Below, one piece after another: positions 1-64,000 of a DNA stretch of 64,000 nt (its first letter is position 1; each line of letters starts with the position of its first letter). A program made the position numbers and the translations under genes. This DNA comes from Eledone cirrhosa. Lineage: Eukaryota. Location: positions 136,276,001 through 136,340,000 of the forward strand of contig OZ024740.1 in NCBI GenBank assembly GCA_964016885.1, read 5' to 3'. The notes beneath the pieces were generated by a model, which was not told where the DNA came from, did no database searches, and worked only from the letters and a program-made list of their open reading frames with translations.

Positions 1-267
1 CGCTCGGCTAAGCATTTCACTTTAGATATTAAAGGGTCCAGGGGGACAGTTACAATAGACAGGCTTAAGCAGGCACACCTTGACACGGACGCTGTGGTTC
101 CTGATCCACGAACCCCTTCGTATTTGCCTGTTGAGCGAACGCCTGTTCCTGAACCACCATCATCGCCTGTCCCTACACCACCACCATCGCCACGTTACAA
201 GACCACGACCCGTTCAAATCGTAGGGTCCACTGGCCCAAAATATTTTGCAGCACCGTCTATATTTAG
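1..267 (+). pseudogene. Gypsy LTR-retrotransposon pol, integrase C-terminal tail (5' part outside window)
   Basis: Frame 1 reads RSAKHFTLDIKGSRGTVTIDRLKQAH...TRSNRRVHWPK...*, resembling the Gypsy integrase C-terminal pattern K.F.....G....VSIDRLKPA...TRSGR.V..P. Confidence 0.75.
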
Positions 268-480
268 ACTGTGTTAGCTGCACCGTTTTTTTTGCTTCTG
301 TGTTTCTGCTTTTTCTTTGCCTTTTTTTTATGCATGCATGTTGTGTTTTTTTTTTTAACATTTTTCAAATCCTTATTCTGGATTCAACGATTGGTAGAGC
401 GAATAGTTCTCCCTTGTTGCATTGTTCGCCATCTTACTCCACGTGTGAGTAATAACATCGATTTTCGATGATTTGAAAAT

Positions 481-865
481 CTGGCAGGGGATACTGAAGT
501 AAGACGCCTTACGCCCCCTGGCGGATAATGGACCAGGCCTAGTTGTCTCCCCCTGGTTGAGAACACCGAGGTAAGCAGCAGACAGCCACGGGAAAGCAGA
601 CAGCATACAAGCCACAGAAAACAGCCTCTGTACCATGAAACAATAGACAGACCACAGCACCCAGCAAGCAGCTTTTGTAATTATAATACGCTGCCTTCAC
701 CACAACTGGATCACGTAAATATTGGTATGTTTCATTTGTAATGTAATAAACACATGATAGACAAAATAAACGTCACCATTATTTACATTGTTAAATATAA
801 CTCTCGTTGTGGTTATTGTCTTGTCTACGCACACACCCACTCACTTGTTATAATTCTCACTGACA
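481..865 (+). mobile_element. Polypurine tract and probable 3' LTR of the Gypsy element
   Basis: ctggcaggggatac PPT-like motif, then TG at 495; AATAAA motifs at about 745 and 765; candidate CA end near 865 (end uncertain). Confidence 0.5.
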
Positions 866-1539
866 AAAATGGTAAATAGACGAGGGACTTTCCCTCAGGT
901 CTATATTGATAAAGAATCCAACTAGGATACCACCATTTACCACACCTTTAATAATTGTGTTGTAGTGAATGGCAGTCAAACTGGTTTGAGGATCACCATC
1001 TCTTCTATCATCGATGAGTGGGTTTCACCCTGGTCAGCGATCCCAGAGGCGTTATCGTGTATAGAGCCGAAGATTTGAGGATAAATTTGAGAAATAAGAA
1101 ATGCGACTCTCCCACAGCACACCTACGCTTCTAAGAAATAAGACTTATTCGTCTCTCATAGCATACCTGAAAAATAAGAAACAGTCCTCTCACCTAGTAC
1201 ACTTGGGCCTTCTGGAGCTTTGAAGTTTTGAAATTCCATCACTTTGTGTTTTCTGTAGCAATACCTCTCATCTGCACGGACATTGTCCCGCTAGAGGATT
1301 TGATGCTGAGCCCTAAGTGTCCTCGAAACAATCGACAACTGTATAGTGTCTTTACTGCCTACAACAATCAGCTTCAACTCTTTCTCTCTCTGATATATAT
1401 TTTAAAAGTCCGATGAAAAGATTGTGGTAACTAAAGCTTTGCTTCTCTTTCTACCAGTTTTGGCAACCACAAAACCTCGACCTCTGTAGGATTTGAATGT
1501 AAAACATAAAGAGACGTTATTAAATACCACTAATAATAA

Positions 1540-2160
1540 TTTCTGATTTAAGAACAAGACTAGTAATTTGATGGGGTGGGGTCGATTACATCGTCTTTGG
1601 TATTTTACTGGTACTATGTTTTATCAACCCCGGAAGGATGAAAGGCAAAGTTGACTTCGGTGGGATTTGAACTTAGAAAGTAAAGGGCAGGAAACATTTC
1701 TGCTAAGCATTTGTCCGACGCTCCAGTCATTCTGCCAATCTACCGCCCTAAATACCACCCCTAATAACGGTTTCTGATTTAGGCTAAAAGTCAACAATTT
1801 TGAGGGCGGGGAAAGTCAATTATATCGACACCAGTGCGTTACTGGTACTTTGCTTTTCATCGTTACGCGGTCGATAAAACAAAGTTAACGTCGACGGGAT
1901 TTAAACTCAGAACGTAAAGGGACACAACTATATTCCGTTGTCCAGCGCTCTGCCGATACTGCCAATCCACCACCACTAATAATGATTTCTACTACAGGCA
2001 CAACAATTTTTTTTGGGGGGAAGGGGTTAAATTTGCCCCCGTGCATTACTCGTGCTTCGACCCCGTAAGGATGACAGACAAAGCTAATCTTGGCGGGATT
2101 TGAACTCAGAACGTAAAGGCTCTACCGATGCTGCCAAATCAACCGTCATAACACCACTAA
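1540..2160 (-). mobile_element. Three tandem degenerate octopus tRNA-derived SINE copies (OK/OR-type)
   Basis: Repeated ggtact..ttatcgaccccg(g)aaggatgaaaggcaaagttgac..gggatttgaactcagaacgtaaagg..tgccaatc at about 1540-1750, 1768-1975 and 1985-2160. Confidence 0.7.
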
Positions 2161-2779
2161 TAATAATAATGATATAAAATAGAAGAGAGAAATAAGAAAA
2201 GAAAAGAAACTGATTATGTGGGTAAAATACTGAACATTTCCTGACCCCATTTACTTCACAGAAAATTAACAACTGGGGGAGGGCATTGCACAAGAGTAGA
2301 GAGGCGGGGAGGCCAAAAAGAGAAAACGGAAAATGTTGATATATTTTGTTGGCTTACCGTACCGTGACCCTCGTAGACAATAAAAGATTAGGGGGGGGGG
2401 GGAATCGTCGATAACGTTCTTCTATGGATGGCTGGATTTGAAATTGGGGTCGTATTTCTGCTAGTGGTAGCAGATGTGGTGAGAAGAGGTTAGATCAAGA
2501 GATACCAGTAATCTTGGGAATTAAGTCATGGTAGCATATGTTCTTTATTTTCATTTTTTTAAGTGTTTTTGCTACATAGATTTTAACATCCCTTTACAGG
2601 TTGTTGCCATACTGAAGTACCACCTTCAAGAGTTTTTAGTCAATTATATCGACCCAGTACTTAGTTAACAACTAATTTTATCGATCCATATTCATCGAAT
2701 TGTTATGTTCAGTGTATTGAGTTACGTCCAGTAGGAGGGAAGTATCACACGATATTTACAGCGTTATATATTCACAAAC

Positions 2780-2877
2780 GCATACATACATACATACATA
2801 CATACATACATACATACATACATACATACATACATACATACATACATACATACATACGTGCGTACATACACATTTAC

Positions 2878-2962
<85 letters not shown>

Positions 2963-2996
2963 CAATTATTTATATATATATATGTGTGTGTATATA

Positions 2997-3068
<72 letters not shown>
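2780..3068. repeat. Compound microsatellite (CATA)n-(TA)n-(GA)n-(TA)n
   Basis: Read directly. Confidence 0.95.
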
Positions 3069-3069
<1 letters not shown>

Positions 3070-3238
3070 AGTAAGTATGTTTTGAAACAGTGAGCAGGTT
3101 TGAAATTAGAAAATAGAATAGCTTTCACCGTATTTTTGACTAAAGGAATTTTAGCCTGATAATGGGGTTTAGAACCCTCAGATAAATGGAAAAAGATGAG
3201 TATTGACGTACATGGGACGTACATATATATATATATAT

Positions 3239-4660
3239 AACTTTCTTTTTATTTGCCACCAGGGCATCAAAAAGTGGGACAAGTACAATGGGGAGTTTAC
3301 ATAAAAAGGCGTCCTCAATAAGGAGGAGGCAATAACAAAATATAAAAATAATATATAAAATATAACAAAAATAAATTGAATAACAAAATCCTCAATAGAG
3401 AGGAGGCGCCTTGGGGGGTCGCACACACCCCCGAAAAAAGTGTGCAACCCTTCTCCTCGGGAGCACAGAGAGGGTGCTCCCTTGATCTTTCATCTTCCTC
3501 ACCTATAGTCTGATGTAGAGTGAAGGCCCATTCACACGGGCCATTCTCACCACTTTCACCCATCTTTCATAAAAACGGCTGGGGTGCAGCACCTCTCTCT
3601 CCATCCTGATCCTTCTTCCGAAATGATATCGGAAGAAACGGACCAGTTGTTGGCCAGAGAGAAAGGTGTCTGACCTCAGTCCTTTCAGACGCGTCCACCA
3701 TACAACCTCTTTCGCCATGGCTAGTACGCACAGAAACACCGCCTCTTCTTCGTTTTTGAAGAGGGGAGGCGGTTTGATCGTTACAATAGACTCGGTGGTC
3801 AACCGGATCGGTCCCACCCTTGACAGCAGTTGTTCGACATAGCCCCACAGATCGGCAATGCCCGAGCAGTGTACCAATTCGTGTGCAACTGTTTCCTCGT
3901 CGCACACGCATCTGGGACAGATCTTTTTCGAGGGGTCCCTACCCGGGCGCCCGTGTCTGTAGAGCCTTTCTCGAACGGGCAGAGCCCCTCGGTAGCACTG
4001 CCAGGCCAGGGACCTCTGGATGTTATCCATGGGTCCCGGGCTGAATGTCCTACCGAACAGGTTGGCCAGTTCATCTTCCTCCATGCCTAGGGCTTCCCCG
4101 AGGGCGTCGTCGCACCTGCTAACCACCAGCTCTCTATAGAATGACGAGGTGGATTCTCCACTGATAGCCGAGTCCGCCTGCCAAAGAGCCGTGAGCGCCT
4201 GGGCACACTCGGTGTGCCAGGCGCCCAGTTTTCTCGGTCTTTGCTTGACCCAGGATTGCAGCTCGGTGAGCGAGACGAGTCTGGGAAAGGCTCGCCTCAC
4301 AAACGGGGCCCACACCGGTTGACCGGTGAGGAATATCTGGAGGTGCCGTAGCCTTAATGCGTGTTTACGTATCATCAGCCACGGCATCCCCAGCCCTCCT
4401 TTCGAAGGGTGTTGACAGCAGATAGATCTCCTCACCATAGGAGCCCGCTTCTTCCAAAGGAATTGGAAGAGTGCGCGCTCCATTTTGGCGAGCGTTTCCC
4501 TTGGGCAAGGCACGACGGTCAGGCGGTAGTAGATGACGGACGTTATATAAGTGTTCGCCACCTCCTCCCCACCTTTCAGGAACAGTTTGCACTCGGCCCA
4601 CTTCTGGGTCAGTGAAACACCCTGTTCGTTACCTCACCCCAGTTCTTCTCCACCTGGAGA
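3239..4660 (-). mobile_element. 5'-truncated Tx1/L1-clade LINE (ORF2 C-terminus with zf-RVT, plus 3'UTR)
   Basis: ORF 3503-4561 (GGLG, CPRC..EET.AH...C) is near-identical to 15797-17035; 3' end abuts (TA)n. Confidence 0.92.
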
Positions 4661-4663
4661 AGT

Positions 4664-5731
4664 ATATATTGTTATACTTTGGGAGGGTCATGTTGCCAAT
4701 AATATATATGTATATATATATATATATATTATATTCAGAGTTATAAACTCAAACAGTCCTTTACAATTAATTAGCTCAAAGAAAGAAGCATTTCTGAGCC
4801 GAGAAATACAAGTTAATATAAATTAATATATGATAAACACAAAAGTGTTTGTATTGCAAAAGACGAAGTTAGCTAGAATGAAATAAACTAATTCAAATAA
4901 AATATAGTTTGCCTGTCTCGATTTAAAATAATAAATCAATAAAAACAAACCCATATTGGCAAATAGCCGTGATACCTGGACAAATTTAAATTTCAAAATC
5001 CAAACCTGTTCCGCAGATAAATTTGAATTTCAAAACCCAAATAAGTTTCGCAATGATAGTATAAAAAGTGAAATATACCAATTTTCTGTGCTTCTCAACA
5101 TGTATCCAGAAAAAGTAGGATGTTTCACCTCTAAATAATTTAGAAGGTCTGGTTCACTAGCGCAAACGCACGAGGTTTTCCAGCTCACTAGCTATCTCAT
5201 ATTTATGGCGCTAGAAATAACAGCCGTTTGTATGGGATTAAAAATTAGCTCAACAGAAAGGAGCCGTAATATTATATTCAGAGTTATAAACTCAAACAGT
5301 CCTTTACAATTAATTAGCTCAAAGAAAGAAGCATTTCTGAACCGAGAAATACAAGTTAATATAAATTAATATATGATAAACACAAAAGTGTTTGTATTGC
5401 AAAGGACGAAGTTAGGTATCACGGCTATTTGCCAATATGGGTTTGTTTTTATTGATTTATTATTTTAAATCGAGACAGGCAAACTATATTTTATTTGAAT
5501 TAGTTTATTTCATTCTAGCTAACTTCGTCTTTTGCAATACAAACACTTTTGTATATTAATTTATATATTAATTTATATTAACTTGTATTTCTCGGCTCAG
5601 AAATGCTTCTTTCTTTGAGCTAATTAATTGTAAAGGACTGTTTGAGTTTATAACTCTGAATATAATATATATATATATATATATATACATATATATTATT
5701 GGCAACATGACCCTCCCAAAGTATAACAATA
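4664..5731. repeat. Cassette with ~310-bp terminal inverted repeats and an internal ~145-bp direct repeat, capped by a PLE 3'-terminal motif
   Basis: About 4664-4975 is the reverse complement of 5415-5731; about 4728-4872 repeats at 5269-5414; ends carry gcaacatgaccctcccaaagtataacaat. Confidence 0.85.
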
Positions 5732-5749
5732 TATATATATATATATATA

Positions 5750-8194
5750 TATTTATTAAAATAACAGATTAAAGTTTAAGCAAAGAATCGCTGCTTTGAC
5801 CCTTAACGGGATCTTCTGAAACTAAAAAAATCAATCTGTGAACGCAGAAGTAAATATTTCAAAAAACGTTGCAACCGAAGGAAGACAGGAAGACGATACT
5901 TTGGTTCGTGGAAACTTTCCAAAACACAAAGTACACATATACACACACCCTATATACGTACGAACCCGCATACTCGCGTATACACATAACCATATGCACA
6001 TGTACCAGTATATATAAAATATACGCCATAACATATACAAGCAAATATACGTACGAGAAAGTATACATACCTTCACAAAACATACAGATAATATATACTT
6101 ACTATACAAATAAGTAATGGTATAAACATAACATATACTTAGCTACCACATCAAGACGTAAAATATCCGCGTATAGTTCGTACTATGCATTAGGGTATAA
6201 TGTGGGGTTGTAATACAGGAAAGTTTTGTGCAATTTATGTTTACAAGCCGAAATTGCCTCAAATTTTTTTGTTTAAGATGTGGTCTTTGGCGTAGAATAT
6301 TTCCAGGGACTCAGCGGCGCAGAGGTCACATGGTCTTTTATTTCCGTTATACGATCTAGCCCTAGCTAGGATCTCCCAGTGTAACTTATATTGGGTGTGG
6401 TTGTCTTTTAGACTCCAGATATAAGTTGAAAATGACGTCATATTCCTTCTTAAAGAGTTAAGAAAAGAATGGGTATGCATGTAAAGACGCTGCTTAAATC
6501 TATTGGCGGTTAGCCCTATGTAGGCCCTATGGGACGTGGGTGTTTCAACCTTACATTTGTAGACAATGTTACTAGAGAGACATTTCCCGGATAGGGGGCA
6601 GTCAACCCGATTCCTACAATTACAGTTATTACTAGCTACAGGGTTGCACGTGTTCTGACGGCTAGGTAATTTAGCTAAATTTGAAGCTGTGATGTTATGT
6701 GTAAGGTTAGGAGTCGTAGAGTAAGACATTTTAATGGTATTTCTATTAAAATTTTTACTATGTTTATGTGCTAGGGGGAAATGCTTCATAATAAGGGAGA
6801 GAAAGATCTTAGCTAATGGTGTGGCCACCTCCATATTATATGGTGGGTTATACCATGTAATGTGCCGGGATCTATTTTTCCTAGGTCTATTCTCGTACTC
6901 TGTATAAGCTACCTTATCGACAAATCCACTCCGAGCAAGAGCTTCATTGTAATATGTGGAATGGTCGGTGAAAATATCCTCGTTTGTAGATAGACGGGAG
7001 AGCCTCAAAGAAACGTTTCTTACCAGGTTCTTGGTTATGATGGCAGGATGGTTAGAATGCTTACTTATGTAATTAAGCGTATCATTCGGCTTTCTATACG
7101 GGTAATACAACCCATTCAATAAATTGAAGGTAACGTCGAGGAAATTAACGATCGAGAGATTGACCTCAACCTGTATGGAGAGGTTGAAGCCTTTAAAGAA
7201 GGCTGTGAGTTCTTTTCTGAACCTGTCGCAAGCACGTGAACCGCACTTTGTCATGGTCAAAAGACTGTCATCACGGTACAAACCACCACCCACGTTGGGG
7301 AATTCTTCCTTGATAGAGAAAAGAAGGAAAAGGCCGATAAGATCAGTAACCTCCGCAGAATCGCTGGCGCCCATACTCACGTCGAATGGGGTACTATTAG
7401 ATATTTTAATCCAAATAGAGTCGTCGAAATTAATCACCGACTTACGGGCATTGAGGATGACATCAACTTCGAAATCCTTAACCACTGTGAGTGTTTTAGC
7501 GAAATTGATAGCTCTAAGAAGGAGTGGTAAAGTGATGGCGGAGTAGTAATTATTGATGTCGAATTGGATAAAACGGCAATGTTCCTTGTTGCATATGCCG
7601 TTGAACCAATCAATCACCGCGAAAGAATTGCTCTACAGTGCAAGAGGGGCCAAACTCCTAATTTCGGGTATAATTCTATCTAAAATCCTTTTACTAAGTC
7701 TACCTAAATCGGACTTCGTAGGGTTAATAAGCCGAATAGAGGGGTTGTTCTGGAAATTGGATTTGTGATCCTTCAGGGTATAATGGGGAGAAATTGGGTC
7801 CAGAGGTTCAGTCCAGTCCAAGATGTTGAGATCAGAGGTGATTTTAAACCCGGCATCGTTGATTTCATTAATGACGCTCCGATTAGATTTACGGTAATCC
7901 TTAGTTACAGCATTATGTAACAGTTAGTAGTAAGTAATGCGCTCCACTTGATATAGATTGCCAGTTTTGTCGGAGTGGACGTGCACGGGATTAGAATCCT
8001 TAATAGAACGAATTCTATTCTTCAGGTCCTGTTGTAAGGAATTGCTCCTATTCCGAAATTTGATACACCGTATGAGTTCCAAGACATCATTTTCGAAGGG
8101 TAGCAATGCTGGTTTACTCGGAGGGTTATTATAGGTTTTAAACCCAAATTTATCCTGTTTGTTGTCTGGTTTTCCCTGATTATCAAAATAAAAG

Positions 8195-8200
<6 letters not shown>
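5750..8200 (-). mobile_element. Penelope-like element, Naiad-type (RT plus C-terminal GIY-YIG endonuclease), 5'-truncated
   Basis: ORFs 7924-8200, 7633-7821 and 6259-7617 share one frame: FDI..YY, MGASDSAE, LYRDD, NFLDV, SNHP, CNCR...CPL.GKC, VY...YIG, C.LC..E. Two nonsense codons, and a +1 frameshift in an A-run before FEAISACKHK. Confidence 0.9.
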
Positions 8201-8354
<154 letters not shown>

Positions 8355-8466
8355 TAAAAGGAATTCCAACCTTGTCTGATTTACTCGTTTTATTTACAAT
8401 CCTTTAAAATTTATAATGGTATTAGAATAAAATAGTATGGTAGAATATTAAATGTTAAGTGTTAAT

Positions 8467-8505
8467 TGAACAAGTACTTTCATGCTTTCGCAATCTTCAG
8501 GTTCA
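8467..8505 (-). ncRNA. Minimal hammerhead ribozyme, family A
   Basis: TGAAC CTGAAGA TTGCgaaaGCAT GAAA GTAC TT GTTCA. Confidence 0.8.
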
Positions 8506-8578
8506 TGTTATGTGGTGACAGTCAAGTTTGCAATTTTCAACTGCTGAAAATTGCAAAGTTGACTGTCACCACACAATA

Positions 8579-8617
8579 TGAACCTGAAGATTGCGAAAGC
8601 ATGAAAGTACTTGTTCA
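8579..8617 (+). ncRNA. Minimal hammerhead ribozyme, family A
   Basis: Stem I TGAAC/GTTCA, core CTGAAGA...GAAA, stem II TGC-gaaa-GCA, palindromic stem III AGTACT. Confidence 0.8.
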
Positions 8618-8691
8618 ATTAACACTTAACATATAAATATTTGTATCTATATATATATATAAATATTTGTATCTATATATATATATAAATA

Positions 8692-8737
<46 letters not shown>

Positions 8738-8849
8738 TAAGAGGAATTCCAACTTTGTCTGATTTACTCGTTTTATTTACAATCCTTTAAAATTTATAAT
8801 GGTATTATAATGAAATAGTATGATAGAATATTAAATTCTAAGTGTTAAT

Positions 8850-8888
8850 TGAACAAGTACTTTCATGCTTTCGCAATCTTTAGGTTCA
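8850..8888 (-). ncRNA. Hammerhead family A, G5A mutant (probably inactive)
   Basis: Core reads CTAAAGA; otherwise identical to family A. Confidence 0.7.
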
Positions 8889-8961
8889 TAATATGTGGTG
8901 ACAGTCAAGTTTGCAATTTTCAACTGTTGAAAATTGCAAACTTGACTGTCACCACATATTA

Positions 8962-9000
8962 TGAACCTGAAGATTGCGAAAGCATGAAAGTACTTGTTCA
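8962..9000 (+). ncRNA. Minimal hammerhead ribozyme, family A
   Basis: Same sequence as 8579-8617. Confidence 0.8.
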
Positions 9001-9158
9001 ATTAACACTTAGAATTTAATATTCTATCATACTATTTCATTATAATACCATTATAAATTTTAAAGGATTGTAAATAAAACGAGTAAATCAGACAAAGTTC
9101 GAATTCCTCTTATTAATATAATCTTCTATACACAATCATACACACCCGTGTATATTTA

Positions 9159-9258
<100 letters not shown>

Positions 9259-9289
9259 AAAGAATAGAGGTGTAACACACAAGTTATTA

Positions 9290-9581
9290 TATATTGGTAA
9301 ACGGAATAGAAAATGCTGACAAATTGTTCACAGTGAAAAATAGTTTAATTAGGAATAAATGAGAATTAGTAATTGTATTGGTTAGTATTCAGTTTTGATC
9401 TTAAGCAAACATCACGGACGCTCTATCTCAAAATTATTTTTGAAAAGCATTTAGAAATGCGCAACCGGTAAAACTTAAAACCAAAACTGAATACTAACCA
9501 ATACAATTACTAATTCTCATTTATTCCTAATTAAATAATTTTTCACTGTGAACAATTTGTCAGCATTTTCTATTCCGTTTA

Positions 9582-9590
<9 letters not shown>
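9290..9590 (+). mobile_element. PLE 3'-end cassette (family B) with a 5' inverted duplication of its 3' ~105 bp
   Basis: About 9290-9397 is the reverse complement of about 9483-9588; homologous to 26690-26890, 31500-31980 and 40068-40255. Confidence 0.8.
9437..9473 (+). ncRNA. Variant-core hammerhead-like motif, family B (U3-A8, C13)
   Basis: TTT TTGAAAA GCATT taga AATGC GCAA CCGG TA AAA. Confidence 0.6.
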
Positions 9591-9653
<63 letters not shown>

Positions 9654-9714
9654 TATTTATACATATATATAGATACAAATATTTATATATATATATATAT
9701 AGATACAATTATTG

Positions 9715-9798
<84 letters not shown>

Positions 9799-10024
9799 AT
9801 AATAATAAATTTGAAGGCTAAAATCCAAAGAGGGCTTGATAAGGATAAGTATATATCAAATGTATAAGAACCGTAGAGCAAATATTTATTAAAATAACAT
9901 TATTAATCTGTTATTTTAATAAATATATATATATATATATATACAATTATTTATATATATATATATATATATACACACAATTATTTATATATATATATAT
10001 ATGTATATATGTATATATATACAA

Positions 10025-10113
<89 letters not shown>

Positions 10114-10195
10114 CAATTATTTATATATATATATAGAGAGATTCAATTATTTATATATATATATATATAGATAGATATAATTATTTATATATATA

Positions 10196-10228
<33 letters not shown>
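9586..10228. repeat. (TA)n array punctuated by CAATTATT
   Basis: Read directly; a short unique island at about 9795-9920 ends in the reverse complement of 5750-5772. Confidence 0.9.
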
Positions 10229-10229
<1 letters not shown>

Positions 10230-10230
<1 letters not shown>

Positions 10231-11720
10231 CAAGAAAGAAAAGTGACATGGTTTGCTATACATTAAGGGCTTTATTCACATTGGTGACAATTGTTTCTCT
10301 GAACTCGTATGTCTAGAGTTCGCTACCCGCCTGTTTTTGCGTCAATCGATCACCAATACTTTGTTATAACCAGTTCTGATTTAATGTCACTACTATATAT
10401 AGAAGCCATGCCTGTGTATTCCCTCCATTCTCGCACGCTCTGATGAACTGACTGGTTATAACAAAGTATTGGTGATCGATTGACGCAAAAACAGGCGGGT
10501 AGTGATCTCTAAACCTACCAGTTCAGAGAAACAATTGTCAGCAATGTGAATAAAGCCCTTAATGTCACTCTTCTTTCTTGATTTATTATTACCCCAAGTG
10601 TAAGCTACACAGAAATCACCGCGTACTCGCATCATCACTATGGAAACGTCTTGTTGAGTCAAACTTATCCAAGCGTTAATACGATCCACTACTCGGAGTA
10701 CCCTAACTGGACTACATCTAAGTGGACTACCTATAACAATAATTTGTTATCCCGTATACATAGCTCCCACTAGGTTGAGCAACATAATTAACGCACGGCA
10801 ACAACATGGAAAAGCAGCGCATAGGAATGTCACTGAAAAACATACCTATACCTACAAATAAGGACTATACACTAGGCATGATACAATGGACTAATGATTT
10901 CATCCGTAGGGTCCGATGGATGGCTTACCACTTCGACAAAGGACCAGCTATTAACAAAAGAGAACTTTCTAAGGAGAATTACGGATTCGAATCCTGCAAA
11001 AACCCTCCAAACAATCCCGCGCTCGATGCCTTTGAGCTGGACCTTATGAATATGATAAGTGGAACTAAATTCAAAAAAAGAACACACCACAGCAAATTAC
11101 AAAATGACATCAATACACTACTAAGAAAACTAAAAGACACCAACGGTATCACAGTAAAGGCAGACAAAACATCAAACGTATATTCTATGGACCTTAACAC
11201 ATACAATAATTTCATTCAGTGTGAACTACACAAAAAATACAAAAAAAAAACAAATTAATCCACACTCACCAGCATTAACAAGGAGGGCCTTAGGATAGTA
11301 AATAAACTCGGAATATCCGATAGAACCGAGCCTCTAACCCCATGAAACCCCACATTTAACCTTAAGGATCACAAAAATAATTTTGAAGTAAATCCTACTA
11401 TCAGATTAATATGCCCATCTAAGACGGATATAGGTAAAATTAGCAAGAATATTCTAGATAGGGTAATCGCACAAATAAAGAGAAAACTAGAAATCAATTT
11501 ATGGGGTAACACTAACGAGGCGATTGAATGGTTCAGTAAAATAAGAAATAGAGAAGCATGCGACTTCATACAATTCGATATAAACGATTACTACGCGTCC
11601 ATATCCCCAGCCACCCTAGATAAAGCGCTTATATTTGCCCCAAATAACTCCGATCTTACTCCTGATGAAATAAATTGAAATAATACTAGCTGCGAGGACT
11701 ATCATAAAATTCGAAGGAGG
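10230..11720 (+). mobile_element. Naiad-type PLE 5' part (inverted partial pLTR, pLTR, ORF start), interrupted by a Tx1 LINE
   Basis: ORF at 10806 MEKQRIGMSLKNIPIP...KADKT, continuing with frameshifts through LKDHK.NF..NPTIRLI.PSKTDIG...FIQFDI..YY; 10230-10375 is an inverted copy of 10452-10586. Confidence 0.88.
10437..10542 (+). ncRNA. Hammerhead ribozyme with ~60-nt stem-II insertion, family C
   Basis: GCT CTGATGA aCTGACTGGT-(60 nt)-ACCAGtTCAGa GAAA CAATTG TC AGC. Confidence 0.75.
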
Positions 11721-11838
11721 AAAGGGGAAGATAAACTTACAGCTTCCTCCTGCCACTGTCACAGTAGCAGAGGTCTAAAAGAAAGGTCAGCCAGAGGAAG
11801 GATTTTCTCCACCTGTTGACCGACAACTTGACGTTGCC

Positions 11839-13495
11839 ATGCAACAACCCAAAGAACCAGCGGCACCAGCAACAGCAACAACAACAACAACAATGCGACG
11901 GACGAAAACAACACCAATAACAATAACAACAACAACAAGACCAATAACTGTGATAACAACAACGATGATAACAACAACACCACCAACTACAACAGCAACA
12001 CAAACAAACAAAAAAATTCTCCTTCGCCGAGACGGCAAGGAAAACCCTCGACTATCTGCCAGTAGATATAACCAAAGCGAAGGAGCTACTGGCAGATGCC
12101 AAAAAATATATAGTGTACGGGGAAAATGGTTCATTCACGATCCATTCCCCCCCCCCCCGCCCCCCGGAATTAAAAAGCCAGAGACTCCTAAACACTGTCA
12201 TGTTTAGGACAATCTCGAATAAAAGCAAAAAACCAGCTCAACCATCACAGAGTGAGATAGAGCTGGTTTTAAAAGACGTCATGAAGGACATCACCTTCAT
12301 TCAGAAGGATAGACTCTACGGGAGTCTATCCATTCTCATGAAGGACAGGGACACAGCAGTGAAACTGTCCATCAAACCAATCACATCCACCGCATACACC
12401 TTCTACCCTACGTACATGGGTAGAAGAACACAAAAAATAAAAATCCACACCATCCTGCCGATTATGGACATATGGTGGGTTTTGACAGGTTTCCTGGACC
12501 TGGATGATGACACGCTGGTGTCCATGGGAAAGGCATCGGGTGACGCGTTCAGTGGAACGAGCTTCGAACTTGTAGTTCAAATGAGGCCCGAAAGGATCGC
12601 CCAGATCCCTGAACGCGTCATACTGGATGATCAAACTTTCATCAACATTACCGTTGAGTGTAGGCGGCCCTCGTGTTACCTCTGCGGAACCAGAGGTCAC
12701 CTGAGGGCTGTCTGTCCCCAACTTAATAAGAAAACCCCAATCCTGCCTACACCACCAACAACTGCACAACCAACACAATCACCACAACTACCACTACAAA
12801 AACAACCACCACAGCTCAAACCAAAACAAAACAATGTCCAACCCATCCCCCCCACTCAAAAAACAAAAACAATTTCCAAAACACCCGCACCGCAAACACA
12901 ACCCGAAAATATACCCCTCCCCTCCAACGCGGAAGATGACCCTAGTTCGTCGTCAGACGAGGAGGAGCACTTCCACACAATCAAAAGAAAAAAAAGAAAA
13001 CACACATCAGACACACAAATGAAAACAACCCCTCCACAAAACATAAGACTGACACCAACACAAAAGAGCTCACAACAACAGCAAACAAAAAACACCACAC
13101 AAAAACAAAAACATGCATACACATACATAAGCACAAGAAACAAAAAACTGTTAAACATTGTGTACAATAACAATCTAATAAAAACCCAAGGGCCTAACTT
13201 CTACCAGGCAGGGGATTTCCCCCACCTCAAAATGATTAAGGCCCCACAGGACACCTATAAAACTTTAAAAAACAACTTTAAAGAGGACGTGGGTCCCCCC
13301 TGCGTCGGGCCCATTAACCGCGTCCTCCTAAAAAACTACCCCACCCCCTCCCCAAACACCCACACAACTCCAAACTCCCCAACCACACAACACACTGATG
13401 CCCCTACACTTCCACAAACCACCACCCCACCCAACAACCCATCCCCCACCCTAATGGAAATTGTGCAGCCCGATACCCGGGACGCAGAGAGATAA
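11839..13495 (+). pseudogene. Tx1 ORF1 (gag-like; probable frameshift near 12000-12110)
   Basis: CYLCGTRGHLRAVC zinc knuckle with Thr/Pro/Gln-rich linkers. Confidence 0.8.
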
Positions 13496-13524
13496 GTGCC
13501 TTTTCTCTTCACCACCAACAGGGC

Positions 13525-16500
13525 GATGCTAAGAGTAGGCTGTTTAAATGTGCGTGGCCTGGGCTCAACTTGGAAGCAAGCAATGCTTCTAAATGACCTC
13601 AGGTCACAACGTATAGATGTGATGGTTATTTGCGGGGCCCGGATCAGCAACGTGCGACAGCTGGCCCCCACCTTTGATGACTTTGAGATGCACGCATCTC
13701 TCTGTCAGCCCGGAGGTGGGGGTGGGGTTGTCGTTCTGCTGCAAAAACATCTGGGTCTCGCAACACAGATGGTACATTTGGACCCGGAGAGTCGACTAGT
13801 GGTTCTGGACCTTGGCAGTGGTAAAGGCGGAGCGTTTAGGTTGGTAGCCGCCTACGGCCCTTTCGGGTCAATGCGGCCGGACTTCTTCCATCGTCTGGAG
13901 ACTTTTCTAGGGACGTCCCGCTCCTTGCTATTAGTGGGGGACTGGAATGGTATCCTAGATGCACGCTGGGACTACGTAGGGGCCTGTCCCGATAGAGAGG
14001 GGTGTAATAGCCTCAAAGGGTTAATCGGTCGATTTGACCTGGCCGATAGATATCGACTAGATTTTCCGACTGCGCCAACCTGGACTTGGGCAAATCGTAG
14101 CGGATCATCTAGGTCGTACCTAGATAGGTTCTGAGTTAGAATTAAGGATAAGGACTTTTTAAGTTGTCCAAAAATGCGCATGGTTGGCTATTCAGACCAC
14201 AAATTAGTGACCGGCATGGTCAACCTTGACAGAACTCATAGACAGGGACCCGGTTACTGGAAGCTCAACTTGTCCTTACCGGCAAGTAAGGCTTACAGGG
14301 ACCGGATTAGCACTTTAGTTAAGGAGCGGTTGACGGGCGCAATCGTCAACAGCAGGTGGTGGGGATCTCTCAAAAGAGAGATTAGAGTAGTCTCTATAGA
14401 ATTTAGTAAGGAGTTAGCCTCAAATAGAAATAGGAAGGAAAGGGAGTTGGTAGATAGTGTAGAAGAGGCAATTAGAAGCGGCGACGTGGCCAGAGTGCTA
14501 GCGTCGAGAACGGCCCTGGGCCAGTTCTTCGACGCGAAACACGAAGGCTGCATCGTCCGAAGCAAAATACGTGCTCTGGGAAACGAGGGGACCAAAGCTG
14601 TTAGCTGGGCCCGCGTGACAGAAGCCAAAAGAGGGAGCAGATCCACTATCCGGTCTTTGCGAGACCAGGGTGGACGGGTGATCCTTGAGCCTAAGCAGAT
14701 GTGCGAGGCTTTTCAAAAGCACTTTGCCGGATTGTTCGGAAGAGGCGGGGAGCCGGTTGGGGATGTGGACTTCGGTCCATACCTTGACGGCCTGCCGCGT
14801 CTCTCGGACAGGGAGGCGAGTCCTGCGAGGAGCCGATTTCAGCAGCTGAGATAGAGGACGTGATGAGCCAATGCGGCAAACGCAAATCCCCGGGTCTCGA
14901 TGGTCTTCCATACGAACTATATCTAGCTATGCCGGACTTGTTCCCCGATCTCCTCGAGGCGGTCTACTGCAACTGGCAACAGAACGGGAGAATTCCCTGT
15001 GCTGTGACCAAGGGCGTAGTCACGCTAGTGAGGAAGGACGAGAACAAGGGGGACGATATAAATAATTTCAGGCCCATAACTCTGCTAAATACAGAGTTAC
15101 AGATTTTGGCCAAGGTGCTAGCAAAGAGGTTGGCGCTTAACGTGGGTAACCTGGTTGGAGATGTGCAGACATGTGCTATCCCGTCCAGGTCCATCCATGA
15201 CAACCTCCACCTCATGCGATACATCATAGAGAGGGTTGGGAACGAACCCGGCTTTGGTGGGGCCCTGATTAACTTGGATCAATCTAAGGCATTCGATAGG
15301 GTCGACCATGGTTACCTGGATGCGGTGCTAGCGGCGGCAGGCTTCGGACCCGTTTTCAGGGGCTGTATCAATGCCATGCACAGCAGCCGCATCTGCTCTA
15401 GGGTCAAGGTGAACGGCTACCTCTCGGAGCCGTTCGAAATCGCGCTGTCCATCCGACAGGGGTGCCCTCTCTCCTCCCTTCTGTATGTAATGACTCTAGA
15501 GCCACTGCTGCGGAAGTTGGAGTTGTTGCAGGGCATCCCGTTGGAACCGGGATTGCGGAAAGCGGTGTCAGCCTACGCCGATGACGTAACAGTAATGGTG
15601 TCGACGGCCTCGGAAATCGGGGCGATCGGCACCTTACTGGAGGAGTACGAAAGGTTTACAGGGGCTAAGCTGAACCGGGACAAGTCGATCGGTCTGCAAC
15701 TCGGCACGTGGAGGGGCAGATCGATGCCCTCCGATGGCGTCGTCGGGCGCTGGGAGGAGGGCCCGGTGAAGTTGCTCGGGGTCTGGTTCGGACCAGACCT
15801 CCAGGTGGAGAAGAACTGGGGTGAGGTAACGAACAGGGTGTTTGCACTGACCCAGAAGTGGGCCGAGTGCAAACTGTCCCTGAAAGGTCGGGCGGAGGTG
15901 GCGAACACTTATATAGCGTCCGTCATCTACTACCACCTGACCGTCGTGCCTTGCCCAAGGGAAACGCTCGCCAAAATGGAGCGCGCACTCTTCCAATTCC
16001 TTTGGAAGAAGTGGGCTCCTATGGTGAGGAGATCCATCTGCTGTCAACACCCTTCGAAAGGAGGGCTGGGGATGCCGTGGCTAATGATACGTAAACACGC
16101 ATTAAGGCTACGGCACCTTCAGGTATTCCTCTCCGGTCAACCGGTGTGGGCACCGTTTGTGAGGCGAGCCTTTCCCAGACTCGTCTCACTCACCGAGCTG
16201 CAATCCTGGGTCAAGCAAAGACCGAGAAAACTGGGCGCCTGGCACACCGAGTGTGCCCAGGCGCTCACGGCTCTCTGGCAGGCGGACCCGGCTGTCAGTG
16301 GAGAATCCACCTCGTCATTCTATAGAGGGCTGGTGGTTAGCGGGTGCGACGACGCCCTCGGAGAAGCCCTAGGCATGGAGGAAGACGAACTGGCCAACCT
16401 GTTCGGTAGGACATTCAGCCCGGGACCCATGGATAACTTCCAGAGGTCCCTGGCCTGGCAATGCTACAGAAGGGCTTTGCCCGTTCAAGAAAGGCTCTAC

Positions 16501-16878
16501 AGACACGGGCGCCCGGGTAGGGACCCCTCGAAATAGATCTGTCCCAGATGCGTGTGCGACGAGGAAACCGTTGCACACGCATTGATACACTGTTCGGGCA
16601 TTGCCGATCTGTGGGGCTATGTCGAACAACTGCTGTCAAGGGTGGGACCGATCCGGTTGACCACCGAGTCTATTGTAACGATCAAGTCGCCTCCCCTCTT
16701 CCAAAACGAAGAAGAGGCAGTGTTTCTGTGCGTAATAGCCATGGCGAAAGAGGTTGTATGGTGGACGCGTCTGAAAGGACTGAGGTCAGACACCTTTCTC
16801 TCTGGCCAACAACTGATCCGTTTCTTCCGATATCATTTCGGAAGAAACGATATTATTTATAACAAAGTCCTCTATTGA
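13525..16878 (+). pseudogene. Tx1 ORF2 (APE endonuclease, reverse transcriptase, zf-RVT), disrupted
   Basis: LNVRGL, GDWN, SYLDR, SDH, SPGLDG, FRPITLLN, DQSKAFDRV, RQGCPLS, YADD. Stops at 14132 and 16534, frameshift near 14820, 3' deletion near 16846. Confidence 0.92.
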
Positions 16879-17035
16879 GGACTTTGTTATACATTTTATT
16901 TTTTGTCATATTTTATTTTATTTTTATATATTGTTATTGCCACCTCCTTATTGAGGACGCCTTGTTTTGTAAACTCCCCCCATTGTACTTGTCCCGCTTT
17001 TGATGCCCTGGTGGCAAATAAAAGAAACAAATCTA

Positions 17036-17070
<35 letters not shown>

Positions 17071-17074
<4 letters not shown>

Positions 17075-17677
17075 AATATGGGTGAGAAGAATACTGCATT
17101 GTTGCACATGAATAACATGTTATAAAATGAGTCCCTCATCAGTGATTTACCAAACGATCATGGGTATTTCATCGCATTAAAAATCATATACCTCACGTTG
17201 GAGCGATAATAACTAAAATAAGTTATTAGGACAATAGAAACGCGTAAAGCGAGTGAGACAAGTAAACAACACAGGGGGAAGCTAACCGAAGATGGAAATA
17301 AACACAAGCAACATAGTTATTCTTTCAGCATAAGCTGTGTGAATATATGCGCGAGTCAGAAACAGACCTTTCGCTCGTGAATCCGGTGTTAGAAAGAAGG
17401 AAGGAAAACCGTTTTCACAGCGAACAGGAGGAAGAAAGAAGGGGAGAAACAGGGACTGAGTGAGTGGGAGTGCGAGGAAGAGGTCAGTAGAGAGAAAGTG
17501 TTAACTGATATGGCAGAGAGGACGAAAGAAAGTAAGAGAAACAGAGAGAACGAGGGAGCAGTAAGAGAGAAAGAGAGAAACAGAATTGCAGTTTGGGTAA
17601 ATATATGAAAAATATGGGTGAGAAGAATACTGCATGGTTGCACATGGATAACATGTTATAAAATGAGTCCCTCATCA

Positions 17678-17679
<2 letters not shown>
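17071..17679 (-). mobile_element. 609-bp non-coding cassette with 73-bp terminal direct repeats and a relic HHR
   Basis: 17071-17143 repeats at 17607-17679; the minus strand begins aCTGATGAGGG; (TA)n on both sides. Confidence 0.65.
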
Positions 17680-17742
<63 letters not shown>

Positions 17743-18279
17743 TATTTATATATAGAGAGAGAGAGAGAGATACAATTATTTATATATATAATAGCAGAAA
17801 TGCCTGGCGTAGCTCGGAGTTTAATTGCTTTAAAGTACTCTTAATGATTCCACTCAATTATGATTATTGAGGCAAAGAAAGTAAATACAGGTAAGCAAGA
17901 AAGGAGGGGTAGCGAAAAGTGAGTACTAAGCAATTTGTATGAAGAATGCACGTCAAATAGTAGGTCAAACCCGTCTGAGTTATAGCACAAAAGAGCGTAA
18001 ACAGGGGCGATAATTTGGAGCACAATGGAAAAAAAATCATCAGAATCGGACGTTTCTGAAAAAGTCTTCTCATTATTTTTTTGTCTCATATTGCTAAAAA
18101 CAAAAAAACAAAAAAATACAAAAAGGACAACAATAAAATATAATGTCTTTGTTGAGATTCAAGTAAATAAATGCTTAAGCGTCGTTATGACTACGTTTGT
18201 TGTATAAATTCATCTGTTGCTTTTGAATATTTGTTATTTGATGTAAAATGTAATGCTGTAAAATGTAATGGTCAAATAA

Positions 18280-18516
18280 CGGTCGCTCTCCGACAGGTTT
18301 GCGGCCGTACCCCTGGCAGTGGAGACTTCTGGTGTCCTCGGCCCCAGGGCTACCTCCTTACTCACCACCATAGGCGCTGAGCTGGCCAGCCGCAGGTGTG
18401 AGCCCCGCGAGTTGGAGTGGCTTTTCCAGCGCGTCTCCCTTGCTGTCCTCCGGGGAAACGCCTTCTCCATTCTGTCCGCCGGGGCTGTGGATGGGCCCCA
18501 TCGCGTACCGTTGTAG
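18280..18516 (+). pseudogene. C-terminal fragment of an RLE-type (CRE-like) non-LTR retrotransposon
   Basis: GC-rich island reading FAAVPLAVETSGVLGP...WLFQRVSLAVLRGNA. Confidence 0.7.
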
Positions 18517-18644
18517 TTGTTGTATACAGATATTAACTCACTTTGAAATTGTTTTGAATGAAATGTATTTAGTTTTATCGGCTTTTTAAGTTTTGTTATT
18601 TGATGTATGAGCGTCGTTATGACTATGTTTGTTGTTGTATAAAT

Positions 18645-21626
18645 CAGGGGTCGGCAACCCCCGGCCCGCGGGCCACATCCAGCCCTCGAGTGATTTTTGT
18701 CCGGTCCGCCATCTTACACTGGACACTAATTATCTAATTAGTATCGAATATAGATACAGTAGTTCACTTCAAGGTTGTGCCGACGTCATACCCATCACAA
18801 ATCGCTGCTCATACCGTATATATTTACAGATACCTTTAAACCTTATTATATTTTCCATTTGTTATTATTTCCTCTTATCCATCTTTTTCTGGGCTCTCCG
18901 CCAAGCCTTATATCACCTGTATTATTATTTCCTGTGATTTCATGTATGTGTTTTTGTTCCAGTCAACAAACACAAATGTTGGCTGGAAGTATGTATTTTC
19001 GTCAGCGACTGGAAGGTATACTACCTTAGGTTCGCATGACTCGCTTTTATACACATATTGTCATTCAATAAAATCACTCGTGAATTATTGTCGTCTTCGT
19101 TTGCCTGACCTTACCTGTGCCCCCTCGGCACAAGGTAAAGCTGTCCTTGGAAAAATTACTTCGTTCCCTCCTCCCCAGAGTATTTTCATTTGATTTTGTT
19201 GTCTGGTGGTATAACAACTATACAGTAGGTATCTTTATTCGATAATAACGTTTATTTAATTATTTGTGATAAATTGTGTGAATTATTATTATTAGAATTA
19301 GGCCAAAAGTGGTTTAAAAAAACAAATGGCAACCCTGATCTAACAACGTTGTTAGAAACCTGGTTTTATATAATTTATTCACAATTATCATATTTTATCG
19401 CATTACTGTATTTGCATTTACATTTATTTTCATTGTTTCTTATTTCTTCATTCTGATTATTATACTTTTTGTTCTTTTTCCTTTCCATAAATCTATTTTG
19501 TTTGAACAAAAACAAGTCCATGGAAGCTAAGAAAAGAAAAGTGGATTTGGAGTGCCGAACTTTTAACGATGGCTGGACACTTAGCTATTTTTTCATTGAG
19601 CACTTCGGAAAATGTGTTTGCTTAATTTGTCAAGAAACCATTGCCGTGAAGAAAGTTTCAAATATTAAACGGCACTATGAAACTCGTCATAATCATTACA
19701 ACAGTTTTACTGGAAAAGCACGAGTAAACGAAGTTGCACGGCTGAGAAATAATGTAACAAAGCAATCATCCTTTTTCACTAGAAAGGTTAAAGAAAGTGA
19801 CCGAAACACTCGTGCTAGCTACGAGGTGTCAAAACTAATTGCAGAAAGGATGAAACCTTGTACTGATGGAGATTTCTTCAAAGAATTATTGCTGAAGATA
19901 GCGGATGTTGTTTGTCTAGAAAAAAGGGAATTATTTTCTGCGATCAGCTTATCGGCAAGAACAGTAACAAGGCGAATTGAAGAGCTGGCAACAAATGTCA
20001 GAAGTGGCTTGGAGGGCATTTTAAATAATCTGGAGTATTATTCCATTGCTATGGATGAAACCACAGATATGAAGGATACTTGTCAACTTGCAGTGTTTGT
20101 GAGGGGTGTAACACCAACATTTAATATTGTGGAATAATTTGTACAATTGATTCATATAAAGGACCACTAGCACTGGAGCAGATATTTTGGAAAGCATAAT
20201 AAAATGGATTACCGAAATGAATCTGGATTTATCAAAGCTTTCTGGAGTAATCACAGATGGAGCACCAGCAATGGTTGGAGAGAAAAAGTGGTTTGTTGCA
20301 TTGCTTCAAAACCACATCAGTATTGATCAAAAACTAATCAAACTTCATTGCATTATTCATCAAAAAGCATTATGTGCAAAGTAACTGAATTTTAAGGACA
20401 TCATGGCAGGGGTCGTGAAAACAGTGAATTTTATAATGTCAAGAGGACTAAATCACCGCCAGTTTCAAGAATTTCTAAAACAAATTGAAGCAGAGTATGG
20501 CGACCTTACATATTTTTCAAATGTTCGATGGCTTTGCCGCGGAAAAATGATAGAACGAGTATATGCATTGAGAGAAGAGATTTCTATGTTTTTAGATAGC
20601 AAAGACCAAGATAATTCTTACTTTCAGGATCCACAGTGGGTTGTCAAGTTAGATTTTTTAGTGGACATCACGACCCAATTGAACACTTTGAATATTGAGC
20701 TTCAAGGAAAGAACAAGGTTGTATTTGAGATGTTTGTTCAAATTACTGCTTTTGAGAGAAAATTTCGACTGTGGGAATCACAACTTCAAAAAGGAAATTA
20801 CTCTCATTTCCCAAGTCTCCAAAATCACAAGAGAGATATAACACCAGACATCTTTGTGAGCTCTATTAAGGATTTGAGAAGCGAGTTTTCCTCTCGTTTT
20901 GCTGACTTCCGGCAATATGGAACTCTAAGTTATTTGGTACTCCTTACGAAACAGATGTGGAGCAAGTGACAGAAGAATATCAGTTGGAGTTAATTGACTT
21001 ACAGTGCGACAAATCTTTGAAATCGAAATTTCAGTTCGAATCCACTGCTGACTTCTACAAGAAATATATATTGCCAAGCGGAAAATATAAAAACATCTTG
21101 ACTAATGCGAAATTGATATAATTATTTTGAAGTACATATGCTTGTGAACAACTTTTTTCCAAAATAAAATATACTAAAAGTAATTTAAGAACAATGTTGC
21201 GTGACGACCACCTGGATGATGTTTTGCTCCTGTCATCGACAAATATTTCACCTGATGTGGAGAAGTTATCGCACAATAAGCAGAAACAAGTGTCTCATTA
21301 AATCATTTACCATTTCTAACTGTACTTCGTTTGTAGCAAGGAATTTGCCTTTTTTTTTTTTTTATTGTGATAGTAGTTGTTTTTCTGTTATTCCTGCAGT
21401 AAAATAAGGAATTTGCTTTTTTTATTGTTGAATGTGTTTGTAGTTTTTTTTTTTTTAATTTATTCCTGCAGTAAGATAAGGGGCCTTGTTAAAATAAAAT
21501 TATATTAAATTCCTTGTTTTGCTTTAAACCTCCAGAAAATTTATTTACATATTTAATAACATGGCCCTCCTCCATGACACTGCATAGCTGTTTGGCCCTC
21601 TCTCTCCAAAAGGTTGCCGACCCCTG
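18645..21626 (+). mobile_element. hAT DNA transposon (Charlie/Buster/SPIN-like), complete ends
   Basis: Perfect 15-bp TIRs caggggtcggcaacc (18645-18659 and 21612-21626); 8-bp TSD gtataaat (18637-18644 and 21627-21634). Confidence 0.97.
19520..21300 (+). pseudogene. hAT transposase (GTF2IRD2/EPM2AIP1-like), disrupted
   Basis: CVCLIC..KRHY zinc finger, DETTD, TDGAPAM, HCIIHQ, VRW, STYACEQLFS; several stops and frameshifts. Confidence 0.92.
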
Positions 21627-21696
21627 GTATAAATTGATGTGTTCCTTAGTTTTCAAAGTTTATGTCGCGTTCCTGAACGAAGTTTGTGGCTGTTAG

Positions 21697-23345
21697 AATT
21701 GCAGAAGAGATTGAGAGGAGAGTAGAGGGAGGGATGAAACTTTTAAAGAGAATTGCAGAGGAGAGTAGAGGGAGGGATGAACCTTTTAAAGAGAATTGCA
21801 GAGGAGAGTAGAGGGAGGGATGAACCTTTTAAAGAGAATTGCAGAGGAGAGTAGAGGGAGGGATGAACCTTTTAAAGAGAATTGCAGAGGAGATTGAGAG
21901 GAGAGTAGAGGGAGGGATGAACCTTTTAAAGAGAATTGCAGAGGAGATTGAGAGGAGAGTAGAGGGAGGGATGAACCTTTTAAAGAGAATTGCAGAGGAG
22001 ATTGAGAGGAGAGTAGAGGGAGGGATGAACTTTTTAAAGAGAGTTGCAGAGGAGATTGAAAGGCGAGTAGAGGGAGGGATGAACCTTTTAAAGAGAGTTG
22101 CAGAGGAGAGTAGAGGGAGGGATGAACCTTTTAAAGAGAGTTGCAGAGGAGATTGAAAGGCGAGTAGAGGGAGGGATGAACCTTTTAAAGAGAGTTGCAG
22201 AGGAGATTGGGAGGAGAGTAGAGGGAGGGATGAACCTTTTAAAGAGAGTTGCAGAGGAGATTCAGAGGAGAGTAGAGGGAGGGATGAACCTTTTAAAGAG
22301 AATTGCAGAGGAGATTGAGAGGAGAGTAGAGGGAGGGATGAACCTTTTAAAGAGAGTTGCAGAGGAGATTGAAAGGCGAGTAGAGGGAGGGATGAACCTT
22401 TTAAAGAGAGTTGCAGAGGAGATTGGGAGGAGAGTAGAGGGAGGGATGAACCTTTTAAAGAGAGTTGCAGAGGAGATTCAGAGGAGAGTAGAGGGAGGGA
22501 TGAACCTTTTAAAGAGAGTTGCAGAGGAGATTGAGAGGAGAGTAGAGGGAGGGATGAACCTTTTAAAGAGAGTTGCAGAGGAGATTGAGAGGAGAGTAGA
22601 GGGAGGGATGAACCTTTTAAAGAGAGTTGCAGAGGAGATTGAAAGGCGAGTAGAGGGAGGGATGAACCTTTTAAAGAGAGTTGCAGAGGAGATTGGGAGG
22701 AGAGTAGAGGGAGGGATGAACCTTTTAAAGAGAGTTGCAGAGGAGAGTAGAGGGAGGGATGAACCTTTTAAAGAGAGTTGCAGAGGAGATTGAGAGGAGA
22801 GTAGAGGGAGGGATGAACCTTTTAAAGAGAGTTGCAGAGGAGATTGAGAGGAGAGTAGAGGGAGGGATGAACCTTTTAAAGAGAGTTGCAGAGGAGAGTA
22901 GAGGGAGGGATGAACCTTTTAAAGAGAGTTGCAGAGGAGATTGAGAGGAGAGTAGAGGGAGGGATGAACCTTTTAAAGAGAGTTGCAGAGGAGATTGAGA
23001 GGAGAGTAGAGGGAGGGATGAACCTTTTAAAGAGAGTTGCAGAGGAGAGTAGAGGGAGGGATGAACCTTTTAAAGAGAGTTGCAGAGGAGATTGAAAGGC
23101 GAGTAGAGGGAGGGATGAACCTTTTAAAGAGAGTTGCAGAGGAGATTGAGAGGAGAGTAGAGGGAGGGATGAACCTTTTAAAGAGAGTTTCAGAGGAGAT
23201 TGAGAGGAGAGTAGAGGGAGGGATGAACCTTTTAAAGAGAGTTGCAGAGGAGAGTAGAGGGAGGGATGAACCTTTTAAAGAGAGTTGCAGAGGAGATTGA
23301 AAGGCGAGTAGAGGGAGGGATGAACCTTTTAAAGAGAATTGCAAC
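21697..23345. repeat. Purine-rich minisatellite, about 30 units of 54 bp with 43-bp variants
   Basis: Unit agagagttgcagaggagattgagaggagagtagagggagggatgaaccttttaa; the short unit lacks 11 bp. Confidence 0.95.
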
Positions 23346-23596
23346 ATGTATGTAGTTTCATCGATTTTTGAGGGTAGTAGAGAGAGGGGTTAAGCGTGTA
23401 AGAGAGAGGGTTACAGCATGTATTTAGTTTTATCGATTTTTTCATAGAAGCAGGACATTTTTGGCAAAGTTTATTACGCGTTGACCATCGTTGGTAAATT
23501 TGGAGCACATTGGAAAAAAATCATCAAAATCGGTAGAGAAATGTGGAAATTCATAAAGATCACAGACAGACATCTTCCGTTTTATATATATAGAGA

Positions 23597-24990
23597 TATA
23601 TATTGTTATACTTGGGGAGGGTCATATTGCTGTAATAATATTGCCAGAATTAATAACAGAACGCACTGTTTGGTTGGTTTTCGCTTCTGTATCTTTTATA
23701 TCAGTTAATTCATTCGGTCCTCAATGTTTACCATTGACTGACCAACAGTCAAAAATACTGATATAATATAGATATAAACACATATATAGTCTAACAAAGT
23801 TCTTTCGTTGCACATTTGCAGCATCGTCAGTGGTGCTATTATGTTTCTCCTGTTGTATTGTATATCTACGCCATCTTTATTTTATCTGTTTATTTATTTA
23901 TTTATTTATTTTTGTCTTCTCTGCGTGTCCAGTAGTGCAAAGTTTAATATTCTGATCGCAGACTTGGTACGAGTGATGAAGAACGTGTCCCGCATGTGCG
24001 ACCCAACAGAAATGGAAAGACACATCCAACACTTCATCAACCGCATGCAGTTCTCTGGCTACAACCAAAGAGACAGAATCAGAGTATACGAAGGAGCCAC
24101 GGAGAAGTATAAGACCCTCATAGAACTGGACATGAAAGGAATTTGCCCATTATACAGGAGCAAATCATGGAATAGCTTAGATAGGACTAAACATAAGATA
24201 GGAAAAACCACCTCATGGTACGACAACCAGAGATACGAGAGTGTCATGTTCGTGGACGCTACCCCTGGAGGGAAATTAGCTAACCAGTGTAGAAAAACCT
24301 TGAGAAAGACCCACTTAAAGGTCAGGAACCACCATAAAATCCCTGATCAGCAAAACCTACCCTTTTAAGAAAACCCACTGTACTAATAGGAAATGTATTA
24401 TATGTAAAGTAAACCCCCGAATAAACTGTAAAACTAGAAACGTAGTCTATAGCATAAGATGTACAGAGGGTACTTGCAGAAACACGACAACAACATACAT
24501 AGGCGAGACAGCTCGTAGCATAGGTGAAAGGATAGACCATCACTGGGGGGAACTAAAAGGACGAAAAAACGGTTCAGTACTATACGAACACGCCAGACAA
24601 CAACATGACGGTAACATAGACAACATAGAAATTAAAATAATATCTAAACATAGAAATGACCCAGCAGATAGGTAGATCAGAGAGGCCAGCGAAATAGAAC
24701 TTAGAAGGCTAAAGCTAAACAGCAAAAATGAATGGAAAAACAACACCCAAACAATACTGACTTAAGAGTAATATAAATAAATAAATAAATAAATATATAC
24801 ACACGCACAATAACAACAAACACATAAGCACACACTAGTAAACTAAGATAGAATACAATAACCAAAACACAGTCACCCAAACGCGAACACACACCGAACA
24901 ATATACACACGCAAACGCATGCGCAGAGAAGAAGACAAAAATAAGTAAATAAATAAACAGATAAAATGAAGATGGCGTAGATATACCTAT
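23597..24990 (+). mobile_element. 5'-truncated PLE (RT thumb plus GIY-YIG) with an inverted pLTR at its 5' side
   Basis: KFNILIADLVRVMKNVSR..SGY..YRSK..FVDATPGG..YIGET; about 23860-23927 is the inverse of 24920-24986; related to 52110-54980. Confidence 0.85.
23793..23834 (-). ncRNA. Hammerhead-like motif related to family D (weak stem I)
   Basis: acca CTGACGA tGcTGCA aatg TGCAaC GAAA GAAC TT tgtt. Confidence 0.55.
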
Positions 24991-26286
24991 AACTCCTCCC
25001 TCTCTACTTTAGCCATAGAGTTCTCTCAATAAACGGACAGTCACACACTTAGGTAGTTAGACGGCTTAGATTGTTTGCGCACTTGCAAACGATACTCGGC
25101 CTGTTTCCACGGAGTTCTCACAGCTGAGTGCTCTCTTTTAGAATACCTAGCTAGTAAATAGTTAGATTACACACTTAGTTAGGACCGATTACGCTCTCTA
25201 TACATAGCTCTACACACAGTACCCGCTTCCTTTAGACATTGAGCTCCCATAATTACGACTGTCACGTTCCTACCGACTGAACACTACACTAGGTTTTGAT
25301 GCGTGATCATCTAACCATGGAGGACTCACTGTTACGGATTGAACAATAATACTTACACACCATTAATGGGCCTACATACATCCTTTGGATTTGACTGTCC
25401 TGTGTTTTCTTACTTCACCTTCTGTGTTGGATAACACACCTCCACCATTCAAACAACTATCTTAAAAGCTCATTGGCTCATATGACGGGAAATCGCACTT
25501 ACTGACGCATTTACCCAATACCCAACCCTACACGGAGCCCTTTGCCGGCCTACATTGCGGTTGCTTGCACGCACGGATTTGGTGACACGGATTCTCAACG
25601 GGACAGCGGTACACAAGGAGTTCGACATGAGCTGATTGCTTGCTCTTCACATGGATGTGTATATACCCGGAGATACCCTTTTTTGGACGACTCGGATGTG
25701 TATATACCATAACATACACTTGAAGATATGGATGTTACAATTCGATCTACACACGTATAGCAGAACACTGAACTGAACTTACTTGCGCGCGCGCGCGTGT
25801 GTGTGTATGTGTGGGGCGTTGGTTAACCCAATATTTCCAATTTACATCGTCAAATTGAGATTTGACCGACATAGCTTCTGTTGCTTTGTGAACTAACTTT
25901 CGATGAGTCTGTGTTGGTACATTCTTATATTTGTTTTTTTTCTCGGACATCGCTTCGGTGTGTGTGAAAGTGTGTGTACCCACCAACGCTAATTCTACGG
26001 GTTTAATACTGTGTTTTCTTTGACCTCGAGCCGATGTATGTGGGTGTGGAGTGTGTGTGTACCCACTCACTTTTAACTGTGACTGACTGTATCCCTTCAG
26101 ATTTGATTGATGTCCAGCGTCTTTTGCAGCGATAGAAATCTGAAAACTTTTATGACCTCAACTAAAGCTAATAGCAGTCGCAGTGTCTCTGACTGACTGG
26201 TGTGTCTCCATATGAGGGAATGAATTCTGTGAGAGAACATCGTTATTTTTTCTCCCTCATATCAAGAATTTGAAGACAATTCATTT

Positions 26287-26360
26287 TCACCTGATGAGAT
26301 CGGTGATAATCGATCATGGCTTTACAATCGATCTATCTCTTATTGAAACATGTGTCGCGA
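26287..26360 (+). ncRNA. Hammerhead-like motif with extended stem II
   Basis: tcac CTGATGA GAT-(41 nt)-ATT GAAA CATGTG TC gcga. Confidence 0.55.
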
Positions 26361-26530
26361 TTAAATGATTGGAATTTTACCTTGCCTTCGGATTTTCATT
26401 TTGATACTTATACTCCGTTTTACATCATCTAGCTGTTCCCTCAAATGGAATTGGAGATATACAAAAGCGTGGAGAACTTAATATTGCTAACAAAGTTATT
26501 GGACCATTTTACACAACCAATAATGTACCT

Positions 26531-26633
<103 letters not shown>

Positions 26634-26725
26634 CAATTATTTATATATATATATAGATACAATTATATATATATATATATAGTTAAAAGAATAGCAAACA
26701 GCACGGACACTCTATCTCAAAATTA

Positions 26726-26762
26726 TTTTTGAAAAGCATTTAGAAATGCGCAACCGGTAAAA
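26726..26762 (+). ncRNA. Variant-core hammerhead-like motif, family B
   Basis: Identical to 9437-9473; lies in cassette 26681-26890. Confidence 0.6.
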
Positions 26763-26880
26763 ACTTAAAAACTTAAAACCACAACTGAATACTAACCCAT
26801 ACAATCACTAATACTCTTTTATTCCTAATTAAACCATTTTTCAACTGTGAACAATTTGTCAGCATTTTCTATTCCGTTTA

Positions 26881-26949
<69 letters not shown>

Positions 26950-26957
<8 letters not shown>

Positions 26958-27078
26958 ATACTTTGGGAGGGTCATGTTGCCAATAAGAAACACACGCACC
27001 AGTTGCTTCACTTCAATTTATTATATATTTATAAATTTATAAATTTCTGGTTGGTTGGTTGGTTCCACAACCAGATAG
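26950..27078 (-). mobile_element. Solo 3'-terminal fragment of PLE family D
   Basis: Reverse complement of about 32630-32768 and 54845-54980; (TA)n on both sides. Confidence 0.8.
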
Positions 27079-27108
27079 TTGTATATATATATATATATAT
27101 ATATATAC

Positions 27109-27185
<77 letters not shown>

Positions 27186-27188
<3 letters not shown>

Positions 27189-30100
27189 CTTTGATAACTT
27201 TGATAGGTTTCGGCCAGTATTGGCCCAGGCCATGTCTAACTTAATAGCACCACCTGGCGAAGTCTTACAAATCAGTATTTGGGCACCATGGCCCACTCGG
27301 GCAGATAGTTATTGTTTACGGAGGCATATCCGGGTGTAGGAGGTTTATCCGGGATTTCTTGAAGGAATTTATCCAAAGATTTCTTGAACTTGATGGGTTC
27401 TGTCTCTGCTTTGATGTGTTTTGGTGTAATGTTAAAGAGTGCAGGGCCAATTGAGGTGAAATAATTATGCCGTATTGTTGTTATGTGATGCGAGTGAGAT
27501 TTTTGTCGTGGGCGGATAGCACGGGGCCCAAGCTTTGGGTGTACACTAAAGGTGATGCCAACATCATTTGGGAAAAGCTGATGGAATATTTTCCACATCA
27601 TACAGATAATGTAGCGCTCACGGCGACGTTGGAGAGAATAAAGTTTGAGTTTTTCTAGTCTAACCCAATAGTCAAGGCCTGTCATGCCATCTATCTTTTT
27701 TGTAATTGCCCTTTGGGGTGCTTAAACTTTCATGATACTTTGTTTCGTGTGGGGTGACCACAGTGGACAACAGTATTCAAGGTGGGGTCGGGAAAAAGTG
27801 GAGAAGAGAAGGATAACAGTGTGGATATCTCTCGACTGGAAAGTTCTAAGAATCCAGGAATACATTCTGCGGGCCATATCAACGTTGCTGTTTATGTGAG
27901 TGACCCGGCTTATGTTGTTGTCCACAATTACTCCAAGGTCTCTGATGTTATTGGATGCCACTAGAGTTTCACCCGAAGGAAAAGAGTATGGTAGTTTCAG
28001 GGCATCCTCTTTTCCAAAGTGGATTAATTCAAATTTATCCTCATTCAACAGCATATTATTCATTTCTGCCCATTGGATAACAGCCAGTAGGTCTGACTGA
28101 AGGCAAGTCCGGTCACCCACCTCATTGATGACCCTTTGGATCTTGGAATCGTCTGCGAAGATTCTGATGTTGATGTTGCTGGGCTTGATGATGTCAGTAA
28201 TGTCATTAATGTAGATGATGAAAAGAAGTGGGCCCAACACAGTGCCTTGTGGGACGCCACTGCTGAATTTGGCAGGGCTTGATTTTACTCCTTCGACTAC
28301 AACATGCTGGGTTCTGCCTGTCAGGAAACATTTGATCCACTGTAGTAACCTTCCAGAGACACCAACATTGGATAATTTTTTCAGTAAAATCTTATGATCA
28401 ACCCTGTCGAAAGCCTTGCTGAAATCAAGGTAGATGACATCAGTGTTGGAGCCCTCTCCCAAGGCTCTCAAAACATCGTCAAAGTGATGCAGGAGCTGCG
28501 TTAGGCAGTCCCTTCCATTACGGAACCCATGTTGGTTGGAGTTCAGCAGACCGTTACTTTCAAGTAAGTGGGTTATTCGTGATCTCACCACCCTCTCAAA
28601 TACCTTGATAATATGAGAGGTGAGTGAGATCGGACGGTAGTTCACTGCAAGGGACTTATTTCCCTTTTTGAAGACTAGGACAACGGACTGGGACAGAAAG
28701 TTTTCAGGAATATATCCAGTGTCCAGTGAGTTCCTCCACAGATTAGCAAGAGGAGATGCAAGTTGGTGTCGAGACACCTTCAGGACACAAGCAGGGAACC
28801 TGTCAGGGCCTACTGCTGAATTGTTTAATTTCGTGTATTGCCGCTAAGACATCAGGGGCACCAAACGTTATGTCTGATATAGTGTGTTGGGGATTAACAT
28901 CACTGATACGGCCCAGATCGGCCATATCAGGATTGCTGAAACAGAGCAGTATTGTTTCTGCAGTATCTCGCCCATTGTTTTGGAATTTTCAGTGTGTGCC
29001 ATTTTCATCAACTAGGGGGCCAACAGTGGAGACGGTGACCTTGTGTTTTTTAGCAAATGAAAAGAACACTCTGGGGTTGAGTTTGATTTTCTCAATGGCC
29101 CACCTCTCTTCAGCTATTCTCTGGTTATTGATTATGGTCATCATGCATTGCTGGAGGTTATATTTTTTTTACTCAAGCAGGGTGATAGCCATTGAATGTG
29201 TGTGTTGCTGTTGGCAGTATTTTAGTGTGTTAATTTTTTTGTTTGTTCTTTTTATTTTTCTGATAATTGTTTTTCTGTTTTGGGGGATACTGCACTTGGT
29301 TTTGTTCACAGGTTTTGGTGGAGTGCGTTTTGTACATATATTTGTGACAGTGTCTACAAAGATCTGCCAAGATGTTTTGATGTTTGTGGAAGTGTGTGCG
29401 TGTGTAAAAGACCAGTCGACATGTGATAGTTCGTTCATAATTGCATCCCAGTTGGCATTGTAGAGATCCATGTTATCAAATGGGTGGGGTGGAGAGAGGA
29501 ACCTGGGATTAGCTTTCGGCTGGTGGAATCTCAGGTTACAAAGAACCATGTCATGGTCTGAGAGAAGGGTTTTTTCCACTGTAATATTATGTATAGTGTT
29601 AGTGTGGTTACTAAAGACTAGATCCAGAATGTTCTTCTGATGCCTCGTTGGTGCAAGGACAAGTTGGGACAAGAAAAAGCTCATTCATGAAGTCAAGAAG
29701 TGACTCGATAGCCTCTTTGTCGGTGGTTGAGGCTGTGGAGCCTGGTTTCAAACTACATGTAGACCAACCGACACAGGTTAGATTAAAGTCTCCCATCAAA
29801 AGTATGTTGCTAGAATGGCACTGTTTAATAAAGCATTTAATACTGTTGAGGCATTCTTTGAAGCAGATTATGGGTGTTTGTGGTGGCCAATAGAACCCAA
29901 CTAATGTCAGGTCATTGGCTTTATTGTGCACAGTGACTGATTCACAGTATCCATTAGAGAATGTTGTGTTGCCATCTGCCGTAAAGGAATTATGCAGAAA
30001 AATGGCAGTTCCACCCTTCCTTCTGCCAACACGATCCGCACGGATGGTTGTGAAATTTCTCACTCTTACTTCGGCCTCCAGGTGGGAATTGTCAAGGTGG

Positions 30101-30828
30101 GTCTCAGTAAGAATGAAGAAGGGGATGTGAAATGGATGGTTACCAACCCAATCCTCAATGAATTGGATCTTCCATATCTGTGCATTAATGGATGGGCTGA
30201 TACCTTATGTATTAAGTGAGAATGTGGTGGCTGGTTTTGACTGTTGCAAGGGGCTTGTTTTGTGATTGTGTGTTAGTGACAGCAAGGATGGTGTTGGGTG
30301 ATGGCTAAAATGTTTTTCTCTATCTCTTTTGCCAGCTTCATGGCTAAAAAAAGAAAGATTTCTTTTTTGTTCAGGGAGCAGTTTTTGATTGGATTTGTGG
30401 TTACAACATCGGATATGGTTGCAGTTCCCTCTTTTGTTGTTGTTGTATTTGTTGTAATTGTGTCTTTGTCAAAAGACTGGAGCAGCGTTATTTTTGTTGT
30501 TGTTGTGATCGTGTCTTTGTGAAAAGACTGGAGCAGCATTACTTTTGTTCTTTTTGTTGTTGTAATCATGTCTTTGTGAGGAGACTGGAGCAGCATTACC
30601 GCAGCAGGGGGGGGGGGGCTTTATTGTGGTTTGTGGGTTGGCATGAAGCGCCATTTCTGTTCGTGCGTTGTGTCCCAGGAAGATGAGTGAAGGGACAGTC
30701 AGTCAGCAGACATAGCCTCTCACGTTGGGGATGTTGGCAGATTTTGGGACTGTGAGCTATACGTGCGGGCAGCGTGCTTTGGTGTTGGCTGGCGGTGTTA
30801 GTGTGCCTAGTACCCGGTAAATGGGATA
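27186..30828 (-). mobile_element. CR1/L2-group LINE (ORF1 tail with Cys/His fingers, APE-RT ORF2), disrupted
   Basis: ETHL, GDFN, LDL, SDH, NYRPISLT, DFSKAFD, GVPQG, FADD, RPHLEY, LYSLQRRRERY; 3' tail (tatcaaagt)x2, then (TA)n. Confidence 0.9.
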
Positions 30829-30829
30829 C

Positions 30830-30901
30830 AATTATATATATATATATACAATTATATATATATAGATACAATTATATATATATATATATATAGATAGATA
30901 C

Positions 30902-30961
<60 letters not shown>

Positions 30962-31038
30962 TTATATATATATATACATTTATATATATATATAGATACA
31001 ATTATATATATATATATAGAGATAGATACAATTATATA

Positions 31039-31108
<70 letters not shown>

Positions 31109-31155
31109 TATATATATATAGATACAATTATATATATAGATAGATAGATAGATAC

Positions 31156-31214
<59 letters not shown>

Positions 31215-31228
31215 GATATATAGATATA
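30830..31228. repeat. (TA)n array punctuated by GATACAAT
   Basis: Read directly. Confidence 0.9.
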
Positions 31229-31229
31229 T

Positions 31230-31480
31230 TTCTTTATTAGCCACAGGGGCACAAAAGAAGGGGACAAATACAAAGGGGGAAGTTTACATACAATAAAAAC
31301 GTGTAAAATGTTATCACAGATGGAATTTAAAAGTTAGTCGATTTTCCCCAATAGAGGGAGACAGTTTATATGGGTAACACATACCCCCGAAAAAAAATGT
31401 GCAACCCTCATCTCCAGGAGTACGAAGAGCTTGTACTCCTTTCCTCTCCTCCTCCTTTTCCTCAACCTACAGGCTGATAT
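31230..31480 (-). mobile_element. Diverged 3' fragment of a Tx1 LINE
   Basis: Similar to 3243-3520 (tttattagccacagggg..., cccccgaaaaaaa.gtgcaaccct). Confidence 0.7.
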
Positions 31481-31499
31481 AAGATAGATACAATTATAT

Positions 31500-31980
31500 A
31501 TATTAACAAATACGGACCCCGTCTAAACACTTCTCCCTAAGACGAACCCACAACATACACACGTCCACATGCGTACCTACATCAACATACATCCTACATA
31601 CATTTCTATCCACAAGTATCCCATACGGCAAGGCCTAATGGATTCCCTTGCAGTACGTACAATCTGGACACACTCACACAGACCTTGGTGTTATGACAAT
31701 ACTATACATCATTTCACCTCTTTTATTATTGAACATTCACGTGACTTCTACCGACCAATCAAAATTATAGTGCTTATTCACGTGACATTCAACAACCAAC
31801 CAAATCACGAACGCTCTATCTCAAAATTATTTTTGAAAACCATTTGAAATGCGCAACCGGTAAAAAACTTAAAACTAACACTGAATACTAACCATTACTT
31901 ATTACTAATTTATACTTATTCCTAATTAAACTATTTTTCACTGGAAAAAATATGTCAGCATTTTCCCTTCCTTTTTATTA
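31500..31980 (+). mobile_element. PLE family B 3' fragment (ORF end, 3'UTR, pLTR with HHR-like motif at 31830-31865)
   Basis: INKYGPRLNTSP* resembles a PLE GIY-YIG C-terminus; family B terminus follows. Confidence 0.65.
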
Positions 31981-32010
31981 ATATATATATACATATATAT
32001 ATATATATAC

Positions 32011-32069
<59 letters not shown>

Positions 32070-32103
32070 TATATATATATATATATATATATAATAATCC
32101 CCA

Positions 32104-32146
32104 GTCACTGAAGAGGTCACAGAATGTGTGACGAAAGAACTTTGAC
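32104..32146 (+). ncRNA. Minimal hammerhead ribozyme, family D
   Basis: GTCA CTGAAGA g GTCAC agaatgt GTGAC GAAA GAAC TT TGAC. Confidence 0.8.
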
Positions 32147-32570
32147 AATATATGAACAATTGTCTGGCTGTGCAACCAACAAACTAACCGGAAATTTATA
32201 AATTCCTAAATTTATAAATTTAATTTATAATAAATTGAAGTGAAAGCAATATAGAGTGAGAAATGAAATTTCGTTTCATTTTTTCCGTTTATCGTTTTCG
32301 GTACCCCGGCCGATTAACTCACTCGATATGCAAATTGGGCTGCTCAGCCGTTGATATGCATAAGGAAAGTATATACTTTCAGACGTTCAATCATCTGGCA
32401 GGAAGGTATACGTTGCTGACGATAGCTAATAAGCTTGAAACTAGTACAGCGTTCCTTTGTCAGGGTTGAACAAATGAGGAACGATGGTTGCTAGACACTG
32501 TACGGCTTAATTCGGGATGTTTGTAGGACAGAACAAAGGAGAGGCACAAGAACAAAGAAAAGAATCCCCA

Positions 32571-32613
32571 GTCACTTAAGAGGTCACAGAATGTGTGACG
32601 AAAGAACTTTGAC
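32571..32613 (+). ncRNA. Hammerhead family D, G5U mutant
   Basis: Core reads CTTAAGA. Confidence 0.7.
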
Positions 32614-32798
32614 AATATATAAAAAATCATCTGGTTGTGGGGCCAGCCAGCCAACCGGAAATCTATAAATTCCTAAATTTATAAATTTATTATAATAAAT
32701 TGAAGTGAAAGCAACTGGTGCGTGTGTTTCTTATTGGCAACATGACCCTCCCAAAGTATAACAATATATATATATAATTATATATATATATATATATA

Positions 32799-32864
<66 letters not shown>

Positions 32865-32876
32865 TATATATATATA

Positions 32877-32951
<75 letters not shown>

Positions 32952-32952
32952 G

Positions 32953-32992
<40 letters not shown>

Positions 32993-32996
32993 ATTG

Positions 32997-33115
<119 letters not shown>

Positions 33116-33229
33116 TATATATATAATTGTATATATATATAAATGTATATATATATATAATTGTATATATATATAATTGTATATATATATAAATGTATAT
33201 ATATATATAATTGTATATATATATATGTG

Positions 33230-36645
<3,416 letters not shown>

Positions 36646-36759
36646 GTTTGTATATGTATAATAAAGCCAAAACAATGCAGGTATGGACAGAGAATAAAAA
36701 ATGCAAATGCAAAAGATATTGTTGACAATTAATCTTTTACCTTAGATTTATTTAAATGT

Positions 36760-36794
36760 CCTTAATTTTCGAGATAATATCTCTTCTTCAGAGG
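36760..36794 (-). ncRNA. Ultra-minimal hammerhead
   Basis: CCT CTGAAGA a GAGAT att ATCTC GAAA AT TA AGG. Confidence 0.7.
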
Positions 36795-36938
36795 GAAGTA
36801 AAGCTGTTAATCCAGTGTTCTAAATAGCTTGTCAAGTCATGCTGACAGGAAATGGTATAGAGTATCTGTTCTATCTCTAATGTCAAAGAGTTAAGATTAG
36901 GTGTATAAAGAGTATATATATAATACATATATATATAC

Positions 36939-36969
<31 letters not shown>

Positions 36970-36994
36970 ATGTATAAAAATCAATACAATATAA

Positions 36995-37070
36995 TTACCT
37001 CATTACCAGAGGTTTCCCGAATGAGGCGAATACGAAAGAAACGTCTTCATTCGTTCGTCAGACGAGGCAA
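36995..37070 (-). ncRNA. Hammerhead ribozyme with 9-bp stem I and 7-bp stem II
   Basis: TTGCCTCGT CTGACGA aCGAATGA-(22 nt)-TCATTCGg GAAA CCtctGG TA ATGAGGTAA. Confidence 0.8.
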
Positions 37071-38769
37071 TATAAAACATGGCTAAATACTTGGAAAGTT
37101 TCATCAAGAAAAGCAAAAAAAAATTATATAAATATAGACAAATGAATTACAATAGCCATATGAAATATATAAAAAACTTTCAAGAAATATAGTTAGGTGT
37201 GTGTATATGTATGTATATACGCTCACAGATGTACATATATGTGTATGTACAAATGTGTACGTATAGTGAAAAAGTGTGTGTAAATATATGTGTTAGGGCA
37301 AGTGTATCTGTGTATCTGTAACTACAGACAGACATGATGTGGTTTTCTGTTTGGCAGCTACACGCAAAAATAGGGCATTAGATACATTATAAGAATATGA
37401 AGGCACGCGTATAAACACAGCCACACGCACGTACACTTATATGCGGAAGTAAAAGAGGTAAGGGAGTGTAATAATTAAAAGAAAGTATCATTCTCGATAT
37501 ATTTATAAAAATGGAACAATAATTTAGAAATAAAAAAAAATTAAAAAAATTAAAGAAAAGAAGACAAACGAGGTACACGCGTACACACACGTATATCAAC
37601 AAGAAACGTATATCTATAAGAAATATATATATATACACGCAAAAAACGTGCAGACAAAAGCGTATGCAAGCACATCTACACACACAGGATGCACATATAT
37701 ACGCATATACGCCTCGCCCCATGTATATCTAATCACGCGCACGCACGCGACTGTATACACACTCGCACACACACACACACACAAAAATATACATGCTTAT
37801 ATACACACGCACACTTACACATCCATACATTCGGTACGTACACACACATACACACATACATACAGTCACGCATATTGACCTGTTTACATGCACACGCATA
37901 AAAATGAGGATGTAAAAAAAAGAAGAAAAAAAGAAGAAAAAAACAAAACAAAAAACATAGATGTAAAAACACGGATATAAAGACATATATACATACACAT
38001 ATATATATATATATAATTACATACACATATATACATACACATATACATACACATATACATATATATATAATTCTAGAAGTCTTATATATTTATATGTGAG
38101 CTGATAGAGAACAGTTTAAGGATTTACAGAAACCCAAGAAGCTAGATTTAACATCTTCCTATCGGGTCCGGGTATGCATTTTACATTCATTTAATTTATT
38201 GAATTATTGATATTTTTTATCTGAGTGTCCCGAATCTTCCGTTATCGTAATTTTTCGATCGTGCGGTTGATTATAGACTTGTTCTATGTGTGACGGTATT
38301 TTAACGATAGTTATAGCTCTGATTTTTCTAAATCAGCGAGCACTCTGCCGCTCATATCGAATTTTGTTTATCGTGAACTCGTACGCCGATTTTTCGATAC
38401 TCGATCATTCTAATATATATATATATATATATACACGCACGCGCGCGCACATACGGAGGCGCTCGTGTACATATATAGAATGTATACACACATTAAGGCG
38501 TTCAGACACATAGATACAGGGTGTAAAAAACCTTGTGGATAAGTAAGTACAAATATAAAATTATAAGATTGGGTGCGAAAAAATAAAAAATATCTGGAGT
38601 GGAAAACGCAAGTGAACTCTGTAATCAGTTAGTGAAGAAAATAGGGAAGTAAAAAGTGGAAAGTGAAGATATTAGGTAAGTGAATCGGAGAATAAAGGGG
38701 GGGGGGGGTTTATTGGTGGATGTGAAGTAAATTGTCCGACAGACAACCTTTCCCCCACCCCGGAAAAAC

Positions 38770-38805
38770 CCCCAGTTGATGGATGTGAATCCGAAATATA
38801 TAGGG
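38770..38805 (+). ncRNA. Hammerhead-like motif with altered core CAGTTGA
   Basis: CCC CAGTTGA t GGAT gtga ATCC GAAA TATA TA GGG. Confidence 0.5.
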
Positions 38806-39063
38806 ACTATTAAATCTCTCCTAAGGTAACTCTCTCTCGTGTTGTTATTTTATTTTATCCTTTATACTCTTTCCTTCATTCTTCTACACATCTCATACAC
38901 ACCACGCATCTCAACGTACACCCACTTACATCTCTCTCTCCACCACCGGATCTTGTTACCCGGAGATTTACCCATTTGCATTGTCGAGGCTTCCAAACGA
39001 CTTAAAGATATTTACATATATACATATATATATATACATATATATATACATATATATATATAC

Positions 39064-39100
<37 letters not shown>

Positions 39101-39101
39101 C

Positions 39102-39134
<33 letters not shown>

Positions 39135-39138
39135 ATAC

Positions 39139-39222
<84 letters not shown>

Positions 39223-39239
39223 ATATACATATACATATA

Positions 39240-39301
<62 letters not shown>

Positions 39302-39307
<6 letters not shown>

Positions 39308-39670
39308 AGATCAAAAGATGGTTAAAAGAGTTCCATGTATTTTATTATGCGCATTTCAAAAACAAATATCATCATGCAATAACATTTGCGTTTTCGTCAG
39401 ATAAAATAGGGAGACATGATATGAGGGTTAAAACACACTTGTGAATAGTGCAGTTTTAAATCAACATATGAAAAGTAGTTTTAGATTGATGTGTGATATT
39501 TCATATGTTGATTTAAAACTGCACTATTCACAAGTGTGTTTTAACCCTCATATCATGTCTCCCTATTTTATCTGTCGAAAACGCAAATGTTATTGCATGA
39601 TGATATTTGTTTTTGAAATGCGCATAATAAAATACATGGAACTCTTTTAACCATCTTTTGATCTTATATA
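39302..39670. repeat. Palindromic cassette with 172-bp arms and a 25-bp spacer
   Basis: 39302-39473 is the reverse complement of 39499-39670. Confidence 0.92.
39340..39406 (-). ncRNA. Hammerhead ribozyme; mirror copy at 39566-39632 (+) has CTGTCGA
   Basis: TTTTAT CTGACGA AAAC-(GCAAatgttaTTGC..)-GTTTTT GAAA TGCGCA TA ATAAAA. Confidence 0.75.
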
Positions 39671-39760
39671 TTATTTATACTCCAGTCCTACAAACTGTAG
39701 AGTGCTTCTTATCCGATATCTACATTGCTTTATTGTACTACAATAAAACTCACCTCCTAC

Positions 39761-39877
<117 letters not shown>

Positions 39878-39920
39878 TATATACATATATATATACATAT
39901 ATATATACATATATATATAC

Positions 39921-39977
<57 letters not shown>

Positions 39978-39996
39978 TATATACATATATATATAC

Positions 39997-40059
<63 letters not shown>

Positions 40060-40183
40060 TATATATATATATTGGTAAACGGAAAAGAGAATGCTGACAA
40101 ATTGTTCACAGTGAAAAATAGTTTAATTAGGAATAAGTGAAAATTAGTAATAGTATTGGTTATTATTCAGTTTTGGTTTTAAG

Positions 40184-40219
40184 TTTTACCGGTTGCGCAT
40201 TTCTAATGCTTTTCAAAAA
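40184..40219 (-). ncRNA. Variant-core hammerhead-like motif, family B
   Basis: TTT TTGAAAA GCATT aga AATGC GCAA CCGG TA AAA, in cassette 40068-40255. Confidence 0.6.
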
Positions 40220-40256
40220 TAATTTTGAGATAGAGCGCCCGTGATGTTTGCTCTAA

Positions 40257-40294
<38 letters not shown>

Positions 40295-41058
40295 ACAGAA
40301 ATTTTCACCAGTTGCCCACACATGAAATCACACCTGCTTTCCAGCTCATATAAACTTAACACACTTTCAGATACTTATCCTCCATAAGCTCTTATTATTC
40401 TCTATAAGACTACCTTTTCTGATTTACTTTCATTTTTAACCTTATTATTAATTTCATTTTTATCTTTATTTTTATTTTTATTTTTATTTTTACTTCACAT
40501 CCACCACTAAACTCCCCCCCCCCCCTTTATTCTCCGATTCACTTACCTAATATCTTCCTTTTCCACTTTTTACTTCCCTATCTTCTTCACTACCTGATTT
40601 CACAAGTCACTTGTAAGATATACTCGGTTGATTACTACTAACTCATAAAATTGTCTCACTACAATTCCGTCCCACCTAGTAAACTTTTCTATAGTTTAGC
40701 AGTACCAGTGAGAGACTTGATGATTGTGGTTAGGGAATAGTAACCAGAAATTGTTTTTTTATATTTTTAACATTCTTGGTATTCTTCTATATATTTACTC
40801 CATATTGATTTACTTATTGTTTCGACTTCCGCCCCCTCCCCCTCCCTAGTATACTTGCTTGACCTCCTGCCCTTAGGATCCTTCTGTAGTTGGCACTGTC
40901 AACGCACGACTGGGTTTCCTCCACTCCCTCTCCCTCTTTCTTCTACTGGCAGGTTCAGCTACCCCTTCCTTCCACAAATTGCCATGATAGAATTATGTGT
41001 CTCAACAACAAACTTTTGACCAATCCTTGTGACAATCACTTTTACCATATTTGGAATT

Positions 41059-41155
41059 ACCCCCTGAGAAGGTCGGCTATTCATATACCAGGATAAAAAT
41101 TTTCATTTAGTCCAGAATTAGCCGTCGAAACGGCTTGAGCTCAGCCGTCGGGGGT
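41059..41155 (+). ncRNA. Large hammerhead fold with core CTGAGAA (A at position 8)
   Basis: CCCC CTGAGAA GGTCGGCTATTC-(32 nt)-GAATTAGCCGTC GAAA CGGCT tgagctc AGCCG TC GGGG. Confidence 0.7.
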
Positions 41156-41165
41156 CCTACTCGTT

Positions 41166-41239
<74 letters not shown>

Positions 41240-41309
41240 TATATATATATATATATATACACAATTATTTATATATATATATACACAATTATTTATATAT
41301 ATATATAGA

Positions 41310-42854
41310 TTTATATGACCAAATATTAATATGGTTCGTTGATTACTCAATGAATACAATTTTACAATAGATTAAAGGCACTCAACAGAAAAGTTCTCCT
41401 GGAGTTTTTAATATTATTCAAAATATTAACAAATTAAAGATATTCACATAATCAAAATATATGCTTTATTATATATATTTCAAAGGTACTGTGTTTTTTT
41501 TTTCAGTACGTCCTCATCAGATAAAATATATGATTTGATATATGACATACCGCTACGGTCTTGATTATACAATTCCAGTATTGGCAGTGATTTATTTCAT
41601 CAAATCTCAATGTTCATATACCACAAATAATATGATAAACAAGGCAAATAAATACATACATAAATAAATAAATGAATAAAAAAATAATAAATAAAAGGAT
41701 GAATGAGTGAAAGAAATATATAAAAAAGAAAAGAGGAATAACGACAAAAGAGGGAAGGTGTGGGGAAAGTAAAAAGAACAGAGGGGGGTAAAGAAAAATA
41801 AAGAAAAATAAAGGAACATCAAATAGAGAGGGATAGAGAAAAAAACCGTTGTTTTTAAATGCTAGATCAAATAGGACATCCAATCAATTCACATAAACAA
41901 TTGAATATCTTTAGTATTTGATTATGCATTAGCTAATTATACTTATATATTATATCAAAATTAATCGGTATACATTATTTTCTATAGAAATCACTTATAT
42001 AGTTTAATTAAAAATTTATATAATTTAATTTGCCTCATTATAGATTTTTATTTTTAATTTTAAGGTAAGATATTCTATAAATGTTTAGTTATAACTTTAA
42101 AAGAATTATCTTTAAAACGTATTTAAATAATTATTAAATATGTATTAAAATCTAATTGCATTCTTAACACTTTTAGGATGATTAGAATAAAAACTAACAT
42201 AATTTAAGTTCTCATTGAGTTTATGGAAAGGATAATAAAGGCCAGAGTTCAAATTAAGAGTCTCATCTAAAAAATTAACTATTTTATTATTATTTTCTAC
42301 TTCTAATTTCAGGTCGTAATTTAAAAAAAAATTCTATAATTACTTTCTTTACACTATTTAATTCGCTATTAATATGTTTTTCTACAATAAATAGTATGTC
42401 GTCTCTATATAAACCACCGGTAATCTCCGGCAGTTTTCTATTTATCATGTTAAGGATAAAAATTCCCACAAGATCCGTAACTTGCGCCGAATCAGACGAA
42501 CCCATAGTAATGTCAAAATTCTTCTCTCTATTCGATCTAGTCCAAAGATCATTATTAAAATCAATCAAAGTTCGCCTTGCTGTTAATATAATATTTATCT
42601 CATCACTAGATAGGTCCGTATGTTTATATGCATATGATAGCGCCTTATTTAATAGATTAGGAGTTATTGAAGAATAATAACTCGCTATATCCATTTGAAT
42701 GGACTTATAATTATTTTTATTTTTGATATTATTGAACCAATCTATGACTTCACTAGTGCCTTTCCATAGATTTAGCCATGACCTCAATTTAAGTGTTGGT
42801 AAAATCCTATCTATTATATTTTTACTAATTATACCAAGATCTGATATTATTTTG

Positions 42855-42860
<6 letters not shown>
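41310..42860 (-). mobile_element. Decayed AT-rich Naiad-type PLE (RT fragment, 3'UTR, pLTR)
   Basis: SDLGIISK..VIDWF..MDIASYY..MGSSDSAQ..LYRDD..VNFLD..SNHP. Confidence 0.82.
41464..41526 (-). ncRNA. Hammerhead ribozyme
   Basis: TTTTAT CTGATGA GGAc GTACTG-(A-rich loop)-CAGTAC cTTT GAAA TATATA TA ATAAAG. Confidence 0.75.
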
Positions 42861-42905
<45 letters not shown>

Positions 42906-43233
42906 TATTTATATATAGAGATTTATATATATATACAATTATATACAATTATTTATATATATATATATATATACAATTATTTATATATATAGATTTATAT
43001 ATATATATACAATTATATACAATTATTTATATATATATATTCATTAGTTAAGCAAAACAAGACCACATATTTCACAAGGAAGACATTATTGCACATTGAG
43101 CACATGCCTTTACGCTTTGGTTTCTAACTAATTCACCAATTTCTCCTCTCCTATCTCCATCTCTCTCTTTAAGATTGGTTACTCTTCAACTGTGTGTGTA
43201 TATATATATATATACAATTATTTATATATAGAG

Positions 43234-43294
<61 letters not shown>

Positions 43295-43599
43295 TATTTA
43301 TATATATAGATTTATATATATATATATATATATACAATTATTTATATATATATACAATTATTTATATACATATATATCTAGATTTATATACATATATATA
43401 GATAGATTTATATACATATATATACAATTATTTATATATATATACAATTATTTATATATATATATACACAGAGATATCCACTGTAAGTTGTGGGATCTAT
43501 TCTGTATGAAGAACTCGATGTAATCCATATGTTGAAAATGTAGGTTAAGATAAATCTCAGAAAACAATAAAACATTAAAAGGAAAACAGAGTCATGATA

Positions 43600-43949
43600 T
43601 AAGTTAAAACAATGAAATAAAAAATCAAGTCATTAGAGATATACTTCACTGCTTTACGATCGTTTCTAGATGGTGATAATACATTGTATCTATACTCAGT
43701 TATTGATCTATGTAAGTTTACAAACTATGAGATAGAGAGAATATTTACTTACATGCATATCACCAACTGTTTTCAAAACAGCTGGTGATATGCATGTAAG
43801 TAAATATTCTTTCTATTTGATAGTTTGTAAACTTACATAGATCAATAACTGAGTATAGATACAATGTATTATCACCATCTAGAAACGATCGTAGAGCAGT
43901 GAAGTATATCTCTAATGACTTGATTTTTTTATTTCATTGTTTTAACTTT
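43600..43949. repeat. ~350-bp palindrome (centre 43774) carrying two HHR 3' halves
   Basis: Arms are reverse complements with a few mismatches; each has TGGTGATA..TATCACCA tcta GAAA CGATCG TA. Confidence 0.9.
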
Positions 43950-44610
<661 letters not shown>

Positions 44611-44612
<2 letters not shown>

Positions 44613-45365
44613 TAAGGAATTTATATCTAGTAACATTTATATACACACAGATGCATATCAATGCTAGCAAATATATAGGTTTTGTCTTATTAACAATGTG
44701 GTTCAATGCATGGGGTTGCAGAACAATAATATGAGAAACGTAAAATAAGAAAATTATAAAATTAACTTACTTACTAAAAAATCACTTCCAACTAATTAGT
44801 TTCTGGAATGGAGTAAATATATTTTCCGAAGAAACTTATAGAAAATCATTCCGTCATCAGGAAAGTCTTTTTCCGTATAGGTCTCCAGGCATAGCGAGGA
44901 CACTGGAAACTTATTAAAAAAATAATTCAGTGGAATGGAAATAGCGATGCGTGGACTGGATTCCAAGCCATTGAGAAAATCACTGCCTCCACGTCCGTGG
45001 CAAATTCAAAAAGAATCAATCACGTGACATCGAGGTCAATCAGTGGAAAGCGAGTGGTTATTAAGACAGCGGCCAGCTTACTACCATAGTAGCAGTCATG
45101 GCCAAATATTGCTCGACAAATGAATTGGAGATAATTATAAGGAATTTATATCTAGTAACATTTATATACACACAGATGCATATCAATGCTAGAAAATATA
45201 TAGGTTTTGTCTTATTAACAATGTGGTTCAATGCATGGGGTTGCAGAACAATAATATGAGAGACGTAAAATAAGAAAATTATAAAATTAACTTACTTACT
45301 AAAAAATCACTTCCAACTCCGTCTCTCATATTATTGTTCTGCAACCCCATGCATTGAACCACATT
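44611..45365 (-). mobile_element. Retrozyme/mini-PLE-like cassette: 525-bp monomer, 183-bp terminal redundancy, 46-bp 5' inversion
   Basis: 44611-44793 repeats at 45136-45318; 45320-45365 is the reverse complement of 45220-45265. Confidence 0.8.
44784..44866 (-). ncRNA. Hammerhead ribozyme with branched stem II
   Basis: ACTTTC CTGATGA cGGAATG-(ATTTTC..GAAAAT hairpin)-CATTCCa GAAA CTAATTAG TT GGAAGT. Confidence 0.78.
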
Positions 45366-48300
45366 TTTTCTAGGGCGGGTAAAATTCCCGAGATCCATGG
45401 ACGAGTTCTCTCCAGCGGTCTCTGTCCCTCATTATCGCTGCCATATCCTGCATCTCCAACAGACCAGTGTCTGTCCTTAGGGCATCAACATATGTTAACC
45501 TTGGTCTTCCTCTTCTAGTGTGTCCATGTAGGGGCTCCCAAAGGAGCACTGAGTGCAATGTCAACTCTGGATGTCGGTGAGCATGTCCAGCCAACCTCAG
45601 TCTCCTCTGTGTCACTTTTGAGCTGACTTTTGGGATGCTCCCATACAGCTCTGAGTTTTTCATCCTCAGTGTATACTGATTAATGTTCAGAGCCATCCTC
45701 AGCATTCTCGTGTAGCACCCATCCACCATCTGAGTGAGTCTCTTGGTCAGTGTCCAAGTCTCAGACCCACACAGCAGCACAGACTCCACTACAGCAATGA
45801 AGAGGCGGATTTTCAGGTCTCTATAAAAGGTCCGACTTCCACACCGATCTCAAGCTGTGACACGCCGCCCAGGCCTTGCTCTTCCTCCCAACCACATCAT
45901 CTTCCGTATTCCCAATCTTTGCTCCCAAATACAGGAAGTCCTCAACCAATTCCAGCGGCTTCCCGCCTACATTAGTGATCCCCTCTGGCTTCTCAACATT
46001 CTCCACCAGATATTTTGTTTTAGTCTCATTCATTCTCAGCCCCACACTCATCGACACAGTCTCAACCTCCCGCATCAAATCCTCTGCCTCCTTCACTGTA
46101 TTTGTCACCAAAACTATGTCGTCGGCAAATTCAGCATCCGATACCTTTTTCGCCCCAACTCTCCTGCTCTGAGCCGGTGCTACAGTAAATCCAGTGTCCT
46201 GGTATTTCTCCAGTGCAAGGCGCATACAATAGTCCACTACGATGATAAAAAGGTAGGGAGCCAATGTATCTCCCTGGAGCACTCCAGCCAGTATCTCAAA
46301 GAACTCTGTCATCCCATCAGGTGTAATGACTTGGGCTTTGGTGTTGGTGTAGAGCAGTGATATCAGGTCCACTATCCTCTTGGGGATTCCATAAGCCTGT
46401 AAGATCTTCATCAGGCAGTAACGGTCCACAGAATCAAAGGCCTTCCTAAAGTCAATGAAAACCATGACCGCAGGAAGGCACTTTGCTCTAGCTCCCTCTA
46501 ATATCCTCCTCAGCATCAGGATGTGACTGGTGGTTGATCTACCCTCTCTGAAGCCGTTCTGGTTGTCCCTGAGCTTCTTCTCCATCTCAGGCTGGATCCT
46601 GTTAAGAATCATCCTGTTGAGGGTCTTTGCCACAAGTGACGTCAGTGAGATCCCCCGGTAGTTGTTGGTGTTAGAGAGATCTCCCTTCTTTGGCACTGGG
46701 ACGATGTTACTGATCCTCCACTGATTCGGGGCAACTCCTTTCTCCAGTGCCCCGTTACAGAACCCCAGGATGATATCATCAAAATCACACCTCTTCATCA
46801 CCTCTGATGCCACTCTATCCTCTCCATGAGCCTTGCCCTCCTTGATCTTCTTCTTGGCTCTCTGAAGCTCCTCTCTGGTGAAGGGCTCTGTCTCAACATC
46901 CAGTTCCTCAAACAGCCGCCTGATCTCCCCACTGCTCTGGGCTGTGGAGGGTGGCTCTCCTAGTAGGGTCCTAAAATGGTCTAGCCATTTCCTCTTCCTA
47001 TCCTCGGGCCCCGTTCCCTGGATCTGACTCGAACACCTTTTCTTCCTCCCTGTGATCTCGTTGATGATCATCCAGCTATCCTTACATCCAGATCTGTCAA
47101 CCGCTCTATCCACACTTCTGATCTTCTCTATCAGTGCCTCCTCTCTGACCTCAGTGTAAGCGGTACAGAGCTCTTCCCTCATCACCTCCACAGTCTCCAT
47201 CCTCTCCTCCGTAGGATCAGCATAGAATTGGTCCCTGGCAGCTTTCAGGTGTTCTCTGGCTGCACACACTTTTGGGTTTGCAGAGCTGACGTGCTTCCCT
47301 TTGTTCTTTTTCCTCGGCACCAGGGTTTCACTTGCTTTCGCCACTGCATTGGTGAAGTGCCCGTACCTCCTCGTCACACTCTCCTCAGTCCATCCAATCT
47401 CTCTCTCCTCTGACTCTCCACACAGAGCACTAAACCTGTTTCTCACTTCCACTGTGAACCTCTCCTGTAGCTTATCATCTTCCTTGAAAGCTCCCCAGTC
47501 ATAGATTGTTCTCCGGGGCTGAGCCTTGCTCTTTCTTAAGCTCACGCGGACCTCACTCATAACAAGCCGGTGGTCACTACCCAGTGTACTGAAATAGCTG
47601 TATGGTTCCGTGTTCAGAACACTATTCCGCCACTTTTTCCTCACCAGAATGAAATCAATCTGGGACTTGGACAGGTGCATATCTGAGATGTAGGTCCACA
47701 TCTTCCCCAGATTCTTCCTAAACCTTAGGTTGGTTGCCATCAAGTTCGCCTCCAGCAGGGTGTCTCTCAGTAGTCTTCCATTTCGGTTGGTGTTGTTATG
47801 GAAGTACCAGCAAGGATCTTCACTGCCCTCCTTACTCAGATGTGCACTGAAGTCCCCCAAAACAAGCAGGATATTGTGTGCCTGAGTGGTGTTGACAGCC
47901 CCACACACCTCCTCATGGAACTCCTCGGCATTCACATCACTGTCCCCCTCGGTTGGACTATAGGCTGAGATGACTGTCAGTCTTGGGTTTCCATTGAAGG
48001 TCACCCTCAACACTCGCGGGGAGATAGGCATTATTTCCCTCACCAACAGATTGGTTTTTGCACTGAACACAAAACCCACTCCTCCTACTGCAGCATTTGT
48101 TGTGTTCTTCACTGCCGATGTAGTGATGAGCTGGCTCTTCCTCCCGATCATCACACTCCTCACGGGCTCATCGTGTAGAATCCTGTGTTCTTGGATCGCA
48201 AGTATCTGTATACCACTCTCCTCGAACAGATGTCCCAACTCCTCTCTCTTCTCCAGCGTTCGAATAGTCCTCACATTCAAAGTGCCCATTTTGATGGCTC

Positions 48301-48680
48301 TTCTGCAGGACAAAACTGCATTCTTTATATTTGTCTCAGAGACAGCTGATCCATAATCCACTGGCCCTCTCTGTGGCTCTAAGCCAGCAGAGTCATAACG
48401 ACCAGGCTGCTCCTTGACAGTGTAATTAGGGGCTCTAACCCTAGTGCTGTTAGATCGACTCTCCATATTTCTTTTCAATGGCTGACAATACCTTACCGGC
48501 GCCACTCGAATAAGGTAGTTATTTAACCCATAAATGGAGCCCTAACAGGTACTACCACCCCGGGCCAGGGCAGACCTGGGAGTCATGACAACTAAGGGGT
48601 AACTCCACATTCCCCACATCTCCTGAACTCCCGAACTGGAGCCTTGCCACTGGATGTAGTTTAATGTCATACCCAGGACA
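45366..48680 (-). mobile_element. Full-length RTE-clade LINE with Ceph-domain-like 5'UTR
   Basis: Single APE-RT ORF; 5'UTR has gggtatgacattaaactacatcc...actcccaggtctgccctggcccggggtggtagtacctgttagggctccatttatgggttaaata. Confidence 0.93.
45370..48466 (-). pseudogene. RTE APE-RT polyprotein with a single +1 frameshift near 45825
   Basis: LNVRT, IQEHR, GDF, QIDF, SDH, NYRGISL, DFRKAFD, GVLQGD, FADD, FLYLG, RRLRLAGH, RGRPR. Confidence 0.92.
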
Positions 48681-48700
48681 TACATATATATATATATATA

Positions 48701-48736
<36 letters not shown>

Positions 48737-48741
48737 CATAC

Positions 48742-48775
<34 letters not shown>

Positions 48776-48806
48776 ACATACATACATACATACATACATA
48801 CATACA

Positions 48807-48842
<36 letters not shown>

Positions 48843-49679
48843 CATACATACATATGTATATATATATATACATACATACATATGTATATATATATACATA
48901 CATACATACATATATATATACACATACATACATATATATATACACATACATACATACATATATATATATACACATACATACATATATATATATACACATA
49001 CATACATATATATATATACACATACATACATACATATATATACACATACATACATACATATATATATATACACATACATACATACATATATATATATACA
49101 CATACATACATACATATATATATATATACATACATACATACATATATATATATATACATACATACATACATATATATATATATACATACATACATACATA
49201 TATATATATATACATACATACATATGCATATATATACATACATACATACATATGTATATATATACATACATACATACATATGTACATTTATATATATACA
49301 TACATACATATGTATATTTATATATATACATACATACATACGTATATTTATATATATATACATACATATATATGCATATACATACATACATACATTACAT
49401 ACATATATATGCATATACATACATATACATACATACATACATACATACATACATACATACATACATACATACATACATACATACATACATACATACATAC
49501 ATACATACATACATACATACATTGTATATATATATATATATACAATTATTTATATATATATATATATATACACAAATATATATATATATATATATATGTA
49601 TACAATTATTTATATATATATGTATACAATTATTTATATATATATATATATACAATTATTTATATACATATATATACAA

Positions 49680-49710
<31 letters not shown>

Positions 49711-49761
49711 CAATTTGTTATATATATATATATATAATTATTCATATATATATATATATAA

Positions 49762-49798
<37 letters not shown>

Positions 49799-49920
49799 TA
49801 TTTATATATACAATTATTTATATATATATATATATATATACAATTATTTATATATATATATATATATATACATTTACAAATATTTATATATATATATACA
49901 ATTATTTATATATACATATA
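48680..49920. repeat. (CATA)n/(TA)n compound microsatellite array
   Basis: Read directly. Confidence 0.95.
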
Positions 49921-49921
49921 C

Positions 49922-50288
49922 TAGAATTGGTCTCTGAAATAGCGATATATATATGAATCTATATATAGTGTATTTTGCAATACACTCTATGCTTAATTAA
50001 AAGAATTTCGAAGACCTTACGCTATTGCTTTAGAGTAGTGACAGTCTCCCTTACTTTAATTTTCAGCAAACAGGGGAGATAAAGCTGACAGAGCTCTGTT
50101 TCGCACTTTTTGGTGCTTATCAAAGCTAAGTACTCCGCCTGTTTGCTGAAAATCATGAATGTTTGGTTCTTATAGAATTCTAGTAATAATCAGGAACTGA
50201 TTATACAGAGCGGTTGCCGGTCAAGCAGAACATTAGAATTGGTGCTCTGAAATGCCGATATATATATGAATCAGTTCCTGATTATTAC
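49922..50288 (-). mobile_element. Retrozyme-like cassette: ~312-bp monomer, ~38-bp terminal direct repeats, 20-bp inversion
   Basis: tagaattgg..ctctgaaat..cgatatatatatgaatc at 49922 and 50234; 50269-50288 is the reverse complement of 50183-50202. Confidence 0.7.
50059..50153 (-). ncRNA. Hammerhead ribozyme with compensatory U3-A8 core and long extended stem I
   Basis: ATTTTCAGCAAACAGG cGGAG tactt AGCT TTGATAA GCAC caaaaa GTGC GAAA CAGAGCTCTG TC AGCT ttat CTCC CCTGTTTGCTGAAAAT. Confidence 0.85.
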
Positions 50289-50478
50289 GAGAGACCCGTT
50301 AGGTTGAGATACAATTGGGCGATGTTGGGCTGCGCTTTCTAGCAACAAGCCTACCCGCCGTAAGCAACTAATCACATTCTTTCTAACTTGACCACTACCA
50401 CGTCACGATTCTTAGCCATTTTTTAATCTATTTTTGGCGTGATCACTTTGGAAAATTAAATGTCTAATTTAGAGTTCG

Positions 50479-50552
50479 CTCCTGATGAGTCCGAAACTCT
50501 GGACATATCCTGTTATTGGATGTCTAAAAATACGGACGAAACCATGGTAGAG
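50479..50552 (+). ncRNA. Hammerhead ribozyme with extended stem II
   Basis: CTC CTGATGA GTCCG-(gacatatcc..ggatgtc hairpin)-CGGAC GAAA CCATGG TA GAG. Confidence 0.82.
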
Positions 50553-50888
50553 ATATAATTACGGTATGTACACATTTCTTCTAAGTTTGAATTTACACCT
50601 AATTGTGTATGGTTGACGGTATATTTAGTCAGTTTCCACATGCTGTTGAAATGTTGGATAAGTACTCTATCGGGGCCACCGCGAAGAAACCGCTTTCGGT
50701 TATTTGTCGAAAATTTCTTCATAGGAGCCTTTATTCTTATAGCTTGTTCTAATTGATTTTTTTATATGGTTAATTATGCTAATTGGGAGAAGAAATGGTA
50801 TATATTTTATCTAGTGATTCTAAGGACATGATTATAATTCTATATATATATATATATATTTATATAAATCTCTATATATATATAAATA

Positions 50889-50933
<45 letters not shown>

Positions 50934-51155
50934 TTGTATATATATAAATAATTGGGAAGAGATATATTAGATATGTCTCATATGAACTAATACAGCCAAT
51001 TTTCTACACAATACATTTAGTTAGCACCCCGAACGCATAATTAGGAAATACTCACTTATTTCCTAATGTTTGTTGAGTGAGTTGGAATTTGGCCGGAGTA
51101 TCGCTAAAAAGCTTTCTCCGATAATGTATTTATTTATTCATATATATATATACAA

Positions 51156-51202
<47 letters not shown>

Positions 51203-51205
<3 letters not shown>

Positions 51206-52110
51206 CTTTGGTAGGTTTCGGCCAGTATTGGCCCAGGCCATATCTAACTTAATAGCACCACCTGACGAAGTCTAACAAATCAGTGTTTGGGCACCATGGC
51301 CCACTCGAGCAGAGAGTTATTGTTTACGGGGGCTTATACGGATGTAGGAGGCTTATCCGGGATTTCTTAAAGGAATTCATCCAATGACTTCTTGAACTTG
51401 ATGGGTTCTGTCTCTGCTTTGATGTGTTTTGGTGTAATGTTAAAGAGTGCAGGGCCAATTGAGGTGAAATAATTATGCCGTATTGTTGTTATGTGATGCG
51501 AGTGAGATTTTTGTCGTGGGCGGATAGCACGGGGCCAAGCTTTGGGTGTACACTAAAGGTGATGCCAACATCATTTGGGAAAAGCTGATGGAATATTTTC
51601 CACATCATACAGATAATGTAGCGCTCACGGCGACGTTGAAGAGAATAAAGTTTGAGCTTTTCTAATCGACCCCAATAGTCAAGGCCTGTCATGCCAACTA
51701 TCTTTTTTGTAATTGACCTTTGGTGTGCTTCAACTTTCATGATACTTTGTTTCGTGTGGGGCGACCACAGTGGACAACAGTATTCAAGGTGGGGGCGGGA
51801 AAAGGGGGAGAAGAGAAGGACAACAGTGTGGATATTTCTCGACTGGAAAGTTCTGAGAATCCAGGAACACATTCTGCGGGCCACATCAACTTTGCTGTTT
51901 ATGTGAGTGGCCCAGCTTATGTTGTTGTCCACAATTACTCCCAGGTCTTTGATGTTATTGGAAGCCACTAGAGTTTCACCTGAAGGAAGAGAGTATGGTA
52001 GTTTCAAGGCATCCTTTTTCCAAACTGGATTAGTTCAAATTTATCCTCATTCAACAGCATATTATTCATCTCTGCCCATTGGATAACAGCCAGTAGGTCT
52101 GACTGAAGGC
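51203..52110 (-). mobile_element. 5'-truncated copy of the CR1-group LINE
   Basis: Highly similar to 27195-28105; 3' end abuts (TA)n. Confidence 0.92.
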
Positions 52111-54980
52111 AAATAGAGTAGATAATAACAATGAGCCAGAGGAAAGAGACAAAAGTAATAATGAGAGACATAGAAACAACCATGAAATAGAAACAACACA
52201 ACTAACAATAACAATAGCAATAGTACACATAAAGCAGCAGCATGGAATTCTACTTTTTATAAGCCTTCCGATATGTCCTTCGACGAGTCCACGCCACGAC
52301 TTTAGCTTTTAACAAACGCACGCAATTGCCATCGCAGGTCGATGAAAAAACAGAAGCACAATTAAGTATAGCTAGATCTAAACTTAGAAATATTATAGAA
52401 CAGTATAGCAAGAAGCAAAATAGAATGGAGGCCCAGCAACTGGGAGAAAAATCTCAAAATGGCTTGCGTAAGATCATGCATGCTTTCCAACAGACAAGTC
52501 TGGCAGAAAGTCGGTTGACAGTCTGTCAAACTACATCCAGCCAATACAACCCCCACATCACTAACACAAAAGAAGTAACACCACAAGAGCATGAGGATAG
52601 GGAGAAAACCCCCAATGCCCATATGATGATGTGGACAAACATAATGCAGCCCAATAAAAGGACTGCCAACAACTTCCAGGCCTGGAACAATGACGTGCCA
52701 GTATTGTATGGGCTTCGAAAAGACCATAAGACGAACAGTGACCCAGTCACAGGACCACCAACACAGCCAGTCTGTGGAGCTAACATTGCTAGTAACTACA
52801 GACTTTCCTACTTCCTTTCCCTGATCATACGCCCCATCATTGAAATGTCCCCCGATATATGTGACAGCACGGAGGACCTCCTCAGCCGAATCAGCGAAAA
52901 TAACCGATTTACGGACCTAACAGACTGTATAATAGGTAGTATGGGTGTTGTGTCCCTATATCAATCCATTGACGTGAATTTTGCTGTGGAGAAATGCGTA
53001 GAAATGATCAGTGAGAGCAATGTTGAATTCCGTGGGATTGATACCAGTGAGCTGGGACTGCTACTTAAACTTACCTATAGTAATGATCATCTAGATACGT
53101 ATGACCTTAGCAACCTGTGCCCTACAAGACTAGTAAGAGGCAGACCACCTACCATTACCTCAATGGCCAAGAAAACCCACACAGAAAGATGGAACGGGTG
53201 GACCAGAGCCATACGGGCCCCCGAAAACCACGATTAACTAAAGAAAATGTTTGCACATGCGGTTGGGGGGGGGGGGGCAGTATAAAACTAACCCTTAAGG
53301 AACATATGTTCAAATTTAATGGAAAAACATATGCCCAAGAGGAGGGAGCAGCCATTGGTGTTAGCATTGCAGGTGACATAGCTAACCTATTCATGGTATG
53401 GTGGGACAATAAACTTAAACTTAAAGAACAATTAGAAGACAGCAACCTCTTAACCCTGATAATGTACTCCCGCTACGTTGATGATATAAACATCGTAGTA
53501 AAAACACCTCACTAGAGAACAGTCAGGAATTAGAGAAAAACACCATGGAAAGCATCCAGCAAATAGCAAACTCCATCCACCAGAGTATTAGAGTTACTAT
53601 AGACTACCCAAGCAAATACCCCAACCATCGATTACCTGTACTAGACACAGAGCTTTGGTTAGAAACCATTAATAACAAAAAACAAATCCTCCATTCCCAT
53701 TATGCCAAACCCATGACTTCCAAATATCTGATCCACCGAAACTCAGCTGTTTCGGATCACACCAAAATCAACATACTGATTGCGGATTTGGTACGGGTGA
53801 TGAGAAACGTGTCCCGCGTGTGCAACCCCAAAGAACTAGAGAGACACATACAACACTTCATCCACCGTATGCAGTTCTCTGGTTACAATCAGAGATAAAA
53901 TCAGAGTATATAGAGGTGCCAGAACCAAATGGGAAAAAATGATAAATAATGATACAAATGGGACCTGCCCCTTGTATAGGAGCAAATTTTGGAATAGAAT
54001 AGAAAGAACTAGGAATAAGGTTAATAGAATAAACTCATGGTATGATAGCAATAAATACCAGAGTGTAATGTTCATCAATACAACCCCTAGAGGTGAATTA
54101 GCTTACAAATTTAGAAGGGCCCTAGATAAACTTAAACTTAATATTAAGATTGTAGAAAGACCAGGTACCTCCATAAAAACACTTAGTAATACATACCCTT
54201 TTCAAAGACCTCCCTGTATAGATAAGAAATACATAATCTGTAAACTAAGCCCCCATATTAACTGTAAAACTAGAAACATAGTATATAGCAAAAGATGTAC
54301 TGAAGGATAATGTAAAGATAAGAATATAGTGTACATAGGTGAGACAGCTCACAGTATAGGAGAACGATTAAATGAACACTGGCGAGAGCTTCAAGATAAA
54401 AAAGAATCATCAACACTCCACCAACATGCTAAAATAGAACATATGGGCAAATTAGAGAACATAGAAATAAAAATAGAATTTACACACAGAAAAGACGCAA
54501 TGTTTAGACAAATCACAGAGGCAATAAACATAAATGAACTCCAACCAAAATTAAATAGAAAACATGAATGGAATAGCAACATCACAACTTACAATTAAGG
54601 ACAAAATGAAAACACACACACACAGAACAAACAACCAATCAGTAACATGTAAATAAACAAATAAATAAATAAACAAATAAAAACACAGACACCCAGATGT
54701 AACATGCGCAAACTAAGCACAACGCACACAAAAACAAGATGGCGTGGAACAGAACAAAGGAAAGGCACAAAACAAAGAAAAGAATCCCAGTCACTGAAGA
54801 GGTCTCAGAATGTGTGACGAAAGAACTTTGACAATATATGAACAACCGTCCGGTTGTGGAACCAACCGGAAATTTATAAATTCTTAAATTTATAAATTTA
54901 ATTTATAATAAGTTGGAGTGAAAGCAACTGGTGCGTGTGTTTCTTATTGGAAACATGACCCTCCCAAAGTATAACAATAT
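52110..54980 (+). mobile_element. Penelope-like element family D (RT, Cys linker, GIY-YIG, 3' pLTR), decayed
   Basis: LYGLRKDHK, STEDLL, SLY.SI, QEEGAAIG, RYVDD, LPVLD, NC..RNIVY...YIGET..R..EH; ends in gaccctcccaaagtataacaat. Confidence 0.9.
54790..54832 (+). ncRNA. Minimal hammerhead ribozyme, family D
   Basis: GTCA CTGAAGA gGTCtCagaatgtGTGAC GAAA GAAC TT TGAC. Confidence 0.75.
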
Positions 54981-55129
54981 CGGTTTCAACACGTTTTCAG
55001 ATAAAGAATCTTGCTAAACAAATTCAGAAACGAAATATATCTATATATATATATATATATCCTTCGAATGCTCAGCGGGTATGGTAGATAGTTTCTGTTA
55101 ACTGGGTGATCAAATGACCAAATGAGTTA

Positions 55130-55590
55130 CTACCGCCACTAACTACAAAAGGTTTTTCCCCTCAAAATGAAAGGCAGACTGTATGATGCATGTATACAAA
55201 CAACAATGTTGCACAGCAGCGAGACCTGAGCACTGCGTACAGAGGACCTACGAAAATTGGAAAGAAATGAAACCTCCATGCTTCGATGGATATGCAATAG
55301 TAATATACGCGAACGGCGAAACAAACGAACTGCGAGAAAAATTAGACATAAGAGAGATCAGATGTTGCGTGTAGGAGAGGAGGTTGCGTTGATATGGACA
55401 TGTGATGCGTATGAAGGATGACAGCTGTATAAAAAGGTGCAGAGCGCTCAAAGTTGATGGAAGCTATAGAGTGTGCTGGCCTCAGAAGATTTGGGATGGG
55501 GCAATAAAAGATGACTTTTCACAATTACACCTCGCTAAAACGATGACCAGGACCGTGATCTCTGGCGCTATGCAGTAATCTACAAGACCC
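55130..55590 (+). mobile_element. Decayed RTE LINE 3' fragment
   Basis: KGRLYDAC..ET*AL..MLRW.C..RRLR*YGHVMRM. Confidence 0.65.
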
Positions 55591-55939
55591 GCCGTCACGT
55601 CACGCCGCACGTATTAATTATGCTGTGTCAGACCATCACTACTTTTCGTGTGCGCCTTCTGCCAAGTCACAGTAGGATTCATAAGTATTATAGAACTCCA
55701 TATAATAGTGCTATTGTGAATATTCAATTGAAGCAGAGTGCTATCCGATTTGGAGCAATGATATCTTCGAATGTCACCGAGTATTCAAGATACAGAGTTA
55801 AATATGTAATGTTAAAAAAATAAAATAAAAAAATAAGAAAAACAAAATGAGGTCATAATTAATCCATTTTATGATCATTTCAGTGAGAAAATATCAACGT
55901 GAAGGCTAACCGATGGTGATTATGTAACGCCATATCATC

Positions 55940-56430
55940 AATCTTGAAAATACACATCTCTGCTAGCCTCATTCGAGATCAGCAATCTTTTCTCGCTGAA
56001 ACGATCATAAAACTTCTTCGCCCACCTATTCCTGAAAGGGTCGTGGGGGAAAGTCCTCAAATACTCTTTCCAGGTGGTCCTGTCAGAAGCAACAGTCTCC
56101 AAATGATCCGGCTGGATGACCAAGCGAGACCAGGTGTTATCCAATCTTGCTCGGGGGTCTAACCCTGGGTCTCCGGTCGGTTGGTTTTGTACGTAAATTC
56201 CAGCCAATGATTCTTTCCTTAGATATTCTGACCACATATCAATAGTGTCAGAGTTGTGATGTCTCAATTCGGACAAGTAGCAGCTCTACCTGGAGTGACT
56301 CTCTGATCTCTATCGGGTAACGTTACTCTAAAGATTCTTTGGATGAAACCCATTTCGGCCGCTTGTATTAGCCATCGTATTCTTTCGGTTATTCCCGAAG
56401 ATTCACGACCAGAAGTAGGAGTTATACATA
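55940..56430 (-). mobile_element. Decayed RTE LINE 3' fragment
   Basis: IQAAEMGF..R; IETSQL..; WSRL.I..LETVASDRTTW. Confidence 0.55.
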
Positions 56431-58009
56431 ATTAAAGATAGTGAGTTTGGATTTTACACTTACTTTCCTCTGATGACTGAATGCTGAAGCTGGTGTATTA
56501 CTTTGTTTTTATGCAAATGGCATTCCAACTTTTAAATGTGTCAGTATTCAATTGAAGTACTCGATACTAAAAGGATAATTATGCAAATTATGTCCCTGCT
56601 ACATAGTGAATAAGTATGCAAATAAGGTCCCAATAATTCCGTCACTATGTATATTCCGGTTTCTAAAAGATAAAGTATGCAAATCTGGTTCCTGTTTCTC
56701 CGAATGTTAATAATCCGATAGTTATTACAGAAACAGTACAGCAAGTAGTCTAACAGGCTTAAGCTTAAAGTTGGGGAACTGTTTCACTAAGCAAAATAAA
56801 AATATTGAATCGTTAAAAAAAAAAAAAAAAAATATATCAAACTCCTGTCATGATATCTGAGAAGCAATAAAGTATGTTCTTTTTAGAACAGTCCGATTCA
56901 ACTATCATATATTGAGTACTATATTTTGTAAGCAATTTCCTCTCATTCTTACGTTTACATTTAAATTGCCACAGCTCGGGTGCAGGGTCAAATAAATATT
57001 TGGGTTAGAATATCTAGTCAAATATTTCTTCGAATTATGTATTGGAATGAGGTGCACGTTACATGTATTTATAATCATATAATGAAGTGAACAGATTTTA
57101 AAGAATAACAATGGACGACAAAATGTGTAATTCAAGATTCTTTCGCTAAATTCCAATGACTTTCTTTCTCATAAATGTTGATTGGTTAACTGCTTGTGTA
57201 TGGTGGGCGAGAGACCAATGTACTTAAAATGCTGAGATGCAGTAGAATAGATAGAATATAACAATGAATTGCATGATTATAGAATGATAATATTGTGTTA
57301 GTGACGGAGTCTTTGACAATCAGAGGAATGATCCTTTGGTAGGGTGGTTGTTGTGTGTTGACATTTACAACTGCATATATATTTTGGGATAGGGTAATAT
57401 TGGTAATTAGCCGACTCTCTACGAAGCTCCCAATTAAAGTATTATCTACTCAATGAAACGCCCTAGATATAGCGGTCGTCATGAAAGATCATTCGATATC
57501 ATAAAGCTTAACATTTGTAGCGACTCAAGGCTTCAGCTATATGTTCCAAGCGTATAGTCGGTGAAGTGATTGCACCCTAGTGTTAACCGTGACGATTTCA
57601 TATTCTCGGTGGATTTAAAAGAATGAAGATTGTGTCAGATCGCTGCATCTTGTGGTGGCTCGATATGAAAGGAAACTTCAGAAGTGATGACAAATAAACC
57701 CAACCCTTTGAAGTCATCTTATAAAAGCCTGATATTTGATGCCAACTTATCTATGCTCGAATGCTACCTTTACTATGTGTTTCGTGCTGGTCAAGGTGTT
57801 AAATGTTGCTGGATTATATTGTTATTCAATTCAATGATAAAAGGTGTTACAACCCTGTTCCTCCTATCTTTCTTTGGACAGAGTATCTAAATCAACATTA
57901 TCCATCATCCATTTTTTAAGACAGCAATGAAATCTCACTAGCATCACACCCTATTTGTATTAGGCTGAATGACTACGTAGAGGGGGCCCACGCTGGTTCA
58001 TTTAATGCT

Positions 58010-58620
58010 GCCATTGATTTGAGGTCAATGTTATGGAGGTATGCGTTTAGTTTTGTTTAATGCAAGACAGTTGAAAACTGATGTCAAGAACAATGTCATT
58101 CTTTCCGAAGTTCAAGAGATATCCCACTTTTGTGACGTAAGAAAGTATCAGCATGATCTGGCTCTGCGGAACTACTGGTATTCACAGAAGAGAAAGGAAA
58201 TCAAGAAAAGAAAGATTGTTATTGTTTATGACCGTTTCTGTGACATGTAAATGAGGGAGGTTAGTCGGCAGTTTACAGGATCTGAGAAATTCATCATCTT
58301 AGCGATGGGACACTATCTTATGTTTATATACGTAGATTCCGTTGAAGATATGAGCTACATCGGAAGTACACCGTTTTAATGTAATGAAAGGACAAGTCTT
58401 TGCTTGAATGGAATAATTAGCTTTGATGTATTTGGCAATTGTGCATAAGCAGTAGCGAGACAAGCATGATGCAAAAGTAGAAAGAGGGGCTGAGTGCATG
58501 CATTGTCTCCAGTGAAAAATTGGTAAATTACGCAAAGTGAGCATCCCCTTGATAAGATAAAAGTAGAGAGAGAGAGAAAAAGAGAGATGATATGCAGAAG
58601 TAACCCTTGTTTCCTTGTGG
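58010..58620 (-). mobile_element. Highly decayed CR1-like LINE 3' remnant
   Basis: Patchy RRC..VAHIF..IY and RT..W..L..SVF similarity. Confidence 0.35.
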
Positions 58621-59162
58621 GCATTCTACAAACTTTCTGTAGTTAATGACCACATATAGAGTTGTGGTGAAGCACAACTGCAAATTACCGCTGTAGGTTT
58701 ATGGGCTTTGTTTATGAGTGAAATTTGAAAGGACATACCATGTAGATAGTATTATTCACCCGCTAAATTGTATTGGGGATTCGCTTATATAAAAATAAAG
58801 AATTATGAGGTGTCAAACTGTCTGGCGAGAATATATAAGAAAACAAACAAAAGAACAAGTTAAATTATTGCCATTTTATTTCATAAAACAATTTTTAATA
58901 ATTTTTAAATTTAAATAAGGATTTCAAATAGAGGTACATGACCACACATTTTTTCGGAGAAGTAGAAAATATTGTCGGTTAAATTTACTCCAGTATTTCA
59001 TTGGCTGTTACTTTATCAACTCTCAGAATATCAACCCTGAAAGTATATGAGAGTTAACCAAATACCGAAACGCATTTAGTTCGACGCCATTCCTGTCCTT
59101 ATAATGATAGTATTAAAAGAATTATAACAAGCCCGATATCAATGAAATGAACTTTCCAATGG

Positions 59163-59207
<45 letters not shown>

Positions 59208-59244
59208 CTTTGCTCTGACCCCACTAACTTTCTGAATGAAACAA

Positions 59245-60640
59245 CCATGGGGTATAGATACTATGGACAAATTATAAACCCTCTATATGAATGTCCTTAA
59301 GACCTTTACGAGAAATAACATCGATTTAGAAAACCTAGATATTGTTCATAGTTTCAGCCAAGATGTAAGGATGAATACGAGATTAGACAAATGCGCCAAA
59401 ACTGCTTTACTGCTTTAGAAATCGGCAAATTAATTTAGCACTGAGAATATTACACTAGAAAGACATTCGATAATATTTGCTCAGACGAGACAGCTAAAAT
59501 ATAATACATGAGGATGGAGAAAAAAATTAGGAAGATTTTGTTAAAAACTGAACTCATTTTATAAGTTAGTATAAATACGCTGGTCATACCAGATATAAAC
59601 TACTACTTCAATATAATAAACTGGAAGCAAAGTGGGTTTAAAAATTTAAACAAAACCCAGTAAACTATTGACAACTTACAGAAGCCACCATCCCAATACA
59701 GATATAGATAGAATATACCTAACCTGCACACAAGCAGTACGTGGTCTTATGGAAATAGAAAATGACTAAGACAATCAGTATAGAAAATTATTTAGAATCA
59801 AATAGAGGAAGGCTGATAAGTATAAATGAACGCGGAAACCTCAAAATACAAACTAGAAGCTAACTACACCAAAACATATTTAGACTAGAACAATAAAAGA
59901 GAAAATGTTAAAGAAACAAAAAATATTAACATGAAATTATACTGATGAAACGGAGAGAGAAGCCACTCCACGGTCAATACCCCGCAAGATTCAACAGAAG
60001 AGGTTAGAGTGAATGTCAGCAATGGCTCAAAAGTTCCGTACTAAAAGCAAAAAGGGGTGATTCTAACTGTACAAGACCAATGTTTGACCACAAATACTTT
60101 CAAAAATAATACAATACAAGCATATGCTAACGCCAAATGTACACCGTGCAACCAGTACAATTGACCACATCTCCAGCTGCATAGTTTCCGCCTAGTCTGA
60201 ATATATTCACAGACAGTCAAGTTGGCAGTTTTATCCACTTAGAAGTATGCCAGCAATTCGATGTGAAAAGATAAGAAATGGTACAAACGTAATAAATACG
60301 GTATATGAAAACGACTGTTACAATCATCTGTAATATGCCCATTCAAACTGATGAGTTAATTAAAACCGTCCAAATATACAAATCAAGGACTGGAACAACA
60401 AAAATAAATACACACTGATATACATCCCCCCTGACCAAGATATTTTCCGAAAAGAATCGGAAAAAACAGCCAAAATACAAGGATCTTGAAATTTAAGCAC
60501 TAACATAAGAACCAAGCTAAATACCATAAAACAAGACTGATACAGTACACTAGCAGGAGGAATATACTTATCCAACCCCAACAAAATTAAGAACATAACA
60601 CTGCACACATCCCAGAAACACGGATATGCACGTGGTGATG
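59245..60640 (+). mobile_element. Highly decayed RLE-type (R4/Dong-like) LINE
   Basis: FSQD.RM..LDKC, INTLVIP..YYFNIINW, HHP..DIDRIYL, PLHGQY, QWLK, QDQCLTT, PIQTD..NRP.I, KE.EK..K. Confidence 0.6.
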
Positions 60641-61217
60641 AAATAGAAATTCGCATGAAACTACTGAAGAAATAATTGTTTCTAACAGGCACAATGCCGG
60701 AAATTACATCGACTCCAGTATTTGACAAGTACTTTATTTAAACAACTGGTGATTTTAAACAGGGCTGAATATTCTATTCACTGGGAACCAGGACTACTCT
60801 ATGGCATCCACTATACGATTGCTAATAATAAGCTTTCAATTTCTATGAGAGGGTGCGGTATAGCCGACTAAAATAGACTGAGCATTTAACTGGTACCGCC
60901 CTCAAGGATGAAAGGGCAAATCAACTCCGGTGGTATATGAACTCAGCACATGTAGAAGAGTGACCAAATACCTATAGGCATGTTGTCCAACAATCTACGA
61001 ATTCGGCAAATCCACCGCCCGTAAATGACTAATGTATATATGCATGGAGCCTGAATTTTATAAGGGAAACGCAAGGTTGTGCACAATTTTAACGTTGAGA
61101 ATCTCAATATCAAATATATGGTAAATAATTCTATAGTATAAATTTTAAAAAAATGGACATGAAATGGCAAAAAATGTGCGTAAAGAGATGTTGAAAGAAA
61201 AACTAAAACTAGTGAGT

Positions 61218-61419
61218 TTATTTTCCCGAGAAATAAATTCTAAGGAAATCACTGTAAGAAATGTTGCCATCTTTGTTTTGGTCCATAGCTTCAATTTTTG
61301 TGTGAATATTTTCATTGTATATGCCCATTTCTTTCAAATCGTTTACAATATCTGTTTTCAGTGCTGTACCACTGTTGTCTTTATCGAACTTCTGGAACAT
61401 TCCACGAATAGTGTTGGTG
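61218..61419 (-). CDS. EF-hand calmodulin-like gene, last coding exon (EF3 and EF4)
   Basis: Acceptor tttgtcaacAG with matching phase 2; DKDNSGTALKTD and DQNKDGNISYSD; TAA stop. Confidence 0.9.
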
Positions 61420-61784
61420 CTGTTGACAAATACAATTTTAAATAAATGCATTTGAATAAATAAGATATTCATAGATATACATACAGATATATATATATAA
61501 TTTATGTTAGAGGAATAAATACTTTGGGAAATTAATAAAAAAATCAATGACAAATGGTTCGATAACCTGTAATAATCACTAACATTGTAACAATTTTATT
61601 TGATGTTAGACTTGTTTTTAAAATTAAGATAGTACGCAATTATAATATCAATCATGATCGAAATAAGGATCAGAAGAAAACCTTTGAAAAATCGCGTATG
61701 CAAACCCAGCATTTCTATGGAGCATTTATTGACCCAGATTATGTTTAAAATCCGGTAGCTAGTGACATTTGGTGTTTGACTCCG

Positions 61785-62045
61785 GGCTAGCCCTAGTCGC
61801 TGTTGGACTTATGATTGTAATATGGGTTCAATTCTTCAACCTGTGATATGTTCTGTTCTTGAACAAAATACTTCATTTCACGTTGCTCCAGTACACTCAG
61901 CTGAAAATGAGTACCAGCAGCAGCTGAGGTTAACACAGCGGTAGACTGATATACTGCCCATGGGGGAATTTTATTCACAGTCGACTAACGTTAATGAAAC
62001 CGGGTTAAACTCTGGCCTGATGAGCCTCCGAGCTTCGAACAGACT
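61785..62045 (+). mobile_element. Intronic tRNA-derived SINE (V/Meta-domain-like)
   Basis: ggttcaattc B-box remnant; cttcatttcacgttgctccagtacactcagctg...gaaaccggg...gatgagcc. Confidence 0.6.
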
Positions 62046-62474
62046 GTAACAGCCTTGATCTAAGGCATCTTAGTCATGAAAATCTAGTGTTACCAGACAG
62101 TTTATCTAGGGCTACATTATTCAATGCCCCACTTTTATTTTAGAAGGCAGGATATTATTTCAGTAAGATTTCTAACAAATAATGACAGGTTATTTTCATG
62201 AGAATGCAGCTGAGCTTGTATCATTTGCCAGATGAGTGTTCCTGATTTGGAAACTTGCGTAGTATATTTTTTTATAGCAATTCATTCATGAACATCTTGA
62301 GAAAACCTTTAAGGATATCTGCACCATCATTATTATACATATAAATGCAATTCCAAAGGCTTCCCAACGCTCATGACTCGTGCCACCTTATTTTTCATTA
62401 CAAGTTTTCTTTTACCCGTACATGCTATTAGGTATGCTTGGAAGTATTTCTAAAAGGAGAAGAAAATAACATAC

Positions 62475-62569
62475 TTTTCAATCAATCCAGAATGTATGTG
62501 CATGTAATTGATGAAGTCTTTTTCTCGAATTTTTGCATCATTATCGGGATCAATATCTAGCATAAGTTT
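62475..62569 (-). CDS. EF-hand calmodulin-like gene, middle exon (EF2); not in the ORF track
   Basis: tttcattgtAG|KLMLDIDPDNDAKIREKDFINYMHIHSGLIE-aa|GTatgt; 95 bp, phase 0 to phase 2. Confidence 0.9.
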
Positions 62570-62619
62570 CTACAATGAAAAATAATTATTTTTACATATA
62601 CAAGTATAAAAACTGGATG

Positions 62620-62825
62620 GCTATGGTCGATTTAATCCACCATAGTACTCAACTAGTACATTTTTCACCCCCGGAAGGATGAAAAACAAATTTGACCTCG
62701 AAAAACTTCTTGCACAGGCACAAAGCCTCAAATTTGGGGGATGGGAACTTTCAATTATAGCGACCCCAGTACATGACTAGCACATTATTTTATCAACCCG
62801 GTAAGGATGAAAAGTAAAGTTGATC
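62620..62825 (-). mobile_element. Two SINE fragments of the 1540-2160 family (further remnants at about 60690-61020)
   Basis: ccccggaaggatgaaaa..tgacct motif occurs twice. Confidence 0.55.
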
Positions 62826-63207
62826 TTTAAAAGAAACCCCCCCCCCCTCGTTGTTGGCCCCTGTTTGCAAACAAAGATAATACTTTGGAAATTAACTTTA
62901 ATAAATTCCTAGCTTTTTTTTAAGCTATCTTCCTTTATTTTTCTAACAATCGTCGCTAGGTTTTTGTATTATTTTTCCAATTAAAGGGAAAAGTTTTAAT
63001 TGTTTGCATGTCATTCAATACACCAGCCTTTAACTTGAATAGGCATTCAATATCTGTTATAGCTGTCTACATACGAATTTACTCCTGCTGTAGTTGCTAT
63101 CGAGTCCAATTTAATCCTCCCATTCATACAGTAAGGTGGAGAGGGACCAATACCATTAACCTTACTGTGTAAGGAACAATAGGAAAATATAAAAGATATT
63201 TTGTTAC

Positions 63208-63348
63208 CTCTAGAAGCAATCTGTTAGAACAACCAAGATATACCATAAGGTTTGAAAACTCAGTGGTCGATAAGTAACCACGATTGTTACTGTCCATAGA
63301 TCGAAATTCTGCCTGAAGATAAATATCAACTGGTGGAGGTTGAGCCAT
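63208..63348 (-). CDS. EF-hand calmodulin-like gene, first coding exon (EF1)
   Basis: ATG at 63348; DSNNRGYLSTTE; donor GAG|GTaaca; upstream acceptor tttcAG at 63410 implies a further upstream exon. Confidence 0.88.
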
Positions 63349-64000
63349 CTTTTTTGCTGCTGCTGCACAAACAAGGTGAGGTTTAGTCACAGGTGCCCTC
63401 CTTAACAACCTGAAAGTAGGAAAATTGTAAAGTATACGTTAAGATAGTGAGAATATTCAATTACGTCTAAAACTTCAATGATGCTGTTGGCCGATAAAAA
63501 TTATCAAATTTCACAAATTGTGTAGATTTGTGTATCCCCCAAAAAAGTGGATTCTAACGTTTCGGGCAAAAACTTTTGTTCGGAAGAAAAATTAAAAGTG
63601 CATTGGCTGGTTCGCAACAAAAATAAGCGAAGAAGAGAGAAAGTGATAACCAAGCAACGAGGATGGTAGTAAGTCATAAAACAGTGAGAGAAAATGTGGC
63701 AGGGGAGAATGAGAAGTTTAAACATTGTATTGAATTATTTAGGGGGAAATAAAAAAAATTGTATTGAAAATATGTTCCACCTTCCATTTCTTTAAGTCTA
63801 CTTAGCAGAACTTTTAGCAGTACTTTACTGGGATGGCTAATTAGATTGGTGGTTCTACAATTCTGACAGAGTCTTATGTTGCCTTTCTTGGGAATGGGTA
63901 TTATTAGTGATTAAACCTATTCCTTTAGTCACTGCATCATTTCTAATAACTTCTGGCGGGTAACACGAACACATTCATAAACACAATTGAAACATGTAAA

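What the first reader, a model, noticed from the sequence alone, without database searches (positions are those of the whole stretch)
44611..45365. 525-nt cassette whose 5' end lies within 4 nt of its own predicted hammerhead cut site
Seen on the minus strand: a 183-bp terminal redundancy. The upstream copy starts AGTT|GGAAGT, 4 nt before the position equivalent to the predicted cut at 44790/44789, and is preceded by a 46-bp inversion copied from that same repeat. Inference: a genomic footprint of ribozyme-defined RNA ends, with reverse transcription stopping or switching template at the cleavage/ligation junction.
Basis: partly seen in the sequence, partly recalled or inferred. Interest (0 to 1): 0.75.

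Follow-up and report, generated by a model that had tools for sequence, protein, structure and literature searches.

The report
Penelope-type retrozyme, cut barely marks ends
This is one of at least a thousand copies of a 525-base non-coding repeat with a predicted self-cutting RNA motif, likely pasted into TA repeats by a Penelope-type enzyme; its start 4 bases from the predicted cut is what chance gives, although about 1.8 times more copies than expected begin in the 25 bases just after the cut.

Summary
It is one insertion of a non-coding retrozyme / non-autonomous Penelope-like family (over 1,000 copies), usually two head-to-head arms that end at fixed unit positions +61 and +179 in (TA)n. 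This copy begins upstream of the scissile bond, so its template was uncut or re-ligated there. The inversion belongs to a recurrent short-arm class unrelated to the cut. What survives: ends at +1..+25 are enriched (46 against 28.4, hazard ratio 1.8; two pre-registered tests p=0.046 and 0.002), but inconsistently between arm types, and a second hot spot of like size lies at +126..150. A minority of cut linear templates is possible, not shown. The scan has noted this architecture before in other families of this genome.

The parts
44611..45318 (-). Main arm, 708 nt: one 525-nt unit plus 183 nt; runs from unit -4 to the fixed 3' end +179
   Evidence: L002/L041
45136..45318 (-). Upstream copy of the 183-nt redundancy (pseudo-LTR-like); lacks the hammerhead core, holds only AGTT|GGAAGT
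44611..44793 (-). Downstream copy of the redundancy; holds the two fixed family ends, +61 (44729) and +179 (44611)
44784..44866 (-). Predicted type I hammerhead: 6-bp helix I, 6-bp helix II closed by a C.A mismatch, 36-nt loop II, palindromic helix III, GUU triplet, cut 44790/44789
44790..44801 (.). 12-nt perfect palindrome forming helix III; can pair with a second copy (duplex -10.8 kcal/mol) and offers microhomology for head-to-head joints
   Evidence: joint of L267
45319..45319 (-). Single untemplated G between the two arms
45320..45365 (+). Short inverted arm, unit +50..+95, one of six short arms with outer ends at +80..+105 and a non-TA flank
45366..48678 (-). Apparently full-length LINE with endonuclease and reverse transcriptase (RTE-like by my recall, clade not tested), broken into frames of 906 and 159 aa; its natural 3' end (stop plus A-run) abuts the short arm
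43949..44610 (.). (TA)n-rich target tract into which the +179 end runs

Best explanation
This is a 5'-truncated insertion of a non-coding 525-nt hammerhead repeat that a Penelope-type reverse transcriptase/endonuclease likely copied into a TA tract from an RNA whose hammerhead junction was intact, and its start 4 nt before the predicted cut is most likely an ordinary truncation point. Shown: two fixed 3' ends (+61, +179) in (TA)n, head-to-head arms joined mostly through microhomology, scattered 5' ends, read-through of the cut position. Inferred: both sides of a break in (TA)n prime cDNA at the two fixed sites; the template is an uncut multimer or a re-ligated circle; the two cDNAs stop at variable places and join by their 3' ends. 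Inferred and weak: about 4 in 100 passages end because the RNA itself begins at the cut, with up to 25 nt lost in joining. The short inverted arm here is likely the second cDNA, started at +95 instead of +61 because the left end of the break was the LINE's A-run, which can pair with UU there.
For: 224 + 673 exact copies end at +179 and 1,082 at +61, each followed by TA repeats; reversed-pattern controls 0. 139 of 199 arms ending at +179 have an inverted partner and 127 of those 139 partners end at +57..+65. 89 of 127 joints overlap by at least 1 nt, 12 are blunt, 26 have filler. Length-adjusted model on 406 arms, window copy left out: -4..-1 4 against 4.2; -4..+4 11 against 8.5; -25..-1 25 against 25.4; 378 of 428 passages read through; 56 of 325 arms cross two cut positions. 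The two arms of one insertion differ at 1.2% of sites against 2.7% between insertions. Two internal start sites, AT-rich targets and uncut RNA as the dominant substrate are shown in vitro for Poseidon_Ac (PMC11167929). Hydra-type Penelope elements with 808-codon open frames are in this genome.
Against: Ends at +1..+25 are enriched (46 against 28.4; hazard ratio 1.79, 95% CI 1.29-2.47; family-wise p 0.021 over all 25-nt windows), so truncation is not wholly independent of the cut region and this copy (second passage, -4) lies at the edge of that zone. The mobilising element was not identified: the one Hydra family examined shares no sequence with the unit (30 loci). The 118-nt distance between the two ends is far above the 30-40 nt tail described for Penelope elements (PMC8557442). 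The account of the short arm is inference only.
Confidence: 0.78

Rival explanations
1. One reading: reverse transcription stops or switches template at the cleavage/ligation junction, and this made both the -4 start and the inversion.
For: +1..+25 excess in three samples: 13 against 5.9 (post hoc), 11 against 6.1 (pre-registered, p=0.046), and +25..-4 15 against 6.3 (pre-registered, p=0.002). Both arms end in -5..+25 in 6 of 154 insertions against 2.0 (post hoc, p=0.006); L184 has both arms starting at the cut.
Against: No excess at or 5' of the cut, where this copy ends (4 against 4.2). Two of three pre-registered windows failed in the second sample (-4..+4: 2 against 1.8; -15..+25: 13 against 9.4). 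The excess is in +179 arms in samples 1-2 (partner arms 10 against 10.6) but in +61 arms in sample 3 (+179 arms 1 against 1.6). Short inversions occur with main-arm ends anywhere.
Confidence: 0.12
2. The +1..+25 excess is a sequence effect, not a ribozyme effect: a U-rich, partly self-complementary stretch weakens the RNA:cDNA hybrid and offers microhomology to the partner arm or to (TA)n.
For: A second hot spot of like size at +126..150 (40 against 26.6, hazard ratio 1.71) has no ribozyme site; same-phase joints are enriched all round the unit (16 against 6.2 within 10 nt, five of them at +142..149).
Against: The other U-tracts show no excess (+382..410: 21 against 18.3; +290..318: 11 against 14.6); AT content and excess do not correlate (rho 0.33, p 0.14); the more AT-rich bin +26..50 is at expectation (25 against 25.3).
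Confidence: 0.4
3. A capped transcription start near the cut sets these 5' ends; the window's untemplated G would be a copied cap before an initiator-like TTAGTT (motif recalled).
For: One untemplated G directly before AGTT; an earlier scan note proposed capped starts for other families (e1-9550100, not checked by me).
Against: G before the boundary in 3 of 23 informative ends at -5..+25 against 32 of 200 elsewhere; no other end at -4.
Confidence: 0.08
4. The short inverted arm is the stump of a normal +61-type arm (about 537 nt) whose outer part was lost when the LINE inserted into it by target-primed reverse transcription.
For: The joint is at the LINE's natural 3' end and the arm ends in TT that can prime on an A-tail.
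Against: No rest of the arm beyond the LINE's 5' end; five other short arms with the same span abut other DNA, and 5 of 6 have inner ends at +44..+57, which later damage would not give.
Confidence: 0.25

Closest known systems
Metazoan non-LTR retrozymes (Cervera and de la Pena 2020, PMC7229834; Li, Clavereau and Pollet, bioRxiv 10.64898/2026.07.22.740005)
   Same: Non-coding, low-GC tandem unit with a type I hammerhead; predicted compact fold as a circle (z -5.4 against 30 shuffles); link to Penelope-like elements proposed there.
   Different: Unit 505-527 nt against 170-400 nt RNAs; mostly dispersed two-armed insertions rather than long arrays; expression, cleavage and circles untested here.
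EN+ Penelope-like elements, Hydra clade nearest by target (Craig et al. 2021, PMC8557442)
   Same: Partial tandem giving a pseudo-LTR, inverted 5'-truncated partner, tail on one side, (TA)n target, hammerhead.
   Different: No ORF; tail 118 nt against 30-40; no sequence match to the one Hydra family tested.
Poseidon_Ac (Frangieh et al. 2024, PMC11167929)
   Same: Two fixed internal start points 3' of the hammerhead, AT-rich target, read-through of the cut site; they found no RNA-seq reads ending at the cut.
   Different: [quoted passage not shown] Here a weak genomic excess of 5' ends just 3' of the cut.
Minimal hammerheads of PLE pseudo-LTRs (Cervera and de la Pena 2014, PMC4209133)
   Same: Long helix II, extra nucleotide after A9, G-C first pair, palindromic helix III that needs a dimer.
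   Different: An additional A before G12 (C.A in 333 of 342 motifs) and a GUU triplet (338 of 342); activity unknown.

Membership tests
Metazoan non-LTR retrozyme | No protein coding | tested here: met
   Only short stop-to-stop frames (at most 76 aa) within the unit
Metazoan non-LTR retrozyme | Type I hammerhead in each unit | tested here: met
   Core conserved; helix II pairs G-C/A-U/C-G 254/79/4 and U-A/G-C 288/43 in 342 motifs, copies not independent; 42 of 42 cells paired in 7 sequences
Metazoan non-LTR retrozyme | Tandem units with at least two hammerheads | tested here: met
   59 cut-to-cut units in the loci scanned; arms of about 2.5 kb. The window's own copy has only one full hammerhead
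Metazoan non-LTR retrozyme | Unit of about 150-450 nt | tested here: not met
   505-527 nt; so filed as retrozyme-like, larger than the published range
Metazoan non-LTR retrozyme | Self-cleavage; linear and circular monomer RNAs | not testable with these tools
   No RNA run listed
EN+ Penelope-like element | RT plus GIY-YIG ORF | tested here: not met
   None in the unit: at most a non-autonomous passenger
EN+ Penelope-like element | Partial tandem plus inverted 5'-truncated copy | tested here: met
   139 of 199 arms have an inverted partner
EN+ Penelope-like element | Two fixed 3' ends (tail on one side) | tested here: met
   451 of about 487 distinct arms end at +57..65 or +170..183; spacing 118 nt, longer than described
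EN+ Penelope-like element | Microsatellite target | tested here: met
   420 of those 451 ends run into TA repeats; most were found by TA-containing patterns, but the TA-blind search gave the same picture
Non-autonomous partner of Hydra | Terminal sequence shared with a coding Hydra element | tested here: inconclusive
   No match in 30 loci of one family; same hammerhead build at window 10440; other families not examined

The most novel reading that the evidence does not exclude
The genome holds a faint record of hammerhead cleavage in living cells: about 4 in 100 passages of the reverse transcriptase end because the template RNA begins at the cut, leaving a one-sided smear of 5' ends at +1..+21 and stub palindromes such as L184 whose two arms both start at the cut, while the other passages copy uncut or circular RNA.
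Probability: 0.4. Interest if true: 0.55.

Novelty: new member of a known kind. Interest (0 to 1): 0.33.

Why it matters
Whether the hammerheads of Penelope-like elements and animal retrozymes cut the RNA that is actually reverse-transcribed is open: the one in vitro study found uncut RNA to be the main substrate and no RNA ends at the cut (PMC11167929). This family gives a number from the genome: at least 88% of passages read through the cut and at most a few percent may stop because of it. That backs uncut or circular templates and makes a precise, cheap prediction for RNA-end mapping. The single copy is ordinary.

Tried and rejected
Rfam scan: no hammerhead hit at this place; a miRNA model hits the inversion hairpin below threshold. 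First histogram loci discarded: chosen for a full 341-nt match, which biases 5' ends. 'Excess only at the second passage of the cut' (12 of 46 against 13 of 162) was post hoc and faded with a local baseline (first passage 13 against 6.9) and in new +179 arms (0 of 14). Cap-G test negative. Circle against linear multimer: private variants shared by tandem passes 4 in 51 arms, by both arms 10 in 8 of 52 insertions: same lineage, no discrimination. Penelope ORFs abutting short arms in L201 and L026-028 are two different families and show no shared ends with the unit; not accepted as the mobiliser. Genome search with the LINE's 3' end returned nothing, not even itself: uninformative. No RNA holder listed; the three runs laid are contigs of one sample. 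Unconstrained folding of the 101-nt motif gives helices I and II but z -0.27. Look-up of earlier notes by sequence gave nothing. Paper searches listed no study that maps genomic 5' ends against the hammerhead cut; the library lacks most subscription journals, and I read no supplements (the Hydra hammerheads are in supplementary file S2 of PMC8557442).

Full report
Observation. On the minus strand 45318-45136 repeats at 44793-44611 (183 nt, 2 mismatches, spacing 525). A type I hammerhead lies at 44866-44784 with the cut after GUU at 44790/44789. The upstream repeat starts 4 nt before the cut-equivalent, then come one untemplated G (45319), a 46-nt inverted piece of the unit (+50..+95, counting +1 as the first base after the cut) and the A-run of a LINE. 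Rfam does not find the motif, but among 342 motifs in fetched loci helix II shows double changes (G-C 254, A-U 79, C-G 4; U-A 288, G-C 43), with an almost invariant C.A mismatch next to the core and GUU in 338 (copies are related, so these are about three events). In 7 sequences 42 of 42 cells pair and slid controls do not. Helix III is a 12-nt palindrome, as in the dimer-dependent hammerheads of Penelope pseudo-LTRs (PMC4209133, parts 1-2 of 4 read).

The family. The unit is non-coding and abundant: 224 and 673 exact matches end at +179 and 1,082 at +61, each running into TA repeats. Of 199 arms ending at +179, 139 have a head-to-head inverted partner and 127 of these end at +57..+65. Joints are mostly microhomologies (89 of 127; 12 blunt; 26 with filler). 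The two arms of an insertion are closer to each other (1.2%) than to other insertions (2.7%). This is the Penelope insertion pattern: partial tandem, inverted truncated copy, a tail on one side, microsatellite target (PMC8557442, passages and section 11 read), with two internal start sites as shown in vitro for Poseidon_Ac (PMC11167929, parts 1-2 of 4 read). The 183-nt 'terminal redundancy' is simply what an arm of 708 nt looks like on a 525-nt period.

Copies were sampled by their 3' end or an internal anchor, never by the 5' end. Sample 1: the first 100 listed of 224. Sample 2: the first 100 listed of 673 older copies, 99 after one duplicate, 2 censored at the locus edge; windows were fixed beforehand. 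Sample 3: 130 loci with an internal anchor gave 126 distinct arms, 35 already counted, 91 new, 87 analysed after dropping two fragments, one arm running off the locus and one array already counted; statistic fixed beforehand. Within 4 nt of the cut: 3 against 1.8 (with the window's copy), 2 against 1.8, 4 against 1.5. At +1..+25: 13 against 5.9 (post hoc), 11 against 6.1 (p=0.046); the third pre-registered window of sample 2 (-15..+25) failed, 13 against 9.4. Sample 3, +25..-4: 15 against 6.3 (p=0.002), but from +61 arms (12 against 4.7) and not +179 arms (1 against 1.6), the reverse of samples 1-2, where partner arms gave 10 against 10.6. A pooled model with length-dependent baseline (406 arms: 198 + 127 + 81, after six further sample-3 arms were left out as a duplicate, for atypical 3' ends or for ending at the anchor; window copy left out) gives -4..-1 4 against 4.2; -4..+4 11 against 8.5; +1..+25 46 against 28.4 (hazard ratio 1.79, CI 1.29-2.47); -25..-1 25 against 25.4; family-wise p 0.021; and a second hot spot at +126..150, 40 against 26.6. 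378 of 428 passages run through the cut zone and 56 of 325 arms cross two cuts.

Reading. A reverse transcriptase that runs off a cleaved RNA would end at +1 or 3' of it. This copy holds four bases 5' of the scissile bond, so its template was intact there, and ends at -4..-1 are at chance frequency. The dominant template is uncut multimer or re-ligated circle; my data do not tell these apart. The one-sided excess 3' of the cut, about 18 ends, fits a minority of cut linear templates trimmed on joining; both arms end at -5..+25 in 6 of 154 insertions against 2.0 (post hoc), and L184 starts both arms at the cut. But local sequence could do the same: same-phase joints are enriched elsewhere too. 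Other U-tracts show no excess and there is no cap-G signature (3 of 23 against 32 of 200).

The inversion. It is not tied to the cut. Six independent insertions have a short inverted arm with the outer end at +80..+105 and a non-TA flank, five with the inner end at +44..+57; their main arms start at -140, -71, -4, +5, +62 and +70. Here the flank is the natural 3' end of a very abundant LINE whose other end lies in TA/TATG repeats. My preferred, untested account: the break fell between the LINE's A-run and (TA)n, and the A-ended side primed at UU near +95 instead of AUAU at +61. A later LINE insertion with deletion is the rival.

Mobiliser. The window holds Hydra-type Penelope remains (RWM and DKT motifs, hammerhead at 10440 with the same mismatch, long helix II and palindromic helix III), and the genome has relatives with 808-codon open frames. 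That family shares no sequence with the unit, so the partner is unidentified.

Comparison and verdict. It works like a metazoan non-LTR retrozyme moved by Penelope machinery (PMC7229834, passages read; bioRxiv 10.64898/2026.07.22.740005, part 1 of 5 and passages read), with a larger unit and a longer tail. Circular templates for more-than-unit copies were proposed in 2014 (PMC4209133). Earlier scan notes describe the same two-armed pattern in other families of this genome; I used them as leads only. The copy is ordinary; the population carries a modest, testable signal. Interest 0.33.

Noticed in passing
window 50482 (+) and 37061 (-): Two further type I hammerhead motifs of other families; the first has a palindromic helix III and lies upstream of a broken Penelope-type RT frame at about 52263-54307 (+).
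   Followed up: partly
window 10251-11800 (+): Hydra-type Penelope element with an inverted 5' piece, hammerhead at 10440 and a broken ORF from 10788; relatives with 808-codon frames exist, and in L401/L403 the core reads CCGAAGA instead of CUGAUGA.
   Followed up: partly
window 6262-7632 (-) and 42293-42904 (-): Further Hydra-like RT fragments of other families.
   Followed up: no
window 50065-50140 (-): Weak Rfam HH9 hammerhead hit (26.5 bits against a threshold of 52).
   Followed up: no
L184: Stub palindrome whose two arms (61 and 178 nt) both begin at the predicted cut; the cleanest single example of a cut-defined end.
   Followed up: partly
L201, L026-L028, L117, L137, L253: Short inverted arms (+44..57 to +80..105) joined to other elements: two different Penelope ORFs in the same sense, a mariner-like stretch, unknown DNA. 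The fixed span is unexplained.
   Followed up: partly
unit +126..+150 (window 45189-45165): Second hot spot of 5' ends, often with both arms ending at +142..149.
   Followed up: partly
L033: A related family about 69% identical with a longer unit, its own compensatory helix II pair and the same +61 end.
   Followed up: no
Strand-skewed counts (263 against 114; 316 against 236) of the internal anchor hint at one or more long arrays of the unit somewhere in the assembly.
   Followed up: no
window 43675-43865: About 90-bp inverted repeat (hairpin) inside the AT-rich tract; a near-identical sequence flanks an arm end in L144.
   Followed up: no
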